64,000 nucleotides of DNA from assembly GCA_037142615.1 (NCBI GenBank), contig JBAXAI010000001.1:352001-416000 (forward strand), in the 5' to 3' direction. Shown here in pieces: positions 1 through 64,000 of the stretch (within the stretch, counting starts at the first letter, position 1; each line of letters opens with the position of its first letter). The stretch comes from Spirochaetales bacterium. Lineage in GTDB: Bacteria; Spirochaetota; Spirochaetia; JABEVK01. The notes beneath the pieces were generated by a model. It ran no database searches and was not told the origin of the DNA. It saw only the letters and a program-made list of their open reading frames with translations. The position numbers and the translations under genes were made by a program.

Positions 1-1
1 T

Positions 2-928
<927 letters not shown>

Positions 929-941
929 TTAAGGACGGAAA

Positions 942-1733
942 ATGGAAGCCACTTTCGAGAAACTGAGGAGCCTTCAGGAGATTCTTTTTGCCAAGTTCAG
1001 GTTGGAGAAGGAAATCAATGAAATCCCCAAAGCCCTTGTGACCAAGACGGAGGTGCTCAACCGGGCCAAGAAGTCGTTTATCGAAAAGAACGAAGCGGCT
1101 GAAGCCATGAAGGGCAAGGTTCGCCGGCTGAATATCGAGTTGTCGGACGCCACAAAGAAGCGCGAAGACTTCGAGAAACAGATGGATCTGATAAAGACCC
1201 AGAAAGAGTACGAAGCTCTCGACAAGGAAATCCGGGAAGCTACTGAAAAAGAACAGTCACTGCGCAAGGACATTGTCAAAGAAGAGAATGATCTTGAGGA
1301 GCTGCTGATTGGACTGGAAAAGCTCGAGAAGCAAATCAACCTCGATGAGCAAGAACTGAAGGAAGAAAGCGACAAAATTCAGGCGGAAGGTTCCTCCAAA
1401 AAGAACCGTCTGACCGAGTTGACTTCCGAAGAGAGAACAATCACTCCCGGAATGGATGAGGATATTCTTTTCAAGTTTGAGCGGATCATCAAGAGTAAAG
1501 AAGGCTTGGGCATCGTGCCTATCGTCAGCGGCGTTTGCTCTGGTTGCCATATCATTCTCCCGATGCAGTTTGTGAACGAGGTGCGGATGGAGAAGGAAGT
1601 CAAGTTCTGTCCCTATTGCAGCCGTATCCTCTATTTCCAGAGCGGCATGGATCCAGAGAAGAGGGACCAGATCGAAGCGGGGTCTCTTGCGGAACTGATT
1701 GAGGATGAAGAACCCAACGACGACGAAGAGTAA
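942..1733 (+). CDS. Coiled-coil protein with C4-type zinc ribbon (CT398/HP0958-like, DUF164)
   Basis: Long heptad-rich K/E coiled coil followed by CSGC...CPYCSRILY; SD AAGGA upstream. Confidence 0.88.
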   Translation: MEATFEKLRSLQEILFAKFRLEKEINEIPKALVTKTEVLNRAKKSFIEKNEAAEAMKGKVRRLNIELSDATKKREDFEKQMDLIKTQKEYEALDKEIREATEKEQSLRKDIVKEENDLEELLIGLEKLEKQINLDEQELKEESDKIQAEGSSKKNRLTELTSEERTITPGMDEDILFKFERIIKSKEGLGIVPIVSGVCSGCHIILPMQFVNEVRMEKEVKFCPYCSRILYFQSGMDPEKRDQIEAGSLAELIEDEEPNDDEE

Positions 1734-1740
1734 GGAGTCG

Positions 1741-2118
1741 AGCAGGCAGACTGGACCATCGCTGAGTTTGGCTCGACTTCGGGTCACGCGCAGAGGAAAG
1801 TCCGGGCTCCGGAGAACATGACGCCGGCTAACGACCGGGCGCCGTAAGGCGACAGACAGGGCCACAGAAAACAAACCGCCTGGAGGAAACTCTTGGTAAG
1901 GGTGAAAAGGTGGTGTAAGAGACCACCGCGGGCGTAGCAATGCGGCCGGCAGGGCAAACCTCGTCAGGAGCAAAATCAAGCAGCAACGGAATGGTTCGTT
2001 CAACGTTGCGGGTCGATTGCCTTCGAAAGAACCCGCAAGGGTACTTCGAGACAGATGATGGTTGGTCTTTTGGGGACTTCCCGATCGATACAGAACCCGG
2101 CTTATAGGTCTGCCTGTT
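1741..2118 (+). ncRNA. rnpB: RNase P RNA (bacterial type A)
   Basis: Universal motifs GAGGAAAGTCCGGGC (about 1793-1807) and ACAGAACCCGGCTTA (about 2090-2104). P1 helix AGCAGGCAGAC (1741-1751) pairs with GTCTGCCTGTT (2108-2118) and is followed by a T-run. Confidence 0.97.
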
Positions 2119-2123
2119 TTTTT

Positions 2124-3053
2124 ATGAAAAACTTTCCCACGAGCCGAAAACGAAAACCACTGTCGCTCCTGAGTCGTCTCCTCATAATTCTCGCGATCGT
2201 TTCCCTGCTTTCAGCAGGCGCATTTTTCGTGGTTTCCAGCTTAAGTTCCAAAGTCGCGGTTGGTCCGACACAAGTCAGTATCCTTGAACTCTGGAAGAAC
2301 GGTAGCTACGATGAAATCATAACCAATGGAAATGAGGAACTCAAGTCAGTCCCGATGGATGTTGGAACGCTGGTCTTTTCGGGGTTTGCATACTTCCACA
2401 AGGGTGTCGCGGAGATTTCGGTAGAGAAGAAACTCCCGCTGATCAATTCCTCCATCATTACGCTTCGCAAAGCTCTCCTCGTGCAGAATGTTCCTTTAGT
2501 TCCGCAGATTCACTACATCCTCGGCAAGGCATACTTCCACAAGGGAAAGTTCTACGCCGATCTGGCGATTGAACACTTGAAACAGGCCGAAGCCCTTGGC
2601 TACTCTGCCTCCGATATTAACGAGTACTTGGGATTGTCGTATTCTCTGGTCGCCCGTTACGAAGAGGCCTCCGCTGAGTTCCTTCAGGCGGTGCAAAGAT
2701 CCCCCTCCGACTTGCTCCTGTGGACTCTGGGCGAGACTTACTTCCAGATGCAGAAGATGGACAGCGCCATCCTCTACCTCGGGAGGGCGATCGAGAAGAC
2801 CAAGGACCGCGGCCTTGAACAGCGCTGTCATTTCCTTTTGGGAGACATCTACACCCGCCTCAAACAGTTTGATCAAGCTCAGGGGGAGTACAATACCATC
2901 CTTTCGCGGAACTCAAACTCAGCAGACGCCCATTTCTTTCTGGGTGAAATTGAGAATATGAAGGGGAACAAGGAGGCGGCCCGAACCGAGTGGCGAAAGG
3001 CTTTCAAGATCGATCCGCTGCACTTCAACGCCAACCAGAGGTTGTTCAACTAG
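2124..3053 (+). CDS. Membrane-anchored tetratricopeptide repeat protein
   Basis: Basic N-terminus, one TM helix and several TPRs (YILGKAYFHKG, YLGLSY, LGETYF, LGDIY, AHFFLGEI). ATG 2124 chosen because the ORF-track start at 2055 lies inside rnpB. Confidence 0.85.
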   Translation: MKNFPTSRKRKPLSLLSRLLIILAIVSLLSAGAFFVVSSLSSKVAVGPTQVSILELWKNGSYDEIITNGNEELKSVPMDVGTLVFSGFAYFHKGVAEISVEKKLPLINSSIITLRKALLVQNVPLVPQIHYILGKAYFHKGKFYADLAIEHLKQAEALGYSASDINEYLGLSYSLVARYEEASAEFLQAVQRSPSDLLLWTLGETYFQMQKMDSAILYLGRAIEKTKDRGLEQRCHFLLGDIYTRLKQFDQAQGEYNTILSRNSNSADAHFFLGEIENMKGNKEAARTEWRKAFKIDPLHFNANQRLFN

Positions 3054-3062
3054 GCTGATTTA

Positions 3063-3071
3063 TGCTATCTT
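3063..3071 (+). promoter_or_regulatory. Possible extended -10 promoter for mreB operon
   Basis: TGcTATCTT in the 41-bp intergenic gap upstream of the G-rich SD and mreB ATG. Confidence 0.35.
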
Positions 3072-3094
3072 TCCTGTGATTTTCTGGGGGGGAC

Positions 3095-4138
3095 ATGAGT
3101 ATTTTCAGCAACTTCTTTTCTTCATTTTCGTCGGACATAGGTATCGACCTGGGAACCTGCAATACCCTGATTTACCTCCGCGGAAAAGGTATCGTCATCA
3201 ACGAACCTTCTGTTGTCGCTGTGGAACGAGGCACCAAACGGGTTGTTGCAGTGGGCACGGAAGCCAAACATATGCTTTGGAAAACACCTGGTGAAATCAT
3301 TGCCATACGTCCCTTAAGAGACGGGGTGATCGCCGATCTGGAAACTACCGAGAAGATGATTCGCTACTTCATCCAGAAAGTACTCCCCAAGCGGTGGTTC
3401 GTGAGGCCAAGAATGGTCATAGGGGTTCCATCCTGCATTACCGAAGTCGAGCGCCGTGCCGTCGAAGAGTCGGCGTACAAAGCAGGCGCCCGTGAGGTGA
3501 AGATCATTGAGGAATCTCTTGCCGCGGCCATTGGGGCAGATATTCCTATCTTCGAGCCGGCTGGACACATGATCTGTGACATCGGAGGCGGGACGACGGA
3601 AATCTCGGTGATTTCGCTGGGAGGAATGGTTGTCACCAATGCCATACGCCTCGGGGGAGACGAGTTTGACGAGGCGATCATAAAACACGTGCGCAACGTA
3701 CACAACTTGATCATCGGCGAGCAGACGGCAGAGAAATTGAAGATCAGCATTGGCAATGCCGCACCCGACAAGACCATCGAAAAAATGGAAATCAAGGGTA
3801 CAGATGCCATTACAGGGCTGCCACGTCGACTAGAAATTGATTCCATAGAAGTCCGTGAAGCTCTCCAAGAGCCCATCAACGTGGTCATCGAAGAAGTGAA
3901 GAAGACACTCGGTCAGACACCTCCTGAATTGGCGGCCGATATCGTCGAACGGGGAATTGTGATGACTGGTGGAGGGTCTTTGCTCAAGGGTCTTCCCAAA
4001 CTCCTCGCAAAAGAGACGGGTGTACCCGTGTTCCTCGCCGAGAACGCACTCTATTGTGTCGCGTTGGGTGCAGGAATGTACTTTGACCAAGCCAAGCTCA
4101 ACAACAACAGAAGTCTATACAACAACCTGAACACATGA
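3095..4138 (+). CDS. mreB: Rod shape-determining protein MreB
   Basis: [29 protein letters not shown] and MTGGGSLL actin-like ATPase motifs. Confidence 0.98.
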
Positions 4139-4989
4139 GTAAGTCGTCTCCTTTCCAGCAGTTGCTCCTCCGGTACCGCCGGGGGGCAGTTCTGGTCGGA
4201 TTGTTGCTTGCCTCATCCATCATGATCCTGTTCAACGGGACACCAGGAGTCTCCAGGCCTCAAGAGATCGGGCTAGCGGTATTTTCCTTCTTCCAGGGCA
4301 CTGTGTCCCAGACCTTACATTGGTTTGGCCAATCGGCAGATTCGGTTTCTTCTTTCGCAGACTTGAAATCGCGGTACGACCAAGCAAGCGACAGACTCAA
4401 AAAATACGAGGGGAATGAACGAGAACTGGTGCTGTTGCGATTGGAAAACCAGCGGCTGAAGTCCCAGTTGGATTTCCATGCCTCGCTGTCTTATTTCAAT
4501 GTTGCGGCCGAAGTCATCGGCAAAGACCCGACCCGTGTCTATTCGTCCATGGTGATTAACAAAGGTTACCTAGATGGCATCCGTATTGATCAGCCTGTTG
4601 TTGCCAACCAGAACGGAGTACCTGGACTGGTGGGAAAAATCGCAAGAGTAAGCTTGGCGTCGGCGATCGTTCAACCGGTGCTCGATGCTAATCTTTTCAT
4701 TTCGGCGCGAATGGAAAACTCCCGCAACGAAGGGTTAATTTCGGGGAAGGGGAGCAACGAGGAAGTTCTCGTCATGAACTTCGTCAAGAAAAGGGCGGCT
4801 GCGGACATCTTTGCTGGGGACCTCGTCGTCACCTCGGGATTGGAGTCGATCTATCCAGCAGAATTGCTGATAGGAAGGGTGAGGGGAGTCTCAAGCAAAG
4901 AGTATGAAACCAGTTTGAATATCGAGGTGGAGCCTGTTGTCGACTTCGCCAAGCTTGAGTACCTCTATGTCTTGAGGATGCAGTCATGA
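4135..4989 (+). CDS. mreC: Rod shape-determining protein MreC
   Basis: N-terminal TM, coiled coil [18 protein letters not shown] and [11 protein letters not shown] motifs; ATGA overlap with mreB. Confidence 0.95.
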
Positions 4990-5498
4990 TCCGAGCAGGA
5001 CTTTGGGCAATACTCATACTCGCTGTTCTGCTCTTGCTTCAGACAACCCTCATGAACCTAGTCGTTGTGGCTGGAGTAAAACCCGACATTCTTTTGATTG
5101 TTTTTGTCGTCTTGGCGTCTCAGAACGGTGGTTTGGTCAGTCAACTGGTCGGATTCGTCTTGGGATTGGCTATCGACATCGTCACGACAGCTCCCCTTGG
5201 CTACAATGCCTTCCAGTTCGCGCTCGCCGGCTACCTCTTCGGGCTAGGAAGAGGAAAAGTCTACTATGACCCCTTCATCGTACCAGCCTTAATGGCAGTC
5301 CTGGCGACAGTGTATTCGTCGATCTGTGGCTACCTTGTGTCCCAGGTGTTTCAACTGGGGTTTCCTTTTCAGATGTACTTTCAAATCGGTTTCGTCGTTC
5401 AACTGCTTGTTAATCTGGTTGCGGCTCCGGTGACGTTCTTCCTGTTCAACTTCCTTAAGCAGCGCTTCCAGGATCCGAGGCGGGGCTTCGATGGGTGA
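4986..5498 (+). CDS. mreD: Rod shape-determining protein MreD
   Basis: Hydrophobic 170 aa with GVKPDILLI and GF.LGL..D motifs; lies between mreC and pbp2. Confidence 0.93.
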   Translation: MIRAGLWAILILAVLLLLQTTLMNLVVVAGVKPDILLIVFVVLASQNGGLVSQLVGFVLGLAIDIVTTAPLGYNAFQFALAGYLFGLGRGKVYYDPFIVPALMAVLATVYSSICGYLVSQVFQLGFPFQMYFQIGFVVQLLVNLVAAPVTFFLFNFLKQRFQDPRRGFDG

Positions 5499-7344
5499 CC
5501 GAGCAAGCGGCTCTCCCGACAACAAGACCCCCCGGCTTATTGCAATTGGGGTTCTCCTTTCCAGCTTCGTCCTCTTGTATCTCGTGCAGTTGTTTTCGAT
5601 GCAGATTATCAACAACGTCCGCTTCAGTCAGGATGCCACCCAGATATCTCAGAAGTCATTGCCCATTTCCGCCAAACGTGGTGAAATTTTTGACCGGTTC
5701 CATGACACGCCTCTTGTTCAAAATGTGGACTCTTTCCAAATCAGCTTTAACCCGGCAGAGGCGCCAGCCGAGCAGATTCCGCGCATTCTGTCGAGGCTCA
5801 GCGTGCTCCTCAAGGTGACTTTCTCGAGTCTCGACCAGAAAGTTCCAGCTAGTCTGTATTCGTCCTTCCAGAGCATCGAACTCAAGCGCGGAGTTGACTA
5901 TCCAACAGTTTCCCAGATAGCCGAGCACAAAGAGGATTTCGGTGGTGTCACTTGGGAAAGCAATCCCATCAGGAACTACCTCAATCTGGGCTCGCTTGCG
6001 CATGTGATCGGCTATGTCGGAAGCATCAACCAGGAAGAGCTTCAGGTTCTGTACAATCAGGGGTATGGGATGCGGAGCGTCATTGGCAAAAGTGGCATTG
6101 AAAAGAACTTTGATCTGGTGCTTCGCGGAAAGGAAGGGACGAGGTTCCGTACCGTCGATGTGAATGGGCGAAACGTCAGCAGCAATTCGAGCGATCAGAT
6201 CATTCCTGAGTCCGGGAAAGACCTTATCCTTACCATCGACCGCCGCATTCAGATCCTCGCCGAAAAGGCCCTCGGCCCTCGAAATGGTTCGGTCGTCGTT
6301 TTGCGCCCATCGACCGGCGAGATTCTCGCGATGGTCTCGTATCCCTATTTTGATCCAAACAAATTCTACACCGAGGAAGCCTCACAGGAGTTCACCCGCC
6401 TTCAAACGGACTCCACGTTTCCGCTCATGAATCGTAGTATCCAATCGGCTTATCCGCCTGGGTCCACTTTCAAGATCATCATGACGACAGCTATCCTCGG
6501 TGACAAGGTGCTCGACCCCAACCGAACCGTTGTATGCACTGGCTCTGTGGAAGTTGGTGACCGCGTATTCAAGTGCAATAAGCTCACAGGCCATGGTGTT
6601 GTCAATCTGGCTAAGGCGCTAGCCCAATCCTGCAACATCTACTTCTACAAGGCCGGACTCGAGAACCTCGGGATCGAGCGGATCGATGACTACTCCAACA
6701 AGTTCGGACTGGGTCAGCTCACCGGCGTCGATATTCCGGGCGAGATCGCAGGTCTGGTTCCGACGCGCAAGTGGAAGGAAAGGAACCTAAACTATCCATG
6801 GCTGGGCGGGGACACCGTGAATATTTCGATCGGGCAGGGGTACCTTCAGGTGACACCCATCCAGATGGCAAATGCCGTTGCGATGATCAGCAACATGGGA
6901 AGAGTTTACAGGCCCCACTTGGTGAAGTCCGTGCTCGACCCCCTCACCAAGAAAGTCGAGGAAACCCAGCCAGAGATCATCTCTGAGAATCCACTTACGC
7001 CAGAAATCTGGACTCAGGTCCAGAATAATATGCGGGGGGTCATCACCGAAGGGACTGCGGCTGTTGTCATTACAACCAAAGCGGTCAAGGTTGCGGGCAA
7101 GACGGGTACAGCCGAAGACGGCGGAAAAGGGTCGTCTAACCATTCCTGGTTTGTCGCCTACGCTCCTTGGGACGACCCCAATCCGGACAATCGGATTGTG
7201 TTGGCGGTACAAGTCGAAAAGACCAACGAGTGGGAATGGTGGGCGCCAAAAGCTGCTGATATGATTTTTCAGGGAATCTTCGCGAATCAGACGTACGAAG
7301 AGGCAATACAAACTCTCAAACCTTGGTACATCAGCTGGCAATGA
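5491..7344 (+). CDS. mrdA: Penicillin-binding protein 2 (class B transpeptidase)
   Basis: KRGEIFDR dimerisation motif; SxxK (PGSTFK), SxN (SCN) and KTG (KTGTAE). Confidence 0.96.
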   Translation: MGDRASGSPDNKTPRLIAIGVLLSSFVLLYLVQLFSMQIINNVRFSQDATQISQKSLPISAKRGEIFDRFHDTPLVQNVDSFQISFNPAEAPAEQIPRILSRLSVLLKVTFSSLDQKVPASLYSSFQSIELKRGVDYPTVSQIAEHKEDFGGVTWESNPIRNYLNLGSLAHVIGYVGSINQEELQVLYNQGYGMRSVIGKSGIEKNFDLVLRGKEGTRFRTVDVNGRNVSSNSSDQIIPESGKDLILTIDRRIQILAEKALGPRNGSVVVLRPSTGEILAMVSYPYFDPNKFYTEEASQEFTRLQTDSTFPLMNRSIQSAYPPGSTFKIIMTTAILGDKVLDPNRTVVCTGSVEVGDRVFKCNKLTGHGVVNLAKALAQSCNIYFYKAGLENLGIERIDDYSNKFGLGQLTGVDIPGEIAGLVPTRKWKERNLNYPWLGGDTVNISIGQGYLQVTPIQMANAVAMISNMGRVYRPHLVKSVLDPLTKKVEETQPEIISENPLTPEIWTQVQNNMRGVITEGTAAVVITTKAVKVAGKTGTAEDGGKGSSNHSWFVAYAPWDDPNPDNRIVLAVQVEKTNEWEWWAPKAADMIFQGIFANQTYEEAIQTLKPWYISWQ

Positions 7345-8660
7345 GCAACGAAACCACGCGGGCACCACTTCCAATCGACTCACTTCTGCTGATCTGCATT
7401 CTTGGGCTCATGACCATAGGTATCCTATTCATTTACTCGAGTGGCGTGAACTCCAGCGGGGTCCTCATCTCTTCGGAATACTTGAGGCAATTGCTATGGT
7501 CGGCACTGGCTCTTGCTGTTCTTGTTGTCTTCTCGTACTTCAACTACAACCTTCTCCGGGACTTCAGCCTCTGGATCTACCTTGTCTTTCTGATCCTCTT
7601 GGTTCTCACGCTGTTCTTTGGCAAAGTCGTGAATGGAGCCCGAGCCTGGCTCGGCATCTTCGGTCTTGGCGGACAGCCTTCAGAGTTCGCTAAGATCGCC
7701 ACGATTCTCTTCTTGGCGCGTTTTCTCGAATCGCGACGGGCAAAGATTGGCGATTGGAAGGTGTTTCTTCAGGCCTTTCTGATCGTTTCGATTCCGATGG
7801 TTCTCATCTTGCGCCAGCCGGACACCGGGACCACGCTGGTCTTCATACCCGTCTTCTTGCTGATGGTTTTCATGGCTGGTGGCAAGTTTCGACATCTCTT
7901 CTTTGTGGCAGCAACAGGTATCGCTTCGCTTGTTCTGGCGCTTGTACCCTTCGTCGAGACGATCATCTACCATGAATCCGATGGCATAGGCAGCCTCCTC
8001 GTCAACTGGAAAACCATGTTGGTCGTAGGGGGATTTCTGTTGACAATTCTCGGGGTGGCTGCCTATGGTTGGCTTCGGCTCAAGCGACGGGTCTTCTATT
8101 GGATACTGTTTCTCAGCTCCATTCTAGCCTTGGCTCTTGTGGTCTCAAGCGGCTTGAGGTTGGTTCTCAAAGAATACCAGATCATGCGATTCATCGTATT
8201 TCTTGATCCAAGCATCGACCCACGTGACTCTGGATGGAACCTCATACAATCGATTACCGCGATCGGATCAGGCGGTTTCTCTGGCAAAGGGTGGCTGGCT
8301 GGGACTCAGTCCCATCTCCGCTTCCTTCCGATGCAGAGTACCGACTTCATCTTTTCCGTGGTTGGAGAGGAATGGGGATTTCTAGGTGGACTGTTGGTCT
8401 TTGGACTATTTCTCGCAATCCTGTTCCGATTCCTGTTCATTATGCAGGCAATACGCGACCGGTATGGTGTCATTGTAATCTCCGGGTTTATTGGTGTTAT
8501 TTTTACCCACGTTTTCGTCAACGTAGGAATGACCGTAGGCATCATGCCCGTAACAGGGATTCCGCTGTACTTTCTGTCCTACGGTGGAAGTTCCTTGCTG
8601 GCCGCGTGCATGATGATGGGGATTGTGATGAACATTCACCATCGCCGGTTCATGTTCTGA
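7341..8660 (+). CDS. rodA: Rod shape-determining SEDS glycosyltransferase RodA
   Basis: GA.AW, QPSEFAK, QPDTGT, AIGSGG..GKG, TDFIFS and P.TGIPL.FLSYGGSS; ATGA overlap with mrdA at 7341-7344. Confidence 0.96.
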   Translation: MSNETTRAPLPIDSLLLICILGLMTIGILFIYSSGVNSSGVLISSEYLRQLLWSALALAVLVVFSYFNYNLLRDFSLWIYLVFLILLVLTLFFGKVVNGARAWLGIFGLGGQPSEFAKIATILFLARFLESRRAKIGDWKVFLQAFLIVSIPMVLILRQPDTGTTLVFIPVFLLMVFMAGGKFRHLFFVAATGIASLVLALVPFVETIIYHESDGIGSLLVNWKTMLVVGGFLLTILGVAAYGWLRLKRRVFYWILFLSSILALALVVSSGLRLVLKEYQIMRFIVFLDPSIDPRDSGWNLIQSITAIGSGGFSGKGWLAGTQSHLRFLPMQSTDFIFSVVGEEWGFLGGLLVFGLFLAILFRFLFIMQAIRDRYGVIVISGFIGVIFTHVFVNVGMTVGIMPVTGIPLYFLSYGGSSLLAACMMMGIVMNIHHRRFMF

Positions 8661-8716
8661 GCGCAAGGTTTACCCTCTGTCGGTATGAGTAGACCAAATA
8701 TTCATTATACGAACTT

Positions 8717-9001
8717 CTATTCGCGATTTCGGTTCAGCAGGCGGTATACCAAGACGCAGAAAATCGAGCTCACTACCGGAATTACATACTGAAGGATGAT
8801 CTGAGCCATCAAGGGAGCTTGCCAGAGGCTCCGGAGCCACACTTCAACCATTGTACCTAGAAACGCACCAAGGACACTGAGCGCCAAGTCCAGGTAGATG
8901 ATGCGTGAACCCCGAGAAGAAAAGAAACGCTGAAAAAGGACCGCTACAAGGAAGCCCGTCAAGAGCAATTGAACGGTCAGCGTGAACATGTTGTAGATCA
9001 C
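8717..9001 (-). CDS. Small 3-TM membrane protein (possibly GlsB/YeaQ/YmgE-like)
   Basis: 94 aa with three hydrophobic segments and a LSVLGAFLG motif; GTGA overlap with the upstream gene. Confidence 0.65.
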   Translation of the reverse strand: MIYNMFTLTVQLLLTGFLVAVLFQRFFSSRGSRIIYLDLALSVLGAFLGTMVEVWLRSLWQAPLMAQIILQYVIPVVSSIFCVLVYRLLNRNRE

Positions 9002-9720
9002 GATCGGACCATGATTCCCGAAATGATTCCCCAGGGAACAGGAGTACTGTAGTACTGAACGAAGGTTTCGCGGGACTCTGCGTAGGCAACGATAAAGAAC
9101 TCGATCTCAAAGGACTTGGTAGCCGTAGTGACACTGGCGGAATCCATGTCCGAATCTGGTATCAATGTGACTGCGTTCGCCAGGTCAGAGAAATTTGCGC
9201 TAATCCGTACCTCATTGGGAGTACTTAGGCTTCGGACCAAAACGATCTCCGTCAACTTTGTGCCCGTGGCCGAAACAATGCTCGCGGTTGGTTCGTCTAC
9301 TGTTCCCGTGGCGAACTTCAGCGAAGCTAGAAATGCGCTGAAGTCAAGCACTACCGTCTGTTTGGAGGTTGTGTTGAGATCCATAGGCAACAGCGGATGA
9401 ATCAACGTCGCCGAACTCAACCTCTTGTATCCAAGGGAAGTGAGTGTTTCGATTTTTGGTGTGGTGCTGACCACGCCTGCATCGCGGGCAAGATTCGTCG
9501 TTGCGTTTAGCTGATCTGGATAGATCTTGTAATATACTTCGTAACCCAAGAAGTCACTCCCTCCATAGGTACCCGGGTCGTGAGTAAGGGAGAGTCGGGT
9601 GTAGTCGGACTGTTGCTGATAGGTAACGGTCAGTACCGGTGCGTCGAGGCTTTGGTAGGTCTCAAGTCCACACGACCAAAGTAGCACAGCAAGAACGGTT
9701 CCTGCGACCCTCCAAATCAT
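8998..9720 (-). CDS. Hypothetical lipoprotein
   Basis: Signal peptide with spirochaetal-type lipobox LLWS-C; FLGYEVYYKIY beta-rich motif; ATGA overlap with the cyclase stop. Confidence 0.8.
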   Translation of the reverse strand: MIWRVAGTVLAVLLWSCGLETYQSLDAPVLTVTYQQQSDYTRLSLTHDPGTYGGSDFLGYEVYYKIYPDQLNATTNLARDAGVVSTTPKIETLTSLGYKRLSSATLIHPLLPMDLNTTSKQTVVLDFSAFLASLKFATGTVDEPTASIVSATGTKLTEIVLVRSLSTPNEVRISANFSDLANAVTLIPDSDMDSASVTTATKSFEIEFFIVAYAESRETFVQYYSTPVPWGIISGIMVRS

Positions 9721-12080
9721 TTCTTGGAAACAACTTGAGGCGCGGCAAACCCATCAACAAAATCAACCAACTCGTAGATCAGCACGGGCTTGTTCTTGCC
9801 CTTGACGCGAATGTTGTCAAGTTCACGGACCACAGCCCGCTCTTTGAAGTGCGAGTAGGTGTTTTCGCTGATGATCACATTTGTTCCATATTCCTTGTTG
9901 GTACCTTCCAAGCGCGCGCCGAGGTTCACGTTGTCACCCATCAGTGTGTAGTTCATGCGCCCCTGCGAACCCATATTACCGACCGTCATGATCCCGGAAT
10001 TAAGACCAATTCCTATGTTGATCTTGCGATTTTCGGGCCATTCGGCGTTCATCTCTGCCAACTTCTCCATCATCCGCAAGCCGCATTTGGCGGCAAGTTC
10101 GGCATGGTCCTTCTCTTCCAGGGGGGCCCCCCAGAAGCACATGATCTCATCCCCCACATACTTATCCAGTGTGCCCCGGTATTCATGGATCGTGTCTGTC
10201 ATGGCAGTCAGATAGAGGTTTAGATGATTGACCAACTCCTGAGGGGACATGCCTTCAGAAAGCGAGGTGAATCCACGAATATCCGAGAAGAGAACGGTGA
10301 GTTCCTTGTCGACTCCGCCAAGTTCAGGCGGATGTTCCATTAGTTGGCTAACGACATCCGGGCTGACGTACTTTCCAAAGATTCCTCGTATCCGCTGTTT
10401 GTCGCGCTCTTCAGTCAGCGCGCGGTAAACGATAATCAGCAGGAACGTAAAGATGATTCCCGCCGCCAAGGGGGTGAAAGGGAATACAAACGAGGTGAGA
10501 TCGAAAAGTAAGGCGGCACCGACGAACGAGACGAGAAAGAGTACCAACGTAACGGCGAGGGAAAGAATCGTTGGTGTTCGTGAGGCCAAGAATGCCACCA
10601 GCATAATCAGGACAAACATCGCCAGTATGACGTAGCCGACGGGAAGATCGAGAAGGAAGTTTTGTGTGAGTATTGTATTCAGGGCGTTGGCGTGAATTTC
10701 GACGCCGTACATCAGACCGTAAGGCGTTGTTTTTTCATCGTCAGCCACGCCGCTGCTGAAGGGCCCAACCATCAGAACCTTATTTCCCAAAACACGGGTC
10801 TCTGGCCAGGTCGTGACGTCAGTTGACGGAGCTCTTGTCGCGTAACTGGAGTAACTCCGAACAGGGAACGTCTGATACTCATCGCCTTTCTCAGAAGAAC
10901 GGGGACCCATGAAGTTGACGATCATGTTTCCCGCCTGATCAATGGGGATGCGAACTTCGGCTTGAGGGAGCCTGGACCAACTTCCACTCTCTACGGAATA
11001 CGCCTCTGGCGCCGGGATAACTATCGCGTCGCCGAGGCTCACCGAAATATCGGCTGGTGTCTTGTGCCAGTAGTGTAGCGCCATGGAAAGCGTCACGGAA
11101 GGAAGAAATATATCTTGAACTTTCTGGATGAAAAAGACCTCGCGGATTTGGTCTGAACCTTCATCAGTCACCTGACGTTTCAGGGCAATGGGTTCCAGGA
11201 AGGCCGGAAGACTGTCAAGAACCTGCTGAGTCAGCGGGACTGGCAAGTTCACTTTATTCCCAGTCTTATCGGTATAGGCGTATCGGACAAACTGATTCGT
11301 GTAATCCGTGGTATCGGGTTTCAGATCCTTGAGTTCGATGCTTTCGAGAACCTTTGTTATTTTTGCAACAAGCGTCTGGCGACGGAAGATCTTGTCCGCA
11401 TCTGCAACAAAGGAAGCGTGTCCATAGCTCGCCGCCCCCTCTGCCAAAGGAATCAGCGGAGCATAGACTGTCTCAAAGCTGGGCATGTTTGCCCAGTCCC
11501 CTGTCACGTTCTTGACCGCCCCACCCCGCTGCCTCAAAACCTCAAGACGGTCAAACTGGATTTGGGACTGATCCACATCCATGGTAGACGGCGCATAGAT
11601 CGTTTCCATCACAACCCGCCCGTGGGACTTGATGGCGTCAGCAAATGCTACATCATTCTCTGCCTGACTCTCCCGATCGAGGAAGAAAAAGTCGAGAAAA
11701 ACACTGTCTTCACGCTGATTTTGGTCCGTGATCCTGCTGAGGCTATTGAGCAAATCTGCATGAACGGACCGAGAGAAAGGCCAGCGCCCCAACGTCTCGA
11801 TACTCCTATTGTCGATACCGAGAATCATGATATCCGGCGAAATCTTGTCATTCTTGGGCTTGACTGTGGCCCCTTCCTGCTCAAATTGAGGACTCACGAT
11901 GTCACGCAGACGGAAGAATCCGTCCGTCGTTGACCGGTCCATGGGTTCAAAAATGCTAAAACCCGAGAAAAAGGCCAGCCAAGTGAAGAAGACAAAAACT
12001 AAGAAACCCAGGATAAGCCCAAAGTTCTTTGTTTCCAGGATTTTGCGGAGCCGACTCGCAGACGCTTTTTCTTCATTCAT
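9717..12080 (-). CDS. CHASE2-domain class III adenylate cyclase
   Basis: CHASE2 motifs (ILGIDNRS..GRWPFSR, GVEIHANAL), three C-terminal TMs, and cyclase motifs LFSDIRGFT, DKYVGDEIM and NYTLMGDNVNLGARLE. Confidence 0.94.
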   Translation of the reverse strand: MNEEKASASRLRKILETKNFGLILGFLVFVFFTWLAFFSGFSIFEPMDRSTTDGFFRLRDIVSPQFEQEGATVKPKNDKISPDIMILGIDNRSIETLGRWPFSRSVHADLLNSLSRITDQNQREDSVFLDFFFLDRESQAENDVAFADAIKSHGRVVMETIYAPSTMDVDQSQIQFDRLEVLRQRGGAVKNVTGDWANMPSFETVYAPLIPLAEGAASYGHASFVADADKIFRRQTLVAKITKVLESIELKDLKPDTTDYTNQFVRYAYTDKTGNKVNLPVPLTQQVLDSLPAFLEPIALKRQVTDEGSDQIREVFFIQKVQDIFLPSVTLSMALHYWHKTPADISVSLGDAIVIPAPEAYSVESGSWSRLPQAEVRIPIDQAGNMIVNFMGPRSSEKGDEYQTFPVRSYSSYATRAPSTDVTTWPETRVLGNKVLMVGPFSSGVADDEKTTPYGLMYGVEIHANALNTILTQNFLLDLPVGYVILAMFVLIMLVAFLASRTPTILSLAVTLVLFLVSFVGAALLFDLTSFVFPFTPLAAGIIFTFLLIIVYRALTEERDKQRIRGIFGKYVSPDVVSQLMEHPPELGGVDKELTVLFSDIRGFTSLSEGMSPQELVNHLNLYLTAMTDTIHEYRGTLDKYVGDEIMCFWGAPLEEKDHAELAAKCGLRMMEKLAEMNAEWPENRKINIGIGLNSGIMTVGNMGSQGRMNYTLMGDNVNLGARLEGTNKEYGTNVIISENTYSHFKERAVVRELDNIRVKGKNKPVLIYELVDFVDGFAAPQVVSKK

Positions 12081-12106
12081 GGAAGACCTCGTTCTCGTTT
12101 TGGGCT

Positions 12107-12799
12107 TTACTCGGAACCTAGCAGAATTATACGGTCATGTGCAAGTTTTGTCCAATTGGACTCAGGGTACTTCTCAAGCAACGCCTTGTAGGCGGCCAGA
12201 GCGTCGGCTGTTTTCAACTGAAGCTCCAGGAGGTGGCCCTTGGTAAAGTACACCTGGGGCGCAAGCACCTGATTGATGGAGTACGTTTTCAGAAAGCCAT
12301 CCAATAACGCCAACGCAGCAACGAGGTCGCCCGCTTCTTCCTGACAAACCGAAGCATTGACCATGCCGATGGGAGCCAAGTAACTTTGAGGGTCTTTTTC
12401 TGAAATTGCAGCATAGACCTTGGAAGCCTCCGACCACTTCTTCTCTTCAGCGAGGAAGTTGCCGTGAAGGAACAACGCCTTGAGCAGACCGTAGGACACG
12501 GGGGCGTTCCTTTCCACGGCCGACAGTTCATCCTCGAGAGCCCTTCCCAGGGTTTCTTTCTTGGTTAGGTCACTTTCGGACTGCCAAGAAACAAAGTCGT
12601 CCTGGCTCTTTTCAATTCGGGACGCGTAGTCCTTCTTCGTCGAGGCGTCGATCTGTGACCAGATGGCCAAACCCACAAGCACCACAATAATGACCGCCAC
12701 GATTCCAATCAGCACCGTCCGGTATTTCTGGAGGAAGTTGCTCAAGCCGTGCTTCAATTGGGTTCGTAGCGGGATCACTTCCTTACTCTTGTCCGACAT
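12107..12799 (-). CDS. Membrane-anchored TPR protein (YfgM-like architecture)
   Basis: One N-terminal TM followed by TPR-like repeats ending A..AYKALLEKYPESNW; SD AAGGAG. Confidence 0.8.
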   Translation of the reverse strand: MSDKSKEVIPLRTQLKHGLSNFLQKYRTVLIGIVAVIIVVLVGLAIWSQIDASTKKDYASRIEKSQDDFVSWQSESDLTKKETLGRALEDELSAVERNAPVSYGLLKALFLHGNFLAEEKKWSEASKVYAAISEKDPQSYLAPIGMVNASVCQEEAGDLVAALALLDGFLKTYSINQVLAPQVYFTKGHLLELQLKTADALAAYKALLEKYPESNWTKLAHDRIILLGSE

Positions 12800-14318
12800 C
12801 TTGTTCTCCTTTGTCGCGAATATCTAGCTGCAATTCTTTCATGAGTTTGGACAGGTATGTCCTTTGAATTCCAAGTTCACGGGCGGCCTTCGTCTGATTT
12901 CCGCCACAGTCACGAAGCGTCTTGTTGATCAGTCTGGTTTTATAGTCCAGTACAGAACTTTTGAGGTCAGCACCGTGGTGGGTGGACGACTCCTGGGTCA
13001 GGGGAAGCCCCCAGTCCTGTGCTGTGATCAAACTGTTTTCACAGACCAAGACGGCCCTCTCGACGACGTTTTTCAGTTCACGGACATTGCCAGGCCAAGG
13101 ATAGGCAATCAATACCTCGAGGGCCCCGGACTCCCATCCCCGAACCGACCTGCCATGTTGCACGCTGTAGTGTTTAACAAAGAGGCCCGCAAGAAGTTCT
13201 ATGTCAACTAGACGTTCTCGAAGGGGGGGCAACGAAACAGGGAGAACATGAAGTCGATAGTACAGGTCCTGACGGAATGCTCCGTCCTTCATCGCTCTTT
13301 CAAGTGGTTGATTGGTAGCCGCAACGACTCTCACGTCGGCAAAAAGTGAAACCGTTGATCCGACAGGCTCAAACACACGCGACTGGAGTACGCGAAGTAG
13401 CTTCGCTTGCAAGAGTGGCGTTAGGGTTGCAATTTCGTCGAGAAACAAGGTTCCACCGTCAGCCAGCTCAAAGCGGCCTTTTTTGTCCGTGACTGCGTCT
13501 GTGAAGGACCCTTTGACGTGGCCAAAGAGCTCGCTCTCGAGAAGGCTCTCGGGTAGGGCCGCACAGTTCACCTTGATAAGGGGTCCCGAAGCGCGTGAAC
13601 TGCCTTCATGAAGCATCTCTGCGATTCGTTCTTTGCCGGTACCGTTTTCTCCTAGAATAAGCACCGTCGAGTCCGTGGTGGCATACTTGCGGGTCAACGC
13701 GAGGACCTCGTTCATCTTTGGGTCACGGGTAACAAAGGCTTCCCCTCCGCTGTGTCCCTCCAGCGCAACACTGAGCTTTGTCAGTTCATCTTTCATCAGC
13801 TTGACTGACTGGGCGTTGTGTATCGCCATTCCTGCCTGGTTGGCAAACAGCTCCACCCAAGTCATGTCCTCGGCAGAAAAGTCCTGTCCGTTGCGCTTGT
13901 TGATAAGCTCAAGTACGCCAACACACTCACCCAGAACCCTTAGGGGGACTGCAAGAATGTTTTGAGTTGGGTAGCCGATATCACGGGAAATCTGGGCCGC
14001 AAACCGCCGGTCCTTGGCAACGTCGGGAACGTGCAGTGGAACGTTGTGTTTGGCGACCCAACCGGCTATCCCCTCACCGTTCTTGAGAACGAAGGACTTG
14101 ACCTCAGTGCCTTTAGGGCCCAAAGCCACGACGAACTCCAAGTTCGAGGTCACCTTGTTGAGCATCAGCAGGCTCGCCGACTCGCCCGAAGTCAACTCCA
14201 TGGCAGAATCAAGAATCTCCTCGAACAACCCGTTAAGATCAAAAGAGCGGGAGTTGAGTTGATTGTTGATTTCCAGAAAGACATCCAGCTTCTGGGGGTC
14301 GACAGGAGAGTGAAACAT
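12783..14318 (-). CDS. GAF-domain sigma54-interacting (NtrC/NifA-like) transcriptional regulator
   Basis: GAF domain (GEGIAGWVA, NILAVPL, GVLELINK); AAA+ GENGTGKE, ESELFGH, GTLFLDEI, WPGNVREL; Fis-type HTH NQTKAARELGI. Confidence 0.95.
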   Translation of the reverse strand: MFHSPVDPQKLDVFLEINNQLNSRSFDLNGLFEEILDSAMELTSGESASLLMLNKVTSNLEFVVALGPKGTEVKSFVLKNGEGIAGWVAKHNVPLHVPDVAKDRRFAAQISRDIGYPTQNILAVPLRVLGECVGVLELINKRNGQDFSAEDMTWVELFANQAGMAIHNAQSVKLMKDELTKLSVALEGHSGGEAFVTRDPKMNEVLALTRKYATTDSTVLILGENGTGKERIAEMLHEGSSRASGPLIKVNCAALPESLLESELFGHVKGSFTDAVTDKKGRFELADGGTLFLDEIATLTPLLQAKLLRVLQSRVFEPVGSTVSLFADVRVVAATNQPLERAMKDGAFRQDLYYRLHVLPVSLPPLRERLVDIELLAGLFVKHYSVQHGRSVRGWESGALEVLIAYPWPGNVRELKNVVERAVLVCENSLITAQDWGLPLTQESSTHHGADLKSSVLDYKTRLINKTLRDCGGNQTKAARELGIQRTYLSKLMKELQLDIRDKGEQDVGQE

Positions 14319-14341
14319 CGGACCTCATCCCAGGAAATCTC

Positions 14342-16684
14342 TTACTTCTTGAAAAGATCGCCCAGACGGAAACTGGAATGGTCGTCATCCTTCTGGATGT
14401 ACTTCGAAATCTCTTCCTTCTGCTGCTGCTTGACGAAATCCTTCAGAGAAAGAGACAGCTTCTGACGCTCAACAGAGACTTCCATCACCAGGACTTTCAG
14501 TTTATCGCCTACGGTCAACGACTTCATGAAGTCATCGGCTGTCTGGTCACGGGTGTCACAGAGGTTCGACTTGGGAATCAACCCCTCGATGTTGCCCAAG
14601 ACACGCAAGAACACGCCAAACTCCGTCTTGCTGACAATGCTTCCCTCAATCGGTGTGCCGCGGGGATAGGACTTTCGGAGACTCTCCCATGGGTCATCAC
14701 CGACCTGCTTGACTCCGAGTCGAATGCGCCGAGCTTCGGTATCGACACTCAGCACCTTCACTTCAACCATTTGCCCGTCCTTGAGTTCGCTGGTCGCGTT
14801 CTTGGACTTCTTGACCCAGGAGAGATCATCCACGTGAAGGAAGCCATCCACGCCCTCTTCCAAGGTCACGAAAGCGCCGACTGGAGTCACTTTCTTCACC
14901 GGAAGCGTAAGCACCTTTCCGACCGGGAACTTGACGGCGGCTTCGTCCCATGGATTGGCCGAAACCTGCTTGAGCCCCAGAGAAATACGAGTCTGTTCCA
15001 TGTCGTAGGCAAGGATTTTCGTTTGAACAATGTCGCCGGGCTTCAGGACTTCCTTGGGGTGTGAAATCCGCTTGACCCAGGACATTTCAGAAATGTGCAC
15101 AAGACCCTCGACGCCTTCTTCGATCTCGATGAAGGCACCGAAATCGGCCAATTTGGTGACCTTTCCGGTGACCACGTCTCCGACTTTGAACTTCTTCTCA
15201 AAGAGGACCCAAGGGTTGACTCCGAGGGCCTTGAGGCTGAGGTTAATCTTCTTTTCGGTGGGATCGAGCTTGACGACCTTGAGCTTGATCTTGTCACCCT
15301 TCTGGACAAAATCCTTTGGTCGCGTCACGTGCCCCCAACTCATGTCATTGAGGTGCAAGAGGCCGTCAAAGCCTCCAAGATCCACAAAAGCACCGAACGA
15401 GGTGAAAGACTTGACTTCCCCTTCGACCACGTCGCCCTCTTTCGTCTTCTGGAAAAACTCGGATCTCTTGACGTCTGTTTCGCGAAGCAACAAATCCCGT
15501 CGATTCAAAACGATGTTGGCAGTCTTTTCCCAGACAAGCTTCTCGACCAGAAACGAACCGACCTTTCCAAGCAGTTCCTCCGGAACTTCGACCCGCACCG
15601 AGTCGGCCTTAGACAAGGGAACGAAAGCTCGATACGTGTGACCGAGATCAACCTCGTACCCACCCTTCACCACTTTTGTAAACTTTCCGGTAAGCGGCGT
15701 TTTCTTCTCATAGGCGTCGTTGAGTTGTTCCCGGAAAGAAATTGCGTCGGCTTTTTCCTTGCTGATTTCAATACTGCCCTTGCTGGATTCCTTTCGTTCA
15801 AGCACGACCTTGACGCGGTCGCCGACTTGAGGAGGAGTCTGAAACTCCGTAAGGGGAATCACTCCGTCGGACTTGTAACCAATTCCGATGCTGACGGAGT
15901 CAGACGAGACGGAAATGACCGTCCCTTCTACAAGGCTGCCTTCCTGGAGGTTTTCGAGATTCTTAAGGTATTCTTCCTGAAGAATGGTCTGGTTGTTGTC
16001 GGTTTCTGCCATGGCTTGCAAAAAACTCCTGGATTGGGGGCTGGATGCGAGAACGATGTCGGCCACTCTGGCACAAACAGCAGCAATGGTCAAGTCAGAG
16101 CAGTCTAGGAAATGAACTCCAGGCATCACCACCAAGGGACCATGTTTCTTGTTCCGGTCGATCGAGTCGCGCTCGCGAATCGCGTCCAGGACTCTCTCAT
16201 AGGCAACGTCCTCAGGACGCTCCTCGAAGCGTCGGCGGGCACGGACCTCGGGGGTTGCGTCAAGAAAGAGCCTGACGTCGGCCTCGGGGAACACGACGCT
16301 GGTGATATCTCGGCCCTCGCAAACTAAACGGTGCTTTTTGCCCAGACTCCGAAAAATCGCGTTGAACTGACTGCGGACTTCGGGCACTTCTGACACTTGG
16401 GCCACCCACACGTCAACTTCAACCGAGTGAAGTTCCGAACCCAGCGGAACGCCATCGACCACGACGGCCCCATCGAGGAACTCCCAATGCAACGAGGCAG
16501 AAAAGGGAACCAAGACCTCGGGCAACCCCAGTTCTGTCGGAAGTAGTCCGGCGCTGAGTGCGCGATAGGTCAACGCGCGATAGAAACGACCGGTGTTGAG
16601 CACCAGACAGCCAAAAGAAGTGGCAAGGTGCCTGGCGATTGTGCTTTTTCCGACTCCGGCAGGACCATCAATGGCGATGACCAT
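14342..16684 (-). CDS. cmk-rpsA: Bifunctional cytidylate kinase / 30S ribosomal protein S1 fusion
   Basis: IAIDGPAGVGKST, EGRDI and FLDA.PEVRARRR (Cmk) in frame with six S1 repeats (FGAFVDLGG.DGLLH etc.). ATG 16684 follows a GGGGAG SD; the alternative start is GTG 16696. Confidence 0.95.
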   Translation of the reverse strand: MVIAIDGPAGVGKSTIARHLATSFGCLVLNTGRFYRALTYRALSAGLLPTELGLPEVLVPFSASLHWEFLDGAVVVDGVPLGSELHSVEVDVWVAQVSEVPEVRSQFNAIFRSLGKKHRLVCEGRDITSVVFPEADVRLFLDATPEVRARRRFEERPEDVAYERVLDAIRERDSIDRNKKHGPLVVMPGVHFLDCSDLTIAAVCARVADIVLASSPQSRSFLQAMAETDNNQTILQEEYLKNLENLQEGSLVEGTVISVSSDSVSIGIGYKSDGVIPLTEFQTPPQVGDRVKVVLERKESSKGSIEISKEKADAISFREQLNDAYEKKTPLTGKFTKVVKGGYEVDLGHTYRAFVPLSKADSVRVEVPEELLGKVGSFLVEKLVWEKTANIVLNRRDLLLRETDVKRSEFFQKTKEGDVVEGEVKSFTSFGAFVDLGGFDGLLHLNDMSWGHVTRPKDFVQKGDKIKLKVVKLDPTEKKINLSLKALGVNPWVLFEKKFKVGDVVTGKVTKLADFGAFIEIEEGVEGLVHISEMSWVKRISHPKEVLKPGDIVQTKILAYDMEQTRISLGLKQVSANPWDEAAVKFPVGKVLTLPVKKVTPVGAFVTLEEGVDGFLHVDDLSWVKKSKNATSELKDGQMVEVKVLSVDTEARRIRLGVKQVGDDPWESLRKSYPRGTPIEGSIVSKTEFGVFLRVLGNIEGLIPKSNLCDTRDQTADDFMKSLTVGDKLKVLVMEVSVERQKLSLSLKDFVKQQQKEEISKYIQKDDDHSSFRLGDLFKK

Positions 16685-17435
16685 GCGACTCCCCACTGCC
16701 CTTGGCCAGCATTTTCACTTCGGTCTCGGTGAGTTTTCGAAAACGGCCCGACTCGAGGCCGCGAAGAAGCACCACACCAATTCGCATTCGATGGACCCGT
16801 TTGACTGTGATGTTGCGGCTTTGGAAGACCTTGCGGATCTCGCGGTTCTTGCCTTCGGAAAGGACTAAACGGACCGAGTGAGGACCTGCCATGGCCCAGG
16901 ACTGACACTGAAAATGCTCACCCTGAAACCAAAGTCCTTGTTGAAACTCTTCCAGCAACTCAATCGGGATTTCCTTCTTGGTCTGGACCAGATATTCCTT
17001 TTCCACAGAACTGGAGGGATGGGAAAGGTGCCGCGCCCATTCGCCATCGTTGGTCAGCAGTAGCAAACCACTGGTCATGTAGTCCAAGCGGCCCACCGTG
17101 AACAAACGTTCTTTGACAAACGGTTGGATAAGGTCGAGGGCTAAGTCGCGCTTGGCGTCGTCCTGGGTGCTGCAGACGTACTTGGAGGGCTTGTGCAGGA
17201 CATAGTAAACCTTTCGCAAAGTTTGCGAGATTGCCCTCCCGTCGAGAGCGATCTCGTCGGTTTCGTTGACCCTGGCGCCGGGCTCGCAGACCGTCTTACC
17301 GTTGACCTGGATGCGACCGTTCTGCAGTAATTCGACGGCAGACCGTCTCGAGGCCACACCGGCACGGGCCAGCCACACCTGTAGACGTATGCTTGCTCCC
17401 GATTCAGGATCCAAGTCAGTGTCGTTGGATTTCAA
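16668..17435 (-). CDS. rluB: rRNA pseudouridine synthase, RluB/RsuA family
   Basis: S4 domain RLQVWLARAGVASRR, catalytic VGRLD, EG.NREIR; lies downstream of scpAB. Confidence 0.9.
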   Translation of the reverse strand: MKSNDTDLDPESGASIRLQVWLARAGVASRRSAVELLQNGRIQVNGKTVCEPGARVNETDEIALDGRAISQTLRKVYYVLHKPSKYVCSTQDDAKRDLALDLIQPFVKERLFTVGRLDYMTSGLLLLTNDGEWARHLSHPSSSVEKEYLVQTKKEIPIELLEEFQQGLWFQGEHFQCQSWAMAGPHSVRLVLSEGKNREIRKVFQSRNITVKRVHRMRIGVVLLRGLESGRFRKLTETEVKMLAKGSGESHGHRH

Positions 17436-17952
17436 AGCGCTCCCTTTCGGCTTCGTCTAGTCTTGGCAGTTCAGCAATGCTGGACAAGCCGAAGAACTGA
17501 AGAAACTCTTTCGTCGTTCCGTATTGGACTGGGCGTCCGGGGGTATCTTTTCGACCGATTTCCTTGATATAGCCCTTCTCGGCGAGAACTTTCAGCGTTC
17601 CAGTGCTGTTGACACCACGGATTCCGTCAATTTCAACCCTCGTCACGGGTTGTGAGTAGGCGATGATCGACAGCGTCTCGAGCGCGGCTCTGGACATCTT
17701 TTCGTCGGTCTTCTTGCCGTAGTGATGTCGTAGAACTTCCATAAGGTCGCGACGAGGAATCAGAGAGAAGCCTCCGCCGAGTTCCGACAGCTCGACCCCG
17801 CTGCCAGAGCTTGAATAGCGAGCATGGAGAACTCCCAGCGCCCGCGTCACGGAAGCCTCGTCCAAGCGAGTGATGCGGGCCAAGGTTGCCAAATCAACCG
17901 GGTCGGACTCCAGAAAGAGGACAGCCTCGAGAAGGGCTTCCTCATGCGGCAT
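17416..17952 (-). CDS. scpB: SMC-Scp complex subunit ScpB
   Basis: LEAVLF, SRAALETLSIIAYSQPVTR.EI..IRGV and PGRP.QYGTT..FL..FGL. Confidence 0.96.
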   Translation of the reverse strand: MPHEEALLEAVLFLESDPVDLATLARITRLDEASVTRALGVLHARYSSSGSGVELSELGGGFSLIPRRDLMEVLRHHYGKKTDEKMSRAALETLSIIAYSQPVTRVEIDGIRGVNSTGTLKVLAEKGYIKEIGRKDTPGRPVQYGTTKEFLQFFGLSSIAELPRLDEAERERFEIQRH

Positions 17953-18679
17953 CGGACAACCCCCGTTGAACACGGATATCACCATACAGACGGCTCTGTG
18001 TCAGGCGAACCTGCCGGGATTTGACAAGTTCCAAGACCGCCAAGAACGCACAGATCACCTCAAGGAGGGAATCGGGGCGCAGGATCAGATCTGTAAAGAG
18101 GAAGGGGCCCCGTGTCTCCAACAGTTCCAGAATCAACGTGATTTTCTCGTTGACAGTTACATCCTCGCGCAGATCCACCAAGCGCTCAGGGCTCAAGGTC
18201 TTCATGATTCGCGAGAAAGTCTGCAACAAGTCCCAAACTTCGACCTGTTCCCAAAACTCATCGGCAGCCTCGAAGGGCAAAACCGGCTGTTTCTTCTTCC
18301 GTTCCCAAATCCAGTCAGCTTCGCCTTCCTGCTCGGCCATGAGTTCGGCCAAGCGCTTGAACTTCTGGTATTCGATCAGGCGAACCACAAGATCCTGGCG
18401 GGGATCGTCGAGTTCGTCCTCCTCGCCTTCGCGCTGGGGTAGCAGTGTGCGACTCTTGATGTAAAGTAAAGTGGCCGCCAGCTGATAGAACTCTGTGACC
18501 TGCTCGAGATCGATCTTCGTTGCCAATCGCAGAACTTCCAGATATTGCTCGGTGATGAGGGCCATCGGTATATCGTAAATGTTGACCTCATTCTTGCGCA
18601 CAAGGAAGAGCAAGAGGTCCAAGGGCCCCTCAAAGTCGGCGAGCTTGAAGGACTGTTTTTCAAATGCTGGGGAAACCAT
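17942..18679 (-). CDS. scpA: Segregation/condensation protein A (kleisin)
   Basis: FEGPLDLLLFL, IYDIP, AATLLYIKSR.LLP and FLAVLEL. Confidence 0.96.
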   Translation of the reverse strand: MVSPAFEKQSFKLADFEGPLDLLLFLVRKNEVNIYDIPMALITEQYLEVLRLATKIDLEQVTEFYQLAATLLYIKSRTLLPQREGEEDELDDPRQDLVVRLIEYQKFKRLAELMAEQEGEADWIWERKKKQPVLPFEAADEFWEQVEVWDLLQTFSRIMKTLSPERLVDLREDVTVNEKITLILELLETRGPFLFTDLILRPDSLLEVICAFLAVLELVKSRQVRLTQSRLYGDIRVQRGLSDAA

Positions 18680-18688
18680 ACCGAGAAA

Positions 18689-18697
18689 AGATTACCA
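18689..18697 (-). promoter_or_regulatory. Putative extended -10 promoter (near-leaderless) for scpA
   Basis: Minus strand TGgTAATCT ends 9 nt before the scpA ATG; no SD present. Confidence 0.4.
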
Positions 18698-19177
18698 CGA
18701 TTCGCAGCAACGCTCAACGCCTTGCGCCGCCAGACCCGAAAGGACCTCCGAAAGCAGCAAGTCATGAACTGGATGCCTTAGGCCCGGGGCGATTTCCACC
18801 AGTGGCTCAAGAACAAACTGGCGAACCAGCAATCCTGGATGAGGCAGAGTCAAGCGAGCACCTTCCAGTCGTCTGGAATCAAAGAGGAGCAAATCGAGAT
18901 CCACCGTCCGGGGACCCTTGGGCCGAGCCGGATCGCGCCTGCGCCCGAGCCTGTTTTCCAGCATCTGCAAGCGTTCCAGCAATGTCCAAGGGGAGGAGTT
19001 CCAGACCCCAGACACCACAGCATTCCAGAAGGGAGGCTGATCGGTGTCAATAAGGGGAGCCGTGCGATACAACGAGGAGCATCGCAAAGGCCCTAGCAGG
19101 AGTTCCAAGGTAGTCCGGGCAGAAGCGAAAGCTTCCAGCGTCCGCCCGTCATTGCCTCCGAGCCCCACGGCAACCAC
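18692..19177 (-). CDS. folK: 2-amino-4-hydroxy-6-hydroxymethyldihydropteridine diphosphokinase
   Basis: GLGGN, SSLYRTAP, QPPFWNAV, GPRTVDLDLL and LPHP..R.FVL.PL. Confidence 0.94.
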   Translation of the reverse strand: MVAVGLGGNDGRTLEAFASARTTLELLLGPLRCSSLYRTAPLIDTDQPPFWNAVVSGVWNSSPWTLLERLQMLENRLGRRRDPARPKGPRTVDLDLLLFDSRRLEGARLTLPHPGLLVRQFVLEPLVEIAPGLRHPVHDLLLSEVLSGLAAQGVERCCESW

Positions 19178-19179
19178 AG

Positions 19180-20400
19180 CTAGAAAAGTTCCGAATCCTC
19201 GGCCGTCGCGGGCGCCACAGGGACTACGGTAACCTTCGCGGCCTTGGTCTTCGGAGGCTCCAGGCCTGCCCCGGCTACCAGTGCCGCTGCGGCCAGCGCG
19301 TCGGCCGCGATGCGGTTGTTCACCGTCCCCAGGGGCTGGGAACCCGGAATGTCCCGATCCGGGAAAATCAGTTTGCGGAGCTTCTCTTCCAGGGTCTTGC
19401 TCAGTGCGACGTTTTTCTGGAGGAAGTCGCGCGCATTCTCGCGACCCTGCCCGATCCGTTCTTCACCGAAAGAGAACCAGGAACCGCTTTTTTGGACCAA
19501 TTCAAACTTGAGCGCGCAGTCAAGAAGACTGCCGTAGTAGGAGATTCCCTGGCCAAACAGAATTTCAACCTCGGCTTTCCGGAAGGGAGGTGCAACCTTG
19601 TTTTTGACAACCTTGACCCGAACCAAGTTTCCAATGGCCTCATCCTGGCCCTTGTTGATGGTTTCAACCTTGCGAACGTCAAGGCGGACCGAAGCATAGA
19701 ACTTGAGAGCGTTCCCTCCCGTGGTCGTTTCGGGATTGCCGAACATGACCCCAATCTTCATTCGGATTTGATTGATGAAGATAAGGACGGCCCCCGACTT
19801 GGAAATAGTGCCCGTCAATTTCCGCAGGGCCTGACTCATCAATCGAGCCTGCAGACCGACGTGGGAGTCCCCCATTTCACCGTCAATTTCCGCTTGCGGT
19901 GTGAGGGCCGCGACAGAGTCTACAACGATGATATCAACGCCGCCGGAACGGACCAGCGACTCGGTGATTTCAAGGGCCTGCTCCCCGGTGTCGGGCTGAC
20001 TGACCCACAGTTCCTCAATGTTCACGCCGAGGTTCTTGGCGTAGCCGGGATCAAGAGCATGTTCAGCGTCGATAAAGGCTGCCACCCCTCCGTTCTTTTG
20101 CGCCTGAGCGATGGCGTGCAAGGCCAACGTCGTTTTTCCAGACGACTCCGGCCCAAAGATTTCGATGATTCGACCCTTGGGGTAACCACCGATCCCGAGC
20201 GCCTCGTCAATGAGAATAGACCCCGAAGGGATGACTTCCAGCCCCTGCCCTATGGGTCCGTCACCCATTCGGATCAGCGAGCCCTTGCCAAACTGTTTCT
20301 CGATCTGGAGTCTAGCGGCGTCGAGCGCCTTGGACTTCTCTTCTTGATTGCCGGTACGCGAGGCTGTCAAAATGGGCGTTGTTTCTTTTTTGCTGGACAT
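19180..20400 (-). CDS. recA: Recombinase RecA (extended C-terminal tail)
   Basis: [36 protein letters not shown] and FINQIR..G.PETTTGG; SD AAGGAG. Confidence 0.99.
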
Positions 20401-20463
20401 GGTCAGGTCTCCTTGCCCTTCCAGACGGAAGGGTACGGCGTCTTGCTTGAGACGTTGGCAAAG

Positions 20464-20492
20464 AATCTACTCGGAATCCGGAGAATTGACAA
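20464..20492 (-). promoter_or_regulatory. sigma70-type promoter of recA
   Basis: Minus strand TTGTCA-N17-TAGATT. Confidence 0.6.
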
Positions 20493-20502
20493 GGAAACGG
20501 TA

Positions 20503-21606
20503 CTACGGGGATCGATAACCGACGACATGGATTCCCCGTGATTCGACGCTCCAGTGGCTACCCTCTACCTTCACCTGACCCAGAACGTCGACGACTTGGG
20601 AGTTCTTCAGAAGCGCTGCAAACCCGAGGTGGACGGGAACAACACCTTCGACGACTTGTCCGTCCTGGTAACCCACTAACAGATCCAGGGTAATGGCGTC
20701 CGTTCCGCTCATCAGGTTGGAAACGACGCCCTTCCACTGCACGGTGCAACCCTCGTAGAGTTCCGGAAAGGCCTGAACGTCCCGAAAGTCGGCCGAAACT
20801 TCGGGTCGTGCGAAGTCAGGGACGTGGAGAAACGTCAGCAGCGTCCTGACCCGTTCTTTGGTGGCCGCAGGGGCATTTGACAAAAGAATCCGGTTGATCT
20901 CAAGCCGACAAAGCGAATCTTGGTAGTCTTGGAAGTACTTTTGGAGCTTTGTGAGGTGTTCGCGAAGCTCGTCTGCAGTCAGCGACACCCGGAAGGCCCC
21001 GGAATCCAGTAAAGGGGCCTCGGAAATGCTAGTGGAACTGAGCGCAAGGGAACCTTCGCGAACGCTGCCCACAGGCACAGGCAGCCAACTGACACCCCAC
21101 CAGATTCCCAGCGCCACACAGGGAATCAAGACGAGCACTCCGGTTACCAAGGGAATCCAACGCGGAAGTGCCACACTGCCTTTCCGTTTGGCTGCCCGGG
21201 GCAAGAGTGGATTGGTATCCAGAACCAACCTGCCTCCGGTCTCGGGCCCGCTGAGATACTCCCGCAGGCGCTCAAGGGCTTTTCGAGCGGGTCGGCACCC
21301 GGGGTTCTCATCCAGGACTTCCAGCGCTACCTTTACAGCCCCCGGATAGTCTTTGTTTCGGGCATTCACGGCGATGAGGGCCAAGAGGACTTGCTGGCGG
21401 TCGTCAGGTTCCAGCTGAAGTGCTCGCTCCAGATAGGTTTGCCCCCCCTTCCAGTCCCCGGCTCTCAGGCAGCAAAGGCCCAGAACCCGGTAAAAATCAG
21501 GATTGTTGCGGTTGCTAAGGATCTGAGGCTCAAGGAAGGAAATAGCCTCAGGAAAGCGTCCTCGCCGGTAGAGTTGCCAGGCCTGATCGAGGCGCGGATC
21601 GTCCAT
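20503..21606 (-). CDS. TPR + transmembrane + putative OB-fold protein
   Basis: N-terminal TPRs (FYRVLGLCCL, YLERALQLEP), a central TM, and a C-terminal domain with P.LY.G..V.W.G.V and V.V.G.V, typical of OB-like folds. Confidence 0.75.
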   Translation of the reverse strand: MDDPRLDQAWQLYRRGRFPEAISFLEPQILSNRNNPDFYRVLGLCCLRAGDWKGGQTYLERALQLEPDDRQQVLLALIAVNARNKDYPGAVKVALEVLDENPGCRPARKALERLREYLSGPETGGRLVLDTNPLLPRAAKRKGSVALPRWIPLVTGVLVLIPCVALGIWWGVSWLPVPVGSVREGSLALSSTSISEAPLLDSGAFRVSLTADELREHLTKLQKYFQDYQDSLCRLEINRILLSNAPAATKERVRTLLTFLHVPDFARPEVSADFRDVQAFPELYEGCTVQWKGVVSNLMSGTDAITLDLLVGYQDGQVVEGVVPVHLGFAALLKNSQVVDVLGQVKVEGSHWSVESRGIHVVGYRSP

Positions 21607-21611
21607 GGACC

Positions 21612-22679
21612 TCAGGGCTGCACAGCCGCTGCCGCCGGTGTTGTCAGGCTGGACTTGTGGGACTCCAACTGCTCGAGAATCGCCTTGAAGAGTTTAAGGT
21701 CCTCGTCGGTCACCTTGGTCGCATCGACCAGTTTGGCGTTGATCTGAGTCATCAGGTTCTCAAGGCTTTGGAGGTCTTGCTTGACGAGTGAGGCACCGCC
21801 CCCTTCCTGCGTTCGACTTTCTTGCAGCAGATCGCTCAGAACGTTGGCGGTTCCAACCTTTGCGCCCGCGAAAGTGATCGCCGAGCGGTTCCCGAACATG
21901 AGCACGATGTCGCGGCTTGCTCCGGGCGCCAGGTCCTGCGCATCATAGTACTGGGCGACAGCAGAATCGTTGTAGCTGTACGGCAATTGATTGAAATCGC
22001 GCCCTTGGCGGAAGGCCATTTCCCAACTTGCATCGTCCAGTCGTTTCCAGTTGGCAAACACCAGCCTCGAAGGTGTCGTGGCCCCCTTGCCCAGCATCAT
22101 CAACAACCCGATCTTCTCGTCCGTGGAAGAAGGACTAACCCACCAGTCCGGCAAGTTCCCTTCAAGCTTGCTTTCCGAGTTCACCGTTTCGCCGCCAGAA
22201 AGCTTGAAATGGTCCTTCTTCTCGCCCAGATTTGTGTCGATTCCAACGCGTACGGCAGGTCTCAACGTCTGCGTATCGGAGAGATTCGTCAGCGAGAGCG
22301 TTTCTTTGACTCCGTCGGCCACCGAAGAGGCGGCAGACGTAAGGAACTCAAAGGTCTGAGTCACCTTCAAAGTCTTTCCGGTCCACACGATTTTTCCCCC
22401 GACGGCGGTTGTTTCGGCGACGGGTACGTACGTGGAGTCTTCTCCGAGCACCGAGACCTTGTCTCCGAGCTGAATCTTGATTTTGGAAGTCGCCGGGTCG
22501 TCCGACGAATAAAGCGCAACAGGTACGGGATTGGCGATGTCGTCGGTGTAGATAACAGTCATGCGGCCATTCTTGTCGCCCACATTCAGTTTGATCTTGC
22601 CTCGCTGAAGCTCAAAGCCGGTGGAAACGCCCGAAAATAGCGCGAGGGAAACAAGTGCAAAGACAACTTTATTTCGCAT
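21612..22679 (-). CDS. Hypothetical exported protein
   Basis: Sec signal MRNKVVFALVSLALFSG, beta-rich body (DTNLGE, FANWKRL, YSYNDSAV) and helical C-terminus; strong codon bias. Confidence 0.8.
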   Translation of the reverse strand: MRNKVVFALVSLALFSGVSTGFELQRGKIKLNVGDKNGRMTVIYTDDIANPVPVALYSSDDPATSKIKIQLGDKVSVLGEDSTYVPVAETTAVGGKIVWTGKTLKVTQTFEFLTSAASSVADGVKETLSLTNLSDTQTLRPAVRVGIDTNLGEKKDHFKLSGGETVNSESKLEGNLPDWWVSPSSTDEKIGLLMMLGKGATTPSRLVFANWKRLDDASWEMAFRQGRDFNQLPYSYNDSAVAQYYDAQDLAPGASRDIVLMFGNRSAITFAGAKVGTANVLSDLLQESRTQEGGGASLVKQDLQSLENLMTQINAKLVDATKVTDEDLKLFKAILEQLESHKSSLTTPAAAAVQP

Positions 22680-23577
22680 TTTGATCCTTCCAAGTCAGAT
22701 AGAAGGACTTCAGGTCCAGCGCCCGGGACTTGAGCTCCAGAAGGGCAATGGTCTTGCTTTGGTCTGCCGCCTCGGTTACGACCCTCTCGGCACCCCCGGC
22801 CATCTGCACCTTGAGCGCAGCGATCTGCGCATCCTTCTGCTTGATCGTTTCTTCCAGGGTCGTCGTTCGGGCCCCCGTGTCGGTTGCCTGCAACTCGAGC
22901 AACTTCTTTTGGTAGGTCGCCAGCGACTGCTGGTAGGCTTTTTCACGCCGCTGAAACTCTTCTGCCGAGTTCATGGATTCGGTGTGGGACCACTGGAGAA
23001 GTTTCATCAGCTCATCCTCCCGTTGCTTCAGACTGATAACCGCCAGTCGGTACCGACTGGCTTCCAGCTTGAAGCTCGAGGGATAGCCCTGAACGATCCG
23101 GTTGTAGAAAACCGCGGCATCCTGATAGCGACCTAGGGACCAAGCCGACTCACCCATCCAGAACAGGGCGTTTGCCACCAGTTCACCGGTAGGCGAGATT
23201 TCCAGAAACTGTCCGAAGGCCTGCAAGGCCTTTTCAAAGTCATTCTGGGAGTAGGCGATGCGTCCTTTGACGTAGGCCGCTTCCGTTTGACCAACGTCGC
23301 GGGGGAAGGTCTGGATGTAGTAGTCGAGATTGAGCGTCGCGTTGCCCGTATCGAGCAACGCCAAGTAGGTCTTGGACAACCAGAGGTAAGAGTCAGGGAC
23401 GGCCCGAGTGGCCGGGTCTGCGACGACTTGCTGAAACAGACTAAGAGCCGACAGGTACTCGCCCCGCGAATAGTAGTCCCTTCCCTGCTCGAGGAGCTTG
23501 AGCGAAGTGGAGTCGGTCTGGGCTTGAGCCAAGCTGGAACAGGCCAACAAGAGTGCTAGGAGAACGCTACGGATCAT
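22669..23577 (-). CDS. Exported TPR protein with C-terminal coiled coil (CpoB/BamD-like repeats)
   Basis: Signal peptide ending AQA; TPRs (ANALFWMGES, Y..IV..YP.S); coiled-coil tail. Confidence 0.82.
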   Translation of the reverse strand: MIRSVLLALLLACSSLAQAQTDSTSLKLLEQGRDYYSRGEYLSALSLFQQVVADPATRAVPDSYLWLSKTYLALLDTGNATLNLDYYIQTFPRDVGQTEAAYVKGRIAYSQNDFEKALQAFGQFLEISPTGELVANALFWMGESAWSLGRYQDAAVFYNRIVQGYPSSFKLEASRYRLAVISLKQREDELMKLLQWSHTESMNSAEEFQRREKAYQQSLATYQKKLLELQATDTGARTTTLEETIKQKDAQIAALKVQMAGGAERVVTEAADQSKTIALLELKSRALDLKSFYLTWKDQNAK

Positions 23578-23580
23578 TAT

Positions 23581-24249
23581 TCACCGCCTCAAAGACTTCA
23601 GTTGCCGAAGATACCCGGCCTGGTCGGGGGAATCGAAGAAGGCCGAACCCGTTACAAGAATATCGGCACCGGCCTTCACAATCTCAACGGCCGTCGTGGC
23701 GTTTACTCCGCCGTCGATGGAGATGCGAAACTTGTAGCCGCCTTGACTGCGGAGTTCTGCCAGACGAGCCAAACGCCCACTCGTCTCAGGAAGGTACTTC
23801 TGCCCACCAAAACCAGGGTTGATTCCCATGACAAGCACGAGATCCAAGTAGGGAAGCAGCGCGCTCAAGTGTTCTATCGGGGTCGAGGGAACCAGCGAGA
23901 TACCCGCAAGCTTGCCGGCATCATGGATTCGTTGGACAAGTCGGTGATGATGTACGGCCGCTTCCCAATGAAACGTGACCGCGTCGGCGCCCGCCTGGAT
24001 GTAGTTCTCGAGCAGGGCCTCGGGATGTTCCACCATCAGGTGGACGTCAAAGAACAAATCACTATGCTTGCGCATCGCCTGGATGAGTGGCGGACCAAAG
24101 GTCAGGTTGGGGACAAAATGGCCATCCATCACATCGAGGTGGATCCAAGACGCTCCAGCCGACTTGACCCGGGCCAACTCCTGAGCCAGGAACGCGAAGT
24201 CGGCCGACAGGAGCGAAGGCGCGGGGATAATCGAGTTTAGTTGTTCCAT
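23581..24249 (-). CDS. rpe: Ribulose-phosphate 3-epimerase
   Basis: APSLLSADF, HLDVMDGHFVPNLTFG, DVHLM, NPGFGGQ and IDGGVN; start ATG 24249. Confidence 0.97.
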   Translation of the reverse strand: MEQLNSIIPAPSLLSADFAFLAQELARVKSAGASWIHLDVMDGHFVPNLTFGPPLIQAMRKHSDLFFDVHLMVEHPEALLENYIQAGADAVTFHWEAAVHHHRLVQRIHDAGKLAGISLVPSTPIEHLSALLPYLDLVLVMGINPGFGGQKYLPETSGRLARLAELRSQGGYKFRISIDGGVNATTAVEIVKAGADILVTGSAFFDSPDQAGYLRQLKSLRR

Positions 24250-24311
24250 AACTCTATTTCTAACAAAAAAATGGGTCCCCCGTCCAGAATATTCGAAGAA
24301 AAACGCCTGAA

Positions 24312-24339
24312 TTGACTTAAATCCCGTCTTGGGTATAAT
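24312..24339 (+). promoter_or_regulatory. Near-consensus sigma70 promoter for TPR-greA operon
   Basis: TTGACT-N16-TATAAT followed by AAAGGA and ATG 24355. Confidence 0.75.
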
Positions 24340-24354
24340 GAAAAGGAAACCCTG

Positions 24355-25335
24355 ATGAAATCCGTTGCCGAAGATACCATCGCCAGTTCCGGTCAAAACC
24401 CGCTTTCGCGCCTCGACGACATCCTCCGGATTTCGTGCCTCAGCCTCCGATCAGGGAACTTTTCGGAAGCTGAAACAGTGGCTGAACAGGGTTTGGCCTT
24501 GGATTTCGAGGAGCCACGGGTCCTAGCCACGTTGAAGTGTGCAGTATTTTGGAAGGATCGGGCCACGCGTGTTGGCCTGATGACGGTTCCCGAGCAACGC
24601 GCCGACTATTTGTTGCGGGAATTGACAGGGTTTGAACGTCGATTCGTACCTCATCTGGATTGCCTGCTGGAAGAAGGGGTCGATGCAATCCGGCAATTCG
24701 TCTATCAACAGGCTGCCAGGTCCTTTCTCGAGCAGATCCCGTTCGAGGACGAGTCCAGAAAACCAGTGCTCTTGGTTAAGGCTGCCCGGGCCTTCAAGTG
24801 CAATGGTGACTTCGACAAGGCAATCGCCCACTTGGAAGAGGCACTTCAACTCCAAAAAGATGATTCTGCATCCTTGGCTGAGATGGGTGACTGTTTCGAG
24901 ATGACCAACGAGACCCGGAAGGCCAAGCTCTTCTTCCGGGAAGCCTTCTATTTGGGTGCCCAGGCCATTGACTTGGAGTGTTTGCGTTCTGGAATGATCA
25001 CAGAAGTCGTCGCCTCTCTGTCGAGTTGGGGCTACGGTCCCGAGGAACTGAAAGAATGGCTTCCGGTGCATGCCGTTATCAGGGGTGCCTTCAACGTCAA
25101 GCGGGAACTCAAACCCTTGGAACTTGGGCACCTGAAGCAGGCTATCAACACCCTGAAGAACGAAATCCAGCTGAAGTCTCCCCAGCGTTCTTTGCTGGTA
25201 CCACGGTTGATCAACAAGTATTTCTGGCTGATCGACCACTACTTGAGCGTCAAGGAAGAGCGGAACAAGATTGAAGATGTTCTGCTCAATATCAAACTGC
25301 TTGACCCTCAAATCCATGAGCTGTACACCCACTAA
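24355..25335 (+). CDS. Cytoplasmic TPR-containing protein (greA-associated)
   Basis: TPR-like helices (AFKCNGDFDKAIAHLEEAL, LAEMGDCF, KLFFREAF); co-oriented 15 bp before greA. Confidence 0.8.
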   Translation: MKSVAEDTIASSGQNPLSRLDDILRISCLSLRSGNFSEAETVAEQGLALDFEEPRVLATLKCAVFWKDRATRVGLMTVPEQRADYLLRELTGFERRFVPHLDCLLEEGVDAIRQFVYQQAARSFLEQIPFEDESRKPVLLVKAARAFKCNGDFDKAIAHLEEALQLQKDDSASLAEMGDCFEMTNETRKAKLFFREAFYLGAQAIDLECLRSGMITEVVASLSSWGYGPEELKEWLPVHAVIRGAFNVKRELKPLELGHLKQAINTLKNEIQLKSPQRSLLVPRLINKYFWLIDHYLSVKEERNKIEDVLLNIKLLDPQIHELYTH

Positions 25336-25350
25336 CCCAGGAGAAGAAGG

Positions 25351-28035
25351 ATGTCCGAAGAATTGATCACGAAAATTGAGCAGATGCTGCATGAGGAAAA
25401 GTGGACGCGGACAGCGATCGGCGCTTACACGGTCACCCTCATCAAGGAACTGGACGCTCTCCTGACCCAAGTTGTGGATGCCAGCGCTCAGGAGGCAGTG
25501 CAGGAACTCTGCGAAGCCCACCTTGGAGAATCGAAAAACAGCATCGTCGCCCTCTATTTGTCGGGGATGCTGGCGTTGGAAAGGCAGATGCTGGACGATG
25601 CCCATCTCGTTAAGCTTGTGAACCTTTTCGCCCAGAACCTGAAGTGGCCCTTGGTAGAGCATATCTGCGATCAGATTCTGAAGTACGGCGAGAACAAGTT
25701 TGCTCTGCGCAGCCTGATCGACTGCTACAAGAATGAGAGCAATGAGACCAGCCTCCACGATATTGAAGAACGGCTGATCAAGGTCGATATTGAGGAAGCG
25801 GACATTGTTTTCAGTCTGGCTCAGCGCTTTGAGAAGGAAAAGAATCAGGCAAAGGCCGTGGAATACTACAAGAAAGGTATCCATCGCTTCATTTTCAAAA
25901 AGAACTTCAACCGCATCCGGGAAATCTGGCTCAAGCTGATTGAGTTTTGTCCGGACGAGACTGAGTACTTTGCTCAGGTAGAGCAGAAAGTCGCAAAGCT
26001 ACTGGGAGCCGAGAAGGCCTGCCAACTGCTTGAGGACTTGTATCCACTGTTCCTTCAGAACAAGAAATATGACGACGCCATTCAAGCCCAGTTACGCATC
26101 AGTCTTTACGAGCCAAAATCGCCCCAAGTCCGCCGTGAGATTATCTCGTGCCTCAAGTTGAAGTTTGCCGCCAACTCAAAAACCGAAGAATACCTGAGAC
26201 TTTCGAACATCGGTGACAGTTGGAAGAGCGTGGCCGATGCTCTCGAGGATTTCAAGAAGCAAATGGCCTACGAAAAGGGCAATTTTGTTTACCACAAGGC
26301 TTGGGGTGTTGGTCGCATCCGCGAGGTGCGAGACCAAGACTACCTGATCGACTTTGAAACCCAACGGAACCAGAGTATGGGTCAGAAGATGGCAGTCGAA
26401 GCGCTGACGAGTCTGGAACGGGATGACATCCGCGTTCTGGCCGCGACTACAAAGCGCGAGGAACTTGCCAAGAAGATCAAGACCAACCCGGACTGGGCGC
26501 TCAAGATCTTGATTCGGAGTTTCGGCAACAAGGCCGACATGAAAGTCATCAAGGCTGTACTGGTTCCCAAGGTGCTGGAAGAACGTGAATGGACGACTTG
26601 GAGCACCAACGCCCGTAACCTCATCAAGGAGAGTACGGACTACGCGCTGAGCCCTGACAAACAAGATGAGTTCATGGTGCGAACGCAGCCGATTACCAAA
26701 GAAGAGAAAATCTACAATAAGTTCAAAGCTGAAAAGGACTTCTTCAAACGTGTTGCGGTCCTGGAAGAGTTCCTAGTCCATGGAAACAAGGAATCAGACT
26801 ACTTTGGCGAACTGTTTTCCAGTTTCAGCAGCTACCTGAAATCCAACAAGGTCAATGAAGAAGTTATCGCTTCTTTTCTGCTCATCCAGGAACACTCGAA
26901 GGCCTTTCCCTTCATCAATCCGGGTACCAACCGCACGTTCATCGACTACTTCAACCAGATCGAGGAGCTTGAGCCCCTCTACCGGTCGCTGAACAATGCG
27001 GAACTGCGCGGCATTTTCCTGCATCAGGTCAAGTTAACTGTCCCCAATTGGGATCAGGTGTTTGTAAGGCTGTTTCCTATCACCCCAACCATGAGGATCA
27101 TCGAAAACCTCAAAGGCGCAGGCAAGTCGGATGTGGTGCACAAGTTGTTCGAAGATCTCATGGAAAAGCACAAGGATCTCAAAGAGCCCTTCTTTCATGC
27201 CGCCAAGATGGCCCTCGAAGGCAAGATTCCTTTCGGTGGCCGACTGACTGAGGAAAAGCTTATGATCACGCTTGTCCACGACTTGGACCTCACGTTCCGC
27301 GACATTCAGAACAAGAAAGACGTCACGGAAAACAAAAGGATCAACAAGCTCATCTTGGCGTTCCTCTTCAAGGACAAGGTGCTCGAAAAGTATCTGGAAG
27401 TCGCCGCCGAAGAGTCCGTTCGCCGCCTGTTCTCGCTGATTCAGGACGTACGCGACTTGAATGCGAACCTCAAGCAGGACGTGAAGGCCACCATTGCAGT
27501 CCGGTTTCCGAACTTGGTCGCCGCGGGTGAACCGCTTCCGATGGCAGTGTCCTCCCGCAAGGGCATCATGACCACGCTCAAGATGTTCAACTCGAAGACC
27601 AAGGAACGTCAGAACATCGTCGACATCGAAGTTCCGAAGAATTCCAAGGAAATCGGTGATGCCATGGCCTTGGGCGACCTTAAGGAAAATGCCGAGTACC
27701 ATGCTGCGAAAGAGCGTCAGACCATGCTGAGCGCGACGCTTACAACGCTCAACAAGGAACTCGAATCAGCAACGGTCATCGAACCTTCCGAAGTTGATCT
27801 CAGCAAAGTTTCTTTCGGGACAACGGTGACGCTGGTCAGCAATCTTGATAAGAAAACGGAAACCTACACAATCCTGGGACCCTGGGAGTCGGATCCCGCG
27901 CATAACATTATCTCGTACCTGTCACCATTTGGCGATAAGCTGCTCGGGAGCAAGGTGGGTGAAGCCCTGAAGTTCACGATCAACGAGCGAAAGTGTGACT
28001 ACGTGGTGAAGTCGGTGCTGGCAGCTAAGTTCTAG
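25351..28035 (+). CDS. greA: Transcription elongation factor GreA, long form with large N-terminal domain
   Basis: C-terminal GreA domain GDLKENAEYHAAKE, V.FGT.V, YTILGPWESDP and ISYLSP.G..LLG; about 730-aa N-terminal extension. Confidence 0.95.
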   Translation: MSEELITKIEQMLHEEKWTRTAIGAYTVTLIKELDALLTQVVDASAQEAVQELCEAHLGESKNSIVALYLSGMLALERQMLDDAHLVKLVNLFAQNLKWPLVEHICDQILKYGENKFALRSLIDCYKNESNETSLHDIEERLIKVDIEEADIVFSLAQRFEKEKNQAKAVEYYKKGIHRFIFKKNFNRIREIWLKLIEFCPDETEYFAQVEQKVAKLLGAEKACQLLEDLYPLFLQNKKYDDAIQAQLRISLYEPKSPQVRREIISCLKLKFAANSKTEEYLRLSNIGDSWKSVADALEDFKKQMAYEKGNFVYHKAWGVGRIREVRDQDYLIDFETQRNQSMGQKMAVEALTSLERDDIRVLAATTKREELAKKIKTNPDWALKILIRSFGNKADMKVIKAVLVPKVLEEREWTTWSTNARNLIKESTDYALSPDKQDEFMVRTQPITKEEKIYNKFKAEKDFFKRVAVLEEFLVHGNKESDYFGELFSSFSSYLKSNKVNEEVIASFLLIQEHSKAFPFINPGTNRTFIDYFNQIEELEPLYRSLNNAELRGIFLHQVKLTVPNWDQVFVRLFPITPTMRIIENLKGAGKSDVVHKLFEDLMEKHKDLKEPFFHAAKMALEGKIPFGGRLTEEKLMITLVHDLDLTFRDIQNKKDVTENKRINKLILAFLFKDKVLEKYLEVAAEESVRRLFSLIQDVRDLNANLKQDVKATIAVRFPNLVAAGEPLPMAVSSRKGIMTTLKMFNSKTKERQNIVDIEVPKNSKEIGDAMALGDLKENAEYHAAKERQTMLSATLTTLNKELESATVIEPSEVDLSKVSFGTTVTLVSNLDKKTETYTILGPWESDPAHNIISYLSPFGDKLLGSKVGEALKFTINERKCDYVVKSVLAAKF

Positions 28036-28040
28036 GTGAC

Positions 28041-28058
28041 GCCGGCCTCCGGGCCGGC
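28041..28058 (+). terminator. GC-rich hairpin between convergent genes
   Basis: GCCGGCC-TCCG-GGCCGGC (cUCCGg tetraloop) 5 nt after the greA stop; no clear U-tract. Confidence 0.55.
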
Positions 28059-28077
28059 TAGTTCCTTGTCCAGGCGG

Positions 28078-29397
28078 TCAAGGGGTCGCTGTCCACGTTT
28101 TGAGGATGGCAGTCGCTTGAGCCTTGATGTTCACGTCGGGGTCCTTGACAGAAAGGTTTCGGACCACCGGCTCGTATTCCCGAAAATTGCCCGCGGCTAT
28201 GGCCCTGAGAGCCAGAGAGCGGGATGTCACCGAGTCGTTGAGCAGAAGCACTCCAAAGAGCGTTCGGTAAGAATCGCGGGTGGGAAGCAAGGCTCCGGCG
28301 ATCACCGGGGCCAATGCGCCGTTCTTAGCCTTGTTTTCTTCGTCCAACACCTTCTGAAGGGCTTCGCTTACCCCGGACCACTTTTTGTCGATGGCCTGGT
28401 TGAGCGCTTCTCGCCAAACCGAAAAATCCGTCTTTCGGTCCGACAGGAGGGCCAAGACCGGCGTCGCGCCACCATCGTAAGCAGCTAGGGCCCTCAGGCA
28501 GGCGGTACGAACCCGCGCTTCTGGGTCTTTCTTGACCCGGAAGAGAAGAATTTCCTGGAGTTCGGGAATCTTGAGGGTCGCAGCCGCGTCGGCTCCAGCC
28601 AAGCGCACATTGACCTGGGCGTCACGGAGGGCCTTGGTGAGGTCCGTGGCAAGTTCGAAGTGTCCGGGAAACGAGCCAAGAGTGCCGACTGCTGCGGCCC
28701 TCAGGTCGCTGTTGTCGGAATCCAAAGCCGTTTGAACCAAGTTCCAGGCCCGCGCATCCCCAATTTTGCCCAAAGCAGCCAAGATGGTTCCCTGAAGCAG
28801 GGGCTCGTTGTCACTTTCCTCGTATTCTTTGAGAAGCGGGTCTACCGCGTCCCTGGCCTTCATTTCCCCTAGGGCCCAGATGATATCTGGCTTAAAGTTC
28901 ACGTCGGTCTCTGCATCTTTGTAGATCTTGAGTATTTCGCCGACCCGCCCGGTCGCTTCGATCTTTGCCAACGCACGAATGCTAGCCAGAGCCAAAGTCT
29001 TGTTCTTGTCCGTCATCAACTGGACGAAGACCGCTTCCGAGGCTTTCGACTTGATGCCCGTCAGGTAGGAAACCGCGGTCAGAAGAAAGCTGTTGGACTT
29101 CTTCTCTGGTTGGGAAAGCTCCTTGATGGCATCGTTTTCAAGATGATTGTCCTTGAGGTCGAGGAAATAGCCGAGTAGTAGTTCCTTGAGATCCGTGTTT
29201 CTGGCGGAGCGGAAGATCCCTGCCAATTCGTCCAGAAAGTCCCTGTTCTTTTCCTGCTGGAGGGTTCTGACGAGGTCGATAATTTCGGTTTCGATGCCGA
29301 ACTTGAGCGTCTGCAGTCTCTCTTCTTTCGGGGTCAAATCTGTTGCAAAGAGCGGTACCGCCAACAGAACAGCAAGAAGCATCCGACTACGCTTCAT
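28078..29397 (-). CDS. Exported HEAT-repeat protein
   Basis: Signal peptide MKRSRMLLAVLLAVPLFA; HEAT/PBS repeats (IIWALGEM, LAALGKIGD, LRAAAVGTLG, DPEARVRTACLRAL). Confidence 0.85.
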   Translation of the reverse strand: MKRSRMLLAVLLAVPLFATDLTPKEERLQTLKFGIETEIIDLVRTLQQEKNRDFLDELAGIFRSARNTDLKELLLGYFLDLKDNHLENDAIKELSQPEKKSNSFLLTAVSYLTGIKSKASEAVFVQLMTDKNKTLALASIRALAKIEATGRVGEILKIYKDAETDVNFKPDIIWALGEMKARDAVDPLLKEYEESDNEPLLQGTILAALGKIGDARAWNLVQTALDSDNSDLRAAAVGTLGSFPGHFELATDLTKALRDAQVNVRLAGADAAATLKIPELQEILLFRVKKDPEARVRTACLRALAAYDGGATPVLALLSDRKTDFSVWREALNQAIDKKWSGVSEALQKVLDEENKAKNGALAPVIAGALLPTRDSYRTLFGVLLLNDSVTSRSLALRAIAAGNFREYEPVVRNLSVKDPDVNIKAQATAILKTWTATP

Positions 29398-30940
29398 GGG
29401 AAACCTCCGGTGTTTCCAGCCGCGGACGAAAGAGCCGCCACGGCTGGATGCCAACTGCGAGCAGTGACAGAAATACGATTACTAAGGCGGAAAGTCCCTC
29501 GGCGACGAGAAGGCCCGCTGCAGGCCAAGTCAGGCCAGCGACCCACCATTTTCCGGTCGTACCAAGAGCAACAAACCAAGCGAGAGTCACCGGCGTCAAG
29601 GCCAGCGCAACACGCAGCAGGAACCATCCCAACTCACCCAGTCGGCGCCAAGGCAAGGACTTCCAGGCCAAGACCAGCAAAGTCACAGCACCAACCAAGA
29701 AACCCGCGACGCTTCCCGCCGCAAGACCAAGGACGCCCAGCGGGGTCAACATCAAGGTCACTGAAACCAGGACGTCAGTGACGGCCCAGACAATGCTGAC
29801 ACGGAAAGGCGCCCGGAAGTCACCCTTTGCATAAAAGAAACGCTGGAGAAAATTGAAGACTCCAGACAAGAACAAGCCCCACGCCAACCACGAAAGAACG
29901 CGGGCGGCCAGTACGGTATTCTCGTAGGTGAAGGCACCCCGCTGAAGTGCCAAACCGATCAAGGGCTCAGCAAACAGAGAAAGAAGGAGGCCCGCTGGCA
30001 ACAACAGGACCGCCTGGAGTTCGAGGCCCTGGACCATGGTCGCCGATGCGGCATCCCAATCTCGACCTGCCACCTGACGGCTCATCCGAGGGAAGTATAC
30101 GGTGATCACCGAGGCCGACAGCACACCGGCCGGCAACTGCCAGAAGACGATGGCGTTGGCCAGTGACGAGACACTGCCCTCGGGTAAGGTAGTCGCCAGA
30201 GTCATGGATATCTGCTGGTTCAGCAAAGAGATCCCGCTAATCATAAGTGCAGGACCCCATTTACGCAGGGTTTCTCGCATTTCCGGGATCCAGAAACGAA
30301 GCAGGGGTTTCGCAGAGTAACCAAGCCGCCGCAGGGGAAACCACTGAAGCAATACCGGAAGCAGTCCTCCAACAAGCACACCCGGAATCTGGGCATAGAC
30401 ATCCATCGTCGGCGCCCAGAGCAGGAGCGAGGCGATGACGGCAACCGAGAAGAGGATGGGACTGATTGCCGGAATCGCGAACTTCTGGTGAGTGTTTTCA
30501 ACACCCATCATCACCGCGCTCCAACTGACGGGAATGAGAAACACAATGAACCAACGGAACAGATCGATGGCGAGCGCCTGCTTTTCGGATACTCCGCCAA
30601 AGGGCGCCAGCACGGCAATTACCGCAGGAGCAAAAACGATACCGGCGACCACCAGCGGAAGCAGCACAACCAACTGGAGCATGAACAACGCCCGGACCAG
30701 CAGCCGTGCACGCGCCCCGGAAGCGTCAGCCTCAAGACTCCTGGAAAGAACCGGAATGAACGCTGTTGATAAAGCCCCTTCGGCGACCAGTTTTCGCAGG
30801 TTCATGGGGATGGTAAAGACAGCGTTCAGCACATCCGCCTTCCACCCCTGACCAAAGAAGGCACTGACCACAGCGCTTCTGGCAAAGCCAAGCAATCGGC
30901 TGGCAAAGGTGGCAACTCCGACAATGGCCGTATCAGACAC
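29387..30940 (-). CDS. murJ: Lipid II flippase MurJ (MviN)
   Basis: SRLLGFAR, F.IP..LRKLVAEGALSTAFIP, FPRMSR and RGAF; probable GTG start overlapping the tgt stop. Confidence 0.94.
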   Translation of the reverse strand: MSDTAIVGVATFASRLLGFARSAVVSAFFGQGWKADVLNAVFTIPMNLRKLVAEGALSTAFIPVLSRSLEADASGARARLLVRALFMLQLVVLLPLVVAGIVFAPAVIAVLAPFGGVSEKQALAIDLFRWFIVFLIPVSWSAVMMGVENTHQKFAIPAISPILFSVAVIASLLLWAPTMDVYAQIPGVLVGGLLPVLLQWFPLRRLGYSAKPLLRFWIPEMRETLRKWGPALMISGISLLNQQISMTLATTLPEGSVSSLANAIVFWQLPAGVLSASVITVYFPRMSRQVAGRDWDAASATMVQGLELQAVLLLPAGLLLSLFAEPLIGLALQRGAFTYENTVLAARVLSWLAWGLFLSGVFNFLQRFFYAKGDFRAPFRVSIVWAVTDVLVSVTLMLTPLGVLGLAAGSVAGFLVGAVTLLVLAWKSLPWRRLGELGWFLLRVALALTPVTLAWFVALGTTGKWWVAGLTWPAAGLLVAEGLSALVIVFLSLLAVGIQPWRLFRPRLETPEVSHEA

Positions 30941-32060
30941 GGGCGGCCTTCCTGCCAAAACGGTCAAGAAACTGAACTTGAAAGGCCAAAAAACGGTCTT
31001 CTCGAATTGCCGCCCGGATTTGCCCCAAGAAGTCATGGAGAAACTGAAGATTGTGTTCCGTGGCCAACATGGGTCCGAACATCTCATTGCACTTGAACAT
31101 CTGTCGCAAATAGGCCCTGGAATAGCGCTGGCAGGCGCTACAGGGACAGTCCGTTTGAATCGGGGAAAAATCTTTCTCGAACCGGGCCTTCTTCAGGTCG
31201 ATGACTCCGTCCGGGGTGAACACTGAACCGTTTCGTGCGATTCGGGTGGGGTACACGCAGTCGAAAAGGTCAATACCATGCTCAACGGCCTTCAGAATGT
31301 AGTCGGGTGTCCCGATGCCCATCACATAGCGAGGCTTTTCGATAGGCAATAAGGGAGAAAGGACGGCGAGCATGGCCTCATAGACCCCAAACTCCTCGCC
31401 GACCGAAAGGCCACCGATTGCCAGGCCCGGAGTGTCCAGTTCGAGGATCTCGTGGGCACTTTGCCTCCTGAGATCGTCAAAGAACTGACCCTGGATGATT
31501 CCGAACAGGCGGCCATCGTACGATTGTGCCCTTTGCTTCCAGCGCTCGACGCTTTTGCGCGCCCAACGCGTGGTGGTTTTCAAGGCCTCTTCGGCCTGAC
31601 GTCGGGTCGATTCGGGCCCGGTGCAAACATCGAGCGGCATCAAGATGTCGCTGCCGAACCCTTCTTGGAGTTCCACGACTGCTTCGGGAGTCAAGACATG
31701 GTAGCTGCCATCGATGTGGGAACGAAACTTCACTCCGTCCTCGAGGATCTTTCGGAACGGTGCGAGCGAAAAAACCTGGTAGCCGCCAGAGTCGGTCAGG
31801 ATGTTGTGCCCCCACCCGCTGAACCGATGCAACCCGCCGGCCGCGCGAATCACGTCGATACCGGGCCTCAAATAGAGATGATAGGTATTGGCAAGGATCA
31901 GCCGGGTTCCCATGGCCTCAACCTTGGCATGCTCTATGGCCTTTACGCTGGCGTTTGTACCTACCGGCATGAAAGAAGGAAGCTCAACGGTTCCATGAGG
32001 AAGTAGCATCGTCCCGGTGCGGGCGCGCGTTGTGGCATCTTGGTGGTCGATCGCAATCAT
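30933..32060 (-). CDS. tgt: tRNA-guanine transglycosylase (preQ1-type)
   Basis: FMPVGT, ANTYHL, LTDSGGYQ, GGLSVGE, RYVMGIG, DLFDCV.PTR and the Zn site CPC..C/HN. Confidence 0.97.
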   Translation of the reverse strand: MIAIDHQDATTRARTGTMLLPHGTVELPSFMPVGTNASVKAIEHAKVEAMGTRLILANTYHLYLRPGIDVIRAAGGLHRFSGWGHNILTDSGGYQVFSLAPFRKILEDGVKFRSHIDGSYHVLTPEAVVELQEGFGSDILMPLDVCTGPESTRRQAEEALKTTTRWARKSVERWKQRAQSYDGRLFGIIQGQFFDDLRRQSAHEILELDTPGLAIGGLSVGEEFGVYEAMLAVLSPLLPIEKPRYVMGIGTPDYILKAVEHGIDLFDCVYPTRIARNGSVFTPDGVIDLKKARFEKDFSPIQTDCPCSACQRYSRAYLRQMFKCNEMFGPMLATEHNLQFLHDFLGQIRAAIREDRFLAFQVQFLDRFGRKAARV

Positions 32061-32068
32061 GGAAGCTC

Positions 32069-33142
32069 CTAAGTCCGGGCCCGCAGGAACAGAATCGCCC
32101 CCACAAAAGCACCTGCCATCACACCGATCGAAGCACCGGCCCAAGGCGGAAGGAAGCCCGTTTTTGCCAGCAATCCGGCGACCATCTGCAGGACAATGAA
32201 TCCGGCGGAAACCAGCAAGCTGGTCAGCAGGCTCATGAGCAGAATGTTCTTGCGGAACCGGCCACCGACAGCAGCCGAGATCCAGATTACCACAAAGGGT
32301 GAGAAAGAAAAACTGATGCGTTGAAGGGTATCAGTTTCGGCGTCTTGCGAGGGCAATCCCCCCGCCTTCAACGTCGCCACGTAGGTTCTTGCCTGGTCGA
32401 AGGTTAGCTCGTTGACCGCAACGGTCTTGCGCTGAAATCGTTGCGGTGGATCGTTCAGTGTGGGGTCCGACCAAGTTTCCTCATATTTGTAGCCGATCTG
32501 GCCGGATACATCCCTGGTATAGAACTTCACCTTGTGAAACAACCAGCTTTGCCCCTTCCAGTCGGCCCACTCGGCGTCAATTCTTTGCGAAAAGACGCTA
32601 TCCTCGGATTTGAACACCAAAATGACACCGGTTAGCGTCTTCGAAGGATCGTTGTAGGTCGCAGCCGTGTAAACCATGGTGCCCTTGCGGGACAGCAGGG
32701 CCACGTTTGTGCTGCTGAGGCTCGACTGGCCATTGAGTGTGCGAGTGAGCTCAGCGCGAGTCTTCTCGGTTGGGATAACCCCCCGGTCGTTCCAAAAGAA
32801 AAGCAGCAGACTCGCCAAGGCACCCACGAAAAACAGCGGAAACACAAAACGCCGCAAGGACACACCCGAGCCCAGGATCACCACCAGTTCGTTGTGCCCA
32901 TACAAGGTGCCCAAAACAAAAGAGACCGAGAACAAGAGGGCTGGCGATAGGGCCCAAGAGAGCGCCTGGGGAACGTAGAGCGCTGAAAGTGACAGGATCT
33001 GGAGGAACGGGACCCCGGCAGGCATCAGGCGCGAGACGTTCATCAGCAGGTCGGTCAACACCAAACTCAGGACAAAAAAGACAAGGGCAACCGCCAGCAT
33101 GAGCAGAAATTGTGAAAGGAGGTAGCGGCCAAGAATCCTCAT
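32069..33142 (-). CDS. LptF/LptG family permease (LptG-like)
   Basis: MRILGRYL start, NELVVILGSGVSL.R, periplasmic beta-jellyroll and three C-terminal TMs; ATGA overlap with the upstream paralogue. Confidence 0.88.
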   Translation of the reverse strand: MRILGRYLLSQFLLMLAVALVFFVLSLVLTDLLMNVSRLMPAGVPFLQILSLSALYVPQALSWALSPALLFSVSFVLGTLYGHNELVVILGSGVSLRRFVFPLFFVGALASLLLFFWNDRGVIPTEKTRAELTRTLNGQSSLSSTNVALLSRKGTMVYTAATYNDPSKTLTGVILVFKSEDSVFSQRIDAEWADWKGQSWLFHKVKFYTRDVSGQIGYKYEETWSDPTLNDPPQRFQRKTVAVNELTFDQARTYVATLKAGGLPSQDAETDTLQRISFSFSPFVVIWISAAVGGRFRKNILLMSLLTSLLVSAGFIVLQMVAGLLAKTGFLPPWAGASIGVMAGAFVGAILFLRART

Positions 33143-34389
33143 CGGCGCATCCGGACAAAGACGGGTATCGAGAGAACCAGGATGAGGATATTCGGGAGGA
33201 ACATCGCGATCTCGGGGGTCCAGCGCCATTCCATGCTGAGGGTGCGCGCACCGAGAAGACTTCCCCAATACAGCACGGCTGTCAGCAATCCAATGCCGAT
33301 GATCCCGGTCATGCCACGCCGATTCTGCAGTACGGCCAGGGGAAAGGCCAAGAAAACAAAACAGATGCAGGCCAAAGGAATGGAGTACTTCTGATAAAGT
33401 TCGGTCTTCCAACTTTGGAGCTGACGGTCGGTCGGGTCGCGCCGGTCGAGCTCGGTCAGGCGGCTTGCCAGGTCAACCAAGGTTTGTCGGAGAGCTTCGT
33501 CCGTGCCCAACGAGTTCCAATACCCTGCCGTCAGACGGTTCCTGAGAACTTCACGGCCGCGCGCAAGTTCGTCCAGCTGCGCTTGAAAGTCTTTCTCCTT
33601 GAGTTGAATCTGGCGCGAAAGCTCGTACGAGGGCATTTCGCGCGGCCCCAGTGACTGGATCGAGGGGGCAAGATCCTTGAGGACGATGTTGTATTCCAAG
33701 GTTTTTGCACGGAAGGAGTCATACACGCCCGTCCGGCGGCTATCGGGTGTAACCCCTGTAACGTCTTCCAGGTGCAAAGTGATGACTCCCGGAAGTGCCG
33801 GATTCTCGGTCAAGCGGGCCGTCTTGGCGGTCAGAAGTCGGCTGTCATCCCGGGAGGTCTTGTCAAGCACGCTGACGCCTCGGAAGGTCTTGCCATCGAC
33901 GGCTCCCGTTACGATGAGCAGATTCTTATAGAACTTAACACTGTAGGCTCCCAGTTCCAGCTCTGGCGTCGAAAGAAGAAGATTCCGATAGACCTTGCCA
34001 AAGTTCACCGTGCCGGCGGGGAGTAGAACATCGTTGGCAAAGAATGACCCGGCAGCGAACAAACCTCCGAGCAGGAGGGCAGGAAGAAACAGCGTCCGGT
34101 GGGGAATCCCGCTCGCCTGAGAAGCGAGGATTTCCCGGTCACCTGCGAGCCGGCCGATTGACAGCAGGATGCCCAGCAAGGAAGCAAACGGGGCCGTCAG
34201 TGCCAAGATGGCTGGTAACGAGTACGTCAGCAGGAGAAGGACTTCTTCGGCCGGTGCCTTTCTTTTGAGAAGTTCCTCAGCCAAGAGCAGGATCTGGTTC
34301 AAGAAGAAAATGAAGAAGAAGAAGAGAAAACTGACGGCGAAAGCCAGCAGGATTTCCCTAGCGATATACCATCGGATCGTCATCTTCAC
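33139..34389 (-). CDS. LptF/LptG family permease (LptF-like)
   Basis: YIAREIL, GRL..DREILA..ASGI, E..QKYSIP.AC..F..LA.PL and MFLPN. Confidence 0.9.
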   Translation of the reverse strand: MKMTIRWYIAREILLAFAVSFLFFFFIFFLNQILLLAEELLKRKAPAEEVLLLLTYSLPAILALTAPFASLLGILLSIGRLAGDREILASQASGIPHRTLFLPALLLGGLFAAGSFFANDVLLPAGTVNFGKVYRNLLLSTPELELGAYSVKFYKNLLIVTGAVDGKTFRGVSVLDKTSRDDSRLLTAKTARLTENPALPGVITLHLEDVTGVTPDSRRTGVYDSFRAKTLEYNIVLKDLAPSIQSLGPREMPSYELSRQIQLKEKDFQAQLDELARGREVLRNRLTAGYWNSLGTDEALRQTLVDLASRLTELDRRDPTDRQLQSWKTELYQKYSIPLACICFVFLAFPLAVLQNRRGMTGIIGIGLLTAVLYWGSLLGARTLSMEWRWTPEIAMFLPNILILVLSIPVFVRMRR

Positions 34390-35905
34390 TCCAAACTCCT
34401 ACACTTTGCCCTGTTGTTCCCCAGTACAGCCTGCCAGCTCGGCTGACCAGTGCCGAAATCCCCGCATCCGGAATGCCATCGGCGATCCCCAGATGTTGCA
34501 AAGGAAACCGTTGGCCATGCCAGAGTCCTTCATCCAAAGTTCCCCACCACGGATCGGTGCCGTTCCAGTCGATTGCAGTGACGAACTCCCGACCGCCGGA
34601 AACCAAGTTCCAACCCCGACCATCGAACAGCCAGAGTCCCTGGCCCCACGAACCCACCGCCCACAACGACGTGCGTTTGCCATCGCCGGGTGCGAGCATG
34701 GCGCTCACGTTGGTGGGCCCACCGGAGACTGGCGACCAGAGGTCCTTCTGCCAGTGCCAAAGTCCGTTGTCTCTGGAACCCACCCAAAGGCCGCCCTGAC
34801 CATCGGACACCACCGCATTGACAAACTGCGGCGCGTTGGAGCCAACGACTGCCTGCCATTGACCAGCGGTCCAAGACCAGAGCCCCTGCCCCAGGTGCGC
34901 GACCCAGAACTTCTCATCCTCTTCGACCCAAACATCTTGGATACGAAGTCCAGGCCAGTCGGGCGGGTACGGAAACTCCTTCCAGCCCAAAGTCACCTTA
35001 CTGTAGCGCGAGAATGACTTCTCTTTAAAGACGTAAACGAAAAATCGGCTGACCCTGACAAGCCTAACCGGGGCGATCTGTGACTTTGGCTTGTCGAGAA
35101 CCAGCCATTCGCCTGTCGCCAACGACCTTCGGACGAGGCCGCCGTTCCACGTTCCAAGCCACAGATCGTCTTGGTCGAGCGCCAAGGTTGAGACAAAAGG
35201 ATCAACGCCCTGTGGACGGAGGTCGATCTGCCCGAGAAACAACGATTGCCGCAACAATGCGGCTCGCGACTGATCACCTTGCAAAGGGAGATACACCGGC
35301 CTCAATTGCCGCCAGGCTTCCTTCGCTTCAACCGCGTTTTTTTGGATCATGGCGAGATCCCAGATCTCATCGAGAGCAAGGAAGTCACACTTTACCAGAA
35401 TCTGGGCACGAGCACGCCAAAACCGCGCGCTGTCCCACAGTCCTGAGTCCGTGTGGGCCCGTTCCAAGTAGAAGGCGGCCCAGAACTTTTCCAGGGCATC
35501 AGTCGACTGCTCGTAACGGGCTTGCAGGGGAAAGATCCGCCGGGATAACGGCAGGTCGGCGCGGAACAGCGCCCTCCAAAAATCTCTTTCCGTCGTCCAA
35601 AAATGGCCGCTGACTCCAGTCCGTTCAGGCCAGCCAGGTACAGTGACCCAACCAAACGACAACCCCTCGGGATCGAAGGCAGGGGGGATCCACGCTTGAG
35701 TCACCGGCGCCCGCAAGACCAAGGCCGGCGGCGACTCATGGGGAGGCGGCGCTTTCTCGGCGACGATAGCCTCAGGCACCGTCTCCGGGGGGGGCGCTTC
35801 CACCTCTGGCAGACGTGGAAGCACCGGTGGCAAAGAAGGCTGAGGAGTCGTGCATGCGGCGAGCAGGCCCGCAGCCAGAATCCAAACCCGGATCAGCGGC
35901 GCCAA
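34358..35905 (-). CDS. Putative lipoprotein with Pro-rich linker and C-terminal beta-propeller
   Basis: Lipobox LLAA-C, Pro-rich tether, then repeated LW.GT..GL blades. Probable TTG start at 35905; the ORF is open to 35965. Confidence 0.72.
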   Translation of the reverse strand: MAPLIRVWILAAGLLAACTTPQPSLPPVLPRLPEVEAPPPETVPEAIVAEKAPPPHESPPALVLRAPVTQAWIPPAFDPEGLSFGWVTVPGWPERTGVSGHFWTTERDFWRALFRADLPLSRRIFPLQARYEQSTDALEKFWAAFYLERAHTDSGLWDSARFWRARAQILVKCDFLALDEIWDLAMIQKNAVEAKEAWRQLRPVYLPLQGDQSRAALLRQSLFLGQIDLRPQGVDPFVSTLALDQDDLWLGTWNGGLVRRSLATGEWLVLDKPKSQIAPVRLVRVSRFFVYVFKEKSFSRYSKVTLGWKEFPYPPDWPGLRIQDVWVEEDEKFWVAHLGQGLWSWTAGQWQAVVGSNAPQFVNAVVSDGQGGLWVGSRDNGLWHWQKDLWSPVSGGPTNVSAMLAPGDGKRTSLWAVGSWGQGLWLFDGRGWNLVSGGREFVTAIDWNGTDPWWGTLDEGLWHGQRFPLQHLGIADGIPDAGISALVSRAGRLYWGTTGQSVGVWSEDDDPMVYR

Positions 35906-37164
35906 AATGTTTCCAGGGCTTTCGACGAACGAAGCCGAGTCTTCCCCCAGATTTCGAGGCTGCAAGGGCCACGAACCATGTCTAGGACTCGAGAATGCTC
36001 CTCTCGCGTCACAGGAACTTCGAGGTTTACCAGCAGCGTATCGAGCGATTCACGCACGTCAAAGGAACGATGAAAGTGCCACAGTCGCCCTACCCGGTTC
36101 TCCATCTTCTCTGAACCGAGAATCAGCCCACCAAGTAAAGCCAGACGCGCGTCTTCCCATTCCGTCTCGGTTGGCGGTTCAGTCTGCAGCCTCAGGATCT
36201 CCTCCCTGAGGACCTCTGCAATCGCGCGGCCGTGTTCGGGTGCAGCGGTGGCGAAAAACTGAAGGCCCCACTCCGTTTCGGTGTCGAAAACTTGCGACGT
36301 GACGCTGTAACAAAGGCCACGAGACTCACGGAGACTTTGAAAAAGCCGGGAACTCATGGTCTCGCCCCAAAGCATCGAAAAAAACTGCCAAACCGTCGCC
36401 TCCCGTACGGTAGAAGGCTTTCCGAAATGCCAACCGCCCAAGACTTGCACCATCTGAAAGTCTGCGGGTACCACCCGGCAGACGGGCGCTGTCCTGAAGG
36501 ACGCGAGATGGAAGTTTGTCGCAGTCCCCAGTGCAACTCCGCCCAGGTGAAACCCCAAGTCGTTTGACAGGCTAACCTCATCCAGATTTCCGCAGGCGAC
36601 GACGGTGAGCGAAGGAAGCACGAGGTGCGCCGAGTGCCACGAGCGAACGTCCCCGGCGGTCAGTAGCGCAAGACTCTTCTCGGTGCCTGCGACGGGGCGA
36701 GACCAGTCCCCGCGCGAAAGCAGGCTTAGAAAGGACTCGTAAGCCATCTCCTCAGGATCTTCCAGAGTTGCCAGAATTTCGTTTCGGATCACCTCTCGCT
36801 CGCGTTCAAGTTCCTCCACTGGAAAGTTCGGGTGAAAGCAGAGCTGAACAAGCACCTCGACGGCCGTTCGCCAGTGTTCGGCGGGCACGGTGCAGGTGAA
36901 AGCAATTTCTTCGCGATCAGTCCAGGCATTCAGATCACCACCGACCCTGTCGACTTTTCTGGCCAAGTCCGACGCTGAATACGCAAGAGTCCCCTTGAAG
37001 ACCATGTGCTCCACAAGGTGTGCCAACCCGGCCTTGCCGGGAGGATCGGTACGCGACCCCGAGGGAAAAAAAAATCCCAGGGAAAACGCCTTGCTGGACA
37101 AGACTTTTTCCCACAGGATTCGTGAACCGCAGGGCAGCGCGCCGGATCCGAAGAGATCCGCCAT
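35893..37164 (-). CDS. M16 family (pitrilysin-like) zinc metallopeptidase
   Basis: GSR.D, GLAHLVEHMVFKGT (HxxEH), LNAWT, E.ER.VI.NE and MSSRLFQ.LRE.RGLCY. Confidence 0.93.
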   Translation of the reverse strand: MADLFGSGALPCGSRILWEKVLSSKAFSLGFFFPSGSRTDPPGKAGLAHLVEHMVFKGTLAYSASDLARKVDRVGGDLNAWTDREEIAFTCTVPAEHWRTAVEVLVQLCFHPNFPVEELEREREVIRNEILATLEDPEEMAYESFLSLLSRGDWSRPVAGTEKSLALLTAGDVRSWHSAHLVLPSLTVVACGNLDEVSLSNDLGFHLGGVALGTATNFHLASFRTAPVCRVVPADFQMVQVLGGWHFGKPSTVREATVWQFFSMLWGETMSSRLFQSLRESRGLCYSVTSQVFDTETEWGLQFFATAAPEHGRAIAEVLREEILRLQTEPPTETEWEDARLALLGGLILGSEKMENRVGRLWHFHRSFDVRESLDTLLVNLEVPVTREEHSRVLDMVRGPCSLEIWGKTRLRSSKALETFWRR

Positions 37165-37177
37165 GCTGATTCCTTTT

Positions 37178-39247
37178 CTAGACGTCGACGATGCTGAGGT
37201 TGAGCCGACCCATCTTGTCGAGCTCGACAAGGCGTACTTTCACGGTCTGGCCCTCTTTGAGGATGTCGCTCACCGAGTTGACCCGTTCTTTCGACATCTT
37301 CGAGATGTGGCAAAGGCCTTCTTTGCCGGGCAGGATTTCGATGAACGCACCAAAGTCCATCAGGCGTTTGACCGTTCCGGTGTAAACCCGCCCAACTTCG
37401 GGGTCCTGCACCATACCACGGATCTTGGCTTCGGCGATCTCTGCGTTTTCGGCCTTTTTGCTGTAGATGGTGACGGTACCGTCGTTGTCGATGTTGATCT
37501 TTGCGCCGGTTTCCTCGCTGATGCCTTTGATGTTTTTTCCGCCGGGCCCGATGATCAGTCCAATCTTGTCAGGATCGACCTTCAACGTCAGGATCCGGGG
37601 GGCAAAAGAAGAAATCTGAGGTTTGGGAGTCGCCAAAACCTTGTTCATGATGCCCAGGATATGCATTCGGCCTTCTTTGGCTTGGCTCAGGGCTGTTGTC
37701 ATGATCTCGCGGGTCACGTTGGACACCTTGATGTCCATCTGGAACCCGGTGATTCCCTTTTCCGTGCCAGCGACTTTGAAGTCCATGTCGCCCAGATGAT
37801 CTTCCTCACCCAAAATGTCGGAAAGCACCTTGAACCGCTTGCCATCGGTGACCAAGCCCATCGCAATGCCTGCGACGGGACGCTTCATCGGTACCCCGGC
37901 CGCCAAAAGACTCAGCGAACCGCCGCAAACCGAAGCCATCGACGACGAGCCATTCGACTCAAGAACTTCAGAAACGACACGAACGGTATACGGGAAACTC
38001 GCGTAGTCGGGCAGAACGTTCTGAAGAGAACGCTGGGCCAAGTGTCCGTGGCCGATTTCGCGGCGGCCCGTCGACAAGCGGCCCGTTTCACCCACCGAGA
38101 ACGGGGGGAAGTTGTAATGCAGCATGAAGGTAGCGCGCTTGTCGCCATCGATGGTGTCCATGATCTGCTCGTCGAACACCGTACCGAGGGTCGATACAGC
38201 CAGAGCCTGGGTTTCACCGCGGGTGAACAGGGCCGAACCGTGGGTACGCGGCAGGAGGTCGATTTCACACGCGATGGGACGGATCTCGCTGGTGTTGCGA
38301 CCATCACAGCGAAGATTCTTCGCGAGAATGCTCTCGCGAAGGATGTCGCGTTCCATGTCGTCGATGAGGGCGCTGATCAGGCCCGTTTCGCCTTCCGGGA
38401 CCGAAGCGTCGAACTGGGCGTGCACTTCCTTGGCGACGGCCTTGATGGCGGCCACGCGCTCGAACTTGCCCTTGACGAAGCAGGCGGTTTCCATCTTGGC
38501 GGTGGCCCACTTTTCGATCTCGGGCTTGTTGGCCAGAGTCTTTTCGGCAAAGTTGGGCATGGGCAGCTTGGCCTTGCCGCAAAGCTTCACCAGTTCGTGC
38601 TGGATAGCGCAGAGCTGCTTGATGTAGCCCTCGGCCATTTCGATGGCGGCGAGCAGCATTTCCTCGGGAACTTCCTTGGCTCCGCCTTCCACCATCGTGA
38701 TCCCAGCTTCGGTGCCGGCAACGACGATTTCGCACTCCGACGCTTCGATCTCCTCAAAGGTCGGGTTGACGATGAGTTCACCCTTGACGCTGGCAATACG
38801 CACTGCCGCCACGGGGCCTTCAAACGGAATGTCGGAAATCGCGACTGCCGCAAAAGCGGCAATCATTCCCACCACGTCAGGAGGATTGATCTGGTCGGCC
38901 GAGATAGTGGTCGGCACCACTTGGATCTCACGGGCAAACTTCTTGTCGAACAAGGGCCTCATCGGGCGGTCGATCAGACGGGAGACCAGAATCTCCTTGT
39001 CGCGGGGACGGGCTTCGCGCTTGAGAAAGCCACCGGGAATCTTTCCGGCAGCGTAGTACTTCTCGTTGTATTCCACGGAGAGAGGAACGAAATCCAACCC
39101 TTCCGTCGGGCTCGAAGCACAGCAGACCGTGGCCAAGACAACCGAACCGCCGTAGGTGGCGTAAATCGCGCCGTTGGCTTGTTTGGCCATCTTTCCTGTT
39201 TCCAGGATGAGTTCTTCTTTGCCCAGTTTCAGGCGTACTTGATGCAT
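37178..39247 (-). CDS. pnp: Polyribonucleotide nucleotidyltransferase
   Basis: [35 protein letters not shown] and [13 protein letters not shown], plus KH and S1 domains. Confidence 0.99.
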
Positions 39248-39257
39248 GGGTTTTCCT

Positions 39258-39527
39258 TTACTTTCTCAGGCCCAGTTTCTCGATCAGGGCGCGGTAGCCA
39301 GCCAAGTTGGTGGTCTGCAAGTAGCGGAGCAACCGGCGGCGCTGGCCGACGAGCTGAAGCAACCCTCGACGACTATTGTGGTCCTTCTTCGAAATCTTGA
39401 AGTGCTCGGTCAGATACTGGATCCGTGCAGTGATCAGCGCGATTTGGACTTCGGTCGAACCGGTGTTGGCGGCGGCGCCGCCGAAATCGGCGACAATTTT
39501 CGCCTTTTCTTCTTTACTAAGTGCCAT
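39258..39527 (-). CDS. rpsO: 30S ribosomal protein S15
   Basis: [30 protein letters not shown] and LGLRK; SD AAGGAG. Confidence 0.99.
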
Positions 39528-40308
39528 TCTGTACTCCTTGTACAAAAACAATGTGCTCCAAACGTTCTCCCGGGGGAGACTCCCAGGTCAGGTCAGTTTC
39601 ATTGACCGTCAAAAGCGTCGTTCGATCGTTGAGCCGACACTGGTAGAGACCGTTGGCCGGAACCAAGGTCTCGAACTCGTTCTTCGGGGCCCGCAAAAGG
39701 GTACCCAAACGTCGGTGGCTGGTCACCGGCAGATCATATTCCCGGCCGAGCAACTGGTTGGCCAAGAAAATATCGCCACTTGCCAGCGCCCTCCGAATGC
39801 GAGAACTGCTCACGGCCTCTCCGGCAACGACAAACGGTGGAACCACCGTCAGTCGGGTCTGAGGGTCCGCCAGCCAACCGAGATCCGAAGCCGTTGTCCC
39901 AGAACCACTCCCAAAGGAAAAGTTCCAGCCCAGAACCAGCTTGCTGAACACGATAGACTTCTTCAGGACAAGGAAAAAATCCCTCCCGGCCATCTTACCG
40001 AAATCCGCTGAAAAGTCAATTGCGACAACGACTTCGACACCGAGTGCCTCAAGGGTGGCCAGCTTTCTTTCCCAGGTCATGAGATCGCCTGGATACTGGA
40101 GTTGGAGCACTTTCTTGGGGCTGGTCCGGAAGGTGATGACAAGAGGTCTTGCGTCCGGATACAGCGGGTTGTCGCGCACCTGCAACAAGTCCACCAGCGA
40201 CCGGTGACCGAGGTGCAGACCATCGAAGACCCCGATCGTCGCGTTCCACGCCCCCGCCAGAACGTCGGTTCGACCAGTCAGCAGGTCCTGCCATTCGAGA
40301 ACTCTCAC
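39517..40308 (-). CDS. ribF: FAD synthetase (RibF-like) with degenerate riboflavin-kinase domain
   Basis: [11 protein letters not shown] and VSSSRIR..L..G...AN.LLGR; the short C-terminus lacks G.PTAN; lies between truB and rpsO. Confidence 0.85.
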
Positions 40309-41177
40309 GGGAGCGCCGCCTGAACGAAAACATAGGACCAACGCCCCGCGCGACGTTCCACCACGGCACCCAAACGACCGGCCGAGTCCACCAAGGCCGC
40401 TCTCTCCTGCGGTAGGTCCATCAGTTCTGAGGACTGCCTCAACGGATCAAGACCTCTGCTGACTCCGTCCAGGTCGCGAACTTCCAGCAACGGAATATCG
40501 AGAATCTTCAGGGTTTCGTGCTCGTCCATAAAAACCTGCGGTTGCTCGGGCAAGGAGAAGGGACCAACACGATGGCGGATCAACCGGCTCACGAAGGCAC
40601 CGCATCCCGCCAATCTACCCCAGTCCCTCGCCAACGAACGGATGTAGGTACCCTTAGAGCAATGCACCCGAAGCGTCAGCACGGGGTTGGCCCAGCGAAC
40701 GACGTCGAGTTCGTGCACAGTGATCGCTCGAGGGGGAATTTCCGGGCTCTCGCCGTCGCGAACTCTCTGGTAGGCGCGTTTTCCGTCGATGTGGACCGCG
40801 CTATATTGAGGAGGCACCTGATTCAACACACCCCGGAACTGGTTAGCATACGAAAGAAGCGATTCCAAGGGTGGAACAGGCCCTTCTGAGACCGTCGTGC
40901 CTTCGGGATCCAGGGTTGTTGTTTCCCTGCCGAAGGTAAAATCCGCCTCGTAGACTTTGTCAAAATCGGTGAAGAACGGTGTGAACTTGGTGAACTTCCC
41001 CGTCAAGACAACCAAAAGTCCCTGGGCGAACTGGTCCAAGGTCCCGGTGTGACCCAAGACCGTTCCATATTCCCGTTTCAGGGGATAGAGCGCCTGAAAC
41101 GAAGTGACTCCGGGCCGCTTGTTCAGCAGGATCATCCCGTTGGGAGTCGGCCTCTTGTCAGGAACGGTTGGCCTCAT
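40305..41177 (-). CDS. truB: tRNA pseudouridine(55) synthase
   Basis: LNKRPG.TS, GHTGTLD, QVPP.YSAV.IDGKRAY and CSKGTYIRSLARD.G. Confidence 0.96.
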   Translation of the reverse strand: MRPTVPDKRPTPNGMILLNKRPGVTSFQALYPLKREYGTVLGHTGTLDQFAQGLLVVLTGKFTKFTPFFTDFDKVYEADFTFGRETTTLDPEGTTVSEGPVPPLESLLSYANQFRGVLNQVPPQYSAVHIDGKRAYQRVRDGESPEIPPRAITVHELDVVRWANPVLTLRVHCSKGTYIRSLARDWGRLAGCGAFVSRLIRHRVGPFSLPEQPQVFMDEHETLKILDIPLLEVRDLDGVSRGLDPLRQSSELMDLPQERAALVDSAGRLGAVVERRAGRWSYVFVQAALP

Positions 41178-41508
41178 CGATCAGTCGGTTGAGCTCCATC
41201 GACTTTTGAATGGAGTCATCGACAAAGAAGGCCAGTCGAGGCGTCGACCGCATGGCGAGCTTTTTGCCCAGGGTGCCTTGGATGAACCCCGACGCATGAT
41301 TCAAGGCCTCCACGGCCTTCTCGACCGTGGAATCCTTTTGGAACGAACTGACATACACTTTGGCCTGACTGAGGTCGTTGCTGACTTTGACCAGGTTGAT
41401 GGAAAGAAATGTGCTCACCCGGGGGTCTTTGATCTCCTGAGTCAGAATCATCTGGCTCAGAATCCCCTGGATGAGACTTTCCACTTTCTTTGTGCGAACC
41501 TCTTTCAT
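41158..41508 (-). CDS. rbfA: Ribosome-binding factor A
   Basis: IKDPR, V.VS.DLS.AKVYVS and TP.L.F..D.S; follows infB. Confidence 0.96.
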   Translation of the reverse strand: MKEVRTKKVESLIQGILSQMILTQEIKDPRVSTFLSINLVKVSNDLSQAKVYVSSFQKDSTVEKAVEALNHASGFIQGTLGKKLAMRSTPRLAFFVDDSIQKSMELNRLIDEANRS

Positions 41509-41511
41509 CCG

Positions 41512-44409
41512 TTACCTGGCGTCGGCCGACTTGGACTCCGCAGGCTTCTTCTTTGCCTCAGCAGCCAGAGTCTCGGCAATGGTAGGGCCAAGCTTCTTCG
41601 CAATCTTGGTCTGCTCCACAACTTCAAAAATGTCCCCCACCCGCACATCGGTGTAATTGTCGACACTGACACCACACTCGAAGCCTTCCACGACTTCCTT
41701 GGCATCATCCTTGAACCTTCGGAGCGAGGCCACCTTTCCGGTGTAAATCTGAACGCTGTCACGCAGAACGTTGACAATCGACGTTCGCTTGATCTTACCA
41801 GAGGTGACCATACAACCGGCAACCAGACCGATCTTGGGCACCTTGATCGTATCGCGGACTTCGACTTGACCGATGACTTCTTCCTTGACTTCGGGAGCCA
41901 ACATCCCTTCCATGGCGCTGCGAATGTCTTCCACGCAGTCATAGATGATGTTGTACTTGCGGATCTCAACCTTTTCGCGTTCCGAGAGTTGCAAGGCCTT
42001 GGGCGTCGGGCGGACGTGGAAGCCGATGATGATGGCCTGAGAGGCCATCGCCAGCGTCACGTCGTGTTCGATGATGGCACCAGCCGAAGCATGGATCACG
42101 TTCACGCGGATCTCCATGGTCGACAGCTTCTCGAGGGCGGCCTGCAGGGCCTCCACCGAACCGTGCACGTCACCCTTGATGATGACCTTGATTTCCTGCA
42201 CCTCACCGGCCTTGATGGTCGTATAGAGGTTGGCCAAAGTGACCTTCTTGACGTTGCGTGCTTCTTCAAACTTGCTGAGGTCCTGACGTTTCTCGCTGAT
42301 TTCACGCGAGGTTCGCTCATCTTCGGTGACGTTGAACGGATCGCCTGCGCCCGGAATACCGTTGAAGCCGAGAATCTCAACCGGCATCGAGGGCCCGGCT
42401 TCCTTGACCGGCTTGCCGCGGTCGTCAAACATGGCCCTTACCTTGCCAGGGAACACGCCACCGACAAAATAGTCACCAACCTTGAGTACACCTTTCTGCA
42501 CCAGCACCGAGGCCACTACGCCGCGGCCCTGATCGATCTTCGACTCGATCACCTTGCCCTCTGCCCGGCGTTTGCGGCTGGCTGTCAGTTCCATGACTTC
42601 TGCCTGAAGCAAGATCGCGTCGAGGAGTTCATCCAGACCGAGGCGTTTGAGCGCCGAAATCTGGCAGTACATGGTCGAACCACCCCAAGCTTCGGGAATC
42701 AGTCCGTAGTCAGAAAGCTGCTGCATCACCTTGTCGGGATTCGCCTCGGGAAGGTCGACCTTGTTGATCGCGACGATGATGGGAACCTTGGCGTCTTTGG
42801 CGTGATTGATGGCTTCAACCGTTTGAGGCATCACGCCGTCGTTAGCTGCGACGACCAGAACGACGATATCCGTGATCTGAGCACCGCGCGCTCTCATCAG
42901 AGTAAACGCTTCGTGACCAGGGGTATCCAAGAAGGTGACTTCTCCCTTCTCGTGCGAAACCCGGTAGGCACCGATGTGTTGGGTGATTCCGCCGTGCTCG
43001 CCTCCCGCCACGTTCGTAGTGCGGATGGAGTCGAGGAGTTTCGTCTTCCCGTGGTCGACGTGGCCCATGATGGTCACGATGGGCGGACGGTGAACAAGGT
43101 CTTCGGCATCGTCAGTTTCGGTCTCGATAACGGTTTCATCGTACAACGAAACGATCTTGACCTCGGTTCCGTACTCCGAGGCGAGAATCTGGGCCGTCTC
43201 GGCATCGATCTGCTCGTTGATCGTCACCATCATTCCCATGGCCATGAGTTTACCGATCAGAGTCGAGGCTTTGAGGTTCATCTTTCGGGCCAATTCGGCA
43301 ACCGTGATGACTTCCATGATCTCGACTTCTTTGGGAACAGGATTCGCCTTGGCCTGTTGCTTCTTCATGAACTGGTAGGCTTTGTCGAGCTGCTCTTTCT
43401 CTTTGTCGCGAATGTAGTTCTTTTCTTTCTTGGAGCGGAATTTCTTCGGCTGGCTACCCTTGGTCAGATCGACCGGAGGAGGAGTTCCCGGACCGCCGGG
43501 ACGCGGGCCGTAGCCGGGACCGCCGGGACGCGGACCATAGCCGGGACCACCAGGACGCGGACCATAGCCGGGACCACCTGGACGGGGGCCGAAACCGGGA
43601 CCGCCGGGACGCGGACCATAGCCAGGACCACCCTGACCCTGAGGACGAGGACCGTAATTGTTTCCTTGGTAGCCCTGACCTGGAGGCCGGTCACCATAGG
43701 GTCGAGGAGGACCGCCTGGAGCTCCGGGACCCTGAGGACGGGGACCATAATTATTGCCTTGGTAGCCTTGACCCGGTGGCCGATCGCCAGGACCGGAACC
43801 CCAGCGGTTGGGAGGACGGTCGCCGTAAGGACGAGGTGCACCCGGTGCGCCTTGTCCTTGACCTTGAGGCCGGTCACCCCAGCGGGGGGGAGGTCGGTCC
43901 CCGGGGTTGCCACCGGGACCGATGGGGCTGGGACCCTGGGGACGAGGCTCGCCCCACCGGTTGGCGGGCCGGTCGCCATAAGGAGGCCGGGGGCCCTGTT
44001 CGCGGGGTGGACGTCCACTCTCTATCCTGAGCCCTTCGGGCTTGGGGCGATTGACGTCGGGCTGTACGTGACGCATTTCCTGAGGACGCTTGGCGGCGAA
44101 CTCAGCGACCTTCTGCGCCGTCAGTCGGGACTCGGGCGACACGAGACGGTCACCTGGTTTGACGGCGGGAGCTGACGAAGGCTCCTTGGCCGTGGGAATT
44201 GCGGGAACCGAGGGAGCCGCAGCGGCGGGGGAAGCTTCGTCGCGATGGACGGCAACCACTTTCTTGACCACCGTCTTCTTCTTGACGACGACGACGGCCT
44301 TGCGCTTTTCGCTGTCCGAAACCGCTTCGGGAGCCGCAGCAGATACGGAAGGCTTTTCGTGCTTAATGAGAGTGGCCTTGGGCTTCTTGTTTTCCAATTC
44401 GTCAGACAT
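41512..44409 (-). CDS. infB: Translation initiation factor IF-2
   Basis: [37 protein letters not shown] and [11 protein letters not shown]. Confidence 0.99.
43487..43632. repeat. 27-bp coding tandem repeat (about 5.4 copies; GGPG[Y/F]GPRP) in infB
   Basis: Units of type CCGGGACCGCCGGGACGCGGACCATAG start at 43487, 43514, 43541, 43568 and 43595; differences are mostly at synonymous positions. Confidence 0.9.
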
Positions 44410-44415
44410 AATCTG

Positions 44416-45897
44416 TTATTTTTCCTCGGTTTCCTCTTCCTCAATCTCAAAACTCAAGCCGACTTTGCAGTTGGGACACTGGGTCATGTTGATCTGGACG
44501 GGGTGCCCACATTCGGGGCATTCGAACTCTTCCTCGTATTCTACCGCATCTTCGTTTGAATAATCAATGGACGGGTCCGCAGCCTCTTCCTCAACAACCT
44601 CGACATTTTCCTCGATCGCCTTCATCAGGTTGTCCACATCAGAGGCGGTGATCCCATCGATTTTGCCAAGGTCTTCCCTGCTCAAATTGACCAGCGACTC
44701 GATCAGGATAATGCCATGCTCACCGAGAATCCCGACCACACGCTCTGACACTCCTTCCAGCTCGGAAATGCTGGTGATGACAGAACCGTCGCCCTCGTCT
44801 TCGTCGCGGAACAAGCCGTGGGCCGCTTCGCGGGCGCCCCGGTTGATATCCATTTCCTCAAACTGCTCCAAAGTCTTGACGTCAATGCTCCAATCGCAAA
44901 GTCGGTTCGCCAGCTTGACGTTCAGTCCCTGTTTACCGATAGCGAGCGACAACTGACTCTCTGGCACCACAGCCAAGGCCTGCTTGCGCGCCTCATCCAG
45001 AATGACAATCTGGCTGACTTCGGCCGGCGAAAGCGCATTGCGAATGAAGGTTTTGGGGTCCGGATCGTACTTGAGCACGTCGATGCGCTCGCCTTCGAGT
45101 TCCTTCATCACGGCTTGGATACGAACCCCGCGCAGGCCGACGCAAGCCCCGATCGGATCGACCTCCTCCTTGACGGAGCGGACCGCGATCTTTGTGCGGT
45201 AGCCCGCCTCACGGACAATCTTGTGAATCAAAATGGTCTTTTCGTAGATTTCAGGAACTTCTAGTTCAAAAAGTTTCTCGACGAACTTCGGGTCGCGGCG
45301 TGTGAGCACCACCTGAAGTCCACCCGGGGTTTTGCGCACCTCGCTGATCATGCTCTTGATTCGGCTTCCGGGCGCATAGGTTTCGCGAGGAGACTGATTT
45401 TTTCGAGGCAGAATCCCTTCGGTGCGGCCCAAGTCAACGTAGATATTGCCGTTGCGCTCGCGTTGGTAGTACCCGATGATGACTTCGTTTTCTTTGCCGG
45501 AATACTCGGAGAACAGTGTGTCTTTTTGAATGTCGCGCAGGTACTGTTTGGCTTTCTGTTTGGCGGTGTGCACCGAAGAACGGTCAAACTCCTTGGGGTC
45601 GATTTCCAGCAGGATTTCGTCGCCCACGCTGGCCTCTTCATTCAAGGCCTTGGCGTCTTTGAGTTCGATCTCGCCGACCGGGTCGTAGAGGTCGTCGTCA
45701 TCGACGATGACCTTCTTGGCGGAAATGGACACGTTGTTGCCGTCTTCACCGAACTTGATGACGGCATTGTCACTGGTACCGAACGTCTTCTTGTACGCGG
45801 CGAGAAGGAACTCCTCGACGACTTTTTGGACCAGTTCGCTTGAGATCCCCTTGTCCTGGGTAATTTGCCGGATGGAATCAGAAAATTCAGAGTTCAC
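44416..45897 (-). CDS. nusA: Transcription termination factor NusA with C-terminal HhH-like and Zn-ribbon extension
   Basis: S1 and KH motifs (REAG.RTKIAV, DPIGACVG.RG.RI, SLAIGK.G.NV.LA); tail CPECG...CPNC. Confidence 0.98.
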   Translation of the reverse strand: MNSEFSDSIRQITQDKGISSELVQKVVEEFLLAAYKKTFGTSDNAVIKFGEDGNNVSISAKKVIVDDDDLYDPVGEIELKDAKALNEEASVGDEILLEIDPKEFDRSSVHTAKQKAKQYLRDIQKDTLFSEYSGKENEVIIGYYQRERNGNIYVDLGRTEGILPRKNQSPRETYAPGSRIKSMISEVRKTPGGLQVVLTRRDPKFVEKLFELEVPEIYEKTILIHKIVREAGYRTKIAVRSVKEEVDPIGACVGLRGVRIQAVMKELEGERIDVLKYDPDPKTFIRNALSPAEVSQIVILDEARKQALAVVPESQLSLAIGKQGLNVKLANRLCDWSIDVKTLEQFEEMDINRGAREAAHGLFRDEDEGDGSVITSISELEGVSERVVGILGEHGIILIESLVNLSREDLGKIDGITASDVDNLMKAIEENVEVVEEEAADPSIDYSNEDAVEYEEEFECPECGHPVQINMTQCPNCKVGLSFEIEEEETEEK

Positions 45898-45910
45898 GTG
45901 GGCCCCTTCC

Positions 45911-46360
45911 TTACGAGATGTCGTTCAGTTTTGCTTTGTGGATTTCGGCCTTGAGAACCGTTTTCGGTCCGGCCGCAGTCTGGAACACCAGACTGTCGGT
46001 GGTGACGCTGTCCCACGAACCGGTTTCCCAGTCCTTGCCCCCCGCCAGATAGAGCTTAGCCTTCTTCCCACTGTATAAGTCCAGTTCGCGCAGGTACTTA
46101 AGATTCCGATCCAGACCAGGCGACCCAACCTCTACCGAAAGGTCTTCCGTTCCCAGAAGCGTCACCAGCCGGGGGATCAGCATTCGGTGGGCCTTGGAAC
46201 ACTCGTCGATACCCAGCCCGTTGGCTGAGTGCAACACGATCTGCACCTGAGCCGTGCCATTCTTGGTCCTGTGCGAGAGTTCGACAAGATTGAGTCCCAA
46301 AGTCTTAATAAATGCATCAAGGTCACGGAAAACCGGATCCTCGGGGTCAGCCATCAGCAT
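45911..46360 (-). CDS. rimP: Ribosome maturation factor RimP
   Basis: G.GIDEC and VEVGSPGLDR.L; first gene before nusA-infB. Confidence 0.93.
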   Translation of the reverse strand: MLMADPEDPVFRDLDAFIKTLGLNLVELSHRTKNGTAQVQIVLHSANGLGIDECSKAHRMLIPRLVTLLGTEDLSVEVGSPGLDRNLKYLRELDLYSGKKAKLYLAGGKDWETGSWDSVTTDSLVFQTAAGPKTVLKAEIHKAKLNDIS

Positions 46361-46371
46361 GGGTTCACCAT

Positions 46372-46399
46372 AAAAAAAAGAGCCGTTTCCGACTCTTTT
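46372..46399 (-). terminator. Leader (attenuator-type) intrinsic terminator upstream of rimP
   Basis: Minus strand AAAAGAGTCG-GAAA-CGGCTC-T8, between the promoter and the rimP ATG. Confidence 0.8.
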
Positions 46400-46424
46400 G
46401 ATAGTAGAGATCTAAACTAAGCTG

Positions 46425-46453
46425 AGCATACCCATCACCACCATGCCTGTCAA
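46425..46453 (-). promoter_or_regulatory. sigma70 promoter of rimP-nusA-infB operon
   Basis: Minus strand TTGACA-N17-TATGCT. Confidence 0.8.
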
Positions 46454-46477
46454 GTTGCCCGGAAAGCCACAATTCGT

Positions 46478-47167
46478 TCAGTGGAGGCACAGGCATAGCA
46501 CGCGGACCTCGAGGACACCTGCCGCAAGGAGTTCCTTCGCGCAGGCTTCGACGGTCGATCCGGTGGTGACGACGTCGTCGAGCAGCCAGATCAAAGGCAG
46601 GCCTGCAAGACGACGGTGCGAGCCGTAGCGCAGGACAAAGGACTTAGAGGCATTTTCGATGCGCTGGGCACGCCCCAGCGATTTTTGGCTTGCCGTCGGA
46701 CGGCGCCGCAGAACGTTGAGCACGGGAAGCTTGGTCTGCCGTGACAAGGCCCGAGCCCACGAACCGACCGGGTCCCATCCCCTTTCGCGGTAATGCTGAG
46801 GGTGAAAAGGAACTGGAACCAAGGGAGCCTCCAAGTCCACCAGCGACGCAGCCAGCCGAGCCCACCAGGAAGCCAGCGCTGTGCGACCCCGGCCCTTGTA
46901 CGCACGGAGCAACTCTCCTGCGGCACTTTGATAAGGAACCAGGCCGTCCAGAGTCTGAAACGACCAGTTCCGGCGGGCGCAGTCGGCACAGAGCTCCAGT
47001 TCGCCCAGAAGGATTTGTCGACATAGGCGGCAGTTGCCCGCCGGCGGCTGGGGCTCACCAGAGAAGAAACGTGCCCAACACGACCGGCACAGGCCGCCTG
47101 TTTCATCGAAACCAGCCTCGGGGACGCCATCGCAGACAGGGCAACGAAGGGACGATAGAAGTTTCAT
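46478..47167 (-). CDS. comF: ComF family protein (double zinc ribbon + PRTase-like)
   Basis: CPVC/CRSC/CRLC/CADC, VPVP.H...RERG and LLDDVVTTGST. Confidence 0.9.
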   Translation of the reverse strand: MKLLSSLRCPVCDGVPEAGFDETGGLCRSCWARFFSGEPQPPAGNCRLCRQILLGELELCADCARRNWSFQTLDGLVPYQSAAGELLRAYKGRGRTALASWWARLAASLVDLEAPLVPVPFHPQHYRERGWDPVGSWARALSRQTKLPVLNVLRRRPTASQKSLGRAQRIENASKSFVLRYGSHRRLAGLPLIWLLDDVVTTGSTVEACAKELLAAGVLEVRVLCLCLH

Positions 47168-47200
47168 GCCTTCCCAGACGGGATCCGGAAGGATCCTGCT

Positions 47201-49783
47201 TCAGGAAAACGCGGTTTCGCGCAATTGAGCCAGAAAAGTCAGCGCCTGAAGCGGCGTCAAGTTGTCGGGATCGAGCTCTCGAAGGCGGTCGCGGACCGCA
47301 TCGGGTTGAGGTTCGGCAGCAAACAGGTCCAGCTGGACGCGTCGAGCGGTTTGGGAGCCCGGTAGTCCTTGTTCGGGTGGCAAGGACTCCAGGATGGCCG
47401 TCGCCCGATCGACAACACTGCCGGGAACACCAGCCAAGCGGGCCACGTGCAAACCATAGGAGTTGTCTGAGGCCCCGGCGACGACCTTTCGGAGGAAGAC
47501 GACTTCGCGACCATCGTCCTCTACCGCCATGGAGAAATTGGAAAGAGCCGGATGACGCAACGCCGTGAGTTCGTGGAAGTGAGTGGCGAAAAGAGTCTTG
47601 GCACGGACGGTCTCAAGCAGGTATTCACAGATGGCCCAAGCGAGCGAAAAACCATCGCGTGTGCCTGTTCCGCGCCCAACCTCGTCCATGATGACCAGAC
47701 TCCTGGCCGTGGCTTGGCGCAGGATTCGAGCCGTCTCCTGCATCTCGACCAGAAAGGTGGACTCCCCTTTCGCCAGATGATCGCTGGCACCGACCCGACA
47801 GAAAATCCGGTCTACCAGGCCTACCTCGGCTCGGGAACAAGGCACGAAAGACCCGGTCTGCGCCAGAAGCACAATCAGAGCCGTTTGGCGCAGGTAGGTG
47901 GACTTCCCTGCCATATTCGGACCCGTGATGAGGAACAGGCTGTCAGAAGGATGAAAATGGACGGAGTTGGGTACGAAGGCCGCAGGAAGCGAAGCTTCGA
48001 CGACCGGGTGGCGGGCATCCTCCAAGAGCAGTTCCGAACCCGACTCGACCAGAGGCCGCACCCAGCTTCCATTCTGGGCGACCTGAGCCAGCGACGCCAA
48101 CACGTCGACTTGAGCCACCAGCGCGGCTACGGCGCCGAGTGCCGGCAACTGCAACTTCAGACCATTGCGCAGGTCGAGAAACAGGGCTTTTTCGAGCGTG
48201 AAGATCCTTTCCTCGGCGTGTTGCAGGCGGTCCTCCAGCTCCCGAAGGCGAGTTGTGGAGTAGCGTTCTGTGCCCAAGAGGCTTTGACGGCGCTGAAAAT
48301 GAGCCGGCGGGTTGTCCAGCTTTGCTTTGGAGATCTCAAAGAAGTACCCGATGATCCGGTTGTGTTTGAGCTTTAACTGAGGCAAACCCGCGACGGTTTG
48401 TTCCTCGGCAAGGTACGACTCCAGGACTTGCTGGCTGTTGTCGCGCAAGTTTCGCAGCTCGTCGAGTTCTGCCGAGACTCCAGACTGAATGAGCCCGCCC
48501 TCTCCGAGTTGCGGCGCAGGGTCCGCCAAGAGCGTCCTGGCAAGGCTGCCTGCCTCACGCTCGAGAGCTTCCCGATCCGAGGTCGTCAAGTCGTTCAGAA
48601 ACAGAAGGCCCTCCGGGTGCTGCTCCAGTACCGCGGCGAGCTCAAGCGCACGCCTCAGGCTTGTACCAAGCCCGACCAGATCGCGCGGTGAGGCTTTGTC
48701 CAGAGCCAACCTTGCCGCCAAGCGTTCGAGATCGAGGATACCGGAAAGAAGCTTCCGGAGTCGAACCAACAAGGTGGAATCACGGACCAGCGACTCGATC
48801 CTGTCCTGACGCCAAAGGATGGGCCCCGTCTCGACGAGCGGGAACTTTAGCCAGGACTGCAAAGTTCTCGATCCCGCCGCCGTGCATGTCCTGTCGAGAA
48901 CTTCAAACAGGGTGAAGGCCTTGCTACCGTCGCGGGCATTGGCAGTGATTTCAAGGCTGCGGGCGGAGTCGGCATCCAACTGCAATGAATCCGACGGACG
49001 GAAGACGGTGAGGTGGCGGAGGTGCCCCAAAGACCTGCCAGGGTTACCTCGACGCCAGTAGTCAAGAAGTGCTCCAGCGGGGACAGCCTCGGGCGACTCC
49101 TCGTGCAGCGAAAAGGCCTGCAGGCTGGCAACGCCGAAATGTTCCAGCAGCCTTCGGTAGCCATTTTGTCCTTCCACACGCCAAGGTTCGAGGGTCGTGA
49201 CCACCGTTTGCGGAAACCCAACCAGCAAGGCGGCAAAAGACGGCTCGTCGCGAACCAACTCGGCACTGACCAGGAGCTCGCGCGGCAGGAACCGTTGGAG
49301 CTCCCTCGCCAAGGCATCCTTCCACCCAACGGTGGAAAAAGCCGTTGCCTGAAACTCCCCGGTCGACAGGTCCGCCACGGCCACAGCACCTTGACTGGGG
49401 CCAACGTGCACAGCCAGAGTATAATTGCTTGCCGAAGTGCCAAGGTAATTGTCTTCGACGAGCGAGCCGGGTGTCAGAATGTCAACAACTTCCCGGCGGA
49501 CAATCCCTTTGCCCTCGCCCGGCGTGGAAACCTGCTCACAGATGGCAATGGAACGCCCGGCTTCCAGCAACCGTCGAATATACGAGGCCGCCGAATGGTA
49601 AGGAATTCCACACATCGGCTCATCCTGGCGGTGGGTCAGAGTGAGGTTGAGAAGTGCACTGGCCTCACGGGCGTCGTCGCGGAACATCTCATAGAAGTCC
49701 CCCAAACGAAAGAACAGAATCTTGTCGAGGTGCTTGTCCTTGATCTCTAGATACTGCCGCATCATGGGGGTGATTTCAGCCAT
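47201..49783 (-). CDS. mutS: DNA mismatch repair protein MutS
   Basis: TPMMRQY, FFRLGDFYE, TGPNMAGKSTY, STFLVEM, DEVGRGT and ATHFHEL; C-terminal clamp motif QLDLF. Confidence 0.99.
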   Translation of the reverse strand: MAEITPMMRQYLEIKDKHLDKILFFRLGDFYEMFRDDAREASALLNLTLTHRQDEPMCGIPYHSAASYIRRLLEAGRSIAICEQVSTPGEGKGIVRREVVDILTPGSLVEDNYLGTSASNYTLAVHVGPSQGAVAVADLSTGEFQATAFSTVGWKDALARELQRFLPRELLVSAELVRDEPSFAALLVGFPQTVVTTLEPWRVEGQNGYRRLLEHFGVASLQAFSLHEESPEAVPAGALLDYWRRGNPGRSLGHLRHLTVFRPSDSLQLDADSARSLEITANARDGSKAFTLFEVLDRTCTAAGSRTLQSWLKFPLVETGPILWRQDRIESLVRDSTLLVRLRKLLSGILDLERLAARLALDKASPRDLVGLGTSLRRALELAAVLEQHPEGLLFLNDLTTSDREALEREAGSLARTLLADPAPQLGEGGLIQSGVSAELDELRNLRDNSQQVLESYLAEEQTVAGLPQLKLKHNRIIGYFFEISKAKLDNPPAHFQRRQSLLGTERYSTTRLRELEDRLQHAEERIFTLEKALFLDLRNGLKLQLPALGAVAALVAQVDVLASLAQVAQNGSWVRPLVESGSELLLEDARHPVVEASLPAAFVPNSVHFHPSDSLFLITGPNMAGKSTYLRQTALIVLLAQTGSFVPCSRAEVGLVDRIFCRVGASDHLAKGESTFLVEMQETARILRQATARSLVIMDEVGRGTGTRDGFSLAWAICEYLLETVRAKTLFATHFHELTALRHPALSNFSMAVEDDGREVVFLRKVVAGASDNSYGLHVARLAGVPGSVVDRATAILESLPPEQGLPGSQTARRVQLDLFAAEPQPDAVRDRLRELDPDNLTPLQALTFLAQLRETAFS

Positions 49784-49846
49784 GACCCATCCTAGCTGGG
49801 AACCCTTCCCAGGGGAAGCCAGCACGAAAAAATCCGGCCCGAAAAC

Positions 49847-49874
49847 TTGTCAGGACCGGGCTTTGGAGTATACT
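49847..49874 (+). promoter_or_regulatory. sigma70-type promoter, probably yielding leaderless mRNA
   Basis: TTGTCA-N16-TATACT, 6 nt before GTG 49881. Confidence 0.6.
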
Positions 49875-49880
49875 GAAGTT

Positions 49881-50372
49881 GTGGCAGAATCGCTTCAGTT
49901 TCAAGAAACCCCCGCTGGTTTGTTTGTTCGGGCCGAGGGGCACATTACCGCCGCCATTTCGGCGGACCTCCGGGAGCTTGTGCTGGACCGACTCTCAAGA
50001 CCCCCGGTTCCCCTGCAGGTGGCTGTCGATCTTCAACTCTGCGACTACATGGATTCGACGTTCATGGGTCTTCTTGTGGGCTTTCACAAGCGTTTCAAGG
50101 TTTTGACGGGGCGACCGTTGACGATCCTGAGGCCCTCTCAGGAGTGCGTAAAACTTCTGACCGGTCTGGGAATCCTGAAGTTGATGCACCTGGTCGTGGG
50201 CGATGAACCGCCCTCACCCCTGACATGGCAAACCGTCCATCACGCCCAAAAAGCCTCACCTGAGATCATTCTGAGAGCCCATCAGAACCTGAGCGAGCTT
50301 TCTGACGAAAACGCCCAGAAGTTTCATACCCTCGAAAGCATCCTCGAACAGCAGGTCCCCAAAAAACCGTGA
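49881..50372 (+). CDS. STAS-domain protein (anti-sigma factor antagonist-like)
   Basis: VDL..C.YMDSTFMG.L motif, L..LG and a C-terminal IL.AH.NL.E...N..KF extension. Confidence 0.88.
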   Translation: MAESLQFQETPAGLFVRAEGHITAAISADLRELVLDRLSRPPVPLQVAVDLQLCDYMDSTFMGLLVGFHKRFKVLTGRPLTILRPSQECVKLLTGLGILKLMHLVVGDEPPSPLTWQTVHHAQKASPEIILRAHQNLSELSDENAQKFHTLESILEQQVPKKP

Positions 50373-50384
50373 TCCGAGAGCTCC

Positions 50385-50906
50385 TCAGCGGCTGAAGTCG
50401 GCCGTGAGCCGGGCAATCACGTCATCGGTAATGTCGGTGTCGGGGCCGTACCACACGATCGAAGTGTCCTTCAGGTTGAGCACGAGCCCGAAACCCTTGG
50501 AAAGCGCTGCCTGCTCGATCTCGCTCGTCAGGAGCTTCTGGAACGACCCATCCGCCTTGAGTTCCTCATTCTTCTGATTCAGGACCAATTGCTGGACACG
50601 GGCGTATTCTTTCATGGCGTCGGTGCGCTTAAGGATGTCGGCATCCAAGGTTTGAACCCGCGCGGCATCGCTCTTGGCTTTGGCGTCGTTGCGCTGGTCG
50701 TTCACCAACCGGATATCTTCCTTCATCTTGTCGATTTCTTTCTGGATGCCGGCCTTAAGCTCGTCGAAATCGCGGACGGGTTTCGTTTCCTTGTAAAACT
50801 GGGTGTAAACCCGGGTGATATCGACGACTCCGGTCTTGAAGAACTGTTGCGCTGGCAGACCAGAGGCGACCAGCACCAAGGCAGCCACCCAGAAATATCG
50901 TTTCAT
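50385..50906 (-). CDS. skp: OmpH/Skp family periplasmic chaperone
   Basis: Signal peptide, KTGVVD, coiled-coil body and DITDDVI C-terminal motif; follows bamA. Confidence 0.9.
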   Translation of the reverse strand: MKRYFWVAALVLVASGLPAQQFFKTGVVDITRVYTQFYKETKPVRDFDELKAGIQKEIDKMKEDIRLVNDQRNDAKAKSDAARVQTLDADILKRTDAMKEYARVQQLVLNQKNEELKADGSFQKLLTSEIEQAALSKGFGLVLNLKDTSIVWYGPDTDITDDVIARLTADFSR

Positions 50907-50918
50907 GAACGTGATCTC

Positions 50919-53531
50919 CTAGTATTCCATACCGAAGGCCACCACCAGCTTCATGTCGAGCACATCGCCGAATAGACCGTCGCCTTTGCTCCACGTGACG
51001 CCACCGGCGTCGATCTGGAAAGGCTTGGTGACAAAGAGCGACAGCGGGAACTGGGGACTGACGATCCGCGCTCCGGTCCCCAGAGAGAACTGGTGCGAGG
51101 AAAGTGGCACGTCTGTGACAGAAGTATAGGAACTGCTCACGTTCAAAAGCAAGGCATCGTCGATGAAAGTGTCCCACCACGCAAAGCTTCCCAAGTAGGG
51201 AATCGGTGTGCGGAACTCGGCACCGCTGACGAACGACAGCTTACCAGCGTTCTGGTACCCCCAGCCCCGGCCCGACATCATGCCGTCAATGTAGAGTTCG
51301 TCGGCAGGCTGCACGGCAAGGACCCCAGTGCCCCCTACCGGCCCCAGGAGGTTGCTCATGGCTACACGGGCCTTGAACACCCCGTCGAAATCCCAACCGT
51401 CAGCGACCGGTAGGCTGAACGCTTTGAAAAACCCATCCAGACGGGAATCGAAGCGCGTGTAGTGGGTCGAACCGCCCAGAAATCCGCCCGAGAGCGTGAC
51501 GGTTTCCGAGGCCAGAAAGCCGCTGGTCGGGTTGTACACGATGTCGCGGGTGTCCCAGGTGCCCTTGGTCCAGATCTGGTTCGACCACAGCCACTGACCA
51601 AGATTCTCGCGGAGCGACTTGTTCGCAGGCCGGTAGGCGTTCGCGTCGTAGTAAATCGACTGGAGTGTCGTTTTTTCGCCCGTGCCTACGCTGAAGCGTC
51701 CCACAGGAGTGAACAACGAGTACCCCGTGTTGACTCCCAGGTTGAACTGCAGCGAATCGTACTGCATTTGGGCACCCTTTTTGAGGGTACCGTTGGCTTG
51801 ATCGTACAGATACTGGGTCTCGAGGCCGTAGGTCGCAATGTCAGAGTCACTCGGGACCCCAGGGAAGATCTGACCAGCCGCGTAGGCAACATTGTTGTAG
51901 GTCTTATCGGCGCTGAACACGTACGTCGTCTTGTCGTAGGGGTCGGGAATATCGCCGGTGGTATACACGGGCCCCAGAATGTCCTGGTCGACCTTGGAAT
52001 TGATGGTGTGGCTGAAGCCAAACTGACCGCCGAGGGTGATGCGCTGACCCAGCAGCCAGTTCTCGTTGTACGACAGGTTGAGATTCTGGCTCACCGGTGA
52101 AATCGTGGAATCGACGCCGATGGTCTGACCGGTGCCCATGAAGTTCTTATCCGACCACTTCACGTTGGCAGATACCGGAAAGTCAGAACTGCCGGAGAAG
52201 GTCAGGCCAAACGCGATATCGGCCGTTTTGCCCTCCTCCACGTTGAGGATCAGGTCCATGAGGCCATCGGCCGAACCCTGGGGGGTTTCGGGGCTGATAG
52301 TCGAAAAATACTGCAGGTTGTAAAGGTTACGGATCCCCGTGATGATCTTGGACTTGCTGAACACGTCGCCGACTTCGACGGGCAGCTCGCGCAGCACCAC
52401 GTTGTCATGGGTCTTCGTGTTCCCCCGCACCAGAATGTTCTCGATGTGGGCCCGGGGACGCTCGACGATGGTCACCTCGTAGCGGAGGGTGTTTCCTTCG
52501 CGTATCTCCTTGCGGGAAACCGAGTTGAAGATGTAACCGCTTTCGAGATAGATATCGATGACACGCTGGTAGTCGGCCTCGAGCCGTTCTTTGTTGAGCG
52601 TCTTGCCCGACGACTGCCGCAGCAGCGCGTTGAGTTCGCTGGTTGAGAAAATCTTGTTGCCCACATAGGTGAAACCACCGTAGTTCCACGGGCTCCCCTC
52701 GTTGACAGTAAGGACGATGGTGAGGACATTCCTTTCGGAAGCCGTGTCGAAGGTGATGGTTTTTTGCGTGTCGACGACGCGGGCATCGATGTAGCCGCGG
52801 TTCCAGTAGTAGTTTTCGATGCTACGGAGGTCCTTAACGAACGACGCTTCCTTGAACAGTCCCTGGTCGAAGAAAGACTGCGCTTTGGTGTCCATAACCG
52901 ACAACAACGCCGAGTCCGACGCGAATGAAAGTCCCTTGAACTCTATGGCCTTAACCGCAGTTTGAAGCCCCTCGTCGACCTGGAAGACGACCTTGGACCG
53001 GGTGTCACTCAGGTCCTGAATGCTGGAGTTGACCTTGGCGGCGAGAAAGCCCTTGTCCCGGTAGAGATTCAGAACCGCCGCTTCGTCGGTGGCCACCTTG
53101 TCGGTGTTGATCATGTCGCCTTTTTTGATTGTCACGACGGCTTGGAGGTCCGCAGAACGAAGCTTCGAGTTGCCCACGAACTCAATTTCGTCGACAAGAG
53201 CCTTTTCCTGGACTTTGAAGGACAAAACCACCGCAGACCCGGCTTCGTTTCCTTTGAGTGCCGTGGGCACGATAAGACCCTGAAAAAAGTCGAGGCCATA
53301 TAGCGCATTCTGGAGCTCCTGAAACAGCTCGTCGGAAAACGGCTTGCCGAGGAAAGGCTTGAGGACACCGTCAATCTCGGACCGCGCGACGGTTACCAGT
53401 CCTTCGAACCGGATGTCGGTGATGGGCTTACCCAAGTACCAGGCGTCGGTCGAGGCAGCTGGGGTCTGGCCCCCAACGGGAACCAGCACAGCCAGCAGGG
53501 TGGCCAGCAACAGAAAGCGGTGAAACTTCAT
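50919..53531 (-). CDS. bamA: Outer membrane protein assembly factor BamA
   Basis: Signal peptide, five POTRA-like repeats (IEF.GN, Y...G[FY]..A.V, GNTKT.D.V.LRE), NF.G.GQ barrel start and terminal aromatic residue; SD AAGGAG. Confidence 0.96.
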   Translation of the reverse strand: MKFHRFLLLATLLAVLVPVGGQTPAASTDAWYLGKPITDIRFEGLVTVARSEIDGVLKPFLGKPFSDELFQELQNALYGLDFFQGLIVPTALKGNEAGSAVVLSFKVQEKALVDEIEFVGNSKLRSADLQAVVTIKKGDMINTDKVATDEAAVLNLYRDKGFLAAKVNSSIQDLSDTRSKVVFQVDEGLQTAVKAIEFKGLSFASDSALLSVMDTKAQSFFDQGLFKEASFVKDLRSIENYYWNRGYIDARVVDTQKTITFDTASERNVLTIVLTVNEGSPWNYGGFTYVGNKIFSTSELNALLRQSSGKTLNKERLEADYQRVIDIYLESGYIFNSVSRKEIREGNTLRYEVTIVERPRAHIENILVRGNTKTHDNVVLRELPVEVGDVFSKSKIITGIRNLYNLQYFSTISPETPQGSADGLMDLILNVEEGKTADIAFGLTFSGSSDFPVSANVKWSDKNFMGTGQTIGVDSTISPVSQNLNLSYNENWLLGQRITLGGQFGFSHTINSKVDQDILGPVYTTGDIPDPYDKTTYVFSADKTYNNVAYAAGQIFPGVPSDSDIATYGLETQYLYDQANGTLKKGAQMQYDSLQFNLGVNTGYSLFTPVGRFSVGTGEKTTLQSIYYDANAYRPANKSLRENLGQWLWSNQIWTKGTWDTRDIVYNPTSGFLASETVTLSGGFLGGSTHYTRFDSRLDGFFKAFSLPVADGWDFDGVFKARVAMSNLLGPVGGTGVLAVQPADELYIDGMMSGRGWGYQNAGKLSFVSGAEFRTPIPYLGSFAWWDTFIDDALLLNVSSSYTSVTDVPLSSHQFSLGTGARIVSPQFPLSLFVTKPFQIDAGGVTWSKGDGLFGDVLDMKLVVAFGMEY

Positions 53532-53548
53532 TCGGTCTCCTTCGATCA

Positions 53549-56500
53549 TCAATAACTCCAAACCCACTTGAACGTTACGGTATTGTCGGAAACAAAGAGG
53601 GTTTCCGGGTGCTGGGGCTGCATGGTCCAGTTCAAGCCGAAGAACGGCGTCTGGAAGTCCATGGAGATCTCAGGCTCCACCAGCAACGGGGTGGTCTGCT
53701 GTTGGGAAACAACGGTGTTCTGCCGGAACGCGACGCTCCCTTGGAGGAACAGATCGTCGCCCAGATACTTTCCGAAAAACACCCGTGTGTTGTCAAGATA
53801 ATCGGATGCACCCAGCGGGGCATTTCCGCCCAAAAGCGACTTTTTCAGGATCTCAGTCTTTACCGAGAAGAGGTCCAGGCTGAAGTTCTTCTTCACAGAC
53901 TCCTCAAAAGGCTTGAGGAGGAAGCTCGTTCCAACGTCGGAGGCCAGGGAAAGGGCCGTCTTGAGTCCTGTTGTTTGGGCGTAGTCGGTGGGCAGCGACA
54001 AGGTGTTGCCGACCAATTGCTGAAGTTCCTCGGGAGTGCGGTAGGGGTCGGAAGTAAACCGGGGGCTGAACTTGGAAAGCGGGCTGTCGCCGCGAAGGGT
54101 GATGGTCATCGGTCCGGTGTCCGTACGGGTCTTGAGCTCGGCGCGCACCACCAGTCGCGGATCGATGCCGTTTTCGTCATCGTTGAAAGTCACCGAACCC
54201 TCCCTGAGCGTAAAGGTCTGGTTCAGGTAATTGAGCTCACCTGTCTTAAGGTCGAGCTTGCCGATCAGCGCGAAATCGTTGACCGCTTCGTTCCAGTGGA
54301 TGAACAGCGACTGGTTGGTCGCCATGACAGCCCGCAGCACAGGAAACTGCTGGCTGGGAAAAACAAACTCAACGTTTCGGCCGGAAACCACTGTCAGATC
54401 GGAATTGATGCCAAAGTAGTCGCCACCCGAGGGGATGTAGCTGCCCTGCGCCATCGAAACGACCGAATCGTGAGCTGTCATCTTGCCGCCCAGAATGAGC
54501 GAGGTTGGATTGCCTTTGACCGTCAGCAACCCCGTCGCTATTCCGTCGGCCCGGATCCCCATGCCCAAGTAGCTGTAGGGCAGCGACGAGGCTACGTCGG
54601 TCTCGAGCGAAAGCTGGTATTCCTGGGGAAGCAGGTGGTCGAGCGCGGCGAGCCCGGAGAGGGTCCAGATCTGGCCGCTGGGGCCGATGTTGCTTGGAAC
54701 AATCTTGAGACTGCGCCCAAGGAACTCAAGGTTCACCGTCACCGGACCAATGGTCTGTCGGATATAGGGGGTGTCGAACACCAATTCTGCGACGCTGCCC
54801 TTCCCGGTAATCTCGGGGTCGGTCAGGAGCCCGGCGACGACAAACGAACCCGAGAGAATACCGGCTTTGAGGTTGAGCAACCGCTTGTCGGGCAGTTCGC
54901 GCAAAAGCGCGAGGTCCAGACGGGCGTCCTCAATCTGGAGTTGCACCTTGCCACCGGCCAACCGACCCGAAGCGTGGCCCTGCAAGGGGAACGGCAGCTT
55001 CGCCTGAGCCACCAACCGGCCGTCCAGGTCGCCTTCCGCCGACGCCGAGCCATCGTCGAGCGCCAGCTTCCACAGGCCTTCGTCCAGCGAGGCGGACAAA
55101 CTCCAGTCCGGCATCTTGTTGCCTGAGAGTGCCACTTGGGTCGCCTTCAGACCGGTGGAAAGTGACGGGGAAAGGGTTCCCGCGTTCCAGGTTCCCCGAT
55201 TGACAACTTGGGCCGACCAGCGGTTGGTCCCGAACCGGAGCGTGGTAGGCAAGGTGGCGGCCCAGGCCCGGATTCCCAGATCGAGGTCGAGCGTGCCGTC
55301 GGCAATGGCCAGCGGGTCCAGCGCGACCTGAAGCTGGTAGAGGTGCGCCTTCGTGAGCGAACCTTCGGCGTTGAACTTGAGTCCCAGAGGGCTGTCACCC
55401 CAGTGGGCCTCGGAAACGGTAGCCGCGACGGTCCAGGTAGAATCTGCACCCTTCAGCTCAAGGTTGCCCTTGGCTGCAACCCGTCCACGGAATGGAGCCG
55501 AAATCCAGCGGCCCAGGTCGAGGCGTGTTGTCGTGAACGTCACCTGGCCTACTTCCCACGAACTGAGATTCCAACCGACATCGATCGCCTCGGTTCCATC
55601 CAGTCCCTGCAAGGAAAGGCTGCCAACCCACGGGGTGCCGAAGTCGAGATTCCAGTTGCCCGAAACCGTGCCCTGAAGACGGTTGTGCGAGTCCCGGAGT
55701 GAAACCGACGTGAAGGTCGCCGCGTCGCCCTGGATCACTCCCTGGGTCTGCAGGAAGAAAGGCTCGGCGTTCCAAGGGTAAACCCCTTCGAGGTCTGCCT
55801 TGTCAAACTGTAGGGCAAGTCCCGAACTGCGACGCTGCGCCGTCACGTGGAACCCCGTCTTGAAACCACCGGGGACGAGCAGCTCATCCAGCTTGAGTTC
55901 ACCGTCCCAGTCAGCGAGTGTCACGTCACCGTCCTGAGGGACGAACCAACCTGCCAAACCGTGAGAACCGCTGAAGGAAAGGCGGTGGCCCTCGACGTCG
56001 TAGAGTCCTGTCACATCAAAGCGCTGGCCCCAAACCCCAGCCTGTAGTTGCCACGACAGCAAGGAGGAAGACTGAAGGTCCGCCTGCAAGTCTGCCGTGA
56101 AGTCCAGTCCGTCCCAATGAAAAATCCCGTTCTTGAGGCGCAGCAGGCTATTTTGGAAGTCGGCCGAAAACTGCCCGGTACGCTCGGGTGTCGCCGGATC
56201 GGCAAAGCTCACATCAAGGCCCAGCAGCGACCAGGACCCGGGTCCGAAGGACGCCGAGCCCTTTCCCTGCACGACGAAAGCAGCCAGGTCGGCCGGAAGG
56301 TTGACGGTCTGATGGATTCCCTCGGCCAGCTGCGCGGCAAACGACAACGGAAGATCAGTAACCTGAAAGCTGACCGGAAACACTTGGTCGACGAGACTTC
56401 CTTTGCCGCCCAGAACGATGCGGGTCGCAAGGCCTTGGCTGTCGTGAAACGCCTCTGCCGAGCCCGCTACCAGGTCGCCGTCGCGTTCAAACCACCCGGT

Positions 56501-57787
56501 GACGGTCCGGAAGTCCAGGTTCTGCCAGCGAAGCTCGTCGCTGGTGAAGTTGACCGTGTTGCCCGATCTGGTGAGTTCGGCCGAACCGGAAACCGTCCCA
56601 AAACTTTGGTCAGTCCAGTGGTCAAGCACCAGATGTCCGTCGGGAAGCCAGGAATCGGTGCTGAGAGTTCCGTCAAACGACGCACCCAGAACCGGCGACT
56701 CGAACGAGGTCTCCTGGAAGGTCACCACCCCGGGAACCGCATTCACCTTTCCCCGGACAACCGAGGATTCGAGGAGCAGTCCGGTGCTGTCGAGACCCGA
56801 AGGAAGGCCTGCCTCACCGTTGGCCTGAAAAGCCCATGCCTTCAGGTCGTTCGAAAGCTGCAGCGAAAACTGCCCGGTCAGCGTTGTCGCCAACAGTTTC
56901 GAGACCACTTCAGACTGCTTCCAGACGATGAGTTGACTGGGCTGAAAATGGTCGGCCGTAACGCCGATCGAGGTCTCCTGGGTCTGTGTATCGTAGCGAA
57001 TGCGGAAGTCGAACGGCAGGCTGTCCTGCACCTTTACAAGCTCGACTTCGCTCGGGTTGATGCGAAGTTGAACGTGAAGTGGAGCCAGGTCGAGAAGGTT
57101 GCTGGTGACCCGGGAGGTTCTTGCCTGGATGGAAAGCACGTTGAACTGGGGGTTGGTCTTGAGGTCGCCGTCAAATTGGCCTTGCACCTGTTTGAGGAGG
57201 TTCCCCTTCGTGGGAAACGCGGCTTGAACCTCACCCCGGAACATCAGGCGGTAGTCCGAGCCTTCGCGGGTAAACTGAAAAAAGCCCCGCTCAAGGCCCA
57301 ATGTTTCTGTAGGGCTGTTCCAGGCCAGCGAGACATTGAAGCCTTCGATAGGAGGAATTGAGCCTTGCTGGGCCGGCGCTGCGAGATAGGCTCTGACCCG
57401 ATCCAGAAGTTCGCCATCGAGTCTGGGGTCCAGCTCGACAGAGCCGTTGATAATCTGAACCCGCTGAACCAGGTCATCGAGTTTTCCGGTCAGGAAGGCG
57501 GTCCAGTTCCAGCGCAGGCGTACTGATGCCGCCTTGACCACGGTGTGCCCTTGAGGCGTCGACACTTCCACCCCAAGGAACTCGAACGCTTCCAGAATGT
57601 TGGGCGAAAGCGATTGATAGTGGAAGGTCAGGCCGACCTGACGTTCCAGTTGCTGGACAAAAGAGTCTTTTTGCGTGGTCATGAAACCGTCAAGTTGCGA
57701 CCAGATGCGGGGAGTCAGGCTCAAGACGCCGACGGCGAAGATTCCCGCAACGACCAGCACCAGGACTCTCAGCGGAGAAGTCTTCAT
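53549..57787 (-). CDS. tamB: Translocation/assembly module TamB (AsmA-like) protein
   Basis: N-terminal TM anchor, about 1400 aa of beta-taco-like sequence, C-terminal DUF490-like region (F.L.EG...F, DP.L...AE, F.SDP, FGKYLG.DLF); directly upstream of bamA. Confidence 0.88.
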   Translation of the reverse strand: MKTSPLRVLVLVVAGIFAVGVLSLTPRIWSQLDGFMTTQKDSFVQQLERQVGLTFHYQSLSPNILEAFEFLGVEVSTPQGHTVVKAASVRLRWNWTAFLTGKLDDLVQRVQIINGSVELDPRLDGELLDRVRAYLAAPAQQGSIPPIEGFNVSLAWNSPTETLGLERGFFQFTREGSDYRLMFRGEVQAAFPTKGNLLKQVQGQFDGDLKTNPQFNVLSIQARTSRVTSNLLDLAPLHVQLRINPSEVELVKVQDSLPFDFRIRYDTQTQETSIGVTADHFQPSQLIVWKQSEVVSKLLATTLTGQFSLQLSNDLKAWAFQANGEAGLPSGLDSTGLLLESSVVRGKVNAVPGVVTFQETSFESPVLGASFDGTLSTDSWLPDGHLVLDHWTDQSFGTVSGSAELTRSGNTVNFTSDELRWQNLDFRTVTGWFERDGDLVAGSAEAFHDSQGLATRIVLGGKGSLVDQVFPVSFQVTDLPLSFAAQLAEGIHQTVNLPADLAAFVVQGKGSASFGPGSWSLLGLDVSFADPATPERTGQFSADFQNSLLRLKNGIFHWDGLDFTADLQADLQSSSLLSWQLQAGVWGQRFDVTGLYDVEGHRLSFSGSHGLAGWFVPQDGDVTLADWDGELKLDELLVPGGFKTGFHVTAQRRSSGLALQFDKADLEGVYPWNAEPFFLQTQGVIQGDAATFTSVSLRDSHNRLQGTVSGNWNLDFGTPWVGSLSLQGLDGTEAIDVGWNLSSWEVGQVTFTTTRLDLGRWISAPFRGRVAAKGNLELKGADSTWTVAATVSEAHWGDSPLGLKFNAEGSLTKAHLYQLQVALDPLAIADGTLDLDLGIRAWAATLPTTLRFGTNRWSAQVVNRGTWNAGTLSPSLSTGLKATQVALSGNKMPDWSLSASLDEGLWKLALDDGSASAEGDLDGRLVAQAKLPFPLQGHASGRLAGGKVQLQIEDARLDLALLRELPDKRLLNLKAGILSGSFVVAGLLTDPEITGKGSVAELVFDTPYIRQTIGPVTVNLEFLGRSLKIVPSNIGPSGQIWTLSGLAALDHLLPQEYQLSLETDVASSLPYSYLGMGIRADGIATGLLTVKGNPTSLILGGKMTAHDSVVSMAQGSYIPSGGDYFGINSDLTVVSGRNVEFVFPSQQFPVLRAVMATNQSLFIHWNEAVNDFALIGKLDLKTGELNYLNQTFTLREGSVTFNDDENGIDPRLVVRAELKTRTDTGPMTITLRGDSPLSKFSPRFTSDPYRTPEELQQLVGNTLSLPTDYAQTTGLKTALSLASDVGTSFLLKPFEESVKKNFSLDLFSVKTEILKKSLLGGNAPLGASDYLDNTRVFFGKYLGDDLFLQGSVAFRQNTVVSQQQTTPLLVEPEISMDFQTPFFGLNWTMQPQHPETLFVSDNTVTFKWVWSY

Positions 57788-58422
57788 TCCGGACGTCCCA
57801 CTTCCAGGATCAGCGTCCACCGGAGCGTGTAGGGCTGGGCAGAAGTCGAGGCCGGAAAAGTCGCATCGCGCAACCAGGTCCGCAACCAGAGGTCCAACTC
57901 GGGATTGCCTTCGCCGAGCCCCTCAATTGACGTGGCGAAACCGCCCTCGGCAGGCACCGAAAACACAAGGTTCCAACGTGCTCCTTGGGGAGGGACCAAA
58001 GACGGCGGAGGAAGCGGAGGAAGTTCGTGTCCTTCCGTCCGTGAACCCGAGCCCCAACCTGGTTTGGGAAGCTCCGGCGGTTCCGCCGTGGCGGTGACCA
58101 GGCCGGCCAAGAGCTCGTCGAGGCTTGCAGAAGAGGAGGTGAAAGCCAATAACTCGGGTGTTTGGCCCGGCAAATCCGTCGGTTGCCAAGCCCCCGTGAC
58201 GTTGACAGTCGCAGCGCTAACAGGAGGAGAGTATGGCAGCTTCCGCCCGGAACTCCCCGAGGCCGACGCGGGGCCGGAAACCGCCGACGCTGCCGTGAGA
58301 TGCATTTGGATGCGTTCCGGAGGTGCGGGAAGCAGGTTCTCGAGCCCCCAGGCGAACAAGGCCACCACCACGAGGTGCCCGGCGGCTGATACCAACCACG
58401 GACCTTTCGCGTGAAGGGTCAC
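57784..58422 (-). CDS. TonB/TolA-like energy transducer
   Basis: N-terminal TM with S-x3-H (VSAAGHL), Pro/Ser-rich linker, and a TonB_C-like end (F.V...GG...G.PELD......ATF). Confidence 0.7.
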   Translation of the reverse strand: MTLHAKGPWLVSAAGHLVVVALFAWGLENLLPAPPERIQMHLTAASAVSGPASASGSSGRKLPYSPPVSAATVNVTGAWQPTDLPGQTPELLAFTSSSASLDELLAGLVTATAEPPELPKPGWGSGSRTEGHELPPLPPPSLVPPQGARWNLVFSVPAEGGFATSIEGLGEGNPELDLWLRTWLRDATFPASTSAQPYTLRWTLILEVGRPE

Positions 58423-58848
58423 TCACCGGCTCCCGCGCGTCTGGGTCAACAGAGAAATGTCGGTGACCCCTTGGGCTCTGAGGGCGTCCATGACGGCGAT
58501 CAGCAGGGCGTAGGGAATTTCTTCGTCACCCTGCACCACTGCGGACGACCGGGCCGAGCCCAGGGTCGTCAATATCTGCCGGAGAACGGCCGAGAAACCT
58601 TCCAGGGTCACGGTCCGCCCTTGAAGGACCAGCGTGGAATCGCGGGTGATCGAGACGGTCAAGGTGTCGGTTGTCACCAGTTGGCCAGTCTGCGCGTCGG
58701 GAAGTTTGACGTCGATGGCCCCTTGAATCTGAAAACTGACGCTCAACACGAAGCAGATCAGCACCAGAAGCACGTCGATCAGTGGAGTTAGGAGCAGAGA
58801 CGGTGGTTCGCTGGACGTGCGGCGGAGCCGATAGGCCGGCTCAACCAC
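58423..58848 (-). CDS. exbD: ExbD/TolR family biopolymer transport protein
   Basis: LTPLIDVLLVL (conserved TM Asp), V.LP.A and V.GD...PY.....VMD.L...G; probable GTG start overlapping the exbB stop. Confidence 0.92.
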   Translation of the reverse strand: MVEPAYRLRRTSSEPPSLLLTPLIDVLLVLICFVLSVSFQIQGAIDVKLPDAQTGQLVTTDTLTVSITRDSTLVLQGRTVTLEGFSAVLRQILTTLGSARSSAVVQGDEEIPYALLIAVMDALRAQGVTDISLLTQTRGSR

Positions 58849-59449
58849 CTTGGGGCTCTCCGGTCGCCGACAGTTGCCCGGGAGCGGGGGAAGGTCCCAA
58901 CGCGGCAAGCACTGACTCAAGCTGGGACGTCAGGCCCAGCAGGTACTTCTGGAAGACCGCGTGCGCGCCGAGGCTGGGAATCGCGGTGACCAACCCGAGC
59001 GCGGTAGCGACCAACGCCTGAGCGATTCCCCCGGCCAAGGCTGACGGATCGGCCCCTCCCCCGGCCCGCAGGGCCAGGAACGAGACGATCATTCCGCACA
59101 CTGTGCCAAAGAGCCCGGCCAACGTCGCGAGATTGGCGAGGGCCGGGAAGTAGGCCAGCCGTTCCTCCAGCGGTGCCAGTAGATTCTGGGCCCGCATTTG
59201 CCGTAGGGCCGCCGACTCGTGGGCGTAGGCCAAAAGCTGAGCTACCGGGTGCGAAGGACCGGCTAGCGCGATGGCGCCGCGGAAATCGCCCGCGAGCGCA
59301 TGGTCGACAACTTCGGAAGCCGCCGGCCCGGCCAACGGTCGGGCCCCCTTCCAGTCCCCGAGTTTGGACAAAATCAACCCGACTGCGTACACCGAGAGCG
59401 CCAAGAGAGGAAGGACAAAGATCCCCATCTGCTGCAGAAAACCAATCAT
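58841..59449 (-). CDS. exbB: MotA/TolQ/ExbB proton channel family protein
   Basis: LA.LAGLFGTVCGMI.SF and LAGGIAQALVATALGL.TAIPS. Confidence 0.93.
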   Translation of the reverse strand: MIGFLQQMGIFVLPLLALSVYAVGLILSKLGDWKGARPLAGPAASEVVDHALAGDFRGAIALAGPSHPVAQLLAYAHESAALRQMRAQNLLAPLEERLAYFPALANLATLAGLFGTVCGMIVSFLALRAGGGADPSALAGGIAQALVATALGLVTAIPSLGAHAVFQKYLLGLTSQLESVLAALGPSPAPGQLSATGEPQGG

Positions 59450-59706
59450 GCGAGCAACTCCTCGAGGGTAACCGGGACAGGGTCTCGGCTTTCATTACCC
59501 GACTCGGAGGGGAACGTGACCGACTGCCAGATCGCCGCTGGGGGCTTTAATAGCGGTGGGGGTGAAGGAATTGCTGGGGGGCTGGAGGGTGCCTTCAGAA
59601 AATCCGTGTCGAAAGCCCGGATCTCGGTGACACCAAAGGTTTGTGACCCGATGACGAAAGGCAAAAAGAGCCCTAGAATGACCGCCAATATCCGTGTGAA
59701 ACGCAC
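59446..59706 (-). CDS. Small hypothetical exported/membrane Pro-rich protein
   Basis: 86 aa: basic N-terminus, hydrophobic segment, Pro-rich linker. ATGA overlap with exbB; extended -10 just upstream of the GTG. Confidence 0.6.
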   Translation of the reverse strand: MRFTRILAVILGLFLPFVIGSQTFGVTEIRAFDTDFLKAPSSPPAIPSPPPLLKPPAAIWQSVTFPSESGNESRDPVPVTLEELLA

Positions 59707-59712
59707 AAAGAG

Positions 59713-59721
59713 AGTATACCA
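59713..59721 (-). promoter_or_regulatory. Extended -10 promoter of small ORF-exbB-exbD-tonB-tamB-bamA-skp operon
   Basis: Minus strand TGgTATACT, 6 nt upstream of GTG 59706. Confidence 0.6.
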
Positions 59722-59726
59722 GAATT

Positions 59727-60350
59727 ATGCACACTGACAAAAGGGAAGTTCTGCACGGCTTTTTCGTTCTCGAGGGCATCGATGGGGCTGGAACGACCAC
59801 TCAACTTCGCCGCCTTGAGGCCCGTGCCGTCGAGACCGGCCTTTCGCTGCGTGCCGATTGCGAACCTACACCCTATCCGGCTGGCGTGCTGATCCGGCAA
59901 ATCCTCCGCCGCGAGGTTACCGCGCACCCCGGGACGATCGCACGCCTGTTTGCCGCCGACCGCCAGCAGCACCTGGAAGGTTTGGGAGGGATCCGCGAGG
60001 CCGTTTCGGGCGGGATCAAGGTCCTGTCTGACCGCTACTTTTTCAGCAGTCTTGCCTATCAGAGCCTGGAGTGCGGCTGGGAAGCCGTGGCCGAGCTGAA
60101 CGCCGGTTTTCCGCTCCCGGAAGCCCTTTTCTTTCTGGACATCGAAGTCATGACCGCCCAACACCGAATCAACAGCCGGGGCCAGGCCCGCGAGATCTAC
60201 GAAGACGCACTTGTGCAGGAAAAAGTCCGGCAAGGCTATCACCGCGCCATCGATGAAGCTCAGGCTCAGGGGCTCGAAGTGCACCGTCTCGATGCAAGGC
60301 TGGGTGTCGAAGAGTTGACAGACTCCATTTGGGCCAGAATCTGCCGATAA
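59727..60350 (+). CDS. tmk: Thymidylate kinase
   Basis: LEGIDGAGTTTQ, EPT, LFAADR..H and SDRY..SSLAYQ. Confidence 0.96.
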   Translation: MHTDKREVLHGFFVLEGIDGAGTTTQLRRLEARAVETGLSLRADCEPTPYPAGVLIRQILRREVTAHPGTIARLFAADRQQHLEGLGGIREAVSGGIKVLSDRYFFSSLAYQSLECGWEAVAELNAGFPLPEALFFLDIEVMTAQHRINSRGQAREIYEDALVQEKVRQGYHRAIDEAQAQGLEVHRLDARLGVEELTDSIWARICR

Positions 60351-60357
60351 TCTGGGA

Positions 60358-60957
60358 ATGAAGCGCCTCGCGGCCGTCCTGGTGATGCTGGGACTGCTGG
60401 CCTCACCGGCTCACGCCTACAAGATTCTCTACGCCGAGCAGTGGTACAAGCTTGTTCACCGCCACCTCGAGGAAGACCCCGACAACGCGCTGGAGAACAT
60501 CTACTATCTGGAACGGGCGCTCCGGTCTGACTTTGCGAATCCCCTGAATGCTCTGACCAAGGTCGATACTCCCGACCAGTGGGAACACTACCGTGACCTG
60601 TTCCGCATGCACGTCAACCTGACGCTTGTTCAACAGACCCTGACTCTGGGCAGCAACTACGACAAGCAGAATGCCTACTTCTACAACTACCCCTGGAAAT
60701 GGGCAAACCTCGACAGCCTAAAAAAGGCCGAGGCCGTTTACCAGACCGCAAAAGGCTACTGGACCGAAGCGCAGGCCGAGGCCGTCAAAGCCAACGCCAA
60801 GCCGTGGATGTTCCTGCCCGATTTGCAGTTCTGGCAGGACGAGGCGTTCCGGATTGGGAATGGAGACCTGAACTACGGCAAGACGATCGACAAGGCTCTG
60901 ACCCACCTGGAGGGCGTCCGCAAGGCCTTCGAGGCCATGGGACCGACTACCTACTGA
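60358..60957 (+). CDS. Hypothetical exported helical protein
   Basis: Signal peptide ending AHA; motifs YAEQWYKL, LE.AL..DFANP.NAL and YDK..AYFYN; strong codon bias. Confidence 0.82.
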   Translation: MKRLAAVLVMLGLLASPAHAYKILYAEQWYKLVHRHLEEDPDNALENIYYLERALRSDFANPLNALTKVDTPDQWEHYRDLFRMHVNLTLVQQTLTLGSNYDKQNAYFYNYPWKWANLDSLKKAEAVYQTAKGYWTEAQAEAVKANAKPWMFLPDLQFWQDEAFRIGNGDLNYGKTIDKALTHLEGVRKAFEAMGPTTY

Positions 60958-61982
60958 GGGGCCGAGTCGGTGGCCACGAAATACATGTCCATCTCGCCCT
61001 TCCCCTTCACTTCGGCGACCCGCCGTTTTTCCAGCGGGATCCGGTCGACCACCAGGTCACGGGTCACCCGGGAAATGTTGATTTTTCCGGGTTCGGAAAG
61101 GTGCTCCATCCGGCTGGCGATATTCACAGTATCTCCAAATATATCATAGAGATACTTGGTGCTCCCGACGATACCGCCAATGACGGAACCCGAATGGATG
61201 CCCACCCGCAGGTTCCATTGCAGGCCACCCTCCACATTTCGGCGCGCCACAAAGCCCACCATTTCCCGGGCGGCAGAGACCATTGCCATGGCGTGGTCGG
61301 GATGAGCTTCGGGCAGGCCAGAGGCTGCCAGGTACGCGTCGCCGATGGTCTTGATCCGTTCACAACCGTGCTGCGCCATGATTTGGTCGAAGGCCGAATA
61401 AAGGACGTTAAGCTCCGAAATAATCTGCCCCGGACTGAGTACCGAGGAGGCATCGGTAAACCCGACAAAGTCAGAGAAAAGGATAGAAACCTCGGGAAAA
61501 AGCTGCGGTTTGCAGAAACCTTGGGTGCGAAGTTCTTGCACCACTTTCGCGGGTAACATGGCGTTGAGCAGTTCTTCGCTCCTTCGCTGTTCCCGACGCA
61601 GGGCCAAATGGACCCCAACGCGGGCGAGAACCTCTTCGGCGTGGAAGGGTTTGGTGATGTAGTCGACACCGCCGACGGCAAAGGCGGCCACCTTGTTGGA
61701 AGTCGCCTCGAGGGCGCTGATGAAAAGTACAGGGATCGACTCCAGCTCTGGAACCTGTTTGAGCCGACGGCAGACCTCCAGTCCATCCATTCCTGGCATG
61801 GTGATGTCGAGCAGAATCAGATCCGGAGGCTGCCGCGAGGCGGCTTCCAGTGCCATGGCACCCCGCGTGAAGAGGACCACCCGGTACTTCACCCGCTGCA
61901 GGATTTCCTGGAGCAGCCGGAGGTTGTCGGGAAGGTCATCGACGATCATGATCGTTTCATCGCCGTGGGGGACGGTCTTCAT
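60951..61982 (-). CDS. Response regulator receiver-adenylate cyclase
   Basis: REC (IVDD, LILLDITMPGMDG, DYITKPF) plus cyclase LFSDFVGFT, IKTIGDAY and YDIFGDTVNIASRME; ATGA overlap with the kinase; SD AAGGAG. Confidence 0.95.
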   Translation of the reverse strand: MKTVPHGDETIMIVDDLPDNLRLLQEILQRVKYRVVLFTRGAMALEAASRQPPDLILLDITMPGMDGLEVCRRLKQVPELESIPVLFISALEATSNKVAAFAVGGVDYITKPFHAEEVLARVGVHLALRREQRRSEELLNAMLPAKVVQELRTQGFCKPQLFPEVSILFSDFVGFTDASSVLSPGQIISELNVLYSAFDQIMAQHGCERIKTIGDAYLAASGLPEAHPDHAMAMVSAAREMVGFVARRNVEGGLQWNLRVGIHSGSVIGGIVGSTKYLYDIFGDTVNIASRMEHLSEPGKINISRVTRDLVVDRIPLEKRRVAEVKGKGEMDMYFVATDSAPQ

Positions 61983-64000
61983 GGGGGTAGTCTCCTTGAG
62001 TTCAGCCACTGGTCCAGTCCGTCGTAGTCAAACTGCCCGAGCAGCGACCTGAGGCTGTCGGCTTCTTCCGGACCAGTCAGCGCGACCAGATCACAAAGCT
62101 GGTAGAGGAGTTTGATGTCGCCTCCGGCAGCAGCAGCCCTCAACCGCTGGGCCAGGTCGTCGGGTATCCGCGCACTCCGCGAGGGGGAACCACGGTCATC
62201 GGAAGCTTGTGGAGTTTCCACGACGTCAGGTGGCTCCAACAGCGAGTCCCAAAGCGCCGGGACTTCCAGCCCGAAGGATACGGTGGTACCCACGCCAGGC
62301 TGGCTTGTCAGGCCAAGAGAGCCCCCCATGAGTTCTACCAACCTGCGTGAGAGACTCAAACCCAAGCCGATTCCCCCGTGTTCCCGGGTGGGCGAGCCAT
62401 CCACCTGCGTGAGGGGCAACCACAGCGAGGCCAACTTGTCTTCTGGGATCCCGACCCCGGTGTCTTGGATCCGAAACAGCAGGTGGGCCAAGGGTCCGTG
62501 CTGCTCGGCCTCGACGGACAGTTCGACCCGGCCGGAACGGGTGAACTTGACGGCATTCTCGAGCAGGTAGTCCAGAATCTGCACGAGTCTCGGGCCATCA
62601 ACTTCCACCTGCGCTGGAATGCCCGGCTTCAAAGTCAGCTGGAACTCGAGACCGTGGTTGGTGGCCAACTGGCGGGTCTGCGAGTTGACCTGAAGCAAGA
62701 GCGGGGCCAACGCTGTCTGGGCGACGGTGAGGCTGAGGGTCCCGGATTCCAGCCTCGAAAAGTCCAGGAGTCCTTCGATCTGGCGTCGCAGAACGTTTCC
62801 ATTCCTTCGGACCAGGGCCGCGAAGTTCCTCTGGGTCTGGCTCAGTTCACCTTGCAGAAGCAGTTCTGAGAACCCTATCACCGAAGCGAGTGGCGTACGC
62901 ATTTCGTGGCTGACGTTTTGGACGAACTCGCTCTTGAGGCGGTTTGCCACCTCCGCCTTGTCTTTGGCGACCACCAGCTCATCGACAGTAAGAAGCAACC
63001 TTTGGGCCATGATTCGGAACGAGTCGTTGAGGATGCGCAGTTCGCGGATCCGACCGGCAGGAGGAAGGGTCAGGGTCCATTCGCCATCGGTGAAGGACTC
63101 GACGTAGCGGGTGAGTTCGGCGAGCGGCCTCGTCATCCTTCGCGTCATCCACTGGTTTGCCAGCAGGGTCAGGAGCAAAATCGTCAGAATCACCAGGCCG
63201 GTAACAGCAAACTCCTGGTTGACCAACCCCAGAAAGTCGTTCTCTGGCAGGAGTGTCACGACAACCCAGGGCAAACCGGTGACCTGAGGCAGAAGACTGG
63301 CCTGGCCGAGAAAGCGCCCGTTCTGCCCGGGAAACTCAAAGGATTGGGGTGAACCGTCCTTGAGAAGCCGCAGGTCGGTGCCGAAGTTCCCTGTCAGCGA
63401 CTGGTAGGCACTCCGGAGGACCGGGTCGACGCTCTCAGCGGCGTTGCGTCGCAGAAACGTCTTTGTGGCCTTGTCGGTCGAAAATGGGACTTCTCCCGTC
63501 GAGGTCGCCACCAGCAACCCGGAAGTTTCCAAGACAAAACTCTGTCCGGTTTTGCCTACTTTCAGCGAGGCCAACAAGGAGCCAAGATGGGAAAGGAACA
63601 CATCGACCCCGACAACGCCCAGCTGCTTCCACTGGGAATCGAAAACGGGCGCAAAGGCACTGACGGCGAGATCCTGGCCGGTGAACAGGACGTAAGGCGC
63701 AGTCCAGCCGGCGCGACCGGACTGCGCCGCCTGCAGGAACCACGAGCGAGTTCGGCTATCAAACGACGCCAGCGAGCTCACCAGAACGGTGGGTTTGCCG
63801 TTGCTGTCAACGGCGAACTTGTTGAACACTCCGGCTTGGAATTGCTCAGTCCGGATGACGTATTGAGAACCGTTTGACCCTTCGCGGCCGGAATTGGCGA
63901 GTCCGCCTTGGGGGTTGCCGAAGTAAATGCTGTTGACCGAGTCGAACATTTGAAGTTGGTTCCAGAAGTAGGACAACAGGAGTTCCTGGTCGGCAGGATT
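61979..64000 (-). CDS. Sensor histidine kinase (Cache-HAMP-HisKA-HATPase), 5'-truncated by window edge
   Basis: Cache-like FD.RTR.WF and GVVGVD, TM, HAMP, KSEF..NVSHEMRTPL, NAVKFT, DTGVGI and G.GLGL. The frame is open to 64000. Confidence 0.94.
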   Translation of the reverse strand, partial: NPADQELLLSYFWNQLQMFDSVNSIYFGNPQGGLANSGREGSNGSQYVIRTEQFQAGVFNKFAVDSNGKPTVLVSSLASFDSRTRSWFLQAAQSGRAGWTAPYVLFTGQDLAVSAFAPVFDSQWKQLGVVGVDVFLSHLGSLLASLKVGKTGQSFVLETSGLLVATSTGEVPFSTDKATKTFLRRNAAESVDPVLRSAYQSLTGNFGTDLRLLKDGSPQSFEFPGQNGRFLGQASLLPQVTGLPWVVVTLLPENDFLGLVNQEFAVTGLVILTILLLTLLANQWMTRRMTRPLAELTRYVESFTDGEWTLTLPPAGRIRELRILNDSFRIMAQRLLLTVDELVVAKDKAEVANRLKSEFVQNVSHEMRTPLASVIGFSELLLQGELSQTQRNFAALVRRNGNVLRRQIEGLLDFSRLESGTLSLTVAQTALAPLLLQVNSQTRQLATNHGLEFQLTLKPGIPAQVEVDGPRLVQILDYLLENAVKFTRSGRVELSVEAEQHGPLAHLLFRIQDTGVGIPEDKLASLWLPLTQVDGSPTREHGGIGLGLSLSRRLVELMGGSLGLTSQPGVGTTVSFGLEVPALWDSLLEPPDVVETPQASDDRGSPSRSARIPDDLAQRLRAAAAGGDIKLLYQLCDLVALTGPEEADSLRSLLGQFDYDGLDQWLNSRRLPP

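Follow-up and report, generated by a model that had tools for sequence, protein, structure and literature searches.

A Ton-type proton motor encoded in one conserved operon with tamB, bamA and skp in spirochetes

To our knowledge, no energy source has been established for outer-membrane biogenesis via BAM/TAM and AsmA-like lipid bridges. Motors of the Ton/Tol type are recruited beyond nutrient import, and the Agl-Glt gliding machinery has TonB-like arms. Tol-Pal is a receptor-independent 5:2-type proton motor for outer-membrane stability and lipid homeostasis (PMC11889096, in part). Force transducers of the vWA type adjoin tolQR-like genes (excerpts of PMC12204202); as with Agl-Glt, and as proposed for the locus described here, it is the gene neighbourhood that reveals the recruitment of the motor. 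The arms and partners differ from ours, and the main text of that paper contains no occurrence of TamB, BamA, AsmA, Omp85 or spirochete names. Phospholipid exchange between the two membranes of E. coli is reported to depend on the proton motive force, with no mechanism known (PMC10345924, in part). In the hybrid BAM-TamB systems of Borrelia and Treponema (BB0794/BB0795; TP0325/TP0326), a single bamA is immediately preceded by tamB and followed by skp, and Borrelia TamB binds BamA (excerpts of PMC5582053, PMC11361582 and PMC8407342). The descriptions of these hybrids mention no motor, and PMC8407342 contains 0 occurrences of TonB, ExbB and TolQ.

The window analyzed here, a DNA stretch of 64,000 nucleotides, comes from a lipid-A-less freshwater spirochete with a genome that is 96.7% complete. 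Seven co-oriented genes occupy positions 50385-59706 on the minus strand of the window, in the order small secreted ORF, exbB, exbD, divergent tonB, tamB, bamA and skp (Table 1), as the initial annotation had described. Direct reading of the ORFs and junctions confirmed that neighbouring genes overlap, abut or are separated by 12-17 bp. The stop of the small ORF and the start of exbB share an ATGA (59446-59449), the GTG start of exbD (58848) overlaps the exbB stop by 8 nt, with an alternative TTG start (58920) that overlaps it too, exbD and the tonB-like gene abut as TGA-GTG (58420-58425), and the tonB-like gene overlaps tamB by another ATGA (57784-57787). Gaps of 17 and 12 nt follow tamB and bamA, respectively, and skp is the final gene of the run, the gene beyond it being convergent. 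The gene order was confirmed by independent metagenome contigs; in run X3, a single contig spans 57674-59227, from the 5' end of tamB through tonB and exbD into exbB. The metatranscriptome evidence consists of five short contigs, none of which crosses a junction by 31 nt.

Table 1 Features of the motor-tamB-bamA-skp locus (positions in the window)
Feature	Position	Strand	Details
tmk	59727-60350	+	divergent, 20 nt from the small ORF
Promoter-like hexamers	59713..59740	-	TTGTCA-16 nt-TATACT, with TG; 10/12 matches
Small secreted ORF	59446-59706	-	86 aa, GTG start
exbB/tolQ-type proton channel subunit	58841-59449	-	202 aa; PF01618, E 1.1e-22
exbD/tolR-type subunit	58423-58848	-	141 aa from GTG 58848; PF02472, E 7.7e-23
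Divergent TonB-family arm (tonB-like)	57784-58422	-	212 aa; no family match of its own
tamB	53549-57787	-	1412 aa; PF04357, E 5e-15
bamA	50919-53531	-	870 aa; TIGR03303, 447.9 bits vs cut-off 297
skp/ompH periplasmic chaperone	50385-50906	-	173 aa; PF03938 (OmpH), E 6e-16

The motor shares with the Ton system of E. coli (solved complex 9ddo) a channel subunit, an ExbD-type subunit with a proton-binding transmembrane (TM) Asp, and an arm. The arm begins with a TM helix carrying the motor-docking S-x3-H, continues through a Pro-rich linker and terminates in a beta-beta-alpha-beta domain, here of ~80 aa. The ExbD TM segment reads LTPLID, with the Asp invariant in 16/16 orthologues, and the arm TM reads S-A-A-G-H, with the His invariant in 16/16 orthologues and the complete S-x3-H in 14/16; the residues previously judged intact are thus also those that orthologues conserve. 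ExbB has 24 invariant columns among 12 orthologues. Unlike TonB of the Ton system, the window's arm is too diverged to match TonB_C alone, and neither Pfam nor NCBIfam searches returned a match for it. TonB_C was matched in 6 of its 16 positional orthologues and, among the arm orthologues of other lineages, one of five scored above the Pfam cut-off. A profile built from the 16 positional orthologues matched full-length E. coli TonB (9ddo_F) with an E value of 1.3e-10, versus 0.28-0.31 for TolA C-domains. In an AF2 model, the C-domain had a pLDDT of 80-90, and the top 14 rows of a structure search with this predicted domain were TonB-type C-domains (Z 4.5-6.2); the TolA C-domains, whose fold is related to that of TonB, scored lower (Z 3.8-4.5). 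At the level of profile and predicted fold, the arm, formerly called TonB/TolA-like, is therefore a TonB-family protein. The failure of the arm to match any family model might instead reflect a decaying TonB with a remnant motor, left in place by historical accident and without current function. We consider this highly improbable, since all frames are open with overlapping stops and starts, the Asp, the His and the predicted C-domain fold are kept, the arrangement is conserved phylum-wide (see below) and, as a weak sign, one RNA library contains an exbB contig.

In contrast to the Ton system, the motor genes share one operon with tamB-bamA-skp, and the motor has no detectable TonB-dependent transporter (Plug plus 22-strand barrel): the 96.7%-complete genome contained 0 matches for the receptor barrel (PF00593) or Plug (PF07715). 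Canonical TonB_C and TolB_N were not found in it either, TolB having been searched by its N-domain only. Seven OmpA-like peptidoglycan-binding domains are encoded, all on contigs other than those of this motor and of a second exbB-exbD-TonB-like locus, which is on another contig than the window. The domain searches of the whole genome thus confirm that the window, as initially noted, contains no TonB-dependent receptor, tolB or pal, and TolB and Pal are not encoded with the motor. The TamB protein, with an N-terminal TM anchor and a C-terminal DUF490/TamB domain, is the sole TamB match in the genome, and BamA, with five POTRA domains and an Omp85 barrel, is its sole Omp85 (PF01103). As in Borrelia and Treponema, tamB is directly upstream of this single five-POTRA bamA, and skp follows. 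In cells lacking both TonB-dependent receptors and lipid A, the operon therefore combines a Ton-type motor with the sole TamB and the sole BamA.

A survey of gene neighbourhoods, proposed in the initial annotation for Spirochaetia, was performed across the phylum. Within the class, linkage was defined as a co-oriented exbD whose distance upstream of the TamB C-domain is 4-9 kb, and was found in 16/121 genomes from 8 families (relatives are not independent counts); all 15 loci fetched were ordered exbB-exbD-tonB-tamB. Other classes of the phylum contributed at least 10 of 135 genomes, from 6 families, and the three loci fetched (families f58 and f73) read exbD-tonB-tamB-bamA-skp-lpxD-fabZ. In these three, exbD is preceded by an unrelated gene, but the order exbD-tonB-tamB is retained. 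Likewise, exbD-tonB still directly precede tamB in three loci where bamA is not adjacent, being separated by three inserted genes (G013 and G100) or located on another contig (G180). Recurrence in at least 14 families far exceeds chance adjacency, even though related genomes are not independent. Our literature searches found no description of a Ton motor in a tamB-bamA operon, and the link is conserved and apparently hitherto undescribed. Two computable findings could have spoken against a role at TamB-BamA, namely a linkage unique to this genome and receptors for which this is the only TonB. Since the linkage recurs and the genome has no receptors, neither applies. The linkage is nevertheless far from universal: of the 108 genomes of the class that encode TamB, 92 are without it, and at least 26 genomes of the class combine TamB with a complete lack of ExbD, indicating that the motor is no general requirement of TamB-BamA. 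The four small-genome relatives (family f27, 1.0-1.5 Mb) have TamB and lack ExbD.

The components match those of a Ton system, and the locus could be an ordinary nutrient-uptake system whose transporters, as very divergent or plug-less barrels, were missed by the models, making the adjacency to tamB meaningless. Divergent barrels can escape family searches, the genome falls short of 100% completeness (96.7%), and receptors are present in 47 of the 121 same-class relatives. We regard this explanation as quite unlikely, however, because TonB-dependent receptor barrels are absent not only from the source genome but from 12 of the 16 linked genomes, in six of which the linked ExbD is the only one. 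The four linked genomes that have a receptor all carry another ExbD, which adjoins the receptor in three of them. In a tree of ExbD sequences, moreover, the 16 same-class linked copies grouped separately both from the copies next to receptors and from a third clade, well supported, of other motors, with 5 label changes versus 17.9 in shuffles, albeit with weak backbone support. The retention of the tamB linkage in at least 14 families also argues against a meaningless adjacency.

The channel subunits resemble Tol-Pal in scoring marginally better on the TolQ and TolR models: ExbB reached 58 bits with TolQ (TIGR02796) versus 45 with ExbB, its best NCBIfam matches, and ExbD 64 bits with TolR (TIGR02801) versus 46 with ExbD. 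The motor might accordingly belong to a Tol-like or otherwise receptor-independent envelope system, for tethering, division or lipid homeostasis, that pulls another partner and sits beside tamB-bamA by co-regulation only. One candidate partner would be an OmpA-like lipoprotein, given the seven peptidoglycan-binding domains; another, which the initial annotation had not considered, would be the secreted protein encoded just upstream. In several families, a gene immediately before exbB, or overlapping it, encodes a secreted protein whose N terminus carries a conserved strand-like motif. On this reading, the protein would be beta-rich, OMP-like and 340-610 aa long in other lineages and reduced to 86 aa here, where the small ORF comprises a signal peptide, the motif (FG-x-TE-[ILMV]-x-[VAL]-[FY]-D-x-DFL-x-AP) and a Pro-rich tail. 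Conservation of the small ORF extends to four more genomes of its genus and, less strongly, to a sister genus; the motif is conserved within the window's genus and is invariant in a 476-aa form of the protein. This form is predicted to be nearly all beta-strand, at a mean pLDDT of just 41, and weakly resembles clusters of beta-barrel OMPs (0.90-0.92). Several observations weigh against such a system. Both Tol scores are far under the equivalog cut-offs (221 for TolQ and 127 for TolR), the arm profile matches TonB much better than TolA, TolB_N was not found in the genome, no OmpA-like gene adjoins either motor, and the operon partners are TamB, BamA and Skp rather than TolB and Pal. Homology of the upstream proteins across families was not demonstrable, Pfam and NCBIfam searches returned no match for the small ORF or family match for the others, and the f58 and f73 loci keep exbD-tonB-tamB behind an unrelated gene. 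Taken together, we view a Tol-like system with another partner, the main rival explanation, as possible but somewhat doubtful.

For a receptor-independent proton motor that serves the TamB-BamA outer-membrane machine, we consider the chances about even. In such a scheme, ExbB-ExbD would use the flow of protons to exert force on the TonB-like arm, which would span the periplasm and act either on the TamB-BamA machine or on a partner of that machine in the outer membrane, so as to gate or drive the delivery of phospholipid and/or protein to the outer membrane rather than nutrient import. We counted in its favor the coupling of the seven genes, the intact Asp and His, the TonB-family arm, the lack of receptors and the single TamB and Omp85, together with the phylum-wide linkage, its persistence without receptors, the position next to tamB even at loci that bamA has left, the separate grouping of the linked ExbDs and the reported dependence of phospholipid exchange in E. 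coli on the proton motive force. Counted against it were the TamB genomes without linkage or without any ExbD, the divergence of the arm beyond the family models, the second TonB-like motor in the genome and the upstream secreted protein, which could be the partner instead. Co-regulation of envelope genes may also explain the conserved gene order; functions are mixed in the classical bamA-skp-lpxD-fabZ cluster too. The original proposal, that the arm acts on TamB or BamA and not on nutrient transporters, therefore fares well on the conserved linkage and the missing receptors and less well on the dispensability of the motor in at least 26 TamB genomes. A more specific version, in which the arm links the TamB bridge, or TamB-BamA, directly to the proton motive force and the 5:2 motor drives or gates bulk delivery of phospholipid and/or protein, appears unlikely to us.

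Motor action on TamB-BamA would widen the known uses of Ton/Tol-type motors, and the operon offers a concrete genetic system for probing a possible action of a proton motor on this machinery. Direct coupling, if true, would represent the first case of an energy transducer dedicated to an AsmA-like/BAM-TAM machine and a mechanistic lead for proton-motive-force-dependent lipid exchange between the two membranes. If co-regulation alone accounts for the gene order, what remains is the definition of a third spirochete motor lineage, one that is independent of receptors.

Finally, the promoter-like hexamers upstream of the operon end 6 nt ahead of the GTG of the small ORF, inside the start region of the divergent tmk, and are one of 3 such sites in the region, against 1.7 expected. 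So short a distance to the start codon leaves no room for a leader that includes a ribosome-binding site; either the transcript is leaderless or the hexamers match by chance.

Inspection of the open frames and their junctions, base by base, confirmed that seven co-oriented frames with overlapping or abutting genes occupy 50385-59706 on the minus strand, as the initial annotation had described. An alternative upstream TTG start for exbD would overlap exbB too. The family searches identified ExbB (PF01618, E 1.1e-22), ExbD (PF02472, E 7.7e-23), TamB (PF04357, E 5e-15) and Skp (PF03938, E 6e-16), and BamA scored above the cut-off of TIGR03303 (447.9 bits), with five POTRA domains and an Omp85 barrel. 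Neither the small ORF nor the 212-aa tonB-like protein (hereafter the arm) matched a Pfam or NCBIfam family. The window's DNA was found again in freshwater/lake metagenomes from several studies, and these independent contigs bear out the gene order.

Features of the motor-tamB operon, its flanks and the second motor locus of the same genome
Feature	Position	Strand	Remarks
small ORF	59446-59706	-	ATGA overlap with exbB start
exbB	58841-59449	-	GTG start of exbD at 58848 overlaps exbB stop by 8 nt
exbD	58423-58848	-	TGA abuts GTG of tonB-like gene
tonB-like	57784-58422	-	ATGA overlap with tamB start
tamB	53549-57787	-	17 nt to bamA, GGAG in gap
bamA	50919-53531	-	12 nt to skp
skp	50385-50906	-	downstream neighbour convergent
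tmk		+	divergent; 20 nt from small ORF
STAS-domain anti-sigma-antagonist-like gene	49722-50372	+	convergent with skp; overlaps start of mutS-like frame
long frame resembling mutS	47201-49825	-	start overlapped by STAS-domain gene
second exbB-exbD and 336-aa TonB-like gene	contig 29, L004 (fetched locus):6527-8582	-	adjoins nucleoside:H+ symporter

A promoter-like site lies just ahead of the small ORF, ending 6 nt from its start; the region shows no enrichment for sites of this kind, and a terminator scan returned 14 sites versus 12.8 expected, which is not above chance. In the metatranscriptome run X20, five contigs of 169-215 nt fell on skp, bamA and exbB, none of them covering 31 nt on each side of a junction, and run X23 yielded no contigs from the operon. 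The X20 contigs are a weak sign of expression, possibly reflecting DNA carry-over, rather than evidence for a single transcript.

We aligned the arm with its positional orthologues from 15 related loci. All 16 proteins have an N-terminal transmembrane helix with an invariant His (S-x3-H in 14), followed by a Pro-rich spacer that differs greatly in length and by a C-terminal domain of some 80 residues. Pfam TonB_C matched 6 of the 16 (best E 1.7e-11). The profile built from this alignment hit full-length E. coli TonB (9ddo_F) with an E of 1.3e-10, over the transmembrane helix and the C-domain, and TolA with only 0.28-0.31. In the AF2 model of the window's arm, the C-domain was predicted at a pLDDT of 80-90 with a beta-beta-alpha-beta order, and TonB C-domains were the top 7 Foldseek hits, at weak E values of 0.3-0.9. 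With a second structural aligner, the top 14 rows were TonB-type C-domains, at Z 4.5-6.2 over 75-89 aligned residues, and TolA ranked behind them at Z 3.8-4.5. In addition, TonB_C was matched by all five arms from other classes and L029 (a locus from a Spirochaetaceae MAG), at E values from 6.5e-7 to 0.047, one of them above the curated cut-off. Since the transmembrane Asp of ExbD is invariant in all 16 orthologues, the orthologue alignment, the profile and the predicted fold together indicate that the motor is complete and that the arm belongs to the TonB family and evolves fast, in agreement with the TonB-like label that the middle gene had first received.

We then evaluated the linkage in other genomes. 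Of 121 same-class genomes sampled, 108 gave a TamB match and 82 an ExbD match; in 16 of the 121, including the window's own genome and spanning 8 families, ExbD shared the strand of the TamB C-domain and lay 4-9 kb upstream of it (linked genomes), two genomes with ExbD but no TamB match (G076 and G119) being left out of this count. The order exbB-exbD-tonB-tamB was kept in all 15 fetched same-class loci, with two unrelated genes between exbB and exbD at one of them and also at L029. The same adjacency occurred in at least 10 of 135 genomes sampled from other classes of the phylum, in 6 further families, so that the arrangement seen in the initial annotation is not confined to a single genome. 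The order in family f48 was barrel-like protein-exbB-exbD-tonB-tamB-bamA, and that at three loci from families f58 and f73 was exbD-tonB-tamB-bamA-skp-lpxD-fabZ, with Pfam E values of 1.9e-6 (just under the cut-off) for lpxD and 5.4e-34 for fabZ. At three loci (G013, G100 and G180) bamA was apart from tamB and exbD-tonB still directly preceded tamB: a nucleoside phosphorylase, recJ and an M23 peptidase were inserted between tamB and bamA in G013 and G100, and bamA was on a different contig in G180. Among the carriers, the single-contig assemblies G091, G113 and G048 may come from isolates. A search with the ExbB alignment gave at least 80 loci, the majority in other phyla. Of these loci, L029 alone had tamB or bamA within 10 kb by tblastn, for which TamB is too diverged, and the sample was not designed as a test of other phyla.

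None of the 121 class genomes gave an LpxC match, and therefore the outer membrane here is without lipid A; together with the lpxD-fabZ loci in other classes, this means that the motor-tamB link occurs with and without lipid A genes. Within the class, the uniform result offers no contrast for relating motor presence to lipid A.

Several loci depart from the common form. In one family, L027 (G048) and L028 (G074) encode a giant TamB of 2072-2695 aa, an arm of 529-541 aa and an ExbB frame of 645-817 aa, suggesting fused or extended forms. Two paralogous membrane-protein genes (405-437 aa) recur beside the cluster, between exbB and exbD at L023:497-2984 and L029:10634-13146 and further upstream at L114 and L115. 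At L117, from a small genome of 1.7 Mb (G130), tamB comes straight after exbD, a TonB-like ORF being absent from between the two, and this tamB is broken into a 708-aa and a 620-aa part separated by a short frame of 79 aa.

Full-text literature searches, judged from titles and abstracts, turned up no description of the motor-tamB linkage. In the main text available for a 2025 survey of periplasmic force transducers (PMC12204202), TamB, BamA and spirochetes are absent, and the available text of a T. pallidum outer-membrane survey (PMC8407342) mentions TamB-BamA, with TonB and ExbB absent. In Veillonella, tolC is found upstream of tamB-bamA-skp.

A competing use of the motor, to energize TonB-dependent receptors, was not borne out in the window's own genome. 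Its assembly (4.27 Mb, 76 contigs, 96.7% complete) belongs to a spirochete, because it has three matches to the FlaA sheath-protein family versus none in 14 control genomes. No TonB-dependent receptor barrel, Plug, canonical TonB_C or TolB N-domain was found in this 96.7% complete assembly. It encodes one TamB, one Omp85 and seven OmpA-like domains, none of the latter on contigs carrying either motor, and its three MotA/ExbB-family matches are a flagellar stator candidate, the window operon and the contig 29 locus. Across the class, receptor barrels were present in 47 of 121 genomes and missing from 12 of the 16 linked ones, in six of which (G006, G009, G013, G100, G048 and G074) the tamB-linked ExbD is the sole ExbD. 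Each of the four linked genomes that do have a receptor carries additional ExbD, and in three of the four the extra copy adjoins the receptor.

A maximum-likelihood tree was built from 46 ExbD sequences: 26 tamB-linked, 12 receptor-adjacent and 8 'second' copies, the last from genomes with little or nothing in the receptor-barrel search. The 16 same-class linked copies formed a group of modest support (82/75) that also took in one long-branch intruder, and the copies adjacent to receptors fell into two other groups. Seven of the eight second copies, including the contig 29 ExbD, formed one well-supported clade (97/96), whose source genomes, all but one, had no receptor-barrel match and which on this phylogeny is a third motor lineage. 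The labels required 5 changes versus 17.9 in shuffles, a contrast inflated by relatedness. The tree is compatible with one origin of all the linked copies as well as with several.

Taken together, gene order and distribution best support a receptor-independent Ton-type motor that would be functionally tied to TamB and, through TamB, to BamA, as the initial annotation had proposed; we consider the chances of this to be about even. Clustering of envelope genes, however, often reflects regulation and nothing more. The motor is no general requirement, because at least 26 class genomes have TamB without any ExbD.

A Tol-like system that has a different partner is the main rival to the TamB-tied motor, and it draws on the secreted protein encoded just upstream of exbB in many lineages, which could, from its position, be an alternative candidate partner of the motor. 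In the window's genus this is the 86-aa small ORF product, in which the signal peptide is followed by a conserved strand-like motif of alternating pattern and then by a Pro-rich tail; four other genomes of the genus share it, and it is weakly conserved in a sister genus. In other families the upstream protein has 340-610 aa, often an aromatic last residue and a similar short motif after the signal peptide, which may resemble a TonB box and which is invariant among 11 sequences of a 476-aa form. The low-confidence AF2 model of this form (mean pLDDT 41) consists almost entirely of beta-strand, and the large form showed only weak likeness to beta-barrel OMP clusters. The upstream proteins had no Pfam match and no convincing cross-family alignment, and a homologue search with a 339-aa form retrieved only itself. 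A complex prediction between the arm C-domain (residues 112-212) and the mature small ORF product (residues 21-86) scored 0.00, which favours neither this rival nor the TamB-tied motor. The C-terminal part of the small ORF (59446-59530; W-Q...LEELLA) resembles the arm linker (58090-58180; W-Q...LDELLAG), a likeness that tblastn detected weakly in relatives (E about 0.03) and that may reflect a partial duplication.
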